64,000 bases of DNA. Origin: Podarcis gaigeae (Eukaryota). The DNA is taken from NCBI GenBank assembly GCA_964106915.2, contig OZ066926.1; one strand, given 5' to 3'. A program made the translations under genes and the position numbers. The notes under the pieces were generated by a model, which saw only the letters and a list, made by a program, of their open reading frames with translations, was not told where the DNA came from and did not search any database. Positions within the stretch are counted from its first letter, which is position 1. Each line of letters opens with the position of its first letter. Below are positions 1-64,000 of the stretch, piece after piece.

Positions 1-5
1 GCAGT

Positions 6-249
6 ACAGTGGTACCTCGAGTTACAAACACCTTAGGTTACAAACGCTTCAGGTTACAAACTCCGCTAACCTGGATGAGTTACCTCAAGTTGAGAACTTT
101 GCCCCAGGATGAGAACAGAAATCGTGTGCCGGCAGCGCAGCGACAGCAAGAGGCCCCATTAGTGAAAGCACACCTCTAGTTAAGAACAGTTTCAGGTTAA
201 GAACGGACCTCCTGAACGAATTAAGTTCATAACTATAGGTACCACTGTA
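6..249. mobile_element. Tc1/mariner (Tigger-like) MITE
   Basis: TA-CAGTGGTACCT...AGGTACCACTG-TA terminal inverted repeats with TA duplication. Confidence 0.85.
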
Positions 250-1496
250 CTCTTACTTCCCTTGATCGGGACACTATACTTCTGTTGATGCAGAATATCA
301 CTAGCTTTCTTTGGTGCTGCATCACACTGTTGACTCAAGTTACACATGTGGTCTGCTAAGGCCCCTAAATCCTATTCACATGTACTACTGGTAGGTCAGG
401 TGTACCCCATCTTATATTTGTGCAGCTGGTATAAAATACCTCTTGAAATTTCACGACAATGTGGCCTTACTGTTTAATTTTTTACTCTAAACCCCAGTTG
501 CTGCAGCCCCTATAACAGTATCTGTACAAAACTGATAACAATGTACTCCACAATAAAAGTGTTGGTCTTCAAAGGAAACATGTTGTGTTTCCTGAAGCAG
601 CTGGTCCAAGGGCTACCTGTAGATATCACTAAAGCTAGGGGCATAGTTATCTTTTGAATCCCCTCCCCTGCAACGGACAGTCCTGCTTTGCCAGTGCTGT
701 ACAATCTTATCTAGGATCAGCAGTCCTGGTTCAGTTTGTTCTCATTTGCTAGAAGGAAGCAGAGGAATTATTAACTAGTCAGAAGACAACACAGGGATCT
801 TTCAGGGGGTATCCTTGGTTGTATCTGTCCTAGCAGAGAAAATGTGATCGGTTATCTTTTTCCATTAAACCTTTTTGGGTGCCATTTTTATGGTTTCTTG
901 CCAGGATTTCCTTTTTCTTAAGACACTAGGCATTCTAGCCATGCATGCCCACATCTTCATAATTTGCTTGATTCAGATCAGGTATGGAAGTCTTTAAAAC
1001 ATCTCCCTACAATGTACTTCTTTCACTTTTTATTTGATGGGCTATGCTTCCTTTTTATACTTGCCGCAGTTTAGTTTTCCTTTTGTTCTGATGATCGTAT
1101 GTTGATTTCTTAATTGTTCACAGCTTTTCAGTTCATTTTTTTAGGAGAAAGCGGGGTACAACTGCTTAAAACAAACGAGATTCCTCCTCCAAAGAAACGC
1201 TTCACTTTTTGCATTTAGTTCCCACCGCAACCCCTTTTAAAGCAGGTATCAGAAATCTTTAGATTCTTGAGTAATCTTGTCCATTTAGTTGGATTTGCTG
1301 CGACACTATCCTAAAATTCCTACGCAGCTTCATTCTGTTTTATTAAGATTGCAATCCCGTACATACTTGACAGTAAGTCCGACTGATATCCAGTGGGGCT
1401 TACTTCAGAAGAAACATGCACAGGAGCAACAACTTCTCCGTCCCCAATATGAGGTCTTCCCCACCCCTCTCGAAAGAAAGAACAGCTTTAGTGGAA

Positions 1497-1585
1497 ACAA
1501 AAAATTCCTTCCAGTAGCACCTTAAAGACCAACTAAGTTAGTTCTAGGTATGAGCTTTCGTGTGCATGCACGCTTCTTCAGATAC
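1497..1585 (-). mobile_element. Penelope-like fragment with hammerhead motif (1548-1585)
   Basis: Nearly identical to 61375-61461, with one mismatch in stem II; a shorter piece lies at about 10172-10210. Confidence 0.7.
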
Positions 1586-2199
1586 TGGAACAGCTTTAGT
1601 GGCTCTGCTATGCACCACCTTCGAAAAGCAGGATTTAAACAGCCCCAGCCCCATCATGCTTTGCATTAAATGCCGACGATAGACCCGGAGGCCGACGCCC
1701 CATGGCAATTACTACAACTCCCAGGAGGCCCTCGTGAGGAATGTTTCTCATTGGCCGCAGCCCTCTTTCAAGAGAATAGGCAGAGGTTGATTTTCAAAGA
1801 GCTGCAGCAGCAAATTACAAAAAAACACTATCGACAGTGCTGTGGCGTGGGGGGGGGGGGAATAATCACATGTAAGGGCAAAATGTGATACAAGATAAAA
1901 GGTGAAGTTTGCAGAAAGGGAAGGCTGGCAGTTGTATAGATATAAAACATTTTTTATTAAATTTTCTGTTTTACAATTTAGAATACTCATTTAAACAGCC
2001 TTAAAATATCAATGATTTCCCTTCTTCTCTTTCTATGGTTCATTTTGCATATCATATATATGCATATTTTACAAAAACTAAACCATTTAGTATTCCATTA
2101 TTACATCCATCAAAAGGGAAGGGTGGCAGTTTGAAAAGGCAGTTCGCTTCTCGCCATCGGAAGATTAGTGGGCTAACACAGTAGGACAGTCAGCAGCAG

Positions 2200-2700
2200 C
2201 TCAAGCGAAATGAGCCGTGGCAGGAAAAATAGACAATATCCCCGTTCCCTCTTTTTTGCTGGAACCCGTAGGGAAAGCACACGCGAACTTCCACTTAGCG
2301 CCGTAGTAATGACAGACGCACTCAAGAAACGTCACTGAAGCTATTCCCTGCCACTGGCAACGGGGCAAGGCTTGCCGGGGTTTAGCATCCGGGAACTCGA
2401 ACAGGCAGTTCCCATTATGCCAGCAACAGTATCCCGGGATGTGCGGTAGAGCTTTCCTCGACGCGCAAACAGCAGAACGTATGTATGGTTTGACGCGTGT
2501 TCAGGATATGTTTAGTGCGTGTAACCGGGGCACTTGTGCACGCCGGTTATACAGGCGCGCCTGCAGGAAATGTGATCCAAGGCTACAGTAAGATCTCGCA
2601 CTGTCAGGCCGCATGGCATGTTGGGATTTTGGCCTCTGTTCAGTGGTGCCCGGCCGTGGTGCATGCTGGGAGTGTGGTTCTAAGCGAGATTGTTATATTT
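2200..2700 (+). promoter_or_regulatory. CpG-rich SGF29 promoter and probable non-coding first exon
   Basis: Local CpG enrichment, RFX-like CTGCCACTGGCAAC near 2349, ZNF143-like GCATGCTGGGAGTGTGGT at 2661, candidate donor AAC|GTATGT near 2478. The ATG exon has an acceptor only 4 nt upstream, so an upstream exon is required. Confidence 0.6.
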
Positions 2701-3400
2701 AATTCTGGTGCAGCATGAGTGTCTGAAGCCTAAATAAACGAAGAACCAAAAGAAGCCCGTTGAGGGATGTGATAGTAAATGGCCAATTAGTCTCAGACTT
2801 AACAAATGATTTATGCTGTTTCTTCAAAAAAACAGATTTCTGCCAGCAAGGATACAAATAGTATTGAAAGTGGGATTGTGTATAACAGTCCACCAAAATC
2901 ATCATGAATGAAGGACAGTTGGAGGGGCTCTGAGTTAACAGGGAATAATTCCCAGCACATCATTCTGCATTCTACTGCAAAATAGAATTCCTTCATCTAT
3001 AAACGTGTTTAGGGGGAAAACCCTATTTTTTTTATCACACTACTTTGCATAATTGCACGTATTAAGAGCTATCATTATCTTGATAGGTGCTGTTCATTGA
3101 GGTCACCCCAAGCACATTTGTTCTGTATCCTATGTGTAAGTCCCTCCCAACTCTACAATCTATGGTTCTAGGGCTAAACCTCTTCTGCAATCCTGAAAAA
3201 ACAGGTCCACATTTGTGACAGTAAACAAGCCCTCAATCCCATTCACCCCTCCTCCCAACTCTTAGGAAAATCTATTAGCTTTGCTGTATGTTGAAGAGCA
3301 GAATTTCCACAGAATGTAATAGTACAGTCAAGATAAAGCACAACATAGGAAATCAATTTTTGAGTTAAATTTTCTTTTCTTTTCTATCCCTTTCAGTAAC

Positions 3401-6400
3401 ATGGCTCTGGTATCAGCCGATTCCCGCATCGCTGAGCTCCTGGGGGAGTTGCACCAGCTTATCAAACAGACACAGGTAACATGGTAGCTTTCCTGGAATC
3501 TGAAGTGATAGGAAGTGAGTTGGGTCAGATAAAGAGAGTTTTCTTTGCTTGTGGATGTCCAGCACAGGACAGGGCCTCTCCAGCAGTTTCTTGGGATGGA
3601 AGGAACATGGTAATTTGTGGCTGCCATTTTGTTTTGATGCTGTGTCAAGCATCTGTATCCTGAGGGAGGGACAGAATATTGGTTTTTGTGCAGCAGGTTG
3701 GGTGAATATCGTCTGTGTATTAAAGTAGATACTCTGTATAGCTGGTAAAGTAACCCATAAGCTCTTTCCTTCCTAGGAGGAACGATCGAGAAGTGAACAC
3801 AACCTAGTCAACATCCAGAAAACGCACGAGAGAATGCAGACAGAAAACAAGAGTGAGTTGCGACTCCACTCCACTTTAAAACATCTGCTTTGTACTCTCC
3901 AAGACCTCAGTTCTTTCCTGGTTTTTCTATTTTAGATACCACTAGACCAAAGGGCTAGGGGTGAGGGAATAATTGTGGGAGACTGAAACCTTGGCCTCCT
4001 GTTTACTGTCTCATCTCCCTGTCTGTCTCCCTCTCAGTTTCTCCATATTATCGGACCAAATTACGTGGCCTCTACACAACAGCCAAGGCTGATGCAGAAG
4101 CAGAATGCAAGTGAGTGCAGCTCAGTGTTATCTTCCAGTGGGGATACTTCGACTCCCTTAGGAAATTCCCATTGACTCTTACTTGGGGTTTCTGCCTCCT
4201 TTTCTAGCATCCTGCGCAAGGACTTGGACAAGATTGCAGAAATCAAGTCTCTTCTGGAAGAACGCCGTATAGGTGAGTGCTGCAAGGTCCCAAGAAGGCA
4301 AGATCAGTTGTGTTGGGTGAATAGCTTTAGAGCTTTGAAGAAACAGCTTCAAACCATCCCAGCATAAGCCAACAACATTTTAACTAGCCAAGGGAGCAGG
4401 AGAAATAGAGGGTCAGTGTATGGCTTTCCAAGCTATTTCATGGGCAATCTTTGGGTGAGTTTGATTTCCCTGAGTGGTGGTGTGGTTGAAATAAGTTAGC
4501 TGAGGGTCCTCCTCTCCTCTCCAGGAAGGAAGTGGGGAAGCCAGGGGCTAAAACAAAAGCATCTTGTCAGCCATTGTGAGAAAAAGATGCTGGAGTAGAT
4601 GGACCATTGGCCGGATCCATCAGGCTCTTCTTATGTTCTTAAGAGCTTCCTGGACACTAACCAAGCCCTCCTTGTTGTTTCTCTCTCCTCTTAACAGCTG
4701 CCAAGATTGCCGGCCTCTACAATGACTCGGAGCCGCCACGCAAAACCATGCGCCGCGGTGTGCTGATGACACTCCTTCAGCAGTCGGCCATGACTCTTCC
4801 CTTGTGGATTGGGAAACCTGGAGAGAAGTGATTATTCAGGGGGCGCATGGCGGGTGCTGGGGACCTCTCCTGTGTGTTTATGCTTCAGGCCTGCTTACAG
4901 CCGCTTCTCTCTCCCTTTCCACCGCAGACCTCCCCCTCTCTGTGGTGCCATCCCTGCCTCTAGCGACTACGTGGCCAAGCCAGGCGACAAAGTGGCTGCT
5001 CGTGTCAAGACGGTCGACGGAGACGAGCAGTGGATCTTGGCTGAGGCCGTGAGCTACAACCACGCCACCAACAAGTGAGTGTGTCTGGTAGATCTGGGGC
5101 TGTAGGACTGCGCTAGAAGGCAGTCTGGGGTTCCACGTCCTTCAGTCACAGGTAGCATTCGGCTTGGGGAGCCCTGTGTTTGGACAGGCATCCGGGACCA
5201 GGAATGGGTGTTTCAGTCACCAGAAGTTGGATTTTGAAGTCTGTGGATGCTTGGCCTTCCCTGTCTAAAGCCCTCGGGGAGAAATGTATTGTCAGAAAGG
5301 ATTCTTCAAGAGGTGTGGTGGTGGTTTGGGCATGTCTGTGTGCCAATGACTGAGCCCAAATTGATGTATGAATGAATGCAATGGTCACCTGGAGCCTGTT
5401 CTCTAGGAGGTGCTGAAAAGTGAGCAGCTACATCTTCAGAGAAAGTGGCTTCGTAGTGGCCTAATGCAGGCATGGGTAACGTTTGGCCCTCCAGCTGTTT
5501 CTGAGCTGCAACTCCCATCAGCACCAGCAAACAAGACCAGTGGCTGGAATTGATGGGAGTTGTATTTCAACATCTGGAGAGCCAAGTGGGTGAGGAACAT
5601 TGCGGAAAAGCCTGGTTGGTTCCTGCTGTCCTTTTCGGAGGTCAGCGCTGGGTTTTTGTTTTCTCTGGTGCCTTCTTTGACACAGAAGTAAAAGTTCTGT
5701 AATGAGCAGCTCTGAAGTAGGGCAAGGTAATTTGCATTCCCAGAATTGTCTTCATCAAATGGTACTCTTGGAAGTCCTGAGCTGAGGTTCTGGCCTGTGT
5801 TTTGCTGGGTGACCCAGTTTCTCCTGGCTCACCCTGGCTTTGGACATGCCATCTTCTGGCTTCATAGCCCAGCCTCATTTTCAGAAGCTTTGAGCTATTG
5901 TGCATCAAATGTCCACAGCCTCTTATTAGACAATGCCAGGCCATGCTGCAGGCCAGGCCTACTTCAGGAAAGGTCCTCTACCATCTTGGTGGAAATTGCT
6001 TGTTAGCTTTGTTGTTTGAAGTATAAAGATTGGCACACCTGTTACTATTATTTTTCTTAATTTTGATTTATTGGCTGCCTTTCACCCTAGGGTCCCGGGG
6101 TGGGCCACAGTAATTTAAAATAGTGGGTCCTAAAATATACATCTCAGTAGAGGTATGTCCTGACAAGTTGCTGTGACCATTTTTTCCCCCTTATTGTCTC
6201 TTTGGTTCTGATGATGACTTTCTAACAGAGAAGATTCTGACTTCAGCAGCTAAATGATATAAAATAAATTATCTAGGCATTCTACATTGGTGACCATACC
6301 ACAAAACCTATGTTGCATTTGTGTTAGGTGCATAAACGTTTTCTAAAGAAGATGGATCCTAATTTTCCCATGCACACCGCTTGGTGTCCATGGGAAAGTT

Positions 6401-7971
6401 GGAATCCACCTTCCTTTTTCTTGTACAGTCATATGGTTTTGCTTACATTGAATTCTCACCTGCCGTGTTCTCTTCCCCAGGTATGAGGTGGATGACATTG
6501 ACGAAGAAGGGAAAGAGTAAGTGAAGAAGAGACTCTTGAAGGGGATGAGGGAATGTCAGATTTGCCCCCCCCCGCCCTTAATCTCTGCTTCTTCTCTCCA
6601 GGCGCCACACCTTGAGCCGCCGCCGCATCATCCCCCTGCCCCAGTGGAAGGCCAACCCTGAAACAGACCCTGAGGCCTTGTTCCAGAAAGATCAGCTGGT
6701 CCTGGCCTTGTACCCACAAACTACCTGTTTCTACCGAGCACTTATCCACACTCCTCCACAGCGGGTAAGGAAGAGGCCACAGGACACCATAAAAACTGCC
6801 TTGCCCGAACGAGACCAAAAAGTCCATTTAGCCTGACATTCTGCTTCTGACAGAATCCTGCCAGATACCTCTGAAAAACTCCAGTCTGTCCCTTGATAGC
6901 CATCTCCAGCGGTTTGTTGTCAACATCTGGCTCTGAACATAAAAGCTTTGCTTCTTCTTGCTCTAATAGCCACGGAGGCCTACTGCCCATGAATTTTGTC
7001 TAAACTATTTTGGAAGCCATCTAACTTTCCCACATATAAAGCTGCCTTATATGGCGTCAGTTCATTGGTCCATCTAAGCCACCCTTTCTCAACCTGTAGG
7101 TCCCCAGATGATGTTGAACTACAACTCCCATCACCCATAGCTAGCATGGCCAGAGCTCAGGGATGATGGGAGTTGTAGTCCAACAACATCTGGGGACCCA
7201 CAGGTTGAGAACCGCTAAGCCGAGCAACGCCTGCCCTGGCTGACGGCCACTTTCTGCCAGAGGTCTTTCCATTCTCCTGCTATCCATGCATTTGAAATGG
7301 ATCTACTGGGAGACTGAGCTTGGGTTCTTCATGCAAACCGTGAGCACTGCTGCAGCTATAATGGTCTCGTTTGGATGCGGGGCTAAACTATGGTTTGGCA
7401 TTGTGTCCTAACCTTGTTACACTGTGGTTAGTCTTACTGAAACGAGCCCTCTTCAAACCACGGTTGATTCCCACAGCCATTGCAGGAGGAGAAAAAGGGG
7501 GAGCTTGTTCATGAAACGCTGAACTGGAGTTCTAGTTGCATCGAAATGAAGCGAATGCATGTGTTCCTGTCATCTAGCACTTCCCCAATGTGGGGCTTAA
7601 TCCTGTGTCCCCCCCTGCTTCCCACCCTGGGTCTTTGTGCCTGTGATTCTGTGAATTGCAAGTGTTGGAAGGTAGCAGGGGTCTGGGGCAGGGACAGCCT
7701 GCTTTGACCAAGTCATCCTACAAAGTAGTTGATTAACATTGCTCTTAGGGTGAATTTCCTCTGGGGTTATCTGTTGAGGTCATGGGACCTGGGGCCTTTC
7801 CCCTCTGTGAGATAATGCATAACTTTCTCCTCTGCCCCCCCCTCTCTCTCTCAGCCGCAGGACGATTACTCTGTGCTGTTTGAAGACACCAGCTATGCAG
7901 ACGGCTACTCTCCACCCCTCAATGTGGCTCAGCGCTATGTAGTGGCTTGCAAAGAAACCAAAAAGAAGTGA
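3401..7971 (+). CDS. SGF29: SAGA complex-associated factor 29 (CCDC101), tandem-Tudor H3K4me2/3 reader, 293 aa
   Basis: Exons with GT-AG borders: 3401-3475, 3777-3852, 4038-4110, 4208-4272, 4698-4827, 4928-5074, 6481-6516, 6602-6764, 7855-7971 (882 nt). Translation MALVSADSRIAELLGELHQLIKQTQEERSRSEHNL...PQDDYSVLFEDTSYADGYSPPLNVAQRYVVACKETKKK* matches vertebrate SGF29 as I recall it. Confidence 0.98.
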
Positions 7972-8052
7972 CAGCACCCTCTAGTGGATGCTGGTGGCGT
8001 GGCATGGCGAGGAACCAGATCTCTCAAATGGGACTGTTACAATTGCAGAGTT

Positions 8053-8058
8053 AATAAA
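8053..8058 (+). terminator. polyadenylation signal of SGF29
   Basis: AATAAA about 80 nt after the SGF29 stop codon. Confidence 0.6.
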
Positions 8059-9070
8059 ACAGAAACTGATAGGTGCAGGAAACAGGTTTTTTAATCCAGA
8101 GTAATATAGATCCCATGTCCCCTAACCACAACAGCACACTGCAAAATGATAGAAATGTTTTACATGAATTCTGTACTTGTGGGAATTAAGGCAGAGCTTT
8201 TGACTTGTGGGCAAGCTTGGGCTTCTGACCAAATGGATTCAAGGCGTTGGATATTGAGCAGCCATTAAATCTCATTTGGTGGCCTTGGGCAACTCAGCAT
8301 CTCAGCCTGGCCTATAATAATTTTTATAATTATAATTATAATTTTATTATTTATACCCCACCCAACTGGCTGGGTTTCCCCAGCCACTCTGGGCGGCTAT
8401 ATGGGTATTGGGAAACACAAAAAGAGAGGGTGAGGAAAGAGCCATGTGTGCTGCCCCAAATAAAAATGCCATTCACAAAATGGTGGTCTTGCCAGCCCAA
8501 CAACAACAGTGTGGCTGGCTCTGGATTCAGAGTTTAGAATTGTGAGGGTTTTCTCTTCACAGGGAATGGGATATTAACATTTTTAGGCTTGGTGTCTTTA
8601 CCAGCTTAATATGCACGTTTCCAGCTTAAAATGCACCTGTCATTCTTGATTTGGATCAAAACTGGTTTGGTGGGAAGTTCATCAAAATTTAGCAATTAAT
8701 AAAGAACAGCAGGATATTTGTGAACTGTGGTTGACGTCCTGTGTAGATGATTTCCAGACCAGCGGTGGGGGTTCACAGGATACAGACTGAGTCTCTCTCT
8801 GAGGCCCCACCCTTCTCCATCACCCGATTCCTTTCAGCCATAAAAGGCCCTTGTTCATCTCATTTTTGGCCTCTCTCCTGTGTGGCTGCGAACTTTGCCA
8901 GTCAGTTTTAAGCTTGTTAAAAATTCATTTAATCTTTACAGGGTTTGCAGATTAACACTGTTAAACAGATCCGCCTAGCCACTGATAAAAACGCTGCCAA
9001 GACTTGAGCAGGGTTTGATACCTTTGCCTCAAGTTTGGTTCTTTGGCATTTTGTCGAATAAACAAGGTAT

Positions 9071-9529
9071 TGTTACGAGTTTGTGCGTGCCGGACCCCTT
9101 TGATCCCTGGAATTAGGCAAGTGTTAAAAACTAATCCAGCCAGTCTAGTCTGCAAAGGAAGGGGCTGTGGGAGATGCAATTGGGTGGAGCCCCTCCCTCA
9201 GCTTGTGGGAAGGAATAAAAGTCAGAGTTGAGAGTTAAGAGTTATGTGAGCCAGAAGTTGTATGCAAAAGCTACATCCTGGAACAGCAGAGAGCACCATC
9301 CAAGATCTCTGCTTGAATCCAAGGCTATGGCAATAGGAGAAACAAGACCCTTTTGGGATGTTGATGCTTTGAACCCCTCCATTGTAGGCTCAGGCTGTAT
9401 ATGTGTGTAAATAAGTCATATAACACAAAGACTCCACAGTCTTCCCTGAGCCTGATTTCAAAAGGAAATACGAACCCGGGGTAAGTGCCTGGAATCTTGC
9501 ACCACTCAGAGATTGGGGTGGCACAAACA
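9071..9529 (+). mobile_element. LTR-like interspersed repeat
   Basis: TGTT...AACA ends; similar to 16034-16500 (TCTGCTTGAATCCAAG...GAACCCCTCCAT...TGTGTGTAAATAA); no clear target duplication. Confidence 0.55.
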
Positions 9530-11311
9530 CACTTCCGGGCTGAAGTACTTTCAAGATCCCACCACCTCCCCAGTGACCATGAGATGATCCTCTAGGCTCC
9601 ACCCCTCCTCAAGTAAAAAACTCAGAAACTCCCACCCCACAGATCAAGCACTTTTAAAAATCGTGTTGGCCAATCCATTTGCTGGCGGAGGCCTCTGGCT
9701 ATCTACATTCTGGATTTCTCTCTGTTCTGCTGCTGGATGATTCAAGCTTCTTTTAGAGAGAGTCTGTCATACCCAAAGATGCGTATGTGTGACAATTCCA
9801 GAAGACAGTGGTGCAAATCCTATCTTTGCTAGTTGGGTCAGCTTTTGAGAAATGTAAATGCTTTCTTTTTTAAAAAAAAGCAGCTTTCTTGCCCTTAAGG
9901 CTTAAAAAGTATTGTTGTGCACAGCCTCAGGCAGTGCAAGATTCCAGACCAACCCTCTCCTCTCAACAAGCTTCTTCCAGGCAGCTGAAAAATCTCCCGT
10001 GAGAAATTTCGGCTCGGCTTGATTTTGCAACATCAAATTGTTTTCGAAATTGTGCACAGCCTTGGGCAGGCCTGCCAAACCAAAGCCAGCCCAGGGGAGG
10101 TTATATTGTTATTGTCTCCCTCTGGGTTCTTGAACTGATGTGTGTGTGTCGAGAGAGAAAAAAATAAATCGTCCAGTAGCACCTTAGAGACCAACTAAGT
10201 TTGTTCTGGGTTGTGTGTGTGTGTATCTCACCCCCCACCTTGATTTTCTGCCAGGATCTGCCTCAGTCTGTCAACACATAACAGGAGCCAAGAAAAGACA
10301 GCAGGCAAGAAACGCAAACAACCGCACCCCAAACTGCGAGTAGCTCTGCGGCAGGAGAGGGACAGAATAGGCTTGTGGAACCATCTTGTCTCGGGTGGCT
10401 GAGGGTCAGAGAACTCAGGATAGGGGAAGAAAGTCACATTATTGGTATCCACCTTACTTGCCCTTTCCAAAGCAATGGGCAAGCAGAAAGGCAGCTATCC
10501 TTCACACTTCTTTGAATTTTAGTATGCAGTTCTCCAGCCAAGTCATGTGTACACAAATGCACATATGTCAGAATAACACTAAAATCCATTTTATCTGGGA
10601 AAGTAGAAATATTGGGGGAAATACGTGTTGCAAAAATATTGGGCAAAATTAATGTTCAAAGAGGTGAAATTCACACTAAAATACCATGCTGGTTAATCTT
10701 CCTTTTTTAAAATTGCAAGCTAATCATGAGGACCGAATTCAAGAATGAGAAAAATGAGAAACTGAGCGGAGCTGAAATTGAGGGATTTGCCCATCCCTAT
10801 AGAGGATGTCCTCCCTCCTTGAAGGGTTGTCTGGTCCAAGTTGGATTCAAAAGATAAATAACCTTCAGAAGGGAAAGCAGAGCAGCATCAGAAGCCTTGA
10901 AGTGTCCCATCAACATTTAGCACCTGAAGAGTAAACAAAGGAGGCCCATAGCAGGTCACCTGATCAAAAGCCACTTCCAAGCTGTTGCCATTTTTCAGGT
11001 GGGCTTCAACTGCAGATTGGTAAATTCAGGCTGTGCAATTCAAGTGGATTTGGCCCTCTTCTGGCCCTCCCTCAGTAAACAAATTAAGAAACTCAAGAGC
11101 AAAGTCAGCAAAGTGACAGGAAATTGCACTGGATAACAATTGCCTGACCCAATGTCCTATTAATCTCCCTGCCAACAAGTCAAAACCAATGCTCAGTACT
11201 CTTTATAACCACCCTGCAAATTTGTGCAAAATAATTAGGACGGATACTCAACAGGTCACCTGGAAACAGCCATAGTGTTGTGGTGAGATGTGTTTCGTGT
11301 ATATCTAAAAT

Positions 11312-11514
11312 TACAGTGATACCTCAGTCCGTTCTTAAACCAAAACCGTTCTTAAACCAAGTTGCGCTTTCCCTAATGAGGCCTCCCACCGCCAGTTCCC
11401 TTCCACTGTTCGGCTTCCGTTCTTAGACCGAGGTAAAGTTCGCAAACCGGGACACTACTTCCAGTTTTGTGGAGTTCGTAAAGAGGACTGTTATTAAACT
11501 GAGGTACCACTGTA
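11312..11514. mobile_element. Tc1/mariner MITE
   Basis: TACAGTGATACCTCAG...CTGAGGTACCACTGTA. Confidence 0.8.
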
Positions 11515-12892
11515 TCCTTCTTAAGATTGCATCAATGCCTATAAATTAACATGTGCATTTTTTCCCCATGCCTGTGTCCTCTCTTGAAATGATGTGTTCC
11601 CTCTTTTCTGGCAATTCATAAGCAGCCACCTATTTGTTGCTCAGTTCCAATCATGGACTGTTTTGCTGAAAGGAGGTGGCTGACAGCCAGACCGAAGCGG
11701 AAACTGAGGCTTCCTGTTGGAACAATCTTTCTGAGACGTCTCCATTTATTCAATACTTTTTTTAAAATGTCTTTTCTGGGCCTGTTTTCATGCTTCTGAT
11801 ATGTTTGATTGCTGTCCTGAGAAATATGTTGCAGTGTTTTTTCTTATTTTAAATTATTTGGATTGCAATCCTATAGTCAGCAACTTGGCATTAAGTTCCC
11901 ACTGAACTCAGTGGGATTTAAAACTTCTGAACAGAAGCAAAAAGGTTGTGTTGTTAACCATTCATTATTAACTGTCCCGGGAAGTGTTGAAACAGAAGGG
12001 TGGGGTGGCGTTCAGTGCTTTCCACCAAATGAATATATGATGAAATACGGTGTATTGCAAAAGCACAGTATATTTCAATGTCACCGCCTCTGTACTTGCA
12101 ACAAGTTTATAACATTAAAAAACCCATCACATGTTGAAGCACATCGCTGTGATCCTCAAAGGGGAAAATCCAGTAATCCTCTGGCGAATTCTTTGCATCA
12201 TCTGATGGGAAGGGTGAAGTATTAAGGTAGTTCCAACAGAAGGCAAATCCTCTCAGATCATGTGCTGGAAACTGTAGCTCTAAAACTTAGCAGAGGGCCA
12301 AAACAGGGTGTGAGATCAGTTGTTTCCTCACACATACACTTTAAAACAGCCTATCTCTCCCCCCCCCCCCCAGTTTTGACTGAAGCTACGTCTCGGGGGG
12401 GGGGGGGGGAGCAGAGGGGAATAAGACAGTTGCAGTTCCTATCTTTGCTCTCTCCACTGCGCCCCCCATAGAGGTCCACTTTATGAAAGTGTGTGGTGAG
12501 ATCTGTTCTTGCAGGTCCTCAGCTTCAGCTGCAAGCCCACATCAAGCTCAGTTCCAGCTCTGCAGTATACCAGTCTGCTAACCTTCTAGACACATGACCC
12601 CCCCCCCACACACCTTAAATTCCTTTTCTCAATAGTCAAAATCACAGCAAGGTGGTCATGTGTCCTACATTAGAGAGGGAATCCTCTATTTTTATCTGTT
12701 TGAATAGCTATTGAGTCCAAGTCTGATATAAAGATTATTTATTTCATAACATTTATAAACCTTACTTTTTAAAAGACATCTGAAGGCAGCCCTGTTTAGG
12801 GAAGTTATTTAATGCTGTATTGTTTTTAATACTCGATTGGGAGCTGCCCAGATTGGCTGGGGAAACTCAGCCAGATGAGCGGGGTATAAATA

Positions 12893-12893
<1 letters not shown>

Positions 12894-12938
<45 letters not shown>
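12894..12938. repeat. (TTA)n microsatellite at an L2-type tail
   Basis: Direct reading. Confidence 0.95.
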
Positions 12939-12939
<1 letters not shown>

Positions 12940-13136
12940 TAATCCTTTTCTTTTTCTTTACAGGGCCATTTAGATGAATGCAACTGGTGTGATGTTTCTG
13001 ACTTTCTACACTGGTGTTTGTTTAATTCATAGCTTCCTTAATTTTTTTCCCACACTGAAGTTAAGGGTTTAATTAGGGGATTAAGTTTTGCTGCCTATGT
13101 ATGTGTTTCAACAGTCTTTGAATAGTTTTGATGGAA

Positions 13137-13382
13137 TACAATGGTACCTCAGGTTAAGAACTTAATTCGTTCTGGAGGTCCGTTCTTAACTTGAAACTGT
13201 TCTTAACCTAAGGTACCACTTTAGCTAATGGGGCCTCCCGCTGTTGCCGCGTCGCCGGAACACAATTTCTGTTCTCATCCTGAAGCAAAGTACTTAACCC
13301 GAGGTACTATTTCTGGGTTAGCGGAGTCTGTAACCTGAAGCGTCTGTAACCTGAAGTGTTTGTAACCCGAGGTACCACTGTA
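13137..13382. mobile_element. Tc1/mariner MITE
   Basis: TACAATGGTACCTC...GAGGTACCACTGTA. Confidence 0.85.
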
Positions 13383-14927
13383 CAATGTTTAAAGTATTAT
13401 TTAAAAAACTAAAAGGTTTGGCAATGCTTAGTGCTCCAAGGCTCTTTCAGTGCAAGGTGGTTGGTGCCTGGTTTTGTTTCTTGTTACACTCCGTCCCCAA
13501 ATGACAGTAGGAAGAGCAGAAGGCAGGGAAATTCAGCTCATCCAACTCATTTGCCCCTTGGGATGCTCAGCAGTCCAATTTACAGAGCACCACCTACTTG
13601 GAGGAAACATAGGTTCTGGCTGGAAGGCTGCAGTCCTCTCAGTTTACGCTGATGATTATTTCCAGATGAAACTGCCCATTCCACATGGCATGTGTTTTTT
13701 CTTGAATATAGCCATCAGCTCAAAGATATACTTACCCTTGAAACTTTGCTTACAGCAGGAAGGTACCACAAAGCTCATTCGGCCTAACCTCCTGCTGATG
13801 CAGGAAATTATTTGCTGAAACTCAATACTAATGTTGTTAAATTAATAAAGGACGAGAACGAGAAAGCTTTTCAATAAAAGTATTTATTAATGGTGGGGAT
13901 ATGAATATAAATCTGACGATTTGGGACTTTTTTTAAGTGCATGTCATGCACTCTGCTTAAGTAATGCAAAATATATGTCTTTGCTAAAATTCTATAAAAA
14001 GTGGGCTTCTTTGAGACCAGATTGTTCTATTTTTAAAAAGCCTCTCCAGGGTCAAAGCAGGATAGAGAGAGAAGAGACCCAAAAAAGGAAAAGGCAAAAA
14101 AAAAGAGAGAGAGAGGCAAAAAAAGAGATGTTCTTTTTGGAATGTAACAACCAGATTTTCTTGAACTCCTTCCTGCATCTGCTATCTAGGAAGAGAGGTC
14201 AAGGATTCACAGCTTACTGAGCTATAAATTGAGCTGAACATTAGTTTGCGGTTGTTCTAGACACAGCCTGATAAGAAGTGACAGCTCCAAAGCTACACAG
14301 TGGCTGGAAAAACTACACAGCAGCACTTTGGGAAACTGGCTTTTTCTTGAAGGGGTCATGAAGGCATCTTGGCTTGATCTTCATCTTTACACCATCAAGG
14401 CACATGGTGGCATCTTCCAGAGACAACACGGGGCGTTCTCCTGGCTCCAAACAGTTTACAATCTAAAACAAACAATGGGGAGAGCAAGGGAGGGAATGAT
14501 GTGGGCAGGTGTCATCACACTCATATCCACACCATTTAAAAGGACACTTGTTGCCCCAAAGAACTCTGGGGACTGTAGTTTAATCCTCACAGAGCACTCT
14601 TGGTAAACTACAGTTCCCAGGACTCTTGGGCGGAGGCGTCATATGCTTTAAATGTTGGTGGGGATGTGGCTGTATTTGAAGCTTTGTTACAGTAGGCAAT
14701 GAAGATTATGAGATTATACCAAAGGCCCCAAAGGAAATATGGGTTTTGAAGGAAGGGGAAAAATGCCAGCTCCAGATTCCATGGGGTCCATGGGGCCCCT
14801 CCTGCTCATTTTCACTGCTGTTGCTGTTCCCCATTCACTAGTCCTCTTTCTCTGGGCACTGCTCAAGCCACACAACTGCCCAGAGGGAGCAGGTAAGGGA
14901 GTGGAGCCTGCAGTTTCTCCTTGTTGG

Positions 14928-15311
14928 GGGAGCGGGTGGCGCTGTGGTCTAAACCACTGAGCCTCTTGGGCTTGCCGATTGGAAGGTCGGCAGTTCGAAT
15001 CCGTGCAACCGTGTAAGTTTCCGTTGCTGTGTCCCAGCTCCTGTCAACCTAGCAGTTTGAAAGCACACCAGTACAAGTAGATAAATAGGTACTGTTGTGG
15101 TGGGAAGGTAAACAGTATTTCTGTGCATTCTGGCACTCGTCATGGTGTCCGGTTGGTGCCAGAAGCAGTTTAGTCATGCTGGCCACGTGACCCAGAAAGC
15201 TGTGCACAAATGCCGGCCCCTCAGCTGGAAGTGGGTTGAATGCCACACCTCATAGTTGCCTTTGACTGGACTTAACTGTCCAGGGGCCCTTTATCTTTTA
15301 CCTTTTTACCT
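14928..15311 (+). mobile_element. Sauria-type SINE
   Basis: GGGTGGCGCTGTGG head, B-box-like GTTCGAATCC, CAAGTAGATAAATAGGTAC core, TTTACC tail. Confidence 0.88.
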
Positions 15312-15523
15312 TCTCCTTGTTCCTGACACTACTCACTTGCTAAGAGGGGACAACTGAATGGGCAGCAATGGCAAGGAGAAGCAGCACCAAGGCAAGGGGC
15401 TCCAGGAGTGGCAGAGAGCCTTTTGCTGGGGTATGACCCTCAGCAAGTGCCCAACTATGTTGACCTCTGATTCCATAGAATGGGAATAAAAGGAGACTCG
15501 CCTGAAAAGGGAAGTCAGAGAGA

Positions 15524-20736
<5,213 letters not shown>

Positions 20737-21389
20737 TTAAAGCGAAATGGGCTGCTTGCACCCTTGGGCAGAGTGAGTCCCCCCCCCTCCGCATGCAAGG
20801 AAGGTGTACAATACATGAGTGGAATCTGAGCTTGAAATTCAACCAAACGTTAAGCAACATCTGGCATACGCTACCTTCCCCTTTGACTGGAGTTGGCAGG
20901 GATCTCTGAGGCTGGGCTGAATAATAGGATCAGATAATTGCAAGGAACTGGGATTTCACGGCGAGGGAACTGAAATATCTGCTGAAGAAAAGGGAAAGTC
21001 TCACCCCCATCCTCAACCTCATTTGCCACCTGCAAGCAAAGCAATTTGTTCTCTCTGTCCTTTTTCGAGGGTCAGGACGGACCAAGATTAAAAAAAAAAA
21101 CAGCCTCACAATCCCATCCCTTCCTACAAGTCCTCCTGAGTTCAGTCGGTCTTTCTGCCTGGGAAATGGGTCGACGAGGATTGAAGCCTTCATGCAGGAA
21201 AATAAGACCCAGGCTCTCGCTCCCTCTCAGCCTTGAATACTAGTCGCCGACCAGGATATTGCACGGTCTTGTTCTGCCCTCATCATGCCAGGGAGACCAG
21301 GATTCCTGCCTTCCTTGTGCCCTGACAGCTCCTCGCTCCTCCACTGCCCGCAGTCCGGAGGCAGCTCAGCTTCCGCGGGTGTCGCTTAC

Positions 21390-21500
21390 CTTGATCTTGA
21401 GGCGCTGGTGATGGTGATGGTTCGGCGGTTGGCGCTGATTTGGGAGCTGAAGCGCTCCCGAATCCGGTTTGTGGGGCGTGGACCAGGAATGGGCGGAGAA
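21390..21500 (-). promoter_or_regulatory. probable non-coding first exon and GC-box promoter of the SULT1 gene
   Basis: Strong minus-strand donor AAG|GTAAGC at 21389, CpG-rich patch with GGGCGTGG and GGGCGGAG boxes at about 21474-21498; the ATG exon has an acceptor 1 nt before the ATG. Confidence 0.6.
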
Positions 21501-22504
21501 GATCTCCCGGGGTGAATTATTCCTGGGTGGGACAGTGGAGAGCTGGTAGCTTTGCCGAGGTGCCGCTGAGATCAAGGCAACCCTTCTGCTTCAGCAAAGC
21601 AGAGGGAAGGGTTTCCATTGTGAAACACTAAATATATATGGTAATCTTTGATACTGGGAATTTCTACATCCCCACCCCCCCACAAACAAAAACGAACCCA
21701 AAACTATGCTGGCGTTCCGACCAAGGCTTAAGGTTTTTTCCCAAGCACGGTGGATTAACGGAGTGCTGCCTCTTTAAGAGCTTCCCAGACCCCCAAGTGC
21801 CCTCTCTTCGCTTAGCCCCAGAAAGAATAGATCCCTCTTCCAGGTCTCTATTCGGAAGGCTGCCAGGGAGCTTATGTAACAAGCCTGTTAAGTAACCTGC
21901 CCCTTCAGAGTCACCGTTCAACAGCCAACATAGTTTGGGTTGGACTTTCCTACTCATTTCTACAGGGAAAACACTCTGCACATGCTCAGGAGGTCAACTT
22001 TGCATGTTCTCACCTATCAGTGAGGACTGAAAGTGGACTCAATTGAAGATCTGCGGGTAGACAGCAGTTTAAAATGGTTTCGAGGCCCCTCCGTGTGCAC
22101 ATGATGAAGATGATGCCACACTCTCTCAGCTCACCACCACCACCACCATGTTAAGTGAGCCCACTAATGATCTCTTGATACCAGGCTTCCCAAAACAATT
22201 TGGGTAGTTTTAATTTGAGCAATGGAAGAAGCCATTATAATGTGCTGATCTGGCTAGAGAAGCAACTTGGGTGTGCTGCAGGGGTCCTGATATGTCTCTG
22301 AAGCCGCCATGCCTGCTTGACTTCCGGCTTGCTTCCCACCTGTTCAGCTTGTATGTTTCGAAGCACATAGATGTCACAAGTGAGCCATAAAGTCTCCATT
22401 AGCATCCCATTTCTGGCTCTACAAAGGTGCCATGGGCTTTGCTGGCACTTGGAGAGCTTGTACAATGTGTTATATGTTTAGTAGTGTGCACCTGTCTCAC
22501 ACCA

Positions 22505-22856
22505 CGGGTGGCGCTGTGGGTTAAACCACAGAGCCTAGGACTTGCCAATCAGAAGGTCGGCGGTTCAAATCCCAGCAACGGGATGAGTTGCTCGGTCCCT
22601 GCTCCTGCCAACCTAGCAGTTCAAAAGCACGCCAAAGTGCAAGTAGATAAATAGGTACACTCCGGTGGGAAGGTAAACAGCATTTCTGTGCGCTGCTCTG
22701 GTTTGCCTGAAGCGGCTTAGTCATGCTGGCCACATGACCCGGAAGCTGTATGCCGGCTTCCTCGGCCAATAAAGCGAGATGAGCGCTGCAACCCCAGAGT
22801 CGGTCACAACTGGACCTAATGGTCAGGGGTCCCCTTTACCCCTTTACCCTTTACCT
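22505..22856 (+). mobile_element. Sauria-type SINE
   Basis: Full-length copy of the same family. Confidence 0.9.
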
Positions 22857-25147
22857 GTCTCACACAGGTAAAAAAATTATGGCATTTCAATGCATAGCTG
22901 TCAATTTTTCCCTTTTCTTGCAAGGAATCCTCTTCGAAATAAGGGAATTTCCCTTTAAAAAGGGGAAATGTTGACAGCTATGTTTCAATGCACAAACACA
23001 CATCTTTAAGCATGTTTTGCATAAGTGCAAACATGGCAGACAGCACTCATATGATTGGCTCTGGTTCTCTATGGTATACACCCATATTTGGCTTAACAAT
23101 CATGGACCACCCATTTGGGGCAAGGTTGAGTAAATATTAAAAATGCTTGTTTTATGGTGTTATAACTTATTTCACGTTTATAGTTGTATATAAATGTTTC
23201 AGATGTGTTTATGGGGATGGGAGGAAGAATAACATATTTGTTCCTTTGCTCAAGGTGGTTGGTGGAAGGGGTTGAGAAACCTCTCACTAAACAAGGATGT
23301 AGCTGAGAATTTTCCAGAAGCTTCCTACCAATCCAAATAGAGCTGGCCGGCCTATCATTAGGCAGAGTGAGATGGCCACCTCAGAAAGCTGGTTTTGCTT
23401 GTCATCAAAGGGCAGCAAACATCAAGTGCTCAAAAGGCAAACATTTAAATTTTTTTACAGAAAAGAGGTCTGCCAAGTACAATCTCAGAGGCGTAGAGGG
23501 TGGTAGCTGAATGTATCTGAAACAATAAAAAAAAGTTTCATGGGCCTTTCACTCAGAGCAGCACCATAGAAACTCTTACATGAATGATATTTTGAGGAAT
23601 TGGCAAGAGTTAGGCTCTTGGCTGTTGGGTTCTGAAACCCAAGAGAGCTGGCTGTGAGCCTAAGTGGACCAAGGAGTCCAGGAGTTAAGTTGTGAAACAG
23701 CAAACAAAGACCAGAGGAACCAGAAGATGCTGCTTCAAAAGTTAGGAGTAAAAATCCCTGTTTAGGGCACTGCGATTTTGTGTGAGAGTGTGATCTCGCA
23801 TGTTTTGCCCCAAAACGTGTGTTTTTGAGCTCCGTGATATTGCGCAGGTCACGTGACTTGCTTGGGAGCACGGCTGGGAAGATGAACATCCCAGCTTCTG
23901 GCAACAACATGTAAATTAAAATTAAAGCAGTATCATACCACTTTAAACAGTCGTGGCTTCCCTCAAAGAATCCTGGGAACTGTAGTTTGTTAAAGGTACA
24001 GAAAGTTTTTAGGACACCCTTATTCCCCTCACAATTTTTAGTGTGGTTTAACAATTATTCCCTCTTTGGGGACTTCTGGGAATTTTAGCTCTGTGAGGGG
24101 AATAAGGGTCCCCTAACAACACTCAACACTCTACAATTTCCATGATTCTTTGGGGAGGGGGAGCCATGACTCTTTAAAGTGGTTTGATAACTGCTTTAAA
24201 TGTATAGTACAGATGGGGTCCAAGTCAACAATCAAAAATAGGTAGCCAGTGTGTATTCACACCAGGAATAAGTTGCTCAGAGTGAGACATTAACTCTGAG
24301 GCCTCACTCATCAGAGCACAGTCGGCCTCATGGAACACATTGTGAAATAAGCAAAGTAAATACACATTACTACACAACAATAAGACCCATGATAAAAGAC
24401 CCATAGGTCTAGAGTCTATGGCTACCTACACATTAGTAGCTCAAAATGAAGCAAGACTGGTTTCCCCATACTGTGTTTCAAGTCACATTTTCATATTGCG
24501 GGAATGCCTTCACCTGATGTTCATTACCTGTTTGGTTCCCTCACACCTGCAACCCCCCTCAACTCCTATTCACGAAGCTGCCATCTGCATATGCGCAATG
24601 GCTGTCTCAAATAACATACATGCCTCAGTTTAACTGCTAAGTGAATACGGCTTACGTTGTTGAATTGGATGGAAGCCGGTTTGAGGGGGAAACGCATCAA
24701 ATAGCATTTCTCAATAAGCTGCAGGATATGTCTGGGCTGTGTCAAATGCCCTATGTACACACAGAGCCGTCTTTCCCATAGGGCTTAGTGGTGCGTCGTG
24801 CCAGGGCGCCGGTTTCTCAGGGACGCCCCAATGAGTGGGGGAGCTGCACGGCTTTGCTGGCAGCCTCCCTTTTCTCTGCATGCCCACCAGCTGCGCCTCA
24901 CTAACCATATGGTTGGCAGGGCGCAGCTTCCCTCCCAAGCCTCTGTGGGGATTGCTCTCCCGCAGCGGGATGGGGGAGAGTTGCACACCCCCAATGGCTG
25001 GCAGTGCGCAGCTTCGCCCCCCCCCCCACTATCCATGGTAATTTGGGGCCACTGGGCGGATATTTGCACCCCGGCACTGCATCTGCTAAAGACGGCCCTG
25101 TGTACACAGCTTTAAACACCAGGTGTGGGGGTGCGCCTGAGTCAGTG

Positions 25148-25366
25148 TACAGTGGTACCTCGGGTTACAGACGCTTCAGGTTACAGACTCCGTTAACCCA
25201 GAAATAGTACCTCGGGTTAAGAACTTTGCTTCAGAATGAGAACGGAAATTGTGCGGCGGCGGCAGGAGACCCCATTAGTTAAAGTGGTACCTCAGGTTAA
25301 GAACAGTTTCAGGTTTAGAACGGACCTCCGGAACGAATTAAGTTCTTAACCCGAGGTACCACTGTA
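25148..25366. mobile_element. Tc1/mariner MITE
   Basis: TACAGTGGTACCTCGGGTTA...TAACCCGAGGTACCACTGTA. Confidence 0.88.
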
Positions 25367-26179
25367 ATGGGAACGTAGAATCCGAGTAAAACCTGAGACC
25401 CTTCATCTCTCAATCTCAAGGTCATGGGTTCCAGCTCCACATTGGGCAAAATATTCCTGCATTGCAGGGGTTGGACCACCTGACTCTCGTGGTTCCTTTC
25501 AACTCTACAATTCTATGATCTTGTGTCTCAGGGAGAAATATATTGACTAATTTTAAGATTTATTTAACTTAATTTCTGGTTGGCAGCTAAAATAGTGTGG
25601 ATTAGATACTGAGCAAGTTCTGCTGTCCATTGGGATGAAGAACGGTGGATCTGACATCCTCAACTGTTTTCCTGAATGTGCTTGTGTGTGCTTTAACAGA
25701 CAGTGTCACAGGGCTCCCCCAGCTGTGCTTGTGGCTACTCCCTAGTTCTCTGTGGTAACGAGACAGACATGGCCCTAGCATGAGTGTATAGGCTACTCCT
25801 GTGTCCTTGTTGCACATTGGCCTTGTCACCAACGCAGTTACCTGATTGGGAGGCTGTAATGAACTTTGCTGTGAATCTCGTCCTATACTTTTGCTGACAA
25901 AAAAATATGAACTGTCATCTCTGGTCATCAGTAGATTGGGCTGGAGGGAGCCACAAACTGCCCCCTCTTTGCATAAAAAGTGATTTGATCTTCCATGATT
26001 CAGTAGCCAGCAGTTATGTGTGGTTGAGCCCTATCTTTACTTCTCAGTCATTCACCTTAACCTGAAGCCTTCATTCCACCAGCCAAAAAACAGCACACAC
26101 TGTAGTTCAGGGACTTTTAGACTGTTGAACTCTTGCCTCAAAATTCCTTCTGAATTAGTAAGTAAGTAGTAAGTAAATT

Positions 26180-27045
26180 TTTATTTATACCCTGCCCTCC
26201 CCGACCAAGACCGGGCTAAAGGTGGCTAACATTAAATATCAAATACATTAAAACACAATCAAACGATTGTGTTTTAAATATAAGCTTAAATATAAGAATC
26301 AGGATAAAATTAAATGACTGCCCACGAATTACAACCATAGGGGTCGGAAACCACCAGGAAATTCATCAGGGCCAGCTATCCATGTTGGACCCACATGAGC
26401 CAATAAAAGGGCCTGGGCCTGGACCTGGACCAAAGGCCAGACGGAATAGCTCTGTCTTGCAGGCCCTGCGGAAGGATGTCAAGTCCGGCAGGGCCCTGGT
26501 CTCCTGTGACAGAGTGTTCCACCAGACTGGGGCCAAAGCCGAAAAGGCCTTTACTCTGGTTGAGGCCAGTTTAACCTCCTTGAGATCCGGGACCTCCAAG
26601 ATATTATTATTTGTGGACCTTAAGGTCCTCCGCGGGGCATACCAGGAGAGCCAGTCCTGTAAGTACAAGGGTCCTAGTCTGTACAGGGCTTTAAAGTTTA
26701 AAACCAGCACCTTAAACCTGACCCTGTACTCCACCAGGAGCCGGTGCAGCTGGCATAGCACTGGATGAATGTGGTCCCACGGCAAGGACCCTGTAAGGAC
26801 CCTCACAGCGACATTCTGTACCCACTGGAGTTTCTGGGTCAGCTTCAAGAGCAGTCCCGCATACAGTGAGTTACAATAATTGAGCCTGGAGGGGACTGTT
26901 GCATGGATCACTGTGGCTAGATCAGGGTGAGAAAGGTAAGGGACCAGCTGCTTAGCATGCTAAGGGTGAAAAAATGCCACCTTTGCATTAGCTGCAACCT
27001 GTGCCTCCATAGAGGGATGTGTCGAAGGTTACACCCAAACTCCTG
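26180..27045 (-). mobile_element. L2/CR1-clade LINE 3' fragment
   Basis: ORF 26366-26911 HATVPSRLNYCNSLYAGL...KLQWVQNVAVRVLTG...HIHPVLCQLH...RVRFKVLVL is the typical L2 ORF2 C-terminus; L2-type tail near 26180. Confidence 0.88.
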
Positions 27046-29392
27046 ATGGAAGGCACTGGCACTAATTGAGCACTCACAAGAGATGGGAGTTGACCCCCAT
27101 ATATATTTTTGTTTGATGCAGGAATTAAAGAAAGTTCACATTCACTTCTGCAAGGACTGCTAGAATAATCTCTTTAGCAGCTTCCTCAGCTAAGGGGACA
27201 TTTGATTACATAGAAAATAATTTGCATGCTTTTTTGAAACGTATTGGGTTTTTTTTGCACTTTCCAAAACAATATGCTATCCGAAACACAGCCATCCTTC
27301 AAAATGCACTTCTCCGAAATTTGCAGCGCCGTTCTCCAGCAATGCAATTTGTTCAAAAATGCATACATGAAAGTAAACTCAACACATCATTGTGTATATT
27401 AGTGAAAATAACATACAAAAGTACATTTTATTAGGAAGAACTGTCAAAGGTGTGCACATTGGGCAAAACTGTATATTAGGAAAAATTCACGTGAAGATGC
27501 TGACGAATTTTACTAAAGACTCTTTTTTTAAAAATTGCACAGTGGCGTGGAAATGTGAATAATTTAAGATTTGAAAAATGCGAAACTGAGAGTAACCAAA
27601 ACTGACAGATTTGCCTACCCCTAGTCGCAGGCATGGGACTGCCCAGCTCCAGCCCAGTATTCCACCTCTGGCACCTGTGCTATGTTTGTTCTTGTTTGTA
27701 CTGACAGGAAAAATGTCTTGGCTGGTATTATAGTTTTACATTCTCCTATTCTGACCAGGCGAGTAAAAATGTATGAGGTTGGGAAGCAGCGGGGCCTTCT
27801 CGGTTGTGACACAGCTATTGTGGAATGCCATCCCCTGAGAAGACTGCCCAAGTCAAAGCCAGCAAATGCTAGGTCCACATGCACAGACAAATAAAACATC
27901 CTTATTCCCAACAGACATTTTTAGGCCAAGGATTTGGGTGTAGATCTCCGTGTTCAGTTTGGCTTTTATTGTGTGGAATGTTCCTCGCTTTGAGCTTTGT
28001 GTCGTTTTACCTGACGTTTGGCTGCATTTTTATGGTTGTTTTGACAGCTGCTTGGCTTTAATTTAGAAGGAAGGGCTGGGAAGATATTTCGAAACTAAAT
28101 ACATTAAAAATATTTGTTCTAGACTCGAAGGAAGTCTAAATTATGTGGAGAAAAGCATTTTGAAGCCATTGGCTCCCCCTTGTGGACCAGAACTTGACAA
28201 CAGTGAGCAGCAGAGGCAGGCATGTGTTTGAAAAGCTAAATAAACATGTTATTGTTATAAATAATATCTATTAATTTTTATTATATTTACATTATACTAT
28301 TAATTAATATTAATAATATTTGGTGTCATATTGTGTGCTTGGGCTAACCCAGACAGATGGGTGGCATGTAAATAAAATTGTTGTTGTTGTTGTTGCTGTG
28401 ATCCTAAGCACCTATACCCACAAGAAAATGCTATTGCAATAAACTGTTTTATTTCTAATTAAAAAATGGATATGGGTTAAGAATATTAGACTTGGAGGAG
28501 TCACTTCTGAATGTTGTTAATACAGAATACAAAGTTGCCAAAAGTTATTTGTAAGTCCTCTAGTTCTGGTCCCTGGTGAGGAAACTCAAAAGGTCTGGAG
28601 GGCGGCAACATAAGACATGGGCTTTTTCCTCAGTTGCTGCCCATTTATGGAATTCTCTCCCCAGGGAGGTTCACTTGGCACCTTCATTATGCTGTACAGC
28701 CTTAGGCACCAGGCAAAAACAATCCTTTTTAAGCACGTTCCTATTGACCATACAGGTTTCTTTGATAGATTTAGTGTTTTTAGGGTTTTGTGAGCTGCTT
28801 ATGATTTGTGGTTTCAATTGCTGTAGAACGCTTTTTGAATACTATAGTAGGAAAGCATGTTATAAATAACACATAAGAAGTTTATTATTAAGATTGTTTA
28901 CTGATCTTCATTTGAGGTGCGGACGGGGCTTGTTAACCTGGGAAGGTAGCCCATCTAGGAGGACAACTCAGACCATAAACCTCTGATGCCTTGCAGGATA
29001 TCCTTGGGAGAAGAAAAGGTTAAGGAGTGGACCCTACACAAATCTGGAGTAGAGTCCCAACAAGGGTAGGATGGCGCCTTGTAAGCCTCCTTCCGGCAAC
29101 TCCTGCAGCCAAGCTGGTGCCAAACATATTGCTGTGCTTTCCTTTGGAGCCAAGAGAGGGATCTTGTCATCTGGGCAGCCCAGGACCTCCATACACACTG
29201 CCCAGGCTTGCACCCCAGGAGGTCACTTCAGTGCTATCACCTTGGTTTGACTTCACCCCTAGAGGGGCACTCCATTGTCTTTTGAGACAGACACATGCCA
29301 ACAACTACCCAAGTGGAGGGCCAGGAGCATGGGCTAGGCCAGAGGGTCACTTGTTTGGGCCATAAGCTAGTGGCCTCCAGTTCCTGGAGTTA

Positions 29393-29737
29393 GTGGCGCT
29401 GTGGGTTAAGCCACAGAGCCTAGGACTTGCCGATCAGAAGGTCGGCGGTTCGAATCCCCGCGATGGGGTGAGCTCCCGTTGCTCGGTCCCTGCTCCTGCC
29501 AACCTAGCAGTTTGAAAGCATGTCAAAACTGCAAGTAGATAAATAGGTACTGCTCCGGCAGGAAGGTAAACGGAGTTTCCGTGTGCTGCTCTCGTTTGCC
29601 AGAAGTGGCTTAGTCCTGCTGGCCACATGACCCGGGAGCTGTACGCCGGCTCCCTCGGCCAATAAAGCAAGATGAGCGCCGTAACTTCAGAGTCAGCCAC
29701 GACTGGACCTAATGGTCAGGGGTCCCTTTACCTTTAC
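29393..29737 (+). mobile_element. Sauria-type SINE
   Basis: Full-length copy of the same family. Confidence 0.9.
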
Positions 29738-31077
29738 ACCTAATATGGTCAATCACTTGAAATTTGTTGCTTCGCTTAGTGTTGAGGCCCAACAGGAACC
29801 TCAAGTGTTTTTGGTTTCCTTGAACTCAGATAATGCTCCTTGCTTCCCTGGATCGAAGATAGAGAGGGGAGTGCCAGGGCAGAAACAAGCCGACCGTACA
29901 AGGATAGAATTCATATTTATTGCTCTTCACTCTTTTAACTCTGGCTCACCCCCACCAGCACGCAGTCCTCTAGCTGAAAGATTTCCCTACCTGCTGCTCA
30001 GAGTCCTATTAGTGATTTTTATAAGAAATTTTGTGCTAACTGTAAGTCTGGATTCTGAGGCGGAAAAAAACCTGATGCTGCTCCCTCCACAAGACAGAAA
30101 ATTGAACACAAGAAGCCGTTTGTAGAAACCATTTATTTTTAAGTTATTTCCAAAAATGAGTTCATTCTTGCTCCTTTAGGAGGTTCAGAGTCTCAAATGT
30201 GGATCCAAAAGAGGAAAAGAAGAAATGCAGCTAAAGTTTTTTTTGTGGGGGTGGATGGGAGGGGTGTGCCAGGGCAGGAATACACTTTCCTTTTTCCTTC
30301 ACCAAGGGTCAACAAAGAGAGAATCTGAAGCCTAGAATGGGACACGGGTCTTCTCCTAGATTCCAACCGTTGTGGGGTTATTTGTGAGGCAGAGCCAAGT
30401 TCAAGCTCAAAATGTCCCTCCCTGCTCAGAAAAGGCAGCAAGGCTGGGCACACCCCAATTCCTCCCTGTTCATCTCCAAAGATCTGCTTTCTTAGGCTGC
30501 AATCCCAAATGCACTTACTGAGGAGTAAAAGCCCTATTTAACATAGATCAAGATGCCTTTGTCTTCCTCTCCAGCATTTAATCCAGGGTGGTTGTACTGA
30601 TTTTCTGCTGAAACCTCTTGAAAACAGCCACTTATATAAGGCTGTAAAATAGCCCCCGTCCCCTAAGAAGGAAACCTTGCCTCCTTGATTTCCAAGAAGG
30701 AAAGGAAAGGAGGAAATAGAAGTGCCTCTCAAAAAGTGCTCTGGAGGGGAAATGTTACACAGCCAGCCTTGCTGTTAGGCAGCGTGACACAACTGCCTCA
30801 GGTGGCGGATAAAGAGAGGTGGGGAGCAGGCAGCGCTGTGTGCCACACGCCCAAGCTAACTTGCTGCCCTCAGGTATGCAGGATGCTGTCCTGTTGCCAG
30901 TGCTGGAGCAAGATGCAACCTCCAGCCTAACTGGCATGGGAGGCCTTGTCCCTTGCCTTAGGCAGCAAAGTGTCTTGGGCCAGCTCTGGAAAAGTACCGC
31001 TGATGACAAGGAAGGATCACTCCTGCTTCAGGCTCTTTTAAAAATCAGATTTATTAGTCGGATTCTTTCCATAAGGG

Positions 31078-31224
31078 CAGTGGCGTAGCGTAGGGGGGGG
31101 CAGGGGGGCTGGCCGCACCGGGCGCAACATCTGGGGGTTAGGGTTAGGGGGCGCATATCCACGGGTTAGGGGGCACAAATTACTTGCCTTGCCCCGGGTG
31201 CTGACAACCCACGCTACACCACTG
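31078..31224. mobile_element. hAT-type MITE containing TTAGGG repeats
   Basis: TIR CAGTGGCGTAGCGT / ACGCTACACCACTG, perfect 8-bp target duplication CATAAGGG. Confidence 0.9.
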
Positions 31225-32019
31225 CATAAGGGAGGGGAAGCTGGAAGGAAAGAGAAACTGTTATTGGGAATTTGCAAGATTTCATCCAGAACCAGGCTCT
31301 GTGGGGGAATCAGGGAAGGTGCTGTTTTCCCTAGTGTTGCAGTGCTGCAACCAGAGAAGCAGAGCTTGCCCAAATTCTCTCCCTTTTGCACATGGAACGC
31401 TCGGAAAGCAAAGGCGCTGTCCTTTGGCTCCACAGCATACAAAGTCACCCTTCACAGTCCTCTCATGGTGTGGACCCACTGATTCAACTCACTGTGTGTG
31501 GCAAAGCAGTCAAACAGGAGGACAGAACTAGTTGGGAGAGGCAGGGAGGAAGGCTTCTGTCACATGATTCAGGAAATGGACAGTAGTGTTCTAGCTGCTG
31601 CAGGTAGCAAGGGAGACTCCCCCCCCCACCTCCCCACAGGTTTTAAGTGCTCCCTGTAAATGCTACATGGGGGCAAAATCTAGAGTTAGAGCAGCGGAGC
31701 CGAACCTGGCCGCACAAATGTCCCAAACAGTTGCCCCAAATTTTGGGCAACAGGAAAGTAGCACATGATCAGAGATGGGTGTGTGGGCATCCCTGTCCCA
31801 GAATCCTTTGCAACATGATCCAACAAGGCTGGCTGTCCACTGCTGCACCACAAGGAGCTCTGAGGCACTTATGTCTCTGACCAGGTGGGGCAGCCACACC
31901 GAGCGGCAACCTTTCTCCGTTCACCTCTGCGTGGAAAGGACTCGGGCGGCCAGATCCTGTGAGCATCGTCCCACTCACCCATCCAAAGGTTCCTCCCCTA
32001 ACCGCCTAGCATCCAAATT

Positions 32020-35000
32020 TCAGATTGTTACATGGATGGGGCTCTGGAGGTCATCATCAAGGTTCTCCATGTCAGGCATGTTTGGCAGGTCCGCTCCCCC
32101 GTTGGACTCTCTCAAGTGGATCCTCTGGTGGTAGATCATGCTGTGCCTTCGCCGGAACCTCACCCCACACTCCCCACACTGGTATGGTCTCTCCCCGGTG
32201 TGGATTCTCAGGTGGCGCGTCAAGTGAGACTGCCGGCCGAACCTCTTCCCGCACTCGACACATGGGTAGGGCCTCTCCCCGGTGTGTGTGATCCGGTGGC
32301 GGGTCAGGTGAGACTGCCGGGTGAACGTTTTCCCACACTCGGCGCAGGGGTAGACCTTGCTCCCCAGGTGGGTCTTCTGGTGCCTGGTGAGCCCGTACAG
32401 GTCGTGGAATATCTTCCCGCACTCCATGCACTGGTAGGACTCCTTCTCAGTGTGGGTTCGCTGGTGGGCGGCCAGCTCCGACGGCCAGATGAACCCTTTG
32501 CCGCACTCGGTGCAGAAATAGCGCTTCTCCCCCGTGTGGATTCTCTGGTGCGTGGCAAGTTCGGACGGCCACCGGAACGCCTTGCCGCACTCCCCGCAGA
32601 CGTGGCGCTTCTCAGCCACGTGGCCTCCCAGGTAGGCGCCCAGAGGGGGCAGCTGGCCGTTGCCGTTCCTGCAGTCGGCGGCCAGCGGGGAGTTGTCGCC
32701 GGTGTGCATTCTCTGGTGCGCCGCCAGCTCCGACGGCCACTGGAACCCTTTCCCGCACTCGGCGCAGAGGTAGTGTTTGTTTTTGTTGTGGGTTTTCTGG
32801 TGTGTGGCCAGCTCCGACGGCCACCGGAACCCTTTCCCGCACTCGGGGCAGAGGTGGGGCTTCTTGACGGTGTGCGGCTTGGCGTAGTCGGCAGCCGGAG
32901 GGGTCTTCTCGCCAGTGAAAAGGCTCTGGTGCATCGTGAATTCCGGCGGCCACTGGAACAGCGCCTCAGAGTCCATGCCGTAGTGCGGCTGTTCGCCTGC
33001 ATGGATCCTCTGGTGGATGGCGAGCTCCGTTGACCACCGGAACCTCTTGCCACACTCCGTGCAAAGGTGGCACTCCTCGCCCATGTGCGTCTTCTGGTGC
33101 CTGGTGAGGTGCGAGGAACGGCCAAACTGCTTCCCACACTCGGCACAGTGGTAGGACTTTGGCCTGGTGTGAACTTTCTGGTGCAAGGCCAGCTCGGATT
33201 GGCACCGGAACCGCTTCCCGCACTCAATGCAGGGGTGGCGTTTCTCTCTCACTCGGATCCGCTTTGGGTTCAGGTGCTGCACCATCCCGTTGAGCCTTTC
33301 TCCAAATTCAAACTGGGGATCTGCTCTGCTGGGAGTCCTGGCACCTGGTTTGGGTGGTGGTGGTGGGGGGAAGGCAAGAGAAAATTCACAAATTTCATAG
33401 GTATGAATTCTAGAGCTGTCACTCAATTAAAGCAACGATAATTGATCAATGCATGTGTTTTAGATAGAGGTTTAAGCCCTGAAGTTCTGTTCACTATTAT
33501 CTGGCAGCAAGTCCCACTGAATACCATCGCACCTTGGTTCGTAATCCATTCCGGAACATTCAAAAACCAAGGCGCGGCTTTCAATTGGCTGCAGGGGCTT
33601 CCTGCACTCAATCGGATGCCGCAGAAGCAACGTCGGATGTTCGGGTTCCAAAGAACGTTTGCAAACCGGAACATTTACTTCCGGGTTTGCGGTGCTCGGG
33701 AGCCAAAATGTACACGTACCAAGGCGTTCGAAAACCAAGGTACGACTGTACAGGGGGATTTACTTCAGAGCAAACATGAATAAGATTGCCCTGTAACTGG
33801 ATTAAGTCAGCATACAAAAAAGAGGGGAAAAGAGGATAGATAAATAATGCTAATTGCTTCAACATGATTTGTGTGTTTTTCACAGCAAGCACCACCTTGG
33901 AAGAGACGTTTCCCCTTCTCTCTCCAACATTAGAAAATGAATCTTCTAAGATGCTGCTTGCCACCTGCAGGACCCACCTGAGCCCCCTTCATCGGCTGAA
34001 GAATCCCACGTTGCTTCGGTGTCAGAAGAACCTGTGCAGGGAAAGAAACGAGTCAGGTCCGACTGTGACATGCCCTCCGTCACACGCATCCACACAGTAT
34101 AACAGGATGTTTTGGACAGAGTACTGATATGCCTTCATCTGGATACGTTTATCCCACAAGTGCCCCAGAACTACAGAAGAAATTCATTGAAACAGGTCTA
34201 CAGTACAGACTGACACCTGGAGAGGATCTCTAATGCACCTGAGGCAAGGGACCTTGAGAACTGTGTTTGTCTGTATGGCCGTGAAAAGTAGAGAAGAGTC
34301 TGAATTTGATATCCCGCTTTATCACTACCCTAAGGAGTCTCAAAGCGGCTAACATTCTCCTTTCCCTTCCTGCCCCACAACAAACACTCTGTGAGGTGAG
34401 TGGGGCTGAGAGACTTCAGAGAAGTGTGACTGGCCCAAGGTCACCCAGCAGCTTCATGTGGAGGAGCGGGGAAGCGAACCCGGTTCACCAGATTACGAGT
34501 CTACCGCTCTTAACCACTACACCACACTGGCTCTCACTTTCAAGTAGAAAGTATACTACATGTGTTACTACTGTGTCATTTTTACAGAGACAAATAAGAC
34601 CCAGACTTATTTGTCCCTAGGCTGTTTCCTTCCCAGAAAGGTCTTCAAGTGTTATATAATACAATCTTTCTGGTTGTAGATACACAGCCTCATAGAAGTG
34701 AACCAGTTGCAAAATGTGCAAAAGCTATAGAGATCCATATGCAGCTTTCCAAGAATTGCTGTGGGGTCCTGCTTTCAATGTTGACGTTTGTTTAAACATC
34801 TAGCACTGAAAAGTGTGCTATTAGCATGCTTTCTCGTATCTTTTGTGTTTCTTTTCTACCAGTTGTATAGAATCATATATTTGTTTTTGGAATTTGAAGG
34901 TCTGTGGGCTACTAAAAAAACTTTACTGGAGTTCAATTAAGGCCCAAAGACCTAGATCAGGTAGGAAGGTATAACAACAAACTTGCTCGAACCAGAAACT

Positions 35001-36492
35001 CACTTTAAACTACAGCTTTCAGTTCTGGCAGGCAGCAGCCCAATGGTTTGCACAAACCAGTTTGGATGATTTGGGTGACACAGCAAATTGGTTTGTATGA
35101 AACTAGAGAGTGAAATTAAACTCACAAAGGAGGGAGGGAGGAGACTTACGTCTGATAATCCAAGCCATAGTTTGGAGAATAATCTCAACCATCTGGGTGT
35201 GATGCTAGCCATCACCCTAACCTTGAAAATATGGTGAGAATAAATGTTTAGCTCAAGGGTGGGGAGTTTGTGGCTTTCAAGAAGTTGTGAACTCCCATTA
35301 GCCCCAGCCAGCAAGGTCAGCAGTCGGGTATAATGAATAGTCAGGTATGATGGAAGCTGCAGTTCAACAACACCCTTGGCATACATAATAGATAAAGGCA
35401 TTTGTGTACCGAAGAGAAGTAGGTCAAGGAGCTAAGCCGGGCTTCCTCAATCTCGGCCCTCCAGATGTTTTTGGCCTACAACTCCCATGATCCCTAGCGA
35501 GCAGGAGCAGTGGTCAGGGATGATGGGAATTGTAGTCTCAAAACATCTGGAGGGTCGAAGCTGAGGAAGCCTGAGATAAGCACAAGGAAGAGAGGATTCT
35601 TACCCAGCAAACAGATATCCACATCGCCCCTCTGCTCGGCCTCCATGCATGCATCTCCCTGCTCGGCATCTGACAAGGCTTGGTCATCATCAGGGAAATT
35701 CACAACCACCTCCTCAAATAGGTCTGAATCCTGAAATAAGCAGAGAGACACATTTGACAAAAAGATTGATCAAAGACTGTTTAATGTTAAACTAGCTGAA
35801 CAAATGAACGGACAAAAAAGTAGGGTGTTTAGCATGGGTGCCTAAACAGAATTCCTGTCCAGGTAAGACAGGTGCTCACTAGCGGCACGTTCCAGAAACA
35901 CCTGAAGACATCTTTGTTTCCCAGCTGGCAAAGTGGGTCTTTGCCACAAGTGTCTATTTTGTATGGTTTTTAATTCACCATTTTTAATAATCTGTAGTGT
36001 ATATCACCTTGAGATGGTTGTTTAGAAAGTGGTTAATAAATCAGTACAGTCGTACCTTAGAAGTCAAATGGAATCCGTTCCGGAAGTCCATTTGACTCCC
36101 AAAACGTTCAAAAACCAAAGCGTGGCTTCTGATTGGCTTCAGGAAACTCCTTCAGACAATCAGAAGCCACAGAAGCCCCGTCGGACATTTGGCTTCCAAA
36201 AATAGTTTGCGCACCAGAACAGTCACTTTAAGCTGTTCAAAAACCAAGGTACGACTGTAATATTAATTTTTTTTGGGGGGGGGAGGAAAGCAACTAAATC
36301 CAGCTGCCATCCCATGGACTACGGTTTGGCTTTAATAATGTTTTTAGCTCTGCACGAAAAGCAGAACTCTATGGTACAGTTCTTACTAGACTGTACCATT
36401 TTACACTGCAAGCAGGGGGATACTCCAGATTATTTGTATTTTTATGGTGTGAACTGCCCTGAGATCTATAGATGAAGGATGGTATACAAATT

Positions 36493-36526
<34 letters not shown>

Positions 36527-38629
36527 TGATGATGATGATGATGATGTACAGAGAAGAGCAGGAAAATTGGGAGTAGGCATTTCACTCAGATATGAATTCC
36601 CCTACCGGCAGTCTAAAGATTAACAACCCAGCAAATTGTAACATGTGATTCCGCTGATAGCATAGCTTGGCTGCAATTCCACCCTTATAAGCTCTTTTGG
36701 AAATGTAGATTTTATAAGTGCTCTTCTAGGATGCGCCAAGGCAGCTTCATTAGGATGGTTTTTAGAGACAATAGGACAGCCACTCCATGAACCAATATTC
36801 CTTAGCCTAGAGTTGAATATTAGCACGATAAATATACACACAGAGAACACAAAGAACAAGCCAGAATTGAGATCCTGGAATTTTTGCTAGGGCCAACAGA
36901 TGCTATGTTAAAGTCCATATTCTGCATTTCATTGCCATGCAGATTCCAGAACTCTGGAAGGGTAGAGGAAAAGGCTGGGACTTCTTTGCTTCATATCCTA
37001 AGAATTGGAAGGCAAAACTCTGCCTATTGTGTGCTCTCCATCTGCTTCTTGATTTCCTGCAGGAAACCTGCACACACAGAGAGAATTATGCCAGTTGTGC
37101 CCTTCTGTCAAATCACACAAATGACTGGTGCAAATCCATCATTTCTGAGGCAGAGTCACAATTCCTGACTGCAACCGGGGGGGGGGGGGGAGGAGGGCTC
37201 CCTTAGCAAACAGCTCTTTTCATTCCCCCCAATATGCCTCAGCCTGGGAGAGTAGACATCTTGCCCACAGTGTTGGCTTGTAGAGAATGGCAGATGGCCA
37301 GCTACTAGGAGGAAACCCTTTGTTTCTGGGCTGCAGGACTACAACTCCCAAAAGCCTTTGTGTGGATTTCAGTGAATCCGCTGCGAGCGGCAGGTGCAAA
37401 AGTCCTCTGGGGTTTGTAGGCAGCCGTAACAGTGTTTGTAGGAGACCAGGAGGACTGAAGAGGGAAAGCTGGGAATAAGAGATAAGAGGCGCAGCTCTGA
37501 ATTGAGAGCTGGGTTTGTAGAGGCTGCCTTGAGGTCCTGAAAATAAGAGGAGTCTTAATGGCCAGAGGAAGGAATAAAGAGACGTGAGACTTTAGAGATG
37601 ATTCAATGTATTTTGGTGCCTCACGCACAAAGCTCAAGCTGGAAAACTATAAAAATAAACAAAACTATTGACTATTTGTTCTCTTTAGTGTCACCCAGCA
37701 ACACAGATTTTCCAGAAAATTTAAAACGAGGGGATATCTTCCTTTGTAAATTAGGGCAATTTGTGTTGGAGAATTTCCAGTTTGCATCAGAAAATTTCCT
37801 GATACCCTAGAGAGCAATCTAATTTAGCATGTTTATTTGACTTGTGTTTGGTAAACAAAACTATTTTTTAAAAAAACCCTTCTAAACAGCCACGCTTGCA
37901 AATATTTATTTGCAACTGGCACCCATTCATTGTTTACAAATCAACTTGCAAAATGGGGAGGAGGGGGAATTCCCTGGAAAAATTGCCTCCCCAAATACCT
38001 GATGGTAGCCCCAAAAGTCACCACTCCTTGAGGTAAACTGCCCTGCATGGCCAAATGGAAGGCAAGCCCTGAGGGACACTAAGGAGGGAGGCAGAAGACA
38101 GCCGCATTTTATGTTAACAAGAGCAGGACAAACATAGTGCTGCCATTCACACCCTTTGACCTTGATTCCATACTCCTGGAATCCCAGTTATTTGCGATTA
38201 CTCTGCTGTTAAGGAACACATCTGCTGGGTGCCTCAGAAAGCAGCAGTCCCTCTCCCTACAAAACATCTCCATCCTCTGCAATGCCTAATATAATGTAAC
38301 GTCCACAGAAGGCTTGCGTTGTGACATCAACACTGTTTGAATTTGGCCTGTTCTGGTTCCACTTTGCTGGCTGCTACTTAGGGGCGAGTGGGAATACTTG
38401 GAACAACGTGATGTCATAGCTGCCATTTTGTATTGCTAGGCAGTATCAGGAGAAGTAGAGAGACAAGACACAAGGGCTGCTGTTATTGGAGGTAGCCATG
38501 ACTACTCTGTAACGACTAGTTCTGAGAAGGCTAAAAATTCGACAATTGCACCAGCCAAGGCCGAAAATATGGAACATATCGTGTGTTATGTGAAATAATG
38601 AAAACAGAGCATTTTTTTTAAAAAGAAGC

Positions 38630-38665
<36 letters not shown>

Positions 38666-41600
38666 GCAATGAAAAGCTTAGTGGAAGAGCTCCCTGGCAT
38701 CTTGATTGAAAAAAAAACCAAACCTCATAGCAGGTGATGGAGAAGAGACCTGTCACCTGAGACCCCAGAGAGCCTCTCTGCTAAGTCACAGGTGACAATA
38801 CTGGGCTACAGTGACAAGTATTCTGGCCACAGTGCATAACAGTTTCCTATGTCCCAAACCATCTCCACATTTTAATTACACCAAAGGGCAGAAATTAAAG
38901 CAACCAAGCTATTGCTCTGTTTCAATTACCAAGCGTTTTGGCTCATTTCAAAAACTCGGCTCCATGTTTTGATGCAGCTAATGCGGAAGAAGCCACTGCC
39001 TTGGCAATTTTACTGTGCAATCCTATACAACAGGATTGGGGCAACTGTGGCAGGGGCGTCATGAGGACGTCAAGCGACTGATAGGCGTGTGGTCTCCCCC
39101 ACCTGACCTATGAGGTGAAGGGAAGGGTCTGCTTCACCTGTGCATTCCCTGCGGAGAATATGCTGGAGAAAACAGCAGGATAGAACCATGCCCCTTGCCT
39201 ATCAGCTGACATCACCCAGGTGGGAGGAAATGGCCTCATTGGCCAGTGGCCTGGAGGTTCCCCACACCCGCTAAACGTGTCTGCTCAACCTCACTGAATT
39301 CGAATAGGGCTCCCTAAATTTATTTATAAGCATTTCTAAACTGCTTAATATTTAAAAATCTCTAGGCAGTATGCAAATACAAAACATTAAAAAAAACAGT
39401 ATCCAAAAAAGAAATATGCAACATAAAAAGCTGTAAAACTGTAGTATTATAAGAACAGGAATTTGGTCATAGGAAGATCCAATCCGATGGGTCAGAGAAA
39501 GCCTGAGCAAAAAAGGCACATCTTCTTTACAAGACACCTGAAGCAGATGACAGGTGATGCCTCACAAGTGGCAGAGGGAAGGATATTCCCCAGTGCAGGG
39601 GCAATGGTTGAAAAAGCTCATTTTCAGGTCGCTGCCCTGTGATCTTTCATAAGGTGAATGTAGAATTACAGACTTAGAATCTGAAGGCCTGGATCCTGGG
39701 CATTATCAGGGCCTCATCCTGTATGAACCTATCCAAAGTATTAAGTTCAGCTGACAAAATGCTGCCGATGGGTCCAAATTATCCAGAAACTAAACCAGTT
39801 TACCCACAAGGCAGAAGTTTTTTGGTGACTGCTTCAAAACGCCCTTCCACAGGCTAAATGTTTTACTCCTTCCTCCCTCCTGGCATTCCAGAAGTAAATA
39901 AAAGCTTTGGGGACTTTGCTGTGCTTTGGGGACTTAGCACAAAATACATACTCCCATTGTTTGATTGTTTTATTATAGGAGCTTTCAGCCCAAACACTGA
40001 GGTCCAGCTCCGAGGGCCTTCTGGTGGTTCCCTCACTGTGAGACGTGAAGTTAAAGGAAAACAGGCAGATGGCCTTCTTGGTGGTGGCATCTGCTCTGCG
40101 GAATGCCATCCCGTCAGATGTCAAGGAAATAAATACTATACAACTTTTAGAAGACATCTGAAGGCAGCCCCTTATAAGAAAGTTTTTAATGTTTAATGTT
40201 TTATTATGTTTTTATATTCGCTGGAAGCCACACAGAGTAGCTTGGGCAACCTGTTCAGATAGGCAGGGTACAAATAATAAAATTGTTGTTGTTGTTTTAA
40301 GTAGTTTTATACTATTTATATCTTTTTTAAAATGTTTGCGAGGCTGATTGTACACGATTTTGAGAGCCTTAGCTGTAAAACAAATATGTCATCTTTAAAC
40401 AGATATATTATCTTATGCAAACTGCTGAGGTTTTTCTTATCAAGTGCTATATAAATCTTTTTGTATAAATAAACAAAATAACCATTAGCCACAGCAATAA
40501 CAACATTGTAAAGGCAGCCCATGCCCCAAGGACAAAACATGCCCATCACACCTGCCCCCCATCCGTTGCTAGCACCCCACCGCCATTTCCTTCCCATCTC
40601 CGCCATAGTTATGGGCCTATCTCAGCAGGTCAGCCCTCACAAAGAAACTTGTCCCATCCGCAAGCCACAAGATTGTCCTTGGGGGTGGCGTATGGGATGA
40701 GAAAGGGGGTGGGGGACGAAAACCATCTCACCTCCTCTTCTGCTCTCTCTGCCTCTTGCTGCTTCGACAGGAACTCCTCTGCCAGGGCCACGGCCCGTGC
40801 GCAAGTGTCCGGGCTGCATTCCCACACGCGGCTCCGAATCCCCGGAGGGAGGACCGCCAGGAACTGCTCCAGGATCAGGACGTCCAGAATCTGCTCCTTG
40901 GTGCGGTTCTTCGGCTTCAGCCAGTGGTTGCAAAGCTCCCAGAGCTGACCGCAAGCCTTCCGCGGCCCCTCCGTCTCTTGGTAGCAGAACTGCCGGAAAC
41001 GCCGGCGGGCTGTCTCTAGGGTGAAGCCACCCACTCCTGAGGTGGACGTCCGCGTCTTCCCGATGCTCCCTCGGTCTGCGTTGCCTGGGGTACTGGGCTG
41101 GGTTTCTTGCTGGCTCTCCTCTGCGTATGGAGCTGTCCATGGGGAGGAGGCAGGGTTCTCTGCTGGCTCTAATGCTGTTGTAGAGAAGGCCCCTGACTCA
41201 ATGTTTATGGGTGCTGCCTCAGTCGCTGGAGAAGCATCTTGCGTTGGTGGCGGTGGCGGCGGCGGCGGCGGCTGCACAGTTGCAGGAGGCGGAGCTCGTG
41301 GGGCCTGAGACACCTCCTCCCACTGGACTTCCCAGCGCTGAGGCTGTGGGGCTTCTTCTAGGGCCTCTGGCTCAGCAGCAAGTGGCACTTCCAAGCCCAG
41401 AAGTTCCTCCACAGTCCCAGTGCACACCACAAGTAGGGAGTCATCTCCTTCCTCTGCTCCCACAGCCTCTCGTACAGGCCCCGTTGGATNNNNNNNNNNN
41501 NNNNNNNNNNNNNNNNNNNNNNNNNNNNNNNNNNNNNNNNNNNNNNNNNNNNNNNNNNNNNNNNNNNNNNNNNNNNNNNNNNNNNNNNNNNNNNNNNNNN

Positions 41601-41778
41601 NNNNNNNNNNNNNNNNNNNNNNNNNNNNNNNNNCTTCCACCACGACTTCCGCCTCCGCTTCCGGCTCCTCCTCCTCTTCTTCCTCCTCCTCTTCGATCGT
41701 GATTTCCGGATAGACCCCCTGCTCAAGCAGCACTTTAAAATGGAGATCCAGCTCTCCCGATCCCTGCTCAGGCTCCAT
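32020..41778 (-). CDS. SCAN + degenerate KRAB + C2H2 zinc-finger protein (gene Z1), about 850 aa, 11 intact fingers
   Basis: Phase-compatible exons 41778-40732 (Glu/Pro-rich, spans the N gap, SCAN ETARRRFRQFCYQETEGPRKACGQLWELCNHWLKP...ILEQFL), 35730-35604 (127 nt KRAB-A-like LFEEVVVNF...LLG), 34031-33978 ([11 protein letters not shown]), 33344-32020 (finger array). Start codon choice (41778 vs 41862) is uncertain. Confidence 0.88.
33522..33750. mobile_element. Tc1/mariner MITE, second subfamily
   Basis: Ends CCAAGGTACGACTGTA; related to 36045-36259 and 62110-62333. Confidence 0.7.
34290..34535 (-). mobile_element. tRNA-derived SINE (Squam3-like)
   Basis: Minus strand begins GAGAGCCAGTGTGGTGTAGTGGTTAAGAGCGGTAGACTCGTAATCTGGTGAACCGGGTTCGC (A and B boxes). 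Confidence 0.75.
35438..35574. mobile_element. palindromic MITE (CCCTCCAGATGTTTT...ACTACAACTCCCATGATCCC family)
   Basis: Fold-back structure; related copies at about 5485-5595, 7080-7215, 43395-43530 and 52867-52995. Confidence 0.75.
36045..36259. mobile_element. Tc1/mariner MITE, second subfamily
   Basis: TACAGTCGTACCTT...AAGGTACGACTGTA. Confidence 0.8.
36494..36546. repeat. compound (AAT)n(GAT)n microsatellite
   Basis: Direct reading. Confidence 0.95.
39975..40285 (+). mobile_element. L2 LINE 3' end fragment
   Basis: GGCCTTCTTGGTGGTGGCATCTGCTCTGCGGAATGCC...TTTAGAAGACATCTGAAGGCAGCCC...GGGTACAAATAATAAA. Confidence 0.65.
41490..41633. other. assembly gap (144 N) inside the Z1 SCAN exon
   Basis: Run of N. 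Confidence 1.
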
Positions 41779-42955
41779 TTTGTCTTCCAAAAGGTAGACC
41801 GACTTCTCCCAGTTGTAGACGGAGGTCTGGCCACCAAGGCCCCAAGTCTCACACGCAAACATGGCGGGAAACTAGGAAGTGTTTACAGGGGCGTTGTCTC
41901 CCTGAAAGTGGGTGGGGGAAGAAAAAATGGAAGGCTATCACCCAGTTTTAAGAAACTTGAGCCATTTAATCAATTGAAAGTCATTTTCCTGAATTGGTTA
42001 TATGAATAAGAGCAAGAGTTCTGAAGAAAAACAAAATACTTTTGTTTTTAGGTGATGCAATGCACATGCCGGGGGGGGGGGCATCTCAGGTAAAACATTC
42101 CCTTCTGTGTGTGAGGGAAGAGGTACCTTCTAAGAAGGTACCAGCTGCCCAGTTTTTGTATTTATAATTATATAGTTTTGCATATAATAATAATAATAAT
42201 AATAATAATCTGCCACTTCACTAATGCGGGCTACTTCAAAACATATAACTGATTAATGAAACTGATTCATGAATGAAACATTGCAGTCCAATAAAAAGGG
42301 GGGGGGGACAGAGGAAGGGGGGAAGTTGAGGGGGAAAACAGCCGGTGTTGAGGAACATCTTCCTTACACAGCCACCCCTAACTCCACTGCAAAAAGCCCA
42401 GGGAGAAATTGTTAGGGTGGCCATCAGTAAAATCTCCTTCCAGAAGAGAGATACACAGCCACTGTCTCTCTGCTCTCATGGCTCTCTCACTCTGAGCCAT
42501 CCTGCACATTTAGAATCTTCACCCAGCCCACACACTGCAACTCTTCAAGAGGCAGGTAGGAGATCATACTATGGAGTGATTCCCCAAGGCCAAAAACACC
42601 ATGTCCCTGGATACTGGAATTTTAGACAGAAGAGTTATTCTAGCCCAGCCTTCTCTGTTCTGTTCCTAGGGAATTTCTTATTACGGTGCACATTCAAACA
42701 TGCAACACCTCCACCCCCAGCATTCCACAATGGGACAGCCTTCGCAGGGTCTGTTTTTCTGAACATGTAGATCAGGTTCTGTGTCTTCTGGCCAGATGGA
42801 TAAGAGAACGGCAAGTACATCTACTACAACACAACACAATGTATTTTCCCAGCTTGGAAATACGGTGCAGCACTCTAGAGGCTATAGCAAGGCCAGGAAG
42901 TGCCATTCTTTTGCCATTTAGCTACTTGCCCAACGAAAGCAGCAGACTTCATGGC

Positions 42956-42956
<1 letters not shown>

Positions 42957-42993
<37 letters not shown>

Positions 42994-43019
42994 GCTCTCT
43001 CTCTCTCTCTCTCTCTCTC
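42957..43019. repeat. compound (CTG)n(CT)n microsatellite in the Z1 first intron
   Basis: Direct reading. Confidence 0.95.
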
Positions 43020-46000
43020 CTTTTCAGAGGCTCAAGTTCCCATTTGTTTGTACAGTGCCATACTCAGTGCTGATAGGGTGGTACGAAGAATGATAATAAT
43101 TTACCAAGGCCACTTATTAAGCCAATATAGCACAGTGGCTGGAATGTCTGCACTCCATTAAACATTAAAATTTCAGAGTACTGGGTTTGACCTCAGGTGA
43201 TTCCCCCGATTTTCAAAATTATGCAAAATTTATTTGCAGTTCTGTTTTAAGTCCTCGGTCACATATGATCACACAGACCCCATTTGGTGTGACTTAGCAT
43301 TACATCTAAACCTAGGGCTCATGGTTTGTCTTGCTCCAAAAAATCTGTAGCCAAAGGTCTGTTATTGGCTTACTGGCCCATGGTTAGTCTGGAGCAGGCT
43401 TCCTCAAACTCAGCCCTCCAGATGTTTTGAGACTACAATTCCCATCATCCCTGACCACTGGTCCTGCTAGCTAGGGATCATGGGAGTTGCAAGCCAAAAA
43501 CATCTGGAGGGCGAGTTTGAGAAAGCCTGGTCTGGGGGAACTGGGGTTTATTGTAACACGAAGCCAAACCATGGCTTGGCTCTGTATAGTGCAGGAGGAG
43601 GAGGACCACTGGAAGAGAGACATGGCCACTATTTCTCCTCCAAGTACCTGCACACTCATTCATTCATGTTTAGCCATAGTTTGGCTTAGTGTTACAAGCA
43701 AATGAGGCCACGGATGAACTCTCCCCCCCCCCACCACACACACTTCTAGTCCCCTTCTAGATGGTGACACCTGTTGACATTTGGTAACTACCTCAAATAC
43801 AAACGCCTCCATCATCCTTCAGCATTAAGAATATTCACAAATATTCCCTCCTTTGGTCAGTCTCACAGCTCAATAAACTAAGCAAACGTAAGCAGCAACA
43901 ATAAGTTGTACAGAAATGTAGGAACTTTATACTAGCAATCGATACATTGTGCTTACAGAGGACTATGTACCAAATTCTAACTTCCCAAAAAAGCAACAAA
44001 AATGGAAACTTTCCACATTTACAATTAGCTAAAGGACAAGTACTAGGAAATGTTCCCACCCTCTCACCATACTTTTTCATTTTAACAAATGCAATCTTTC
44101 TTTCCCCTACCCCCACCAGTGTTGAAAAGTATTGTTCATCCTCAGGTGTATAAGCTAGGTGCCAAATGGCTCCTTAAACCAAGGCTACAGCCATCAAAAC
44201 AGAATGTCTACTTGCCATTTTGGGGCAAGATGGATCTAAAGTCTTATTTTTTTCAAATGACTGTCTGACTGTGATTATCAGTTAAACATCTGGCTAGTTC
44301 AGATGAAAACCTTGAGTTAGGTTAAGAACTCTGAGAACTTAAAAGAAGAAAAGTCATTTTATCCAGGGACAGTCCACATATATATTGCCCTTTTCCTAAT
44401 TCTTTTTCTCAGTGGTGACAGGGACCATTCATAACATAAGAATATTATTCACAACTGTGAGCAGGGCAGTGGGGTGGGGTAAGTGAGGACAAGATACAAT
44501 TAACTATAACACTGTTCGCTGCTCTTGCACAGGCTGCACAGAAAAAGCATTTTGGTTCCTGAAATTCATTCTGATTGTGTTGCAAGTGGCCAATAGCAAA
44601 ATGTGCCTGTTCATCAACATATTTTCATCAAACCTCACACAGCCAACTTCAAGTGATTATTAATTTGATAAAACAGGGTTTTTTACTCCAAAATGGAATG
44701 ATGGCATATGCACCCTTTCAATTATAGTACGTAACTATATTCAACACTGGAGATTCCCTTCCCTCAATATTTCTTTAAAAAGATTCACCTAGATCATGCA
44801 TGTCCAACCGGTTGATCGAGATCTGCCGGGCGACCACGTGTTGTCTGTGGTCAAACATGGTTGTTTGCGTGATCCTGAGCGATCTACCCCCCCCCCAAAA
44901 AAACTCAACAACTTTGGCTCACCCCCCCAAAAAAAACTCAACAACTCTGGCCAATCCAATGGGTAGATCACTGCCAGTTTATTTATAGTGGGAGTAGATC
45001 GCAGTCTCTTGGAAGTTGGACGTGTCTGACTTAGATGTTTCCAAATCTGCCCGGCCCCCCTAAAAATTTCAAAACATGAACAGGAGCAAGACCAGCACTA
45101 ATAATCTTTTGGAAAACAAAGCACATGTTACAAAAGGAGCACCTTCCATATGCACATTTGGACATACAAATTTCTACATAAAAGGATTTCAATCTTAAAA
45201 ACAGAAATAGACACTCATCCTTCCAATGGGTATCAACTGCAAAATTCACACCGACAAATCTTCACAGCAGACTTTAAGAAATGAGTCAAAGTATTGGAAC
45301 CACTGGGAAGAATCAAAATTAGCTTCAAAGACTTTTCACCTGGGAGTTATAATAGGAGACTTGAAGCACAAATATTTAGAGTTAACTCTATGCCCAAAAG
45401 ATTCCCAAACTGCACTGCAAGTCATCCAAGCAGTCCCTGCACATCTGGGCCACTGACTAATGAACACTAATGCCACGGAAGCCACAGATTGGCAGCAGAA
45501 GTGGGGGGGGGGCAGCGAGGGGAGGAGCCCGGGCTGCTTGGGGGAAATGAGCATGTTTACTAATGGTGAGAACATAGTTGATCTACTACCACCTCCCTGC
45601 TCACTTTAACAGACGGACTTAGACCAGACATTCAATTATTTGTTCACAATTAGGGTGAAGCACTTGATTGATCTGTTAATTAATTAATTGGCAAAAGGAT
45701 TACTGTGCTAACACCAAAAGGGGGAAGGGGAGCTGAAGTGGTGATTCAGTCTCCTTGTCATTTTTGTTAGGTTGCGTCCACTAAACAGGAAGCACCCACC
45801 TCTTCCCAAAGACCAGGGTAAGGCAATCAGCCACCCACACCCCCTATACAAAGTGGGGTGCACTCTGCTCCCCACCATCAGATGCAGAGACACAGCCCCC
45901 CACCTCCATCTTTCTAACTGTAAACCTCCTTCCTTCCCAGATGTCTCAACTTTCCACCTCTCCCCCCCCCAACCAGCCACCCACATCTTAGCTTCCTGTC

Positions 46001-46049
46001 CTCTTTCTCCTACCAGAAACATTTCTGCCTAGCCCTCCCCTGATTAACC

Positions 46050-46900
46050 CCTTCCCCTCTCCCAGGAGAAGGGTCTCCCCCCCCCCAATGTGGCTGAAAA
46101 AGGCCACCTCCCTGCGACCACCACCCTTCCCAAGAACAAAAAAGAAGGACCTTGACCATTCATTGCCCGGCCTTTCCCCCGCCCCCGAGCCCATCCCTTC
46201 GCCCTTACGCACAGCTCCCCCTGCCTCTCCACCCCATCGCGGCAGAGAGAGGCCCTGGTGCATTTGCCAGCCCTCCCACTAGACTCGCCCCCCCCCCCGC
46301 CACCCCGAAACCGAGACAAGGGGAATGCAGCCATTTTGCCTCTTTGATGTGGCTGGGGGTGGGAGGGGCAAAGCGATGGCTCATGTTGCGCTCCCCGCTC
46401 GCTCTCCCCTGCGCTCCCAGCAACCAACCCCCCCCTTCCAATCGGTGACATCTACCTAGGATTTTGGGGGAGCAGGAAAAGCGCCCCCTCCAAATCCAGC
46501 CCACCCACCGCCCTCTCCTCCCCCACCCCCGCTTTGCACGTGGCTTTGCAAAATGGGGAGGCCGGCCGCTGCAACTCACCCTTCGGCGAGGAGAGCCGGT
46601 CTTCCCTCTCCCGCCCCCTTGCACCAGATGCGGCTACTTGGGGGTGTTGCAACCCCGAACCTCTCTCTCTCTTCCGTGCCCCCTCCTCCCCCCAAAAAGG
46701 CGGAGCAGGAAGGCGCCTCCTCCTCTTCCTCCCTCCCCACGTGGGCGCCAGGGCATTAACCCTTTGCGCGCTTCGGACGACCAGCTCTCGCCCCCGCCGC
46801 TCACCAACGCGCAAATCAGATGCATGTTCCTCCAGTTTATGGTCATTTTCTTCTTGTCGTGGATTTATAGGAGCCGAACCAGTGCCCAAAGTGGTTTTTT
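46050..46900 (-). promoter_or_regulatory. CpG island, promoter and non-coding first exon of Z1
   Basis: GC/CpG-rich with multiple GC boxes; minus-strand donor GG|GTGAGT near 46579; downstream acceptor at 41901. Confidence 0.65.
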
Positions 46901-47495
46901 GGGGGGATGATCCCACTTTTCTCTAATCTAGGAAAACGTATTTCGAAATAAAACCCCTACGCATTAGAAATAATAATTATTATTATTATTCACGTCTGAG
47001 ATTTTTCAAAGCTGCTCACAGGAAATTCGTTCAGGGTGGAGTTTTATCATCCTCCCATGAAGATCACGCTTCATTTTGTTCAGACACAAGCGTGCAGTTT
47101 CTTCCTTTGTAACCATTTCCAGAGGGACAGGCCTGTGGGTCTGCTGCAGCTCACTCTACAAAGGAATGTCTTGTGGCATCTTGAAGACTTAACAAATGTA
47201 TTATGGCATAATAAGCTTTCATCACTGGACTACAGACCATTTGATTAAATGGACCGCATAAAAGCTTATGCTGTTAAAAATAATTTGGTTATCTTTTCAG
47301 GTGCCACAAGGCACTCTGTTAATTTCTCCATTTACAACCCCCCACCCCCCAAACTCCCCCACGCCCCCCAGCTAACTGGAGAAACCTAACTTTTTTAAAG
47401 GTCTTGGACTCAAATAGTCTATCTAGCACAGAGTAACAGTGACTGAAGCCACTCAAACACAGCACAATAAAAATGATTAAAATTGAAATAAAAAA

Positions 47496-48137
47496 TTTAA
47501 GGTCCTATGTGTGTGTATATATATATATATATATACCTCAAATATTTCTCTGATAGGTCGGAAGAAAATGGAAAAGCCTCCCCATTGTCTTTTTGTTCAC
47601 AAATCCTGTCTTAAGGGTATGTCTGTGTATGAATAGGGTGAGCCTGTGACCTGGCTCAGTTCCTCCGTATTTATCATTACAAAAGACTGGCCAAGCTACC
47701 CAGGTAATCCAATCAAGTGACCATTAATAGGTAACCTGCCAGACAAGAGATAAACAACGCACTCAGATTTCTGTTGTAGACCGCCTCTTCTGTGATGTAG
47801 GTATGATGTATCTGGGGGGGTTAGTTTTGGGCTACTCCCCTTCTGTGATGTATGTATGATGTTTCTGTGGATGGTCCTGGACTCCAGGGCAGGGAATTTA
47901 AAATGTCTATATAAGGGCAGGCACACCTTTGTTCTGGGTCCTCCTCCTTTCCTTTGTGTGAGGGGAGCACCCTGTTGCAACAGTTCAATAAAGATCAGGC
48001 TTACTAGCTGCTTTGCTTCCCAATATTCTCTGGTTGGTCTCTCTTATTTTCTCCAACTGATGGAGAACCTACAAAGGACTCTATAAGGGCTCTTGTGTTC
48101 CCCATAAGGGAATAAGGGCAGATTTTTGTTTCTTACA
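47496..48137 (+). mobile_element. solo LTR of the same family, between the Z1 and Z2 promoters
   Basis: TATATAAG near 47908, AATAAA near 47987, ends CTTACA; long similarity to the reverse complement of 57450-57935; 5' boundary approximate. Confidence 0.75.
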
Positions 48138-49047
48138 AAATAAAATGAACAGGACCTGTACATTCAAAGCAAGCAAAACTGTCAGGCTGGCACCAACTTC
48201 AAACAAGGCTTTTTAAAAGGGAAACAAATGAAAGTTAATAAAATAAATAAATGATATTAATGCTAGTTAGCACTATGCAAATATGTCATATAATCTCTTT
48301 TTTCCTTGAAAACTTGATTTTTTTTGCAATTAGGAAAGTGACTGGAAATGAACTGAAAGGTATGGGATGATGTATAAATGCCCCACATGAATTATGATGA
48401 ATGCTCAATAAAGGTGTATTCTGGAGGAGCGCTCTCAACACACTTAAGCCACATTCATACTGATTTAAATGTCATGGCTCCCATATGTGGATGAGTGAAC
48501 CTGTCAGTTCTGGTTTCTCTGTTTCTCATTTTCTCAGTCTCAAATTCAAATCCCCACATTTCTGCAACAATTAGCAATTAAAAAAACCCAAACTCATCAA
48601 AATTTATCAGCATTTTTAGGATGAATTTCTCCTAATTAGCATATTTTTGTATGTGGTTTTGGCACACACACACACACACAGAGCGCAATTCCCCCCTAAT
48701 AACACATATTTGTCTGTTATTTTAATTAATATATGCATTTTATGTGCATTTCCCTCAACATAAGCATTTTTGCACACACAGTTTGGCTGGCGAATTTCAT
48801 CACACAGTTTCAAAGGGCAGCTGTGTTTTGGTTTGCGTATTGGTCCAAGAAGTGCCAGTTAGGTGGCTTTTCATTAAAAGGCAAGCTAAATCAAATTTCT
48901 GCCCCATTCCTACAATTCTCAGGCATTCAGTACTCTCATTGAGCAACAGTTCCCAGGTTGATTTTAAGGAAGCTGTGATAGCTAAACCAGTGTTAAATCA
49001 GTTTTCATGAGGAGTCTAGATTATTATTATTACTATTACTACTACTA

Positions 49048-49412
49048 GGGACACATGGGTGGCGCTGTGGTCCAAACCACAGAGCCTAGGGCTTGCCGAT
49101 CAGAAGGTCCCGGTTCGAATCCCCACGACAGAGTGAGCTCCTGTTGTTCGGTCCCAGCTCCTGCCCACCTAGCATTTCGAAAGCACGTCAAGTGCAAGTA
49201 GATAAATAGGTACCGCTCCAGCGGGAAGGTAAACAGTGTTTCTGTGCACTGCTCTGGTTCGCCAGAAACGGCTTAGTCATGCTGCCCACATGACCTGGAA
49301 GCTGTCTGCAGACAAAATTCCGGCTCCCTTGGCCTATAGAGCGAGATGAGCGCCACAACCTCAGAGTCATCCGTGACTGGACCTAATGGTCAGGGGTACC
49401 TTTTACCTTTAC
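49048..49412 (+). mobile_element. Sauria-type SINE inserted in a TAC/TAT microsatellite
   Basis: Full-length copy flanked by (TAC)n on both sides. Confidence 0.9.
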
Positions 49413-49929
49413 TACTACTACACTACACAACTACTAGTACACCATTACTACTACTGCCACTACCACTGCTAGTACACTAGTACTACTACTACACTCCTAC
49501 TGCCACTTCTACTATCCACTCTACAATTTCCAGAGTGGATTAACAGTCAGCCCCTCTTCCCAGGGAACAGCCATGTAATAGATCCTTCAGGAAAGAGCAT
49601 TGGGATTTCAGCAGAGGGGCTGGTCCATTGGGGTGAATGGCATTTCCCCCCTTAACCTCAGCCTGCCCTCAGCCAACCACCACCTGCCACCCTCTCACTT
49701 CCCTCTTGCCCAGAGGGTGGCACTGCCTGCCAGTTTCTTCCTCCTTAGTCCCTGCAGAACTACTCAGCAGGGAGGAGGAGGAGGAGGAGGGTGGGAACTA
49801 CACTACAATGACTGTGGTGATTTGCCAGCCATCGGTTCTACAGCCAACTACTATTGACCTTTCCTTCTTCCTCCCTCCCATTCCCGTTGGGCACTAGCCA
49901 CCACTGGCATTCCTCGTTATTCTGTTATA

Positions 49930-50480
49930 ATTTAGGGCTGCTGTACGGGAATTATGGTTGCATCCGCACGGCATTCCTGGGCTCATTCTGACATTCGGCC
50001 TGGACTTAATGTGCTTGGGAGAAAATTGTGGTCTTCGGGGCATGAACACCCTAACGTAACGTGTGAACGGGCACTCCCGTGCACGCACATAAACCCATGC
50101 TACTGCGCCGAAGAGCCAGGTTATCGCGCATACAAAGGCATTGGCTTAGCCTGGGCTGGATTTTTGAACCTGCTTTCAATTCTTAAACGGCAGATCTCTC
50201 CCCCCCCCTCTTTTGTTTTATTGTATGGAAAGAGCGTGAAAAGTTAGATGATTTGAGCCAGCTTTGCTGCGACGCCGATCCGGTTTCTCTTTTCTATTGA
50301 TAACGTGGCGACGAATGAGATTTTCCAAGGGTTAATATGATAGAGCAGGGGAGCGCGAGAGGGGCTTCGGAGAGGAACCTTCCTGCTCCGCCTCTCTGGA
50401 GATGGAGGTGGGAGGGGGGCAGTGTTTCAACAGGAGAATCAGGAGCTTGTGGTGGAGGCGAGGCAGTCCTGGGGGTGAGT
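49930..50480 (+). promoter_or_regulatory. CpG-rich promoter and non-coding first exon of Z2
   Basis: CpG enrichment, donor GGG|GTGAGT at 50474/50475, acceptor TGTAG at 51626 upstream of the SCAN ORF. Confidence 0.55.
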
Positions 50481-51699
50481 TAAAAAGAGGTCCCGGGAAG
50501 ATGGAGAACGCAGCACCCATAGGGTGCTTTAGCCAGAGAGAGAAAAGGGAAATAGATGTAAATGCATAAATATCAAGGGGGGCTTAGCAGCTACCCCTGC
50601 GATTATTAATTTCACAAGCATACATGCTTTCTAATCAAGATTGTTACCCTCCACCATCCCACCAGCCCACCCCCGCAGACCAAAATCTCCTTTAGCTGCT
50701 TGAGTTTCCAACCTGTGCAGCTGAAAGGAATGTGCTTTGCTTTCAGAAAAGTTGTGCAATTCATGCATACAAATGGGCAGGAGAACAGACCTTTTATCAG
50801 CTGGATAATAAACAGACACCCCTTGGATATCTCTACCATGGACAGAACTGAGTGCAATCCTGAGTCAATTCTGGACTCATAAATACCCCATCCCTTGCAT
50901 GAGCCATTTCTGGAAACAGTTTGAAGCCAGGTTAAATGCCCTGGATTCCCCCCAAACAACTCTGAAAAGTACTGGTTATGCAAAGAGTGTTGAGGGCATT
51001 ATTAGAAGTCTCTGATTCCTTCCAAGAACTACAATACCAAAAGACCCTTGGGTGGGAACCCTGAGATTAAACAGGTTTCATTTAAAAGCATAGTTTGAGA
51101 ATGTTGAGAGAGGGCCAACCCTGGTTCACTAGCCTCTCCCTGATCTACACCAATATTTCTTTTTTTAACCATATCTCATCATTTCAGGCACAGTTGGTTC
51201 TCATCGCTCAGAGATGTCACATTACTCTGCAGATCATCATATCCTAATTAGGGCACTCACTTGATTCAAGAAATGCTAGTTGATCCATTGTAGCTGTTTA
51301 AATTGATCGAATCCGCACCTTCATAAAACAACAGCCCTGGAGGAAAAAACTATTTTGCTCTTCATTTTTCAGTAATGCACACACAGGCGCTATCTTAAAG
51401 AGACGTACCCTGCTACGTAAGACCAAAAAGGAAAATGTCTTTCCTGAGATGGTTGCCTGCCAGCACAAATGCTGTTTGTAAATCCTTGCCTTAAAAAAAT
51501 GATTTTTTTAAAAGGAAAAAGAAGCTGCTGCCTGATTCATTCACACTTGTTATCGTACAAAATAATTTGTAATTGTCTATTTAAACGATGTTGCTGTTAC
51601 AATTCTTCCACGGCTGCCTCATGTAGTCACTGATGGATGTGAGAAAGGGAGTTTTGGGGAGCAAGAATGCAGGTTTGAAGAGAGTGTGAAGGTGGTACC

Positions 51700-54635
51700 A
51701 TGAGAGAGAAGATGGCCACGGAGGAGGGGGCCGAGGCAGACCTGGGGGCTGTGACCCAAGCGTCACTGAGCCTGCAAGGCATTAAAATGGAAGAGCAAGC
51801 ACCAGCAGCCCTCAGAATGGGACAAGCCCTAGAAAAAGCAGGACAGGCTTCTTGTGTCCTTCATGCCAGGAAGCTCTTGCAATGGAAGGTGTCTCCACTG
51901 GTCAAGGAGGAGCCAGATGCAGGAAGGATCCAGCACTGGGAGATCCAAGGCCCAGAAACAGAACATCCCCTTTCTTTTGGATGGGGGAGAACAAGGCCCA
52001 CCGAGGCTGAACCTTGGGATGACATCCTGGCACTTTTCGCTTCCTTTGAGCACATGGCCTACGCCTGCCGGTGGCCGAGGGAAGAGTTGGTGGCCCGGCT
52101 TTTGCCAGCCCTGGGCGGGGAGGCCCAAGAGGCTTACCTCAGTTTGGACACTAGTGACAGAAGGGACTATGGGAAAGTGAAGGCAGCCATCTTGAAGAGG
52201 GAACCCGTGGCGTCGGAGAAGCGGAGGAGGCACTTCCGGCAGTTCCAGTACCAGGAGTCAAGGGGGCCGAGGGACGCTTGCCGGCGGCTCTGGGAGCTCT
52301 GCCGTCGTTGGCTGAGGCCGGAGAGCCGAAGCAAAGAGCAGATCCTGGAGCTGCTGATCCTGGAGCAATTCCTGACCATCTTGCCAGAGGAGGTCCGGAG
52401 CCAAGTTTGGGAGCAAGTCCCAGAAACCTGTGCCCGGGCGGTGAACCTGGCTGAGAATTTTTTGGCAAGGCAGCAGGAGGCTGAGAGGCAGGTACTCCAG
52501 GTGAGAGGATCCTGCAGTTCCTTCTTGATCCCTGGGGTCCCAAGTTGGTCTAACCATGCGGGAAGTTTTCCTTAGGTGCTTATGCGAGGGGAGACAAAGC
52601 ACCTCCCTCCTCCTGATCACCATCTAATAAAATCCTTCTCACGTAAAATGTCTTCATAAAGGCAAAGATGGTCAAAGCTGCTTTATGAGCTGTGAAAATC
52701 TGGTGCACTAAGGCTTGGAATAATATGTTTAATTTGTATAGACTTTAGCTGTATGGAGAACGATGTAAGTGCTTTGCCCAAAGTTAGAAGCAAAGAATGT
52801 CCGTGTCCAAAGACATAAAATCTAAACAGACAGGACACAAAAGGCAGGGAAGAGAATTAGGAGATCAGGAGTGGGGAACCTGCTGCCCCCCAGATGTTGA
52901 TGGACTCTGGCTCCCATCATCCCTGACTACTGGCCATGCCAGCTGGGGCTGATGGGAGCTGGAGTCTAACATTGTCTGGAGGACCACTGGTTCCCCTTTC
53001 TCAGCTTACCCCTTGTGATGATGGTAAAAGTGAAAAATCCTACAGCTTCCTAATGTTTTTAAACCTTCCTGACTGTAAGGAGTCCCAGCTGAGGCTCCGT
53101 GTCATGGACTGGCTGGATACAGAGGAGGAGTGGGAGGCACTAGTTGGGAACCCCCAAGGAAAGAAGGCTCAGAGTCAGGGGACTGGTGTTGGGATGATGA
53201 TGGGAGATCAGAGGGAGAAGAGGAACAGGCTGGGAGGAGGCAGTGTCAGAAGCTGAAGAGGTAACAGGGTTTAGTGAGTGGGGAGAATCTGTGGCAGAGA
53301 GAAGTCTAGAAGCAAAAGCAAGAGAGGAGGGAGGCAGCGATAAAGAAGTCAGGGGGTCTTCCCCTCCTGCTGTGACCAGTTCCCTTCCCCTCAGGTATCC
53401 CAGGACCAGAAGGGATTATGAAGAGAGAGGAGCAGAAACAGGCGTGCCAGCGGAGTCTCAGGTTGCTTGGGAAGGACCCAGAGAGAAGGAGATTTTGGCA
53501 TCTTATGAGTAGGAGCAAAACCTACTCAGAAGAGTTGCTGTGCTCATTAGGCCTGGCTTCCCTGAGCTTATAATTCGTATGATTTATTGCTGGCTGGCAT
53601 CCTGACATTCTGACATCAAATCATGCTGACTTGTGAGAGTCCCCAGTTCTGTCTCAAACCCAGTGAAGTCCTTTGCTCCCCCAAGCTGTTCCAGGGAGTT
53701 TGTGCCAGGATATCGAATGCTCATTCCTACCAGCCCTGTTCCTGCATTGAGCGGGACCTTCCCTGCAATTTCAGGTGTCAGGGTCATTCGAGGACACCCT
53801 CGTGAGTTCCCCAAGGGCAGAGCTGGCTCCGTCAGATACAAGGCAGAGCCTCCTCAGGAAGGCCAAGCAGGCAGGTGGTGGAGGAGATGCCAGCTCTCTG
53901 GGTGAGTAGTTGCTGCATTTTTGAAATTCAAGTTTACATAGGCGTTGCCATCTTCACGGGCGCATAGCTTGTACTGTTGTTTTAACTTAGAGTGTTGAGT
54001 TTAACTTAGAGTATTGTTCTAAGTGTTAAGTAGCATGTGATTGGTGTGCCACCCCCCACAAAACCTAGAACTACCCCTACATTTGCCTCCAGCTCTCCCC
54101 TTGAGCTCTCCCCAGTTCTGTAAAATTAGTGTGCAGCAACCCTGTTCACAGGATTTTGTATGGGGCCATCCATACCAGCTGTTTCTGCCATGTCTTGGAA
54201 ACAGCAGTACTATGTTCCAGTTCATGTGATGTCCCTTATTGGAGTTCCACTTCCTGGTTTTCAGGCCAGGGCTGATATCATTCCTTGTTCTCTTCAGCCA
54301 GTTTTGGCCAAACCACACTGCGTTTCTTTTCTGATGCAGGTTCTTCTGACACAGAGGCAACATGGGACTCACTGGCAGACGAAGGGGGCCGTGGCGAATG
54401 TGGGAAGCGAGACCCTTCTGCAAGAGCAGGTGGGCAGGGTACTAGACTGCTGTTATATACAGGAGACATCCAGATCCTTACAGGGGAGGCTAACGGCTTG
54501 AGAATTATGCAGCACAAAGTTTTACCTTTGTCATGAACTTGCTAGGCAGTCTTAGGCAAAAGCCACTCTCCGTTTCAGATCCTTTCCCCCATGCTCAACA
54601 CAGGCAAAATAATGTTGAGATTCCTGCATTGCGGC

Positions 54636-54673
<38 letters not shown>

Positions 54674-56127
54674 ACTGGATGACCCTTGGAACCCTTTCCA
54701 ATTCTATGTTTCTATGATTTTTACAGAGTTGCTATAAGAAAGCCAGTATGGTTAGTGTTGGATTAGGACCTGGGAGACCCAGGTTCAGATCCAGATGCAG
54801 CCAAAAAGCTTACAGGGTGACCTTGTGCCAGTCACACTCATTCTCTCTCCTCTATTCCCCTTTATAATAATAAATTTTATTTATACCCCGCCCTCCCCAG
54901 CTAAGACTGGGCTCAGGGCGGCTAACACCAGATATAAAAACAATTGATTAAAATACAACTTAAAAACAAGATTAAAATACAACATTAAGATGCAGCCTCA
55001 TTTCAGTAGAAACGCAAATCAAAAACTTTTTGGGGAAGAAAACATCCCCAAGCTACAATTAAAAAGGTAAAGGTAAAGGTACCCCTGCCCGTACGGGCCA
55101 GTCTTGACAGACTCTGGGGTTGTGCGCCCATCTCACTCAAGAGGCTAGGGGCCAGCGCTGTCCGGAGACACTTCCGGGTCACGTGGCCAGCGTGACAAAG
55201 CTGCATCTGAGAGCTACAATTCCCTGCGAAGAGGGATTGACTATTAAACCACTCTGGGAATTGAGAGTATTGCGAAGGGAATAGAATAGGTTTCCCAACA
55301 CCTCTTAGCACCCTGAATAAACTGCCCTTCCCATAATTATTTATGGGAAGGCATGCCCATTTAAAAAGGAATCACTGCGCTTGAGATGTAGGTTGTGAAT
55401 GTGGGAGGAAAAAAACAAGAATTAATTGACTTGGCCAGTCATTGTCTTTGATGCTACCTGCTATTGGGCTCCCTACTTTCTGCCTTGCCGGTCCAAATGG
55501 GCACCAGCTGTTCCTTACGTTAAACATTTATTTTCTTTTTATTCATTAGTGCATTTACACCCCACTCAGGGTTGGCTGGCTGCAAATACTTGGCTGTATC
55601 GTTTAGAGCCTTCCTCCTGCCAGCTTCAGGCCTTCAGTCTTCTTTTCTCTCCGGCAGCTGGTAGCTGTGGAGCGGCGTCCGGATTCTCTCCCCTCCCTGC
55701 ACTGGCCAGAAATGAAGAGTATGGAGAGAGGCCTGTGGGAGCTGAGGGGCTCCCAGCACACCTGGGCGCCGCCAGCAGGGACAGCGCGTACCTGTGTTCC
55801 CAGTGCGGGAAAGGGTTTCGTTGGCCGTCGGCGCTGGCCGTCCACCAGAGGACCCACACGGGGGAGAAGCGGCACCGCTGCGCCGAGTGCGGGAAGCGCT
55901 TTGGCCAGCGCGGCCATTTGACGGTACACCGGAGGATCCACTCGGGAGAGAAGCCGTACGAGTGTCCTCAGTGCGGGAAGCAGTTTGTCGACTCCTCTCA
56001 CCTCACCAAGCACCAGAGGACACACTTGGGGGACAGGCCCCACCACTGCGCTGAGTGCGGGCGAAGGTGTGCCAATAAACGCTCACTCGTGCAGCACCAG
56101 CGAATTCACAGCAGGGAGAAGTCCTAG
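51700..56127 (+). CDS. extended-SCAN + degenerate KRAB + 4 C2H2 zinc-finger protein (gene Z2), about 495 aa
   Basis: Phase-compatible exons 51700-52500 (capsid-like [32 protein letters not shown]...[12 protein letters not shown], then [38 protein letters not shown]...LEQFL), 53775-53901 (127 nt, SFED...SSLG), 54340-54429, 55658-56127 (4 fingers); AATAAA at 56899-56904. Confidence 0.9.
54638..54672. repeat. (GT)n microsatellite
   Basis: Direct reading; absent from the paralogous segment near 61870. Confidence 0.95.
55062..55210 (-). mobile_element. Sauria-type SINE, 3' fragment
   Basis: AAAGGTAAAGGTAAAGGTACCCCTG is the reverse complement of the tail. Confidence 0.8.
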
Positions 56128-56291
56128 GCCTGGGGATGAGCCTAGGCCCCTCTTGAGATTCAGGGACTGAGTTATATTGCTGTAAGGCAGAGATTTGGCC
56201 CTCCAGGTATCACTGGTCTGTAGCTGCCATCATCACTGGCCATGCTGGCTGTGACGGAGGACCAAAGGTTCAGTTCTTCATTCCTGGTGTA

Positions 56292-56777
56292 CAGGGGCGC
56301 CGACTTATAAAAAATATTGGGGGGGCGGGGGCCCATACCGACTTATAAAAAATATTGGGGGGGCCCAAGACCTCAGCCCCGGGCTGCCCCGACCTTAAGT
56401 GAACCTGTGAGGGGCCCGCCCTTTGCGGCAGCCGACTGGCTGCCGCCGTGGGCGGTGAATATTAATGAGCTAGGGGGAATCCCCGCTTCTCGCAGGGCTG
56501 ACGCCAGCCAGCCCCGCGAGATTGTTGATGGGTCGAGAGCCCGCAACCCCACCCCCTCTCTAGATCGGGAGTGGCTTTGTTTTAACTCATTACTGAATGT
56601 ATTTTAAAAGGTAACTATCGTCAAACAAGGAAAATAAAAAATACCAACATAATTTTGTGATTTTACAAAGCATAATATAACTAATAATTTTCTTAAATTA
56701 TTGGGGGGGCAGAGCCCCCCAAACGAATTTTTGAGGGGGCTCGGGCCCCCTCAGGCCCCATGGAGTCGGCGCCTATG
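56292..56777. mobile_element. hAT-type non-autonomous transposon in the Z2 3' UTR
   Basis: TIR CAGGGGCGCCGACT / AGTCGGCGCCTATG, perfect 8-bp target duplication CTGGTGTA. Confidence 0.9.
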
Positions 56778-57416
56778 CTGGTGTAACTGAAGAGAAAGGA
56801 GCCCCTGTTTCCACCCTTTGTCCCCCTGGGGGAAGAAACCACAGATGCTCAGGGGTCTCTGGGGGTTTTCCTGTTGTTATTCTGTCTCTCACAGCTACAA
56901 TAAACCTACCATTAAAATTATGGACTGGTCATTTCTTTGTCAGAGGGCAAACGGGCAAATTTAGCAGGGGATCGAATACTTCCCCCCCTCTCACTGTATA
57001 TAGCAATGAGGAAGCATGCTTGGGTGAGCTGGTCCTGCAGGTCTCTTGTGGCAGCCAGCCGTGCCAAGTGCCCTGAGTATCAAACAGAATTCTTCCCAGC
57101 CCTTGGAGCCCTTTTGGGTTAGGGTAAAAAAAAAATGCAGGCTTTATCTTGTGGTTACATTGAAAAGAAGTCTGAGCTACATCTCAGACTTTCTGCTTGC
57201 GGACTCCATCCTATGTGAAGGTTGAGCCATGTGCTGGCTAAGAGCCAGGAGAGCGAGAGTCTAAGCCATGGGTAGGCAAACTAAGCCCCCCCCCCCAAGG
57301 TCTGAGGGACAGTGGACCAACCCCCTGCTGAAAAAGTCTCCTGACCCCTGGTAAGAGTAAGAGTGGAGGAAAGTAAGGAGGAACGTGCCCCCGCAGCTCC
57401 CCCCCCCGACTCACTT

Positions 57417-58070
57417 TGTTAACGGAAAAATCCGAGGGCTCCCTTGGACAAAAACAAAGACACCAACCAGGATTACTTGGAGCAAAACAGCAGCCTGTAG
57501 GCTTGGCCTTTATTGATCTGTTGCAACAGGGTCTCCCCTCACCCGCAGAAGAGAGGAGGGACCCAGAAAAATGGCATGCAAGGCCTTATAAAGATTTTTG
57601 AAATTGCCACCCTGTAGATCAAGACCACCCCCAGAAACATCCTACATACATCACAGAAGGGGTGTAACCCAAGACCACCCCTCAGATACATCACACCTAC
57701 ATCACAGAAAAGGTGGTCTTAAAACAGAAATTTGAATGTTGCTTTCCTCCTCTCCTTGTTTATCTCCTGTCTGGCAGGTTATTTGATTGGATTGCCTGGG
57801 TAGCCTGGCCAGTCTTTTGTAAGGATAAATCCTTAGTTCCTGGGCCAGGTCACAGGCTCACACCCTATTCAAACACAGACATACCCTTAAGACAGGATTT
57901 GTGAAGGAAAAGACAATGGAGAGGCTTTTCCAGTTTGCAGAGAAAACATTTATTCAGTTTAGGAATCAAAATGGTTCCAGGTTGGCCTTCCTGTGCTGAT
58001 CTATGTATGTGCTTGGTTGGTGCACTTATGAACATTACTATATATCTAAGACAATAAAATTCCTATCACA
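57417..58070 (-). mobile_element. solo LTR inserted in the exon-2 donor of globin-like copy A
   Basis: TG...CA ends, 4-bp target duplication ACTT (57413-57416 and 58071-58074), internal TATA-like and AATAAA on the minus strand, homologous to the element at 47.5-48.1 kb. Confidence 0.88.
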
Positions 58071-58455
58071 ACTTGGAAGTTGACGGGGTCCATGAGCAGG
58101 TTCTGGACGGGCAGGGACGCTCAGGTCCTCGAGGGTGTCGACGATGGATGTTGTCCATGAGTCCGGCATCCTTGCGGATAAACCAAAGTAGTTTCTTTCC
58201 CTGCAGGCTGATGTAGCCAGAGAGGTGCTACGGTAGGAAGGGAGAAACAGTGTGGGCGGTGGGGTGCGTGGCTAAAAGCCCACAGGAGACGAGAGTAAAG
58301 AGGAGAAGGGTCACAACAGCGGCTTCGCCCCCATGAGTGGGTCCCTGCCCGACGAGGCGGGCTTACCTGGGCACGGCGTTGATGTCCCAGGAAAAGGACG
58401 GGATCTCGGCCCAAACGGGCTGCACGTAGCTCTGGCAGACTCCGCTCATCGCCAT
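58071..58455 (-). pseudogene. alpha-globin-derived pseudogene, copy A
   Basis: Exon 1 58455-58367 MAMSGVCQSYVQPVWAEIPSFSWDINAVP with phase-2 AG|GTAAG. Exon-2 relics in shifting frames: LLATHPTAHT, SGYISLQGKKLLWFIRKDAGLMDNI, VDTLEDLS, LPVQNLLMDPVNFQ. The donor is split by a solo LTR and its remainder (GTGAGT) lies at about 57409-57414. GATAAAA at 58501-58507. Confidence 0.85.
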
Positions 58456-59064
58456 CCTTGCACTTCAACCTCTTCAGCACCGTCTGAGACCGAGGAGCCC
58501 TTTTATCACTGCCAGCCCTACACCCGGACCAGCCAGAAAATGGGAAACCCCATTAAATTAATCAATATGAAATGTTTAATTGGATGGTTTTTATTTTTTT
58601 ATTTTGGATATGACGTGGCAAGATTTGATATGTTATTAATTGAGATGTTATTAATGAAAAATTAATAAAAATTTATTTATGTATTTATTTTTAAAGAAGC
58701 CAATGAGAATCTTTGTGTCCTCTCCTGGTGAGCCTCCAGCCTGGGTCCTGGGCATTGCCGGCTCAAAGGAAGCCCTTCTCAAGAAGCAAAATGGTGTTTC
58801 CTGCCATCTTGGGCCCCTCCAGGCCTGCAGGCTCCCCTGCTATAGAGAGATTCTCCCGTGGAAGGGACACTCCCGGGAGCTGGTGGACTCTCCTTCCTTG
58901 GAAGGTTTTAAGTAGAGGATGGATGGCCGTTTGCCAGGGACCATTTGATAACGGGGATTGGACTAGATGACTCTGAGTGTCCTTCCCAACTCCATTATTT
59001 CCCCGCACCCCCACCCCCTTCAGCCTAAATAGTCTCCAGGAGAGTAGTGAGAGCTAAAAGCAGG

Positions 59065-59070
59065 TTTATT
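59065..59070 (-). terminator. polyadenylation signal of globin-like copy B
   Basis: AATAAA about 75 nt after the ancestral KYR stop. Confidence 0.7.
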
Positions 59071-59201
59071 GGGCGGGGGGGGCGAGGGCGAGGCTGCCAC
59101 GTCCAGGAGGCACTTCTGCGGAGGGTGCGGCTGCTTCTCTGGCCTAGCGGTACTTGGAGGTCAGCATGACGGGGCGGCTGTCGATGGAGACGCTGGCGCT
59201 C

Positions 59202-59720
59202 TTATCTAGGAGCCCGGACGTTGACCGCCATTACCACCTGGATGTCTGGGCTCGGCAGCTGCGGGAAAAGCGAAGGCGGGGAGCGTTAGACGGAGAGGAC
59301 GGAGCGGCGCGAAGGGGCGAAGGAGGGACCCACGTGACGGGAAGAGAGAAAGACTCACCCTGGAGTTGACCGGGTCCGCGAGCAGGTTTTGGGCGGGCAG
59401 GGGGCTCGGGATGCCGAGGGCGCGGGCGACGGCTTTAATGGTGAGGCGGCAGAGTTCATCGAAAATGGACTTCTCTGGGTTCGAACTGACGGGGAGCCCG
59501 CTTCGGGAGGAGAGGGAGAAGAAGGTCAGTTTGCAGGAAAAGAGAGTAAAGAGAGTAAAGAGGAGAAGGGTCGGGCCATGGCCTCGACATCGGGAGAGGG
59601 TCCCTGCCCGACGGGGCGGGCTTACCTGGGCACAGCCCGGGCGCCGATGTCTGCGGAACGGGACGGGATCTCGGCCCAAACGGGCTGCACGTGGCTCTGG
59701 TTGACTCCGCTCAGCGCCAT
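59202..59720 (-). CDS. alpha-globin-derived 3-exon gene, copy B; predicted 97-aa heme-histidine-less mini-globin (could be a pseudogene)
   Basis: Exons 59720-59626 (95 nt, MALSGVNQSHVQPVWAEIPSRSADIGARAVP, Trp at residue 15, phase-2 intron), 59500-59359 (GLPVSSNPEKSIFDELCRLTIKAVARALGIPSPLPAQNLLADPVNSR, phase-0 intron), 59258-59202 (LPSPDIQVVMAVNVRAPR*). The ancestral ending VMLTSKYR* survives 1 nt out of frame to 59144. Globin origin is near certain; expression is unproven. Confidence 0.75.
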
Positions 59721-59764
59721 CCTGCCAGCTCAACCTCTTGGTGCCGTCGGAGCAGGGGCAGCCC

Positions 59765-59771
59765 TTTTATC
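59765..59771 (-). promoter_or_regulatory. GATAAAA TATA-position element of globin-like copy B
   Basis: GGGCGGGCGGTGATAAAAGGGC about 45 nt upstream of the ATG; same element in copies A and C. Confidence 0.65.
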
Positions 59772-60769
59772 ACCGCCCGCCCTGTCTCCCGGGTGGCGTC
59801 TCCCTCGGCCTCTGCCAGGGCGTCCTTGCCTCCCCCGGCCTGGCAAAGATCCGGGACGGGGCGCACGAGCCCTGGCAAGCGAGCATCCTCCTCGCAATTC
59901 CCGCTGCCTGCTGTCAGGCGGACACCATCGAGCATCTTCGCTGGACGCTCCCTGGGCGATGGTGACTCGGTAGTCCTGACACACACCCCCACACACACCC
60001 CGCGAGGTCGGCCAGTCAGTCTTCTTCCCCCATGGCTGCGCACTGCAGAGGGGCACGAGGGGAGGGGAGGAATGGCGCCTCCCAGAAAGCCGTGTACGGA
60101 GGTTCTCTCTCAGGTCCTCGCCTGCGGAGATGGGGGTGCAAGCTAGGACCCAAATCGAAGCAAATGGGTCGCTCTAACCCCGAAGCTAAAAGAAGAGGAG
60201 CGTGTGTGACCTTGCAGGCCATTTCTCCCCTTGTCCACGAAAGGCTGAGCATGGAAGCCAGGCAAGAAGACACCTGCAGAAGAGTCTCTTGGGAGGGCAG
60301 CTGAGCTGTGGGGGTAATGGGGGGCTGGTGCTCTATGCAGGCTTGCCATACTGGTGGAGGGAAGGAGAAGGAGAAGGCATGAGCACTTTGGGGCATCACA
60401 ATTTTGCATGACCCCCCGCCCAAAAAAACCAGGATGTCCCAGACTGTTGAGGGGTATGTGCCAGCCACATACTGACCCTCTAGGTGAGTTTTGCAGACTA
60501 CCAATTGGGAGCCGCTGATCTACAGTATTCCAAGTGTTTTTGCACCACAGGTTTGTAGAATGTCATTCTGGTAGCCAGAGTCTTGTTTTGAAATGCATTT
60601 TCAAGTGACCCCCACCCAGCATGGAATGGGCCTTTTTCACAGCTTCAGAACACAGGGTTGGCCTTTTCATCCAGCTCTCCACTACCATCTCAAGGTCTCG
60701 ATCCAGGTTGGCCACTGCCAGTTCAGACCATGAATATATATGTGTGGGGTTAAGATGTGCATTTTTTAA

Positions 60770-60975
60770 ATCACAGAATGGTAGAGTTGGAAGGGATCCC
60801 GAGGCTCATCGAGCCCAACCCCCAGCAATGAAGGAATCTCAGCTGAAGTATCCCAGACAGATGGCCAGCCAACCTCTGCTTTAAAATCTCCAAGGAAGGC
60901 GAGTCCACCACCTTCAGAGGGAGTCTGTCCCACCGTGAAACAGCTCTTGCTCTCAGAAAGTTATTCCAAGTGTTC
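60770..60975 (-). mobile_element. CR1 LINE 3' end fragment
   Basis: Minus-strand ORF NFLRARAVSRWDRLPLKVVDSPSLEILKQRL and tail TTCCAACTCTACCATTCTGTGATT. Confidence 0.8.
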
Positions 60976-61423
60976 ACAGCGCCCCCCCCAAGACAGCATT
61001 GCATGCGGCCTCAGCAACCTGAGCGCCCTGCTGGAGGAGGAGATGACCTTCTGAGGGAGTCTCTCTCCCTCCCCGTAGGGGGGCTCTGGAGGGGGCCTCC
61101 CTCCTTTCTTCCTTTGCACCCGCTCAATCCTCCCAGCCTAAAGTTCCCCACCTCTGCTTCTCCTGCAGGTGCTGGGTAATATCATCATGGTGATGGCCAC
61201 CTCAGAACCCAATTCCTAGGGACCGAGGTCCATTTGGGGTCCCCAATAAAGTACTGGAGGAGGCTGGGCCTTCCTTGTTCTCTTCAGCCAGTTTTGGCCA
61301 AACCACAGTGTGTTTCTTTTCTGATGCAGTTACAGATAGGTAGCCGTGTTGGTCTGCCATAGTCAAAACAAAATAAAAAAATTCCTTCCAGTAGCACCTT
61401 AAAGACCAACTAAGTTGTTCTAG

Positions 61424-61461
61424 GTATGAGCTTTCGTGTGCATGCACACTTCTTCAGATAC
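61424..61461 (-). ncRNA. minimal hammerhead ribozyme motif (inverted copy)
   Basis: Exact reverse complement of the 61469-61506 motif. Confidence 0.65.
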
Positions 61462-61468
61462 ACAGTGT

Positions 61469-61506
61469 GTATCTGAAGAAGTGTGCATGCACACGAAAGC
61501 TCATAC
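61469..61506 (+). ncRNA. minimal hammerhead ribozyme motif (Penelope-associated)
   Basis: GTAT CTGAAGA A GTGTG CATG CACAC GAAA GC TC ATAC: stem I, CUGANGA core, stem II, GAAA, palindromic AGCU helix III, CUC cleavage triplet. Confidence 0.65.
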
Positions 61507-62109
61507 CTAGAACAACTAGCTCATACCTAGAACAACTTAGTTGGTCTTTAAGGTGCTACTGGAAGGAATTTTTTGTTTTGTTTTTTTCTGATGCAGTTTC
61601 TTCTGACACAGAGGGGACATGGGACTCCCTGGCAGACGTGGGAAGCGAGACCCTTCTGCGGGGGCAGGTGGGCAGGGTACTAGACTGCTCTGATATACCA
61701 GAGACATCGAAATCCTTACAGGGGAAGCTGACACCCTCAGAATTATGCAGCACAAAGGTTTTACTTTTGTCATGAACTTGCTAGGCAGTCTCAGGCAAGC
61801 CACTCTCCATTTCAGCTCCTTTCTCCCATGTTCAACATGAGCAAAATAATGTTCGCATTCCTGCATTGTGAGGGTTGGACTGGATGCTCTTATTCAGTTA
61901 GTTAGCCTCTTTTGTCCACCATTTTGTCTCTATTGCAGTGGTTCTATGAGGTAGCAAGATGGCTGCCATTGCTACCTCCTATTTCCATAATAATTAATTT
62001 TTGTACCTCTTTGAACTGAATGGGTTGTTCCAGCTACTCTTGGTGACTTACTAAAGAATTACTGGGCGGATGCCATGACTGTTCAAGTGTTATAATAGTG
62101 TTTTGAATG

Positions 62110-62333
62110 TACAGCCGTACCTTGGTTTTCAAACAGCTTATTCCTTGAACGTTTTCGCTCCCAAACGTTGCAAATCTGGCAATGACTGTTCCGGTTTGCA
62201 AACTATTTTTGGAAGCTGAACGTCAGACGGGGCTTCCTGAAGCCAATTGGAAGCTGTGCTTTGGCTTCCAAAGGTTTTGGAAGTCAAACGGATTCTGGAA
62301 TGGATTCCATTCGACTTCCAAGATACAACTGTG
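62110..62333. mobile_element. Tc1/mariner MITE, second subfamily
   Basis: TACAGCCGTACCTTGG...CCAAGATACAACTGTG. Confidence 0.7.
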
Positions 62334-62972
62334 CAGAGCCGGTGTGGTGAAGTTGGTGTTATGTGGTTTTAAGACATTTGGAAATAATAGAGAAAATTCA
62401 GGAACAAAAATATAAGACTATCTCCAGACCAGCCAGAAAATGGGAAGCCCCATTCAATCAATCAATATGAAATGTTTAATTGTATTGTTTTTATTTTTTG
62501 TTTTTATTTTGGATATGACATGGCAATATTTCATATGTTCTTAATTGAGATGTTATTAATGAAAAATTAATAAAAAATATTTATTTATTTATTTATATTA
62601 AAAGAGGCCAATGAGAATCCTTGTCTCCTCTCCTGATGAGCCTCCAGCCTGGGTCCTGGGCATTGCGGCTCAAAGGAAGCCCTTCTCAAGAAGCAAAATG
62701 GTGTTTTCTGCCATCCTGGGCCCCTCCAGGCCTGCAGGCTCCCCTGCTATAGAGAGATTCCCCCGTGGAAGGGACACTCCCGGGAGCTGGTGGACTCTCC
62801 TTCCTTAGAAGGTTTTAAGCAGAGGATGGGTGGCCGCCTGCCAGGGACGATTTGATTCCGGGGATTGGACTAGATGACTCTGAGTGTCCTTCCCAACTCC
62901 ATTATTTCCCCGCACCCCCCACCCCGTTCAGCCTAAATAGACTCCGGGAGAGCAGTGAGACCTTAAAGCAGG

Positions 62973-62978
62973 TTTATT
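62973..62978 (-). terminator. polyadenylation signal of globin-like copy C
   Basis: AATAAA at the homologous position. Confidence 0.7.
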
Positions 62979-63066
62979 GGGGGGGGGGGCGAGGGCGAGG
63001 CTGCCACGTCCAGGCGGCACTTCTGCGGAGGGCGCCGGCTGCTTCTTTCGCCTAGCGTTATATGGA

Positions 63067-63592
63067 TCACAGCCCATTGGCGATGCAAGCAGCCGAGCAG
63101 AAGATGCCCATTTCCAGCTGGATGTCTGGGAACGGCACCTGCAGGAGGGGCGAAGGCGGGGAGCGTTAGAGAGAACAGAGAGACGCGAAGGGGCGAAGGA
63201 GGGACCCACGTCTGGAGCCCCCGCCCGACGGGGAGGGAGAGAGACTCACCCCGGAGTTGACGGGGTCCGCGAGCAGAAGGTTCTGGGCGGGCAGGGTGGT
63301 CAGGTTGCTGGGATCCCAGGTGAAGCTGCAGATTATCTCGAAGAGGTACTTGGTCATGTCCTCCGCTAAGGGGCGGGTTCTACGGGAGGAGGGGGAGAAG
63401 AAGGTCAGCTTGCGGGAAAGGAGAGAGTAAAGAGGAGAAGGGTCGGGCCATGGCCTCGCCATCGGGAGAGGGTCCCTGCCCCACGGGGCGGGCTTACCTG
63501 GGCACAGCCTGGGCGCGGATGTCTGCGGAACGGGACGGGATCTCGGCCCAAACGGGCTGCACGTGGCTCTGGCTGACTCCGCTCAGCGCCAT
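63067..63592 (-). CDS. alpha-globin-derived 3-exon gene, copy C; predicted 98-aa heme-histidine-less mini-globin (could be a pseudogene)
   Basis: Exons 63592-63498 (95 nt, MALSGVSQSHVQPVWAEIPSRSADIRAQAVP), 63379-63250 (TRPLAEDMTKYLFEIICSFTWDPSNLTTLPAQNLLLADPVNSG), 63138-63067 (VPFPDIQLEMGIFCSAACIANGL*); all GT-AG with frame preserved. Confidence 0.75.
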
Positions 63593-63636
63593 CCTGCCAG
63601 CTCAACCTCTTGGTGCCGTCGGAGCAGGGGCAGCCC

Positions 63637-63643
63637 TTTTATC
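63637..63643 (-). promoter_or_regulatory. GATAAAA TATA-position element of globin-like copy C
   Basis: GGGCGGGCGATGATAAAAGGGC about 45 nt upstream of the ATG. Confidence 0.65.
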
Positions 63644-64000
63644 ATCGCCCGCCCTGTCTCCCGGGTGGCGTCTCCCTCGGCCTCTGCCAGCGCGTCCCTG
63701 CCTCCCCCGGCCTCGGCAAAGATCCGGGACGGGGCGCACGAGCCCTGGGAAGTGAGCATCCTCCTCGCAATTGCCGCTGCCTGCTGCCAGACGGACACCG
63801 TCGAGCATCTTCGCTGGACGCTCCCTGGGCGATGATGACTCGCTAGTCCAGACACGCCCCCCCCCCCCCCCAGGTCGGCCAGTCAGTCTTCTTCCCCCAT
63901 TGCTGTGCACGGCAGAGGGGCACGAGGGGAAGGGAGGAATGGGGCCTCCCAGAAAGCCGTGTGCGGAGGTTCTCTCTCAGGTCCTCGCCTGCGGGTGTGG

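Follow-up and report, generated by a model that had tools for sequence, protein, structure and literature searches.

Alpha-globin is a model conservative gene. Duplicates without a clear oxygen role are represented in mammals by the theta and mu globins and by alpha pseudogenes; theta and mu stay in the cluster as single-copy genes and keep the globin frame. In conotoxins, MHC and reproductive proteins, introns and the first exon are more conserved than one coding segment, copies turn over by birth and death, and dN is above dS. In sauropsids, alpha-globin variation is described in PMC5786229 as being largely gene loss, with pseudogenes rare. The human cases presented in PMC3538075 include 85 new splice sites, 56 of which move an exon border (50 of these are frame-neutral), and an intronisation in SMOX that takes out 53 residues of the catalytic domain. 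The steps of intron sliding outlined in PMC2891723 are one-sided shifts and shifts by multiples of three, with tandem duplication as an alternative. The lizard locus described here differs from these cases in that a one-sided acceptor shift has occurred and no new intron has formed; the shifted site seems to belong to the predominant form, not to a minor isoform, and has become fixed throughout a family that has multiplied and still has old-acceptor copies alongside. Unlike theta and mu globins, the family has left the cluster, expanded and lost fold-defining residues. It resembles conotoxins, MHC and reproductive proteins in having conserved flanks and one hypervariable segment, and differs from them in that its products are derived from haemoglobin, mostly acidic and without a signal peptide seen by eye. 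Searches of open-access PMC and bioRxiv texts listed no description of this family.

The window, a stretch of 64,000 nt from Podarcis gaigeae, carries three copies (A, B and C, all on the minus strand) of a tandem array of 13 copies at C25:22.068-22.160 Mb. Their best match among 11 globin loci found in the genome with Pfam, none of which lies on C25, is the canonical alpha-A gene on C26 (exon-1 local score 109-115 versus 33-61). With squamate alpha-A globin (HBA) the family shares descent and the three-exon structure, namely the 95-nt phase-2 exon 1, both intron donors, the intron-2 position, the TATA-like box, the poly-A signal and about 80% intron identity, the last measured against this genome's own alpha-A. 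The TATA-like box and as much as about 900 nt of upstream sequence are retained from the alpha-A gene. The differences are these: residues 32-49 are spliced out, His58 and His87 are absent, exon 3, the exon of the G/H helices, has frameshifts or has diverged, frames comprise 83-113 codons rather than 142, and the 13 copies lie on another contig. Exon 1 and the introns are near-identical among the array copies. Nine of the 13 have three exons and frames open through the new acceptor, with exon-2 lengths of 142, 130, 130, 142, 130, 151, 142, 127 and 118 nt, all 1 modulo 3; the other four are broken or shrunken (A, F and L, plus I with a 72-codon frame). Among annotated proteins, the family is found in Podarcis alone.

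Exon 2 of the canonical alpha-A gene (L029) is 205 nt long and has the AG of a Ser codon at nt 53-54. Since its codons map gaplessly onto residues 32-98 of the human alpha chain, this residue is Ser49. In B and C, the old Ser49 codon supplies the AG of the intron-1 acceptor, which now lies 54 nt (18 codons) into the canonical exon 2, and thus the reading frame is kept, in agreement with the original prediction of a frame-preserving move onto an in-frame AGN codon. The predicted removal of the globin C helix and CD corner is likewise borne out: residues 32-49, which in the standard globin nomenclature span the end of the B helix, the C helix and the CD corner with Phe CD1 (Phe43), lie upstream of the acceptor used in spliced contigs of a relative, and so are out of the mRNA. 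The shrinkage of exon 2 from 205 to 142 and 130 nt is correct as to length, and the shift explains 54 nt of it, the remainder being a net in-frame deletion of 9 or 21 nt in the retained exon. Copy H has an exon 2 of exactly 151 nt (205-54), and the same length is implied in models P0005 and P0010.

Copy B has a TATA-like box at 59771-59763, exon 1 at 59626..59720 (95 nt) and intron 1 at 59501..59625 (125 nt). Its old acceptor site reads CAA (59533-59531), the last 30 nt of the intron (59530-59501) fall on what was exon 2 and contain CTGAC at 59529-59525, and the new acceptor is a weak AAG ending at 59501; a second in-frame candidate, CAG, ends at 59486, 15 nt beyond it. Exon 2 (59359..59500, 142 nt) is open, with a hypervariable 5' part and a conserved 3' part in which Pro replaces the proximal His87. 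Intron 2 (59358-59259) is followed by the coding part of exon 3 (59202..59258), which runs for 18 codons to an early stop; the old globin stop (59146-59144) now lies downstream of it, and AATAAA is at 59070-59065. Copy C is built alike: TATA-like box 63643-63635, exon 1 63498..63592 (95 nt), intron 1 63380..63497 (118 nt), old acceptor site CAA at 63412-63410, the last 30 intronic nucleotides (63409-63380) on former exon-2 ground with CTGAC at 63408-63404, and a new acceptor TAG ending at 63380. Exon 2 (63250..63379, 130 nt) is open, with a hypervariable 5' part and Pro at the His87 position, and precedes intron 2 (63249-63139), a 23-codon coding part of exon 3 (63067..63138) and AATAAA at 62978-62973. 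In both copies, just 30 of the 54 nt remain as intron. In A, B and C alike, exon 1 has a phase-2 end, and all originally predicted coordinates hold. The old acceptor, claimed to be destroyed in every copy, is indeed lost in A and B and weakened in C, where, after the change of CAG to CAA, an out-of-frame AAG remains one base further on and the site is thus not erased; array copies I (with TAG) and L and a retrocopy still have it.

Use of the new acceptor was assessed in contigs from runs X1, X2, X5, X6 and X7 of a relative, which we guess to be RNA. A sequencing-run search listed no holder recorded as RNA, an outcome that says nothing about expression in this species. Probable-RNA contigs break at the copy C donor, 63498. 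One X6 contig (depth 86) departs from exon 1 precisely at this donor and continues with the bases that open the new exon 2 of copies E and M, reading as the peptide of model P0007. An X5 contig joins the donor to the 3' part of exon 2 with 75 other letters in between, which makes its exon 2 130 nt long, and an X2 contig (depth 27) joins the donor to the same 3' part. Contigs of X1, X2 and X5 lack intron 2, the X1 joint leaving out an intron with GT..AG ends, and an exon 2/exon 3 joint is present in an X2 contig. An X5 contig ends in poly-T. Unspliced intron-1 contigs also occur, at depth 6-15. Use of the new acceptor is thus seen for homologous family members in the relative's probable RNA, and not for B and C themselves: among the listed contigs of these runs, none carries the variable exon 2 of B or C across the junction. 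Neither the body of copy A (58148-58411) nor the variable exon 2 of B has a listed contig in X6, X2 or X7; contigs drop rare forms, and thus absent contigs are not evidence of silence. Depth of the shared exon-2 end of the family does not track that of another alpha-globin in these runs (about 500 versus 300 in X6, about 50 versus 1600 in X2 and about 0-3 versus 480 in X7), but genes cannot be ranked by contig depth. Eight of the nine Podarcis models retrieved by an exon-2 search begin exon 2 at the new site. We hold with high confidence that the acceptor shift is real and used.

Copy A has a TATA-like box at 58507-58499 and a phase-2 exon 1 of 89 nt (58367..58455). Its dead old acceptor, TGG (58282-58280), is followed by the former exon-2 start, 58228..58279, with the first old exon base at 58279 and a new TAG ending at 58228. 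These 52 nt, versus 54 in the canonical gene, retain a piece deleted in B-M. The exon-2 remnant (58070..58227) is frameshifted and truncated around 58070 by high-copy repeat DNA, with repeat depth high below 58080; neither intron 2 nor exon 3 was found, and window positions 1-58070 contain no convincing exon-3 match. Copy A is a pseudogene. The proposal that it preserves the intermediate state on the line to B-M draws on its having both the former exon start and the new TAG, and on the tract that it shares with B-M: the score of its last 24 nt against B, C, E and H is reached by 0/5000 shuffles. Its old acceptor, however, died by a different change (TGG, nearest to the TAG of copy I, versus CAA in B-M), it has frameshifts of its own and no exon 3, and it takes no supported basal position, which together make the proposal very improbable. 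Copy A is instead a fossil that retains the 24-nt piece other copies deleted, a broken side branch. On alignment to the genome's own gene, the predicted homology of the intron 3' end to alpha-globin exon 2 is clear at the start of the copy A segment, where the score of the first 30 nt is reached by 0/5000 shuffles, and ambiguous for the 26-nt tract: in B, C and E this tract agrees with exon-2 nt 29-54 at 14/26 ungapped positions (p about 0.007-0.008; copy H, 13/26, p 0.025). The notion that old codons supply CTGAC and the pyrimidine tract is not secure for the whole tract, which fits the parent gene's own intron-1 end at 19/26 gapless positions (paralogue introns, at most 16) and scores 19-25 against the canonical intron end versus 13-16 against the exon. 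Thus, the tract may have been partly copied from the old intron end. A stronger version, in which the intron-1 end was written over the exon-2 start by template switching or a short duplication and so created the new 3' splice site, would have the same outcome (a 54-nt shift with the frame kept) and would not be point-mutational intronisation. Besides the tract scores, it agrees with the last 24 nt of the copy A segment resembling canonical exon 2 no better than chance (491/5000 shuffles) and with a 97-nt tandem duplication of the same acceptor in copy M. On the other hand, a pyrimidine tract with YAG looks alike anywhere, copy A keeps 52/54 nt between both sites with the first 30 nt clearly exonic, the tract aligns codon by codon without gaps and the next bases fit Ser-Pro-Gly codons (9/13, E and M), and the exon of copy H is exactly 151 nt. 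We therefore regard such overwriting as rather unlikely; a mixed origin, with the first half exonic and the final 12-14 nt converted, is possible.

What the original prediction overlooked is the wider setting of the shift, as one step towards a fast-evolving haem-less gene family. His87 (proximal, F8) is replaced by Pro in A, B, C, D, E, G, H, J, K and the retrocopy, and M and I also lack it; at the distal His58 (E7), copy A has Gln, and the variable segment of B-M contains no His. None of 10 family queries matches Pfam Globin (PF00042), versus E 1.8e-20 for canonical exon 2. Model P0005 weakly matches alpha chains in PDB (best E 0.018) and matches globin clusters in the ESM Atlas (0.90), and an F-G segment around a conserved DP.N motif is retained. 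AlphaFold with a 9-row alignment yields two helices only, in a weak model (pLDDT 54, pTM 0.20). The hydrophobic moment of the variable helix has p <0.05 against shuffles in 2/8 copies, with 0.11 for the canonical E helix. Net charges range from -7 to +2, and a cationic antimicrobial peptide is ruled out since most products are acidic. Pfam matches to DUF4702, HTH_Tnp_ISL3 and DUF3612 were below cut-off, and PDB matches to Evasin (E 1.5-1.7) and the match of P0012 (E 1.6e-4, 1735 aa) were treated as chance.

In 28 pairs of 8 copies, the variable part of exon 2 has pN 0.438 and pS 0.218, with dN/dS about 2.6 by rough pairwise counting of non-independent pairs in a segment that is saturated, hard to align and GC-biased in its codons, and whose pS is 2.5 times the intron value; the same pairs give 0.087 for introns and pN 0.09 and pS 0.10 for exon 1. 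Variable types recur across species: J and P0002 are identical at 29/32 positions, H and P0005 at 26/34, and E and P0007 at 22/31, versus at most 14 identical positions between these models and other copies. We consider it probable that the genes are under selection as proteins. The opposing view is that the array consists of transcribed functionless pseudogenes, in which the flanks are kept alike by gene conversion and the exon-2 segments, being old and unconverted, only look selected. It can point to the 4/13 broken or shrunken copies, to a simulation in which the absence of stops is not significant (P 0.07-0.25), to exon-1 pN being about equal to pS, and to products with neither a confident fold nor a Pfam match. 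It is difficult to reconcile with all nine new-acceptor exon-2 lengths being in frame (about 1 in 81 by hand if indels were random, a count resting on the four lengths other than 151), with variable-part pN being twice pS, and with types J, H and E being open in other Podarcis models, themselves pre-selected for open frames; we judge it improbable. Tissue is a separate matter. The retrocopy is intronless and has poly-A and a 13-nt target-site duplication, indicating germ-line transcription of a parent copy; that parent used the old acceptor, and the evidence thus concerns an old-acceptor copy alone. In another reading, the inherited globin promoter drives expression in red cells, where the haem-less products would pair with haemoglobin chains or would act against blood parasites as decoys or modulators. 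This would fit the retained alpha-A upstream DNA and the F-G segment, and the parasites in wall-lizard blood could plausibly be a moving target. Against it, the start of the retrocopy precedes the TATA box by about 130 nt and X2 and X6 contigs reach well beyond that box on its upstream side, which suggests that transcription starts elsewhere; the state of exon 3 also makes intact globin contacts unlikely. Red-cell expression is an unlikely, though not negligible, explanation.

Our preferred reading is that B and C belong to a haem-less, alpha-A-derived tandem family whose members are likely small intracellular proteins with a variable helix under diversifying selection, probably expressed in the germ line; we think it reasonably probable, and the family was likely selected for a new, non-oxygen job. 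A germ-line arms-race role is offered only tentatively. That the array is a genus-restricted family of haem-less binding proteins in an arms race, founded by exon-to-intron conversion of the haem-pocket corner, with old-acceptor, both-site and new-acceptor copies readable in one array, is somewhat short of an even bet. If true, a haemoglobin gene would have acquired an unrelated job, which is rare, and would have done so recently. Under the preferred reading, alpha-A would have been copied as genomic DNA, promoter and introns included, and the copy would have moved from the globin cluster to a zinc-finger gene region (C25). Replacement of His87 by Pro probably preceded the splice change, because the old-acceptor retrocopy and new-acceptor copies both have it, and its loss would have freed the haem pocket. 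Next, a pyrimidine tract with a YAG may have arisen over old codons 41-49 with the old acceptor still working and both sites in frame. Two separate losses of the old site would have followed, to TGG in A and to CAA in B-M, and the B-M line would also have shed 24 nt. As the gene multiplied, exon 1 and the introns would have stayed similar, likely through gene conversion, and exon 3 and the segment derived from the E helix would have grown apart; the variable helix would bind a changing partner. The order of events is unproven because the exon-1/intron-1 tree, which omits copy D (a near-duplicate of C), is poorly resolved, and old-acceptor copies I and L are nested among new-acceptor ones. As the array holds several states of one splice-site shift, the move of a constitutive acceptor into coding sequence becomes testable. 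Automatic globin surveys miss the family because the Pfam model fails on it, and its members are now annotated just as 'uncharacterized'.

Copies A (58455-58070), B (59720-59202) and C (63592-63067), all on the minus strand and each starting with an alpha-globin-type exon 1 that ends in phase 2, belong to a tandem array within which the window ends. Used as a DNA query, copy C matched the genome 25 times. Read together with 100 kb of adjoining sequence, these matches comprise 13 copies (A-M) at 22.068-22.160 Mb of contig C25, two exon-3-only fragments, a retrocopy on contig C33 and a pair of canonical alpha-A genes on contig C26. A Pfam globin search of the genome recovered 11 loci, none on C25; judging from sequence, the two C26 alpha-A genes among them are clearly the parents of the array. 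Upstream DNA is common to the array and alpha-A, which argues for a genomic copy, not a retrocopy, as founder. Copies C and D lie in a recent 5.1-kb tandem duplication and share 99% identity (window 62930-63660 and L037:4020-4760). The array is flanked, as read by eye, by C2H2 and SCAN-type zinc-finger frames and a sulfotransferase-like fragment (window 32020-33426, 40630-41871, 51679-52575, 55426-56127 and 17045-17548).

Canonical alpha-A has an intron 1 of 107 nt and an exon 2 of 205 nt, the codons of which map without gaps to residues 32-98 of the human alpha chain, with the AG of the Ser49 codon at nt 53-54. In copies B, C, D, E, G, H, J, K and M the old CAG has become CAA and is followed by 30 nt (35 in K) ending in TAG or AAG. 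G follows CAA in all but B, creating an AAG one base late, which would be out of frame. Aligned to the species' own canonical exon 2, as the original prediction had proposed, the 30-nt segment comprises 4 nt, a 24-nt deletion and then 26 nt aligned with codons 41-49. The bases past the new AG in E, M and A resemble Ser-Pro-Gly codons (9/13 in E and M), and exon 2 of copy H is 151 nt, exactly 205-54. The shift spans 18 codons and so keeps the frame, as predicted. It removes residues 32-49, and with them the last part of helix B, the whole of helix C and the greater part of the CD corner with Phe CD1, in agreement with the predicted loss of the C helix and CD corner. The shortening of exon 2 noted in B and C is real, but the shift accounts for only 54 nt; the remainder (9 nt in B, 21 nt in C) is an in-frame deletion within the exon. 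Copy B's new acceptor is a weak AAG; another CAG, also in frame, lies 15 nt downstream.

Derivation of the new pyrimidine tract from old codons is less clear. In register, the 26-nt tract matches the canonical exon at 14/26 positions (p about 0.007), but the parent's own intron end at 19/26. The tract may represent either old exon codons or a copied intron end. In copy J (L043:5220-5263) the new CTGAC-like motif lacks the branch-point A, and a CTGAC is present further upstream in the old intron. Copy M (L045:5360-5700) carries a 97-nt tandem duplication that runs from the old site across the new acceptor and 33 nt into exon 2, showing that this acceptor can be duplicated in tandem; its frame is open via the second acceptor only, with a 118-nt exon.

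Probable transcripts from a relative support use of the new acceptor. Of 17 matching sequencing runs listed, all from a related organism, 11 were guessed to be RNA; the comparison covered five of the latter plus one DNA-like run. A contig of run X6 (depth 86) reads exon 1 to the donor at 63498, then 27 bases that begin like the new exon 2 of E and M and translate to the peptide of protein model P0007. In run X5 the donor is joined to the conserved exon-2 end across 75 other letters, yielding a 130-nt exon 2; this is a new-acceptor length, since old-site use would add 30. In run X2 the donor is linked to exon 2 at depth 27. Contigs of X1, X2 and X5 lack intron 2, and X5 also shows a poly-T end. 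Contigs with unspliced intron 1 are present as well, at depth 6-15. B's or C's own variable exon 2 crosses the junction in no listed contig, so that use of the new acceptor in these two copies is deduced from homologues. Independently of our gene models, an exon-2 profile search retrieved nine predicted proteins, all unnamed and from Podarcis muralis or P. lilfordi; exon 2 is modelled as beginning at the new site in eight, and P0009 reads through the intron.

The old acceptor, which the original prediction saw as destroyed in A, B and C, is not destroyed throughout the array. In copies I and L the old-site AG survives, with the start of the old exon after it, and the C33 retrocopy records old-site splicing. 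In the weakly supported exon-1/intron-1 tree, I and L are nested among the copies with the new acceptor, a pattern suggestive of gene conversion. Of the 54 nt, copy A retains 52, and it has the new tract in common with other copies (0/5000 shuffles); by sequence, it is structurally in between the old and new forms. Against the predicted intermediate state, it carries frameshifts of its own as well as a stop within the old frame, and both intron 2 and exon 3 are missing; its old acceptor was lost as TGG, one change away from copy I's TAG but not from CAA. In the simplest reading, the new site would have formed while the old one was still functional, the latter then being lost twice. Overall, the initial observation is confirmed and its interpretation partly supported. 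Read in its old frame, copy A still shows an E-helix-like stretch, free of gaps, in which Gln replaces the distal His (window 58155-58227); the third exon of P. lilfordi model P0003 is a piece homologous to this stretch, probably a gene-model fusion. Copy I (L043:2500-2930), with TAG as old acceptor, has exon 2 reduced in frame to 73 nt and a 72-codon frame. In copy F (L038, G000:C25:22088340-22088760), intron 1 and exon 2 are deleted and a stop-containing exon 1 is joined straight to mid intron 2, a joint also seen in the DNA-like run X12.

The retrocopy (L027:1385-2210; G000:C33, about 41.7435 Mb), interrupted by a repeat at L027:1871-2119, is a processed copy of an old-acceptor family member, with no introns, a poly-A, a 13-nt target-site duplication and a separate 35-codon deletion in exon 2. 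Its start lies about 130 nt before the globin TATA box, showing that a parent copy was transcribed from there in the germ line; X2 and X6 contigs likewise extend upstream of the box. P. lilfordi model P0001 (98 aa, 84% identical to the retrocopy) has an open frame up to the original globin C-terminus, and this counterpart may, by its sequence, be a live retrogene. Copy E has a short tandem duplication in place of the TATA-like box (L037:9800-9865); it nonetheless has an open frame, and its counterpart is spliced in the relative.

Open three-exon frames via the new site are found in 9/13 copies (83-113 codons). Stop-codon absence on its own is not significant; all nine new-acceptor exon-2 lengths keep the frame. 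Pro occupies the His87 position in the nine open copies (M differs further), copy A and the retrocopy, and His58 is absent from the family. None of 10 family queries matches Pfam Globin, whereas canonical exon 2 does, and only a faint globin trace appears in ESM Atlas and PDB. The encoded proteins cannot be haemoglobin chains. Averaged over eight distinct copies, identity reaches 0.92 in exon 1 and 0.88-0.92 in introns, but 0.62 in the exon-2 5' part and 0.73 in exon 3. For the exon-2 5' part, pN is 0.438 and pS 0.218 (introns 0.087; 28 pairs), with dN/dS about 2.6, a rough estimate given a saturated, GC-biased segment and non-independent pairs. For types J, H and E, clear counterparts exist among the other species' models. 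Two protein collections, of 5.8 billion and 1.84 billion entries, yielded Podarcis members only (10 and 5 hits), apart from a weak match of 1735 aa; by annotated proteins the family is Podarcis-only, and other lacertids may hold unannotated copies.

The AlphaFold model is weak; its two helices (37-52 and 83-101) coincide with the two variable segments. The conserved proline-rich N-terminus and linker, the variable helices, the mostly acidic charge and the lack of an obvious signal peptide would fit small intracellular binding proteins. As the retrocopy records germ-line transcription, and X2 and X6 contigs also run upstream of the TATA box, we tentatively favour a germ-line role under diversifying selection. 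A decoy role in red cells is unlikely, and an array without function quite unlikely.

The mechanism behind the splice shift is already known, and this is a well-preserved example of it. The haem-less, fast-evolving family with a shifted acceptor appears to be undescribed; our literature search of open-access PMC and bioRxiv found no description of this array. Both splice-site shifts and intronisation have precedents (PMC3538075, PMC2891723). Sauropsid alpha-globin repertoires differ largely by loss (part of PMC5786229), and the relevant portion of PMC11117339 treats lacertid alpha-A and alpha-D alone. The canonical cluster of P. gaigeae (G000:C26:53.04-53.50 Mb; L002, L003, L007, L008, L010, L011), spread over 450 kb, contains two alpha-A genes, two identical-looking alpha-D-like exons, a further divergent alpha gene and a globin-Y-like gene, its alpha genes outnumbering the usual squamate pair.

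Follow-up and report, generated by a model that had tools for sequence, protein, structure and literature searches.

The genomes of Podarcis lizards carry, arrayed in tandem, a family of alphaA-globin derivatives that are 93-108 aa long and stripped of the residues that contact heme, and two intact members, B and C, are found in the window analysed here, a 64,000-nt stretch of Podarcis gaigeae DNA (GCA_964106915.2, contig OZ066926.1). Their reading frames are open, a relative's family transcripts are spliced, and one coding segment changes far faster than the introns, in a pattern that follows the reading frame. In our judgement the family probably has a function and is diversifying.

Two intact genes and a dead copy

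Gene C (minus strand, as are all features described below) has a GATAAAA box, the globin-type TATA element, at 63637-63643, and a 95-nt coding exon 1 corresponding to the old A-B helices at 63498-63592, with its ATG at 63592. Intron 1 (63380-63497), the last 30 nt of which are intronised old exon 2 (C helix/CD1), leads into a 130-nt exon 2 (63250-63379) with a hypervariable segment at 63332-63379 and a proline codon at the F8 position (63289-63291). Intron 2 (63139-63249) lies at G7.0 in phase 0, coding exon 3 (63067-63138) is of a short in-frame type with a mildly hydrophobic end, and an AATAAA stands at 62973-62978. In gene B, the GATAAAA box is at 59765-59771, the 95-nt coding exon 1 at 59626-59720 (ATG 59720), intron 1 at 59501-59625 (its GAAG acceptor is weak, and 59485 offers an in-frame alternative), the 142-nt exon 2 at 59359-59500 (hypervariable segment 59453-59500; F8 proline codon 59395-59397), and intron 2 at 59259-59358. 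Its coding exon 3 (59202-59258) is of a long frameshifted type common to two P. lilfordi copies; the ancestral LTSKYR-stop is still readable out of frame at 59144-59164, now within the 3' UTR, ahead of an AATAAA at 59065-59070.

In both genes exon 1 ends AG/GTAAG, Trp is residue 15, the exon-2 donors are GTGAGT in phase 0, the acceptors are AG, and branch points (CTGAC/CTAAC), a GATAAAA box at -51 and AATAAA are present; the spliced products have 97 aa (B) and 98 aa (C), with His10 as the sole histidine. The original prediction had described this architecture, and it holds, as do the LP(A/V)QNLL motif common to A, B, and C and the lack of any histidine in exon 2 of B and C. The prediction had also counted copy A (58074-58507) as a third gene of alpha-globin architecture, but A is a dead fragment, a pseudogene and not a whole gene, with a GATAAAA box (58501-58507), an 89-nt exon 1 (58367-58455) and a 154-nt exon 2 (58074-58227) that is frameshifted and carries a stop; the second donor and exon 3 are absent, and the position of the distal-His motif reads QGKK. 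The classical intron positions stand for G7.0 and for the B12.2 donor, but intron 1 of B and C ends at a new acceptor inside old exon 2, not at the ancestral B12.2 acceptor. The duplication unit around B (58524-60127) pairs with 62424-63994 around C. Elsewhere in the window there is an N run at 41490-41633.

Descent from alpha-globin and loss of the heme contacts

Searches with the window genes took one exon at a time, except for one that ran a contiguous stretch in the exon-2 frame and was scored on exon 2 only; the full-length searches used database proteins. With a profile of database family members, the best 60 matches in the PDB were all alpha chains (best single-chain E 6e-6), and the protein of a P. 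lilfordi retrocopy matched alphaA chains, ranked first, at E 1.5e-8; because both sets of matches go to alpha chains, alpha-globin ancestry is beyond chance. Exon 2 of gene B alone gave zero PDB matches. The Pfam Globin profile PF00042, which the original prediction had proposed as a check, at E<=1 matched neither single exons nor any of nine database members taken in full length. The parent was probably alphaA rather than alphaD, judging from the LHAQK motif and the LTSKYR end, which we take to be alphaA marks, and from the alphaA chains ranking first. In the RNA of a relative, an intact gene with DLHAQK gives reads that map onto family exon 2 and intron 2, and the family introns are at least 85% like those of an intact alpha-globin read in run X23; an alphaD parent was dropped on the strength of the RNA reads and of the alphaA-first ranking.

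The proximal histidine aligns with proline in every copy, and since this includes A and the retrocopy, the loss of His F8 predates the duplications, as had been predicted. The C helix and Phe CD1 are missing from the protein, being intronic or deleted in B/C-type copies, and the C helix and CD1 region can be read in the intron of a P. lilfordi A-type copy. Distal His E7 is absent as well, its position in B/C-type copies being fixed by back-counting only. The family proteins are without heme-contact residues, and a heme-free state is predicted from their sequences. An AlphaFold model of a family protein is unreliable, with two helices only (pLDDT 54.7, pTM 0.18), and a fold-atlas search with this unreliable model stayed at TM<0.4.

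The family within Podarcis

The genes lie in a SCAN/C2H2 zinc-finger cluster, adjoined also by a sulfotransferase, outside the conserved alpha-globin cluster. Three-exon copies with the new acceptor number 11 from three genomes, and the frame is open in 11/11; under neutral simulation such an absence of stops has P 0.03-0.29, weak support alone. According to the original prediction, ordinary pseudogenes would betray themselves by decayed orthologues and by a lack of spliced RNA. On the first point, frames and splice sites are preserved in the nine further three-exon copies from P. muralis and P. lilfordi. Broken copies are interspersed among intact ones, and the pairing of exon 2 with exon 3 is mosaic among copies. 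Homology searches and a profile search of 1.84 billion proteins found members in P. muralis and P. lilfordi annotation only and none outside Podarcis, a distribution that is annotation-based and does not imply absence, as the annotation of other lacertids may lack these genes. One further candidate, P0011, was a chance bacterial match. Annotation pipelines label the family genes "uncharacterized," and a literature search gave no relevant paper, whether on the family, on its LOC numbers, or on the co-option of heme-less globins.

The P. lilfordi retrocopy is intronless, has a 14-nt target-site duplication, and starts 129 nt upstream of GATAAAA. It goes back to an older form, in which the acceptor was still the ancestral one and the C-terminus the old one, so that the germline transcription to which it attests is dated to the past. 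Placement on the Z chromosome was considered and dropped (contig 51.1 Mb, Z 50.7 Mb).

Transcripts and promoters

The RNA data cover family members of a relative (runs X1, X3, and X23, with tissues coded). One contig of run X3 is spliced from exon 1 through a 130-nt exon 2 into the beginning of exon 3, using a donor that matches gene C exon 1, and another ends in poly(A), aligned to gene C position 62965; in run X23, 3 raw reads cross the exon 2/3 junction. Spliced, polyadenylated family transcripts are therefore present in the relative, contrary to what simple decay would have predicted. Family RNA is low in both raw-read runs, and several of the contigs from X1 are unspliced. In some transcripts the start lies upstream of the TATA box, as a contig of the relative extends to 63652, upstream of gene C GATAAAA.

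One variant of the functional reading takes the promoter at face value: the products would be erythroid accessory or defence proteins on a globin promoter, either a globin-binding chaperone-like factor or a blood-parasite decoy. The GATAAAA, CACCC, and GC boxes are kept in the family promoters, the constant segment of the protein is the old FG corner, through which subunits touch in hemoglobin, and lacertids carry red-cell parasites. However, the family is expressed far below globin level in run X23 (depth 2-4, against 21 and 11 for unspliced intact alpha-globin reads), CCAAT is absent within 400 nt of B or C, and both transcripts and retrocopy reach upstream of the TATA box. An erythroid role thus does not seem likely to us.

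A rate pattern that follows the reading frame

A more deflationary notion is that these are transcribed pseudogenes, whose signals are kept by recent duplication and gene conversion and in which local mutation or segment swapping jumbles a portion of exon 2 with no selection acting on a protein. Kept gene signals indeed prove little alone, because the similarity of exon 1 and of the introns is about that of neutral flanks; identity among copies is 95% for introns and 96% for exon 1, where constraint is not significant. The strongest evidence, missed in the main finding of the original prediction, is frame-aware hypervariability of exon 2 and of the exon 3 start. The first 16 codons of exon 2, the old E helix, evolve at about 11 times the intron rate, with a tree length over these 48 nt of 3.46 substitutions per site against 0.28 and 0.32 for the introns. 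The fast zone begins at the splice acceptor. Its indels are all in-frame (exon-2 lengths of 130, 142, and 151 nt stay in frame), and the intron indels include 1, 4, 7, and 8 nt. Differences by codon position are 0.56/0.44/0.37, pN is 0.51 and pS 0.28 (introns 0.05), and GC by codon position is 0.37/0.34/0.84; third positions are therefore spared. Moreover, the fast zone is missing from dead copy A, which matches its P. lilfordi counterpart at 46/48 sites of the segment (4% differ), whereas B matches its neighbour-orthologue, equated by position and exon-3 type, at 23/48 (52% differ; Fisher p 1e-7). Outside the segment, gene B is 88-96% identical to the same P. lilfordi copy.

Codon models are less uniform. 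For the hypervariable 16 codons, equal or F1x4 frequencies give an omega of 3.8-4.5 (p<0.001) and F3x4 one of 0.85-1.1, which is not significant, so that exon-2 dN/dS is model-dependent, in a segment that is short and near saturation. In exon 3, codons 1-13 show non-synonymous changes only, and each of the three frequency models puts their omega at the upper bound (p<=0.003). Hence dN exceeds dS at the exon 3 start under all models and in exon 2 under equal and F1x4 frequencies only. The last 19 codons of exon 2 have an omega of 0.15-0.79, significant under F3x4 only. For transcribed pseudogenes speak the loss of every heme contact, the fast synonymous sites of the segment (synonymous distance five times the intron distance), a transition bias that drops to about 1, the F3x4 omega near 1, a neutral-looking exon 1, low RNA levels, and broken copies amid intact ones. 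Against them stand the onset of the fast zone at a splice acceptor, the spared third positions, the exclusively in-frame indels, the quiet of dead copy A, and the wholly non-synonymous changes at the exon 3 start, and on balance we judge this notion quite improbable. Frames and splicing side with the suggestion, already made in the original prediction, that this is not simple decay; the heme-independent function suggested with it is a putative one. Secreted signal or toxin-like peptides (pheromone, gland secretion), a further functional variant modelled on reptile families whose exons outrun their introns, would suit the constant first exon and introns and the switched exon segments, as with the three-finger toxin genes of viperids (PMC2474615), but are very improbable, since exon 1 has no hydrophobic core and no signal peptide by hydropathy alone (best 10-residue hydropathy 0.33), and a conserved disulfide frame is absent.

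Proposed origin and significance

Our preferred reading, of live and diversifying genes, would run as follows. In the Podarcis lineage, an alphaA-globin gene would have been copied from the globin cluster to the SCAN/C2H2 zinc-finger cluster and have lost His F8; a shift of the intron-1 acceptor by 54 nt into exon 2 would have dropped the C helix and Phe CD1, and exon 3 would have shortened before tandem multiplication. The copies would be protein-coding genes, translated and under diversifying selection, and their products most likely small intracellular heme-free binding proteins, with the old E helix (exon 2 start) and the exon 3 start as variable recognition surfaces and the segment around old F8, LPAQNLLADPVNS, as the constant part. 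Recombination in intron 2 may shuffle exon-2 and exon-3 variants, and duplication or gene conversion would keep the non-coding parts alike. Expression would come from a CpG-rich promoter able to start upstream of the erythroid TATA box, and what drives the change would most likely be an arms race, either within germ cells or with an intracellular parasite. A heme-free recognition family made from a hemoglobin gene, combining a hypervariable old heme-pocket helix with exon-3 variants amid germline or anti-parasite conflict in the Podarcis radiation, is a picture that we offer tentatively, and the conflict or germline role within it is a plausible conjecture that may well prove wrong.

Alpha-globin is a textbook constrained gene, and in these lizards it seems to have founded a young family that does something else. 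Intermediate steps are still visible: an A-type relic retains the C helix, a retrocopy retains the old acceptor and the old C-terminus, and two exon-3 types came later. How a new protein arises from an old one is therefore directly testable. The rate of change within the genus, whose lizards have been much studied, points to a strong selective conflict. Similar families elsewhere would be missed, because pipelines call such genes uncharacterized and globin HMMs pass them over.

Comparison with known systems

With squamate alphaA-globin (HBA), the probable parent, the family shares three exons, a 95-nt exon 1, the B12.2 donor, the G7.0 intron, Trp A12, the DPVN motif, the LTSKYR end, and TATA and poly(A) signals. 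Unlike HBA, it has Pro at F8, an intronised CD1 region, and no distal His, and it is 35-50 residues shorter, off the globin cluster, multi-copy, and fast-evolving. Bacterial proteins that have the globin fold but no heme, the RsbR N-terminal domain among them, likewise descend from globins and were reused for protein contacts, but they kept the fold, much of which is deleted in the lizard family. Sauropsid alpha clusters have been described as stable, with rare pseudogenes (python alphaA, and crocodilian alphaD and beta) and with nothing like the lizard family, in an account that does not mention lacertids (PMC5786229). The family resembles such pseudogenes in its lost heme-binding residues, and copy A and some relatives are of that kind; unlike them, the intact copies have kept their frames across three genomes, they are spliced, and their rate excess is frame-aware.

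Accelerated exons also mark venom PLA2, conopeptides, and MHC exon 2. A further multigene family of this sort is that of the viperid three-finger toxins, with ASSET (PMC2474615). As in these families, the introns and first exon are near-identical and exon segments radically different, the frame is kept, and exons are recombined between copies. Unlike the toxin families, the lizard genes have no signal peptide or disulfide scaffold and come from a globin, and nothing indicates a toxin; the resemblance is one of mode of evolution, not of ancestry.

Results

Genes B and C belong to a spliced, multi-copy family derived from alphaA-globin, in which the heme contacts are lost and coding segments outrun the introns. 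Both lie on the minus strand; in translated splice models, B comprises 59720-59626, 59500-59359 and 59258-59202, and C comprises 63592-63498, 63379-63250 and 63138-63067. The anatomy given in the original prediction was borne out, with spliced frames of 97 aa (B) and 98 aa (C) that a scripted check finds open and in which residue 10 is the sole His, as were the LP(A/V)QNLL motif in all of A, B and C and the out-of-frame LTSKYR in B; its choice of splice sites is also that of NCBI's own model of P. muralis LOC144325310. The claim of three genes holds for B and C but fails for A, a relic with an 89-nt exon 1, a frameshifted exon 2 carrying a stop, and neither a second donor nor an exon 3.

An alpha-globin origin with loss of His F8 had also been proposed, and it agrees with a profile of nine database members, for which only alpha chains are among the best PDB matches listed and in which Pro aligns opposite His F8. 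Atlas places one family member nearest globins. Since alphaA chains rank first among matches to the protein of a P. lilfordi retrocopy, and since reads of an intact gene with DLHAQK align to family exon 2/intron 2 (at least 85%), the parent gene was most likely alphaA. In the globin HMM search suggested at the outset, which covered window genes one exon at a time and database proteins at full length, no family member matches Pfam Globin. The family descends from alpha-globin yet fails the defining globin tests, namely F8, CD1, E7 and Pfam.

The acceptor of intron 1 has moved. In a P. lilfordi copy of the A type, the ancestral acceptor survives, and the C helix and Phe CD1 can still be read behind it; a second AG lies 53 nt after that acceptor. 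In B/C-type copies, the first AG is destroyed and the second is used. Canonical globin exon 2 is 205 nt long, and the longest among B/C-type copies, at 151 nt, is this length minus 54; back-counting would place the old CD end and the E helix at the start of the new exon. Two types of exon 3 occur: one is short and in frame (C plus seven other copies), the other long and frameshifted (B plus two P. lilfordi copies). The frameshift in B is therefore common to relatives and not private.

The flanking genes in the window encode SCAN and C2H2 zinc-finger proteins and a sulfotransferase (cytosolic, with exons at 17045-18895, minus strand); the usual globin flank was not seen there. Exon 2 of B as a query led to LOC144325310, and its protein led to more "uncharacterized" proteins, exclusively from P. 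muralis or P. lilfordi. Because the relatives' loci adjoin the same zinc-finger genes, at 92-96% identity to the window, the window is the matching locus in another Podarcis genome. The complete three-exon copies extracted number 11: 6 from P. muralis, 3 from P. lilfordi, plus B and C. Copy number and order vary among the three genomes, and copies occur in both orientations (L001:11568-12713 and L002:5528-6158, in relatives' loci); the P. lilfordi copy in inverse orientation is broken, and one P. muralis copy consists of an exon-1 fragment. The P. lilfordi database model P0007 joins a B-type exon 2 to an A-type exon 2 ~5 kb off, which could reflect read-through splicing or an error of annotation. 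At 61057-61193 (plus strand) lies a degraded inverted piece of family intron 2 and the start of exon 3 that reads more globin-like (VLGNIIMVMA); its P. lilfordi counterpart abuts an A-type fragment, which suggests an old copy split by inversion. Within the B-C spacer, 61581-61868 repeats a portion of the adjacent SCAN-zinc-finger gene region (54281-54631) at 82-97% identity, and thus the duplication unit includes zinc-finger-gene DNA. A MITE-like inverted repeat of 220 nt, forming a hairpin, occupies 61365-61584, and ends related to its own recur at other places in the window.

Parts of B occur in twelve runs that are probably RNA and stem from three studies of a single organism. In its run X3, which we guess to be RNA, a contig aligned to C matches up to the 63498 donor, continues with 75 unrelated letters, and re-matches C in the 3′ part of exon 2, ending at the first bases of exon 3; both introns are removed, and its 130-nt exon 2 has a different variable segment. 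Of two further X3 contigs, one runs from exon 2 directly into 63137 and the other has a poly(A) end at 62965. In run X23, three raw reads of the expected strand cross the exon 2/3 junction; contigs from run X1 are partly unspliced, and family levels are low in the raw runs. The X3 and X23 transcripts come from family members of the relative, not from B or C themselves; for the family, the junction check proposed with the original prediction yielded spliced contigs. NCBI models P0010 and P0012 (P. muralis LOC144325095 isoforms X1 and X2) have a long upstream frame with intron 1 retained, so transcripts would begin ~250 nt ahead of the start codon.

The P. lilfordi retrocopy (L003:9805-10652) lacks introns and lies on a different chromosome; its exons are joined where the family has donor 1 and intron 2, and it carries a short A tail and a 14-nt target-site duplication. 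It adjoins a GRAM/RabGAP-TBC gene, and its 3′ UTR contains a SINE-like insert. Its frame is open for 98 codons, ending LTSKYR. Being inherited, it implies that an older family member was transcribed in the germline or early embryo, and its leader, starting 129 nt upstream of GATAAAA, points to a transcription start upstream of this erythroid TATA box. CpG content is high in the upstream region (GC 0.67, CpG o/e 0.66-0.68), where no CCAAT is present.

Between B and C, identity is 93-95% for flanks, intron 1 and UTR, rising to 97% for exon 1 and falling to 55% over the 5′ stretch of exon 2; over eleven copies, identity is 96% in exon 1, 95% in introns, 72% in exon 2 and 74% in exon 3. Tree length over the first 48 nt of exon 2 is 3.46 substitutions per site, against 0.28-0.32 in introns. 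In these 48 nt, pN is 0.51 versus a pS of 0.28, from pairwise values that are not independent; third positions changed least, and GC at codon positions 1/2/3 is 0.37/0.34/0.84. In the eleven copies, exon-2 lengths all stay in frame, whereas intron indels are of any length. Change over the first 48 nt is frame-aware. Omega for this short and saturated segment is mixed: equal or F1x4 frequencies give 4.5 and 3.8 (p<0.001), and F3x4 gives 0.85-1.1. For exon 3 codons 1-13 it is very high under all frequency models (p≤0.003). F3x4 indicates constraint at the end of exon 2 (omega 0.15-0.25), and the exon 1 rate is indistinguishable from neutral. B shares 23/48 of the first exon-2 nucleotides with the same-position P. 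lilfordi copy, whereas dead copy A shares 46/48 with its counterpart (contrast, p 1e-7). Absence of stops alone is weak evidence (P 0.03-0.29 in neutral simulation). Near-identical exons 2 are paired with different exon-3 types, and vice versa, which shows that copies have recombined. Cys recurs at residues 47-50, inside the hypervariable helix, in 9/11 copies.

Discussion

We conclude that this is a real Podarcis gene family born from haemoglobin, apparently undescribed; from its sequences, we hold with good confidence that it is functional under diversifying selection. A red-cell role is disfavoured by the retrocopy, the upstream start and, in X23, family signal that is low next to globin pre-mRNA; the same three points favour germ cells or a non-erythroid defence, a specific assignment that we offer tentatively, at somewhat less than even chances. 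Coding segments that outrun introns are usually the product of an arms race, which would be the driver in either setting. The protein would be small and, because no signal-peptide core was found in exon 1, presumably intracellular. Both the variable exon-2 segment and exon 3 are amphipathic and are predicted to form helices (structure model, low confidence); these may provide a changing recognition surface, and the old FG corner would be the part that stays constant. The mildly hydrophobic end of the short exon-3 type could, on the model, be a membrane anchor.

No paper on the family or its locus numbers was found in a search that covered few subscription journals, and the Podarcis genome papers searched do not mention globins. 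A review describes the sauropsid alpha cluster as stable, with rare pseudogenes and no such family (PMC5786229). The Podarcis family evolves as the snake-venom accelerated-exon families do (PMC2474615), though it is unrelated to them and lacks a secretion signal.

Follow-up and report, generated by a model that had tools for sequence, protein, structure and literature searches.

Globins are a standard model of gene-family evolution, and their duplicates normally retain the haem pocket. Tandem globin duplicates undergo gene conversion, which in the classical globin clusters tends to homogenise coding sequence while introns and flanks diverge. Compared with this classical concerted evolution, the polarity is reversed in the globin-like genes located in a stretch of 64,000 nucleotides from Podarcis gaigeae (here called the window).

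In snake venom three-finger toxin genes, an 'accelerated segment switch in exons' has been described (ASSET; PMC2474615, PMC2711939). Like the lizard genes, these toxin genes form a squamate tandem family with three exons in an ordered, conserved framework, in which the introns are highly alike and some exon segments are radically different between isoforms. The lizard family, in contrast, has neither a signal peptide nor a toxin fold, its scaffold being a globin; its segments are alignable, and exchange of whole cassettes between its paralogues is shown by incompatible trees. The second parallel is the MHC, with its variable peptide-binding exon and domains of separate history (PMC3434948). 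In both cases one exon is kept diverse, recombination with breakpoints in the intervening intron homogenises the exons and introns around it, the trees of adjacent exons are incongruent, and some lineages cross species. Unlike in the MHC, the diversity compared in the lizards lies among tandem paralogues and not among alleles, the conserved frame does not cluster by species, and no immune role is known for the family.

A search of the 64-kb window located copies A, B and C of the gene and none beyond them; about 400 nt remain upstream of C before the window ends, so more copies may lie past its edge. An assembly gap (N run) lies at 41490-41633. The gene models and the tandem units are as follows:

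58074-58455, minus strand: copy A, decayed (exon 1 58455-58367, exon 2 58227-58074)
59765-59770, minus strand: copy B TATA-like box, found in the family alignment too
59720-59626, minus strand: copy B exon 1 (95 nt, phase 2)
59625-59501, minus strand: copy B intron 1
59500-59359, minus strand: copy B exon 2 (142 nt, in frame)
59500-59417, minus strand: variable block of copy B exon 2
59416-59359, minus strand: conserved end of copy B exon 2
59358-59259, minus strand: copy B intron 2
from 59258, minus strand: copy B exon 3, type I, stop codon at 59204-59202
59228-59155, minus strand: divergent block of copy B exon 3
up to the ancestral stop at 59146-59144, minus strand: copy B relic of the alpha-globin C-terminus, out of frame
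59070-59065, minus strand: copy B AATAAA, after the 3'UTR
63637-63642, minus strand: copy C TATA-like box, conserved in the family alignment
63592-63498, minus strand: copy C exon 1 (95 nt, phase 2)
63497-63380, minus strand: copy C intron 1
63379-63250, minus strand: copy C exon 2 (130 nt, in frame)
63379-63311, minus strand: variable block of copy C exon 2
63310-63250, minus strand: conserved end of copy C exon 2
63249-63139, minus strand: copy C intron 2
from 63138, minus strand: copy C exon 3, type II, stop at 63069-63067, ancestral stop at 63054-63052
62978-62973, minus strand: copy C AATAAA, after the 3'UTR
58601-60127, no strand: tandem unit with B, aligning to the unit with C at 85.5% overall
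62506-63994, no strand: tandem unit with C, aligning to the unit with B

A preliminary description of the locus had reported exon 2 as hypervariable beside an almost unchanged intron, and the comparison of B with C confirmed that this observation is real. Its counts were reproduced: exon 1 differed at 3 of 95 nt, all three non-synonymous; intron 1 showed one 7-nt indel and, over 118 aligned nt, 7 substitutions; and the first 61 nt of exon 2 differed at 28 positions, changing 15 of 20 residues, the five residues common to both copies being encoded by the same codons. Both exon 2 indels (15 and 3 nt) were in frame, and the hydrophobic spacing was kept. The difference between the start of exon 2 (28/61) and intron 1 (7/118) was highly significant (Fisher p = 5.6e-10). 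Two features had been missed. The divergent block stops within exon 2, whose last ~58 nt differ by only ~7% between B and C, and a second divergent block occupies most of exon 3, where B is 52% different from C and the divergence extends past the present stop codon of B to the ancestral one. Exon 3 of B is frameshifted relative to the ancestral reading, and the splice donor and acceptor dinucleotides of C are intact. Outside the gene, the flanks of the two tandem units differ by 5.8-6.4%, and neither exon 2 block has a second match anywhere in the window. Misassembly is an unlikely source of the pattern: a DNA contig from a public run, possibly of the same sample as the assembly, spans 59312-59579 with zero differences and links the B block to both introns, and the same architecture was found in two further genomes assembled independently.

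With B exon 1 as query, the search recovered proteins predicted in P. lilfordi and P. muralis, and 16 family copies were located in three Podarcis genomes. The genes are tandemly amplified within a SCAN zinc-finger cluster; at least 8 copies are present in P. muralis, for which RefSeq models exist, and both P. lilfordi and P. muralis match the unique flanks of the window at 95-96% identity. A look-up of the member P0003 returned no gene on record. So far the tandem family is known from Podarcis (wall lizards) only, and literature searches on Podarcis with globin and on squamate alpha-globin pseudogenes found no description of it.

Family-wide comparisons covered 12 full copies from the three species (66 pairs). 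Mean pairwise differences were 0.041 for exon 1, 0.051 for intron 1, 0.411 for the exon 2 block, 0.089 for the exon 2 end, 0.065 for intron 2, 0.264 for exon 3 and 0.075 for the 3'UTR; exon divergence in the block (0.41) thus far exceeds that of the introns (0.05-0.065). In the family alignment, diversity jumps as soon as exon 2 begins, at its first base. A gene of this family can be divided into a conserved frame, which comprises the promoter, exon 1, introns 1 and 2, the final ~60 nt of exon 2 and the 3'UTR, and two variable cassettes: the opening 70-90 nt of exon 2, corresponding to the former E helix, and the translated portion of exon 3. The divergence of the exon 2 block is bimodal (0-0.036, then 0.22-0.56) and bears no relation to that of the conserved frame, and the block is not accelerated in young pairs. 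Blocks can be aligned among copies at 45-78% identity, with a common hydrophobic pattern and a recurrent cysteine, indicating that they are homologous and not unrelated. Among the 16 sampled copies, nothing close to the B or C block was found.

Segments have been exchanged between the copies. In AU tests on segments, with groups chosen after inspection of the alignment, exon 3 data rejected the clades of exon 2 (p = 0.002 and 7e-8), as exon 2 data did those of exon 3 (p = 2e-6). Three young pairs have the block in common (0-0.036) but not exon 3 (0.155-0.345), and otherwise unlike blocks contain a common tract of 23 identical nt and another, of 31 nt, with 90-94% identity. The positional orthologues Plil_10554m and PmurA_2169m, whose collinear flanks are 94% identical, carry different exon 3 types and blocks that differ by 0.32; in two positional orthologue pairs the block differs by 0.32-0.37, compared with 0.05-0.08 for the conserved frame. 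Cross-species pairs of exon 3 are as close as 0.043-0.10, and no sampled cross-species pair of exon 2 blocks falls below 0.29, but a contig from another organism carries the B-type block region at ~95% identity over 260 nt. As the exon 3 types each differ by just 4-10% across species, the contrast between B and C in this exon is older than the species split and consists of two old exon 3 types common to several species. Gene conversion that spares the block, which had been put forward as the alternative to selection, is therefore at work, the histories of exons 2 and 3 being incompatible and the exon 3 types crossing species; consequently, intron similarity is no clean clock for exon age. The conserved-frame tree showed no clustering by species and was star-like (species labels change 4 times on it, compared with a mean of 4.7 after shuffling), which does not support ongoing homogenisation after the species split. 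Concerted evolution by species was not supported, the tree giving no sign that paralogues within a species are closer than orthologues.

The nearest solved relatives of the family are alpha-haemoglobin chains (sauropsid alpha-A), with significant sequence similarity: PDB alpha chains were matched by the intronless member P0005 (E 1.5e-8) and by the family profile A2 (E 2.6e-5), with alpha chains as the only hits. Exon 1 of B alone aligned to alpha chains in register, but at E values of just 0.33-1.5. Set against the canonical globin intron positions and phases, the three exons lie at globin positions and phases: exon 1 has the 95 nt and phase 2 of alpha-haemoglobin, exon 2 closes in phase 0, and the DPVN motif precedes intron 2. 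The TATA and AATAAA signals are also shared, and the alpha-globin C-terminal motif is retained in some family copies. The proteins are shorter than alpha-haemoglobin (93-108 residues, compared with ~141) and lack a stretch matching alpha residues 40 to ~55; exon 2 measures 130, 139, 142 or 151 nt in the family, against 205 nt in canonical alpha-globin. The exon 2 block aligns to the E helix region of alpha-globin, in agreement with the preliminary description, which had placed the focus of variation on the former E helix. The distal histidine E7 is missing, no histidine being encoded by exon 2 of either B or C, and so is the proximal histidine F8, since the stretch aligned with alpha residues 78-107 has a shorter, histidine-free segment in its place. 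The Pfam globin gathering score was reached by no exon piece and by none of the 8 full-length members, the full-length proteins being those predicted for P. muralis and P. lilfordi in databases, and B and C having been entered as exon pieces. An AlphaFold2 model of P0008 from an 8-member alignment was poor and unreliable (pLDDT 53, pTM 0.22), with two predicted helices at residues 36-58 and 86-107.

The explanation that we favour, with a probability of roughly 0.6 for the whole, including cassette exchange and diversifying selection, is that B and C are alpha-globin-derived, haem-less mini-genes of about 93-108 codons belonging to a tandem family. As the family comparisons demonstrate, cassettes pass between copies through recombination or gene conversion whose breakpoints lie in the conserved frame, and the exon 2 cassette stays open, in reading frame and with amphipathic-helix character. 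The amino acids of this cassette may in addition be pushed to differ by diversifying selection on a binding surface, swapping of whole and partial cassettes may spread and recombine the variants, and the conserved introns may supply the homology that enables exchange, in which case they would be no measure of cassette age. Cassette exchange lets exons 2 and 3 assort independently, and the conserved frame stays ~95% alike. The near-identical introns, promoter and untranslated ends beside largely divergent exons 2 and 3 would thus follow from segment swapping together with an exon 2 that remains readable yet is free, or driven, to change. Going further, this haem-less alpha-globin family might be a combinatorial diversity system, with the former E helix as hypervariable recognition surface and the introns as recombination handles for shuffling both cassettes, comparable to systems otherwise known from toxins and from genes of immune or reproductive recognition, a tentative proposal that we regard as rather doubtful.

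Exon 2 is predicted to be coding from its lack of stop codons, its indels, splice sites and codon-position composition. No stop codon was found in exon 2 of the 12 full copies from the three species, and in a neutral simulation all copies stayed open in just 1.2% of the runs (P = 0.012). All five distinct exon 2 indels were multiples of 3, compared with 5 of 20 in introns and UTR. Both donors start with GT and both acceptors end with AG in 12/12 copies, as many as carry AATAAA and a TATA-like box, the latter in variant forms in two P. lilfordi copies. Codon position 3 was rich in G+C (84%), compared with 41-51% for positions 1-2 and 65-70% for the introns, and the T content of exon 2 was 32% at codon position 2 and 5% at position 3. 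From an intronless P. lilfordi copy both introns are gone exactly at the predicted sites, which points to past splicing. The claim that the copies are not freely decaying pseudogenes thus stood, on the open exon 2, its in-frame indels, the simulation and the hydrophobic spacing.

The open exon 2, the in-frame indels, the intact gene signals and the codon-position composition weigh against the best-surviving alternative, in which the copies are neutral relics, that is, unexpressed or non-coding pseudogenes where heterology halts conversion tracts at old segments and the rest is homogenised; we consider it unlikely. Such relics would agree with the mosaic structure, with the frameshift in type I exon 3 and with the decay of copy A and two partial copies, as well as with the RNA search, in which, among runs examined as contigs, no run recorded as RNA contained the genes; one contig, from a run whose RNA origin is a guess, ends exactly at the exon 1 donor. 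Copy A itself, however, illustrates neutral decay in this family. Its exon 1 is 6 nt shorter, its exon 2 is more globin-like with motifs scattered over different frames, exon 3 is absent, and in P. lilfordi the orthologue of copy A lacks exon 1 as well. When these two species are compared, exon 2 of copy A has diverged no more than its intron and is thus not hypervariable. Neutral relics would also leave unexplained what first caused a divergence that starts exactly at the exon's first base.

Selection was assessed with a single omega tested against 1 by LRT on fixed trees (IQ-TREE codon models). Under GY+F1X4, omega was 2.7 and 1.8 (LRT p = 0.008 and 0.025), and across the F1X4 models it ranged from 1.8 to 3.1. 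Under F3X4 or empirical codon frequencies it fell to 0.47-1.46 (MGK+F3X4, 1.46/0.98; GY+F3X4, 0.67/0.47), so that positive selection is not robust on 25-36 codons. NG86 gave 2.2 in the true reading frame; with the frame shifted the values dropped to 0.62 and 0.95, a control that favours the true frame. Two further observations speak for selection on the block: fourfold sites in kept codons differ by 0.11 compared with 0.064 for non-coding sequence, and close cross-species pairs occur among exon 3 sequences but were not sampled among the blocks. The lack of acceleration in young pairs and the B-type block of another organism's contig speak against it. The conserved coding parts gave 0.67, not significantly different from 1, with no clear purifying selection, and the variable sites of exon 1 were spread evenly across codon positions; this value and the omega of about 1 under F3X4 are also what neutral relics would lead one to expect. 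The diversifying selection proposed at the outset is favoured by the F1X4 estimates but not by those under F3X4 or empirical frequencies, and is not established: positive selection on the exon 2 block is suggested, not proven.

Selection acting without exchange would require the B/C duplication to be as young as the introns (5-6%) and selected point substitutions alone to have produced the 40-50% difference in exons 2 and 3. Consistent with this, fourfold sites in kept codons differ by 0.11, close to the 0.064 of non-coding sequence, the five residues shared by B and C use identical codons, omega exceeds 1 under F1X4, and the block outruns the conserved frame in the two positional orthologue pairs. 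The explanation is nevertheless quite improbable, since the exon 3 types predate the species split, block divergence is bimodal and unrelated to that of the conserved frame, young pairs lack acceleration, third positions in the block differ by 0.25-0.38, and omega depends on the model. Local hypermutation or repeated replacement by unrelated sequence, a mutational process without protein selection that would resemble the segment switching proposed for snake toxin exons, would suit the sharp block boundaries, the bimodality and the isolation of the B and C blocks, but is very improbable given blocks that align with a common hydrophobic pattern and cysteine, a preserved and open reading frame, and a pseudogene copy A free of any such process.

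If the favoured explanation is true, a young family confined to one lineage, in which the pocket is lost, the gene architecture retained and a near-invariant frame combined with independently assorting hypervariable cassettes, would represent a new globin fate. With three exons, ~600 bp and many copies in several sequenced species, it would in addition offer a compact natural system in which to separate selection from conversion, the same question as in MHC exon 2 and in toxin-exon segment switching. If the genes prove unexpressed, the locus would show conversion leaving sharply bounded old segments inside a young-looking frame, and would advise caution in dating duplicates by their introns.

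Three alpha-globin-like gene copies were located near the end of the window, and a search across the window detected none besides these:

63592-62973, minus strand: copy C, three exons with GT-AG introns between a TATA-like box and an AATAAA signal
59720-59065, minus strand: copy B, likewise three exons with GT-AG introns between a TATA-like box and an AATAAA signal
58455-58074, minus strand: copy A, decayed, with exon 1 shorter by 6 nt and exon 3 absent

Copies B and C are carried by tandem units of ~3.9 kb, in which 58601-60127 can be aligned to 62506-63994, and the window edge lies ~400 nt upstream of C. The globin-like motifs of copy A are scattered over different frames.

The uneven divergence between B and C, stated in the preliminary description from a hand alignment, was reproduced in all its counts: exon 1 differed at 3 of 95 nt (all three non-synonymous), intron 1 by 7 substitutions in 118 aligned nt plus one 7-nt indel, and the start of exon 2 at 28 of 61 nt, with 15 of 20 residues changed, identical codons for the five residues in common, and indels of 15 and 3 nt in the exon. 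The comparison of the exon 2 start with intron 1 gave a Fisher p-value of 5.6e-10. The pattern is real, and stronger than was then known. Two features had been overlooked, namely that the divergent stretch ends within exon 2, whose last ~58 nt differ by only ~7%, and that exon 3 contains a second divergent block (52%), bordered by the 5' part of exon 3 on one side and the 3'UTR on the other, both at 8-17% difference. The flanks beyond the gene differ by 5.8-6.4%. Against the alpha chain, the exon 2 block aligned to residues ~52-77, which form the E helix, where it had been placed.

When the 31 residues encoded by exon 1 of B were used as query, four predicted proteins were matched among 1.8 billion representatives, and a second search brought the family total to nine; all the matched proteins were unnamed predictions from Podarcis lilfordi and Podarcis muralis. 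P. lilfordi carries at least five copies and P. muralis at least eight, arranged both in tandem and inverted next to SCAN zinc-finger genes. The window's unique flanks are collinear with both species at 95-96% identity, which marks it as a third genome closely related to these two. A P. lilfordi family protein (P0005) and the family profile matched alpha-haemoglobin significantly (E = 1.5e-8 and 2.6e-5, respectively), with matches restricted to alpha chains; the family is homologous to alpha-haemoglobin. The family proteins have 93-108 residues, and none of those searched reached the Pfam globin threshold. The proximal-histidine stretch of alpha-globin is replaced in them, and exon 2 of B and C encodes no histidine.

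Mean pairwise difference per segment (12 full copies, three genomes)
Exon 1: 0.041
Intron 1: 0.051
Exon 2 block: 0.411
End of exon 2: 0.089
Intron 2: 0.065
Exon 3 coding part: 0.264
3'UTR: 0.075

In 15-column windows, diversity was 0.03-0.05 ahead of exon 2, leapt to 0.41-0.47 at its first base, and was down to 0.05 again ~100 columns past the exon 2 start. Exon 2 measured 130, 139, 142 or 151 nt and was open in all 12 copies, a stop-free outcome reached in 1.2% of neutral-drift simulations on the block's own tree. All five distinct gap intervals in exon 2 were divisible by three, against 5 of 20 in the introns and 3'UTR (hypergeometric probability 0.005). Both GT donors, both AG acceptors and the poly(A) signal were intact in every copy, as was a TATA-like box, in variant form in two P. 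lilfordi copies. The G+C content was 84% at third, 51% at first and 41% at second codon positions (third position: C 60%, T 5%; second position: T 32%) and 65-70% in the introns; such a contrast between codon positions would fade in a frame without importance. The encoded residues show hydrophobics at helical spacing and a cysteine recurrent at one position. From its sequence, exon 2 is a coding cassette that is maintained and very diverse.

Codon models, applied to an uncertain block alignment and with their single-tree assumption broken by recombination within the block, gave an omega of 2.7 for six well-aligned copies (one-ratio GY+F1X4; LRT against 1, p = 0.008) and 1.8 for eleven (p = 0.025), or 3.1 and 2.1 under MGK+F1X4; exon 3 type II gave 2.35 (p = 0.02), and the conserved coding parts 0.67 (not significant). 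Under F3X4 or empirical codon frequencies the values were 1.46/0.98 (MGK) and 0.67/0.47 (GY), the estimate being model-dependent on so few codons because third-position bias is strong. In further support of positive selection, summed Nei-Gojobori ratios reached 2.2 in the true frame, against 0.62 and 0.95 when the frame was shifted. On the same side, fourfold sites of the block with matching first two bases differed by 0.11 (9/82), compared with 0.064 in non-coding sequence and 0.047 in the conserved coding frame. Also in favour, the closest trans-species block pair differed by at least 0.29, while exon 3 of the same genes has pairs at 0.04-0.10. Against positive selection, block divergence was bimodal and without relation to divergence of the conserved frame, and a B-type block region was found at ~95% identity over 260 nt in a contig from another organism, indicating that some cassettes persist unchanged across species. 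Amino-acid diversification of the exon 2 block is likely to be favoured, with a probability of about 0.6. Of the diversifying selection proposed earlier, the maintained and very diverse coding segment stands; selection itself is the likeliest driver of the cassette diversity, although unproven.

Segment exchange between paralogues, raised earlier as the alternative (gene conversion), applies together with selection and is shown by incompatible exon 2 and exon 3 trees: with groups chosen after the alignment was seen, AU tests of exon-3 data rejected exon-2 clades (p = 0.002 and 7e-8), and those of exon-2 data rejected the type I clade of exon 3 (p = 2e-6). Type I, found in B and two P. lilfordi copies, is long and frameshifted, with the alpha-globin C-terminal codons kept out of frame; type II, found in C and most others, is 28 nt shorter and has sub-types. 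Both types occur in more than one species. B and one P. lilfordi copy differ by 0.043 in exon 3 and 0.49 in the exon 2 block, and in three other pairs the block is common, its divergence of 0-0.036 equalling that of the flanks (0.013-0.035), but exon 3 is unlike (0.155-0.345). The positional orthologues Plil_10554m and PmurA_2169m, with collinear flanks at 94%, have exon 3 of unlike type, and their blocks differ by 0.32. Inside the block, a 23-nt identical element is common to otherwise unlike copies, and another pair is alike at 90-94% over the first 31 nt. Exchange explains the B-C exon 3 contrast, an old difference set into a similar frame as judged from the shared types, and part of the intron similarity, which is no clean clock. 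Exon 2 of copy A has diverged from its P. lilfordi orthologue no more than the intron, indicating that exon 2 is not intrinsically hypermutable at this locus. Given the exon 3 types found across species and the segment exchange, rapid divergence after a recent duplication is not the source of the exon 3 contrast.

The closest known parallels are segment switching with conserved introns in snake three-finger toxin exons (PMC2474615, PMC2711939) and the domain-by-domain histories of MHC genes (PMC3434948). The scaffold here, a haem-less derivative of alpha-globin that was amplified within a SCAN zinc-finger cluster in wall lizards, was not found in the literature searched.

Expression of the family genes is unproven. 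RefSeq models with isoforms exist in P. muralis, and the B/C stretch was found in none of the runs on record as RNA. A 522-nt contig (window 59626-60126) from a small run of another organism, guessed to be RNA, hints at an upstream transcription start for B: it contains exon 1, reaches 400 nt upstream of the start codon, and halts exactly at the exon 1 donor (59626), followed by 27 extra letters unlike the conserved intron, as in a spliced molecule. Intron 1 of C is present in a second contig from this run.

P0005 is encoded away from the array's chromosome:

L002:9938-10640 (P. lilfordi, chromosome OX395140.1): intronless family copy, 98 aa

Both introns are absent precisely at the predicted junctions, indicating that the germ line once used these splice sites, and the copy ends shortly past AATAAA. 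The alpha-globin C-terminal motif is retained in frame, preserving an older exon 3 state. Similarity extends across the TATA region; the source transcript therefore started farther upstream than this box, unless the copy originated in another way. Its 3'UTR contains a tRNA-like SINE, and a short A run follows AATAAA.

Elsewhere in the window, an ORF with several C2H2 zinc fingers (55713-56127, plus strand) is 96% identical to a stretch adjoining the SCAN zinc-finger genes of P. lilfordi and P. muralis; an inverted pair of a very abundant interspersed repeat forms a long hairpin (61330-61570), with summed contig depth thousands-fold above neighbouring sequence in 4/4 runs; and 144 consecutive N (41490-41633) mark an assembly gap or masked sequence. 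Within the P. lilfordi array there is a gene for a transposase of pogo/Tc5 type (L001:6048-7145; CENP-B_N, HTH_Tnp_Tc5, DDE_1). The 145-residue model P0004 (L003:10001-16034) joins exons 1-2 of a C-like copy to exon 2 of a decayed A-like copy ~5 kb downstream, and probably reflects either chimeric annotation or read-through transcription. In P. muralis the downstream flank of the array, corresponding to 22592-25784 in the merged P. lilfordi coordinates, occurs in two copies (L004-L007 versus L006, 94-96.5% identity), suggesting a larger segmental duplication that took in both the array end and the SCAN zinc-finger flank.
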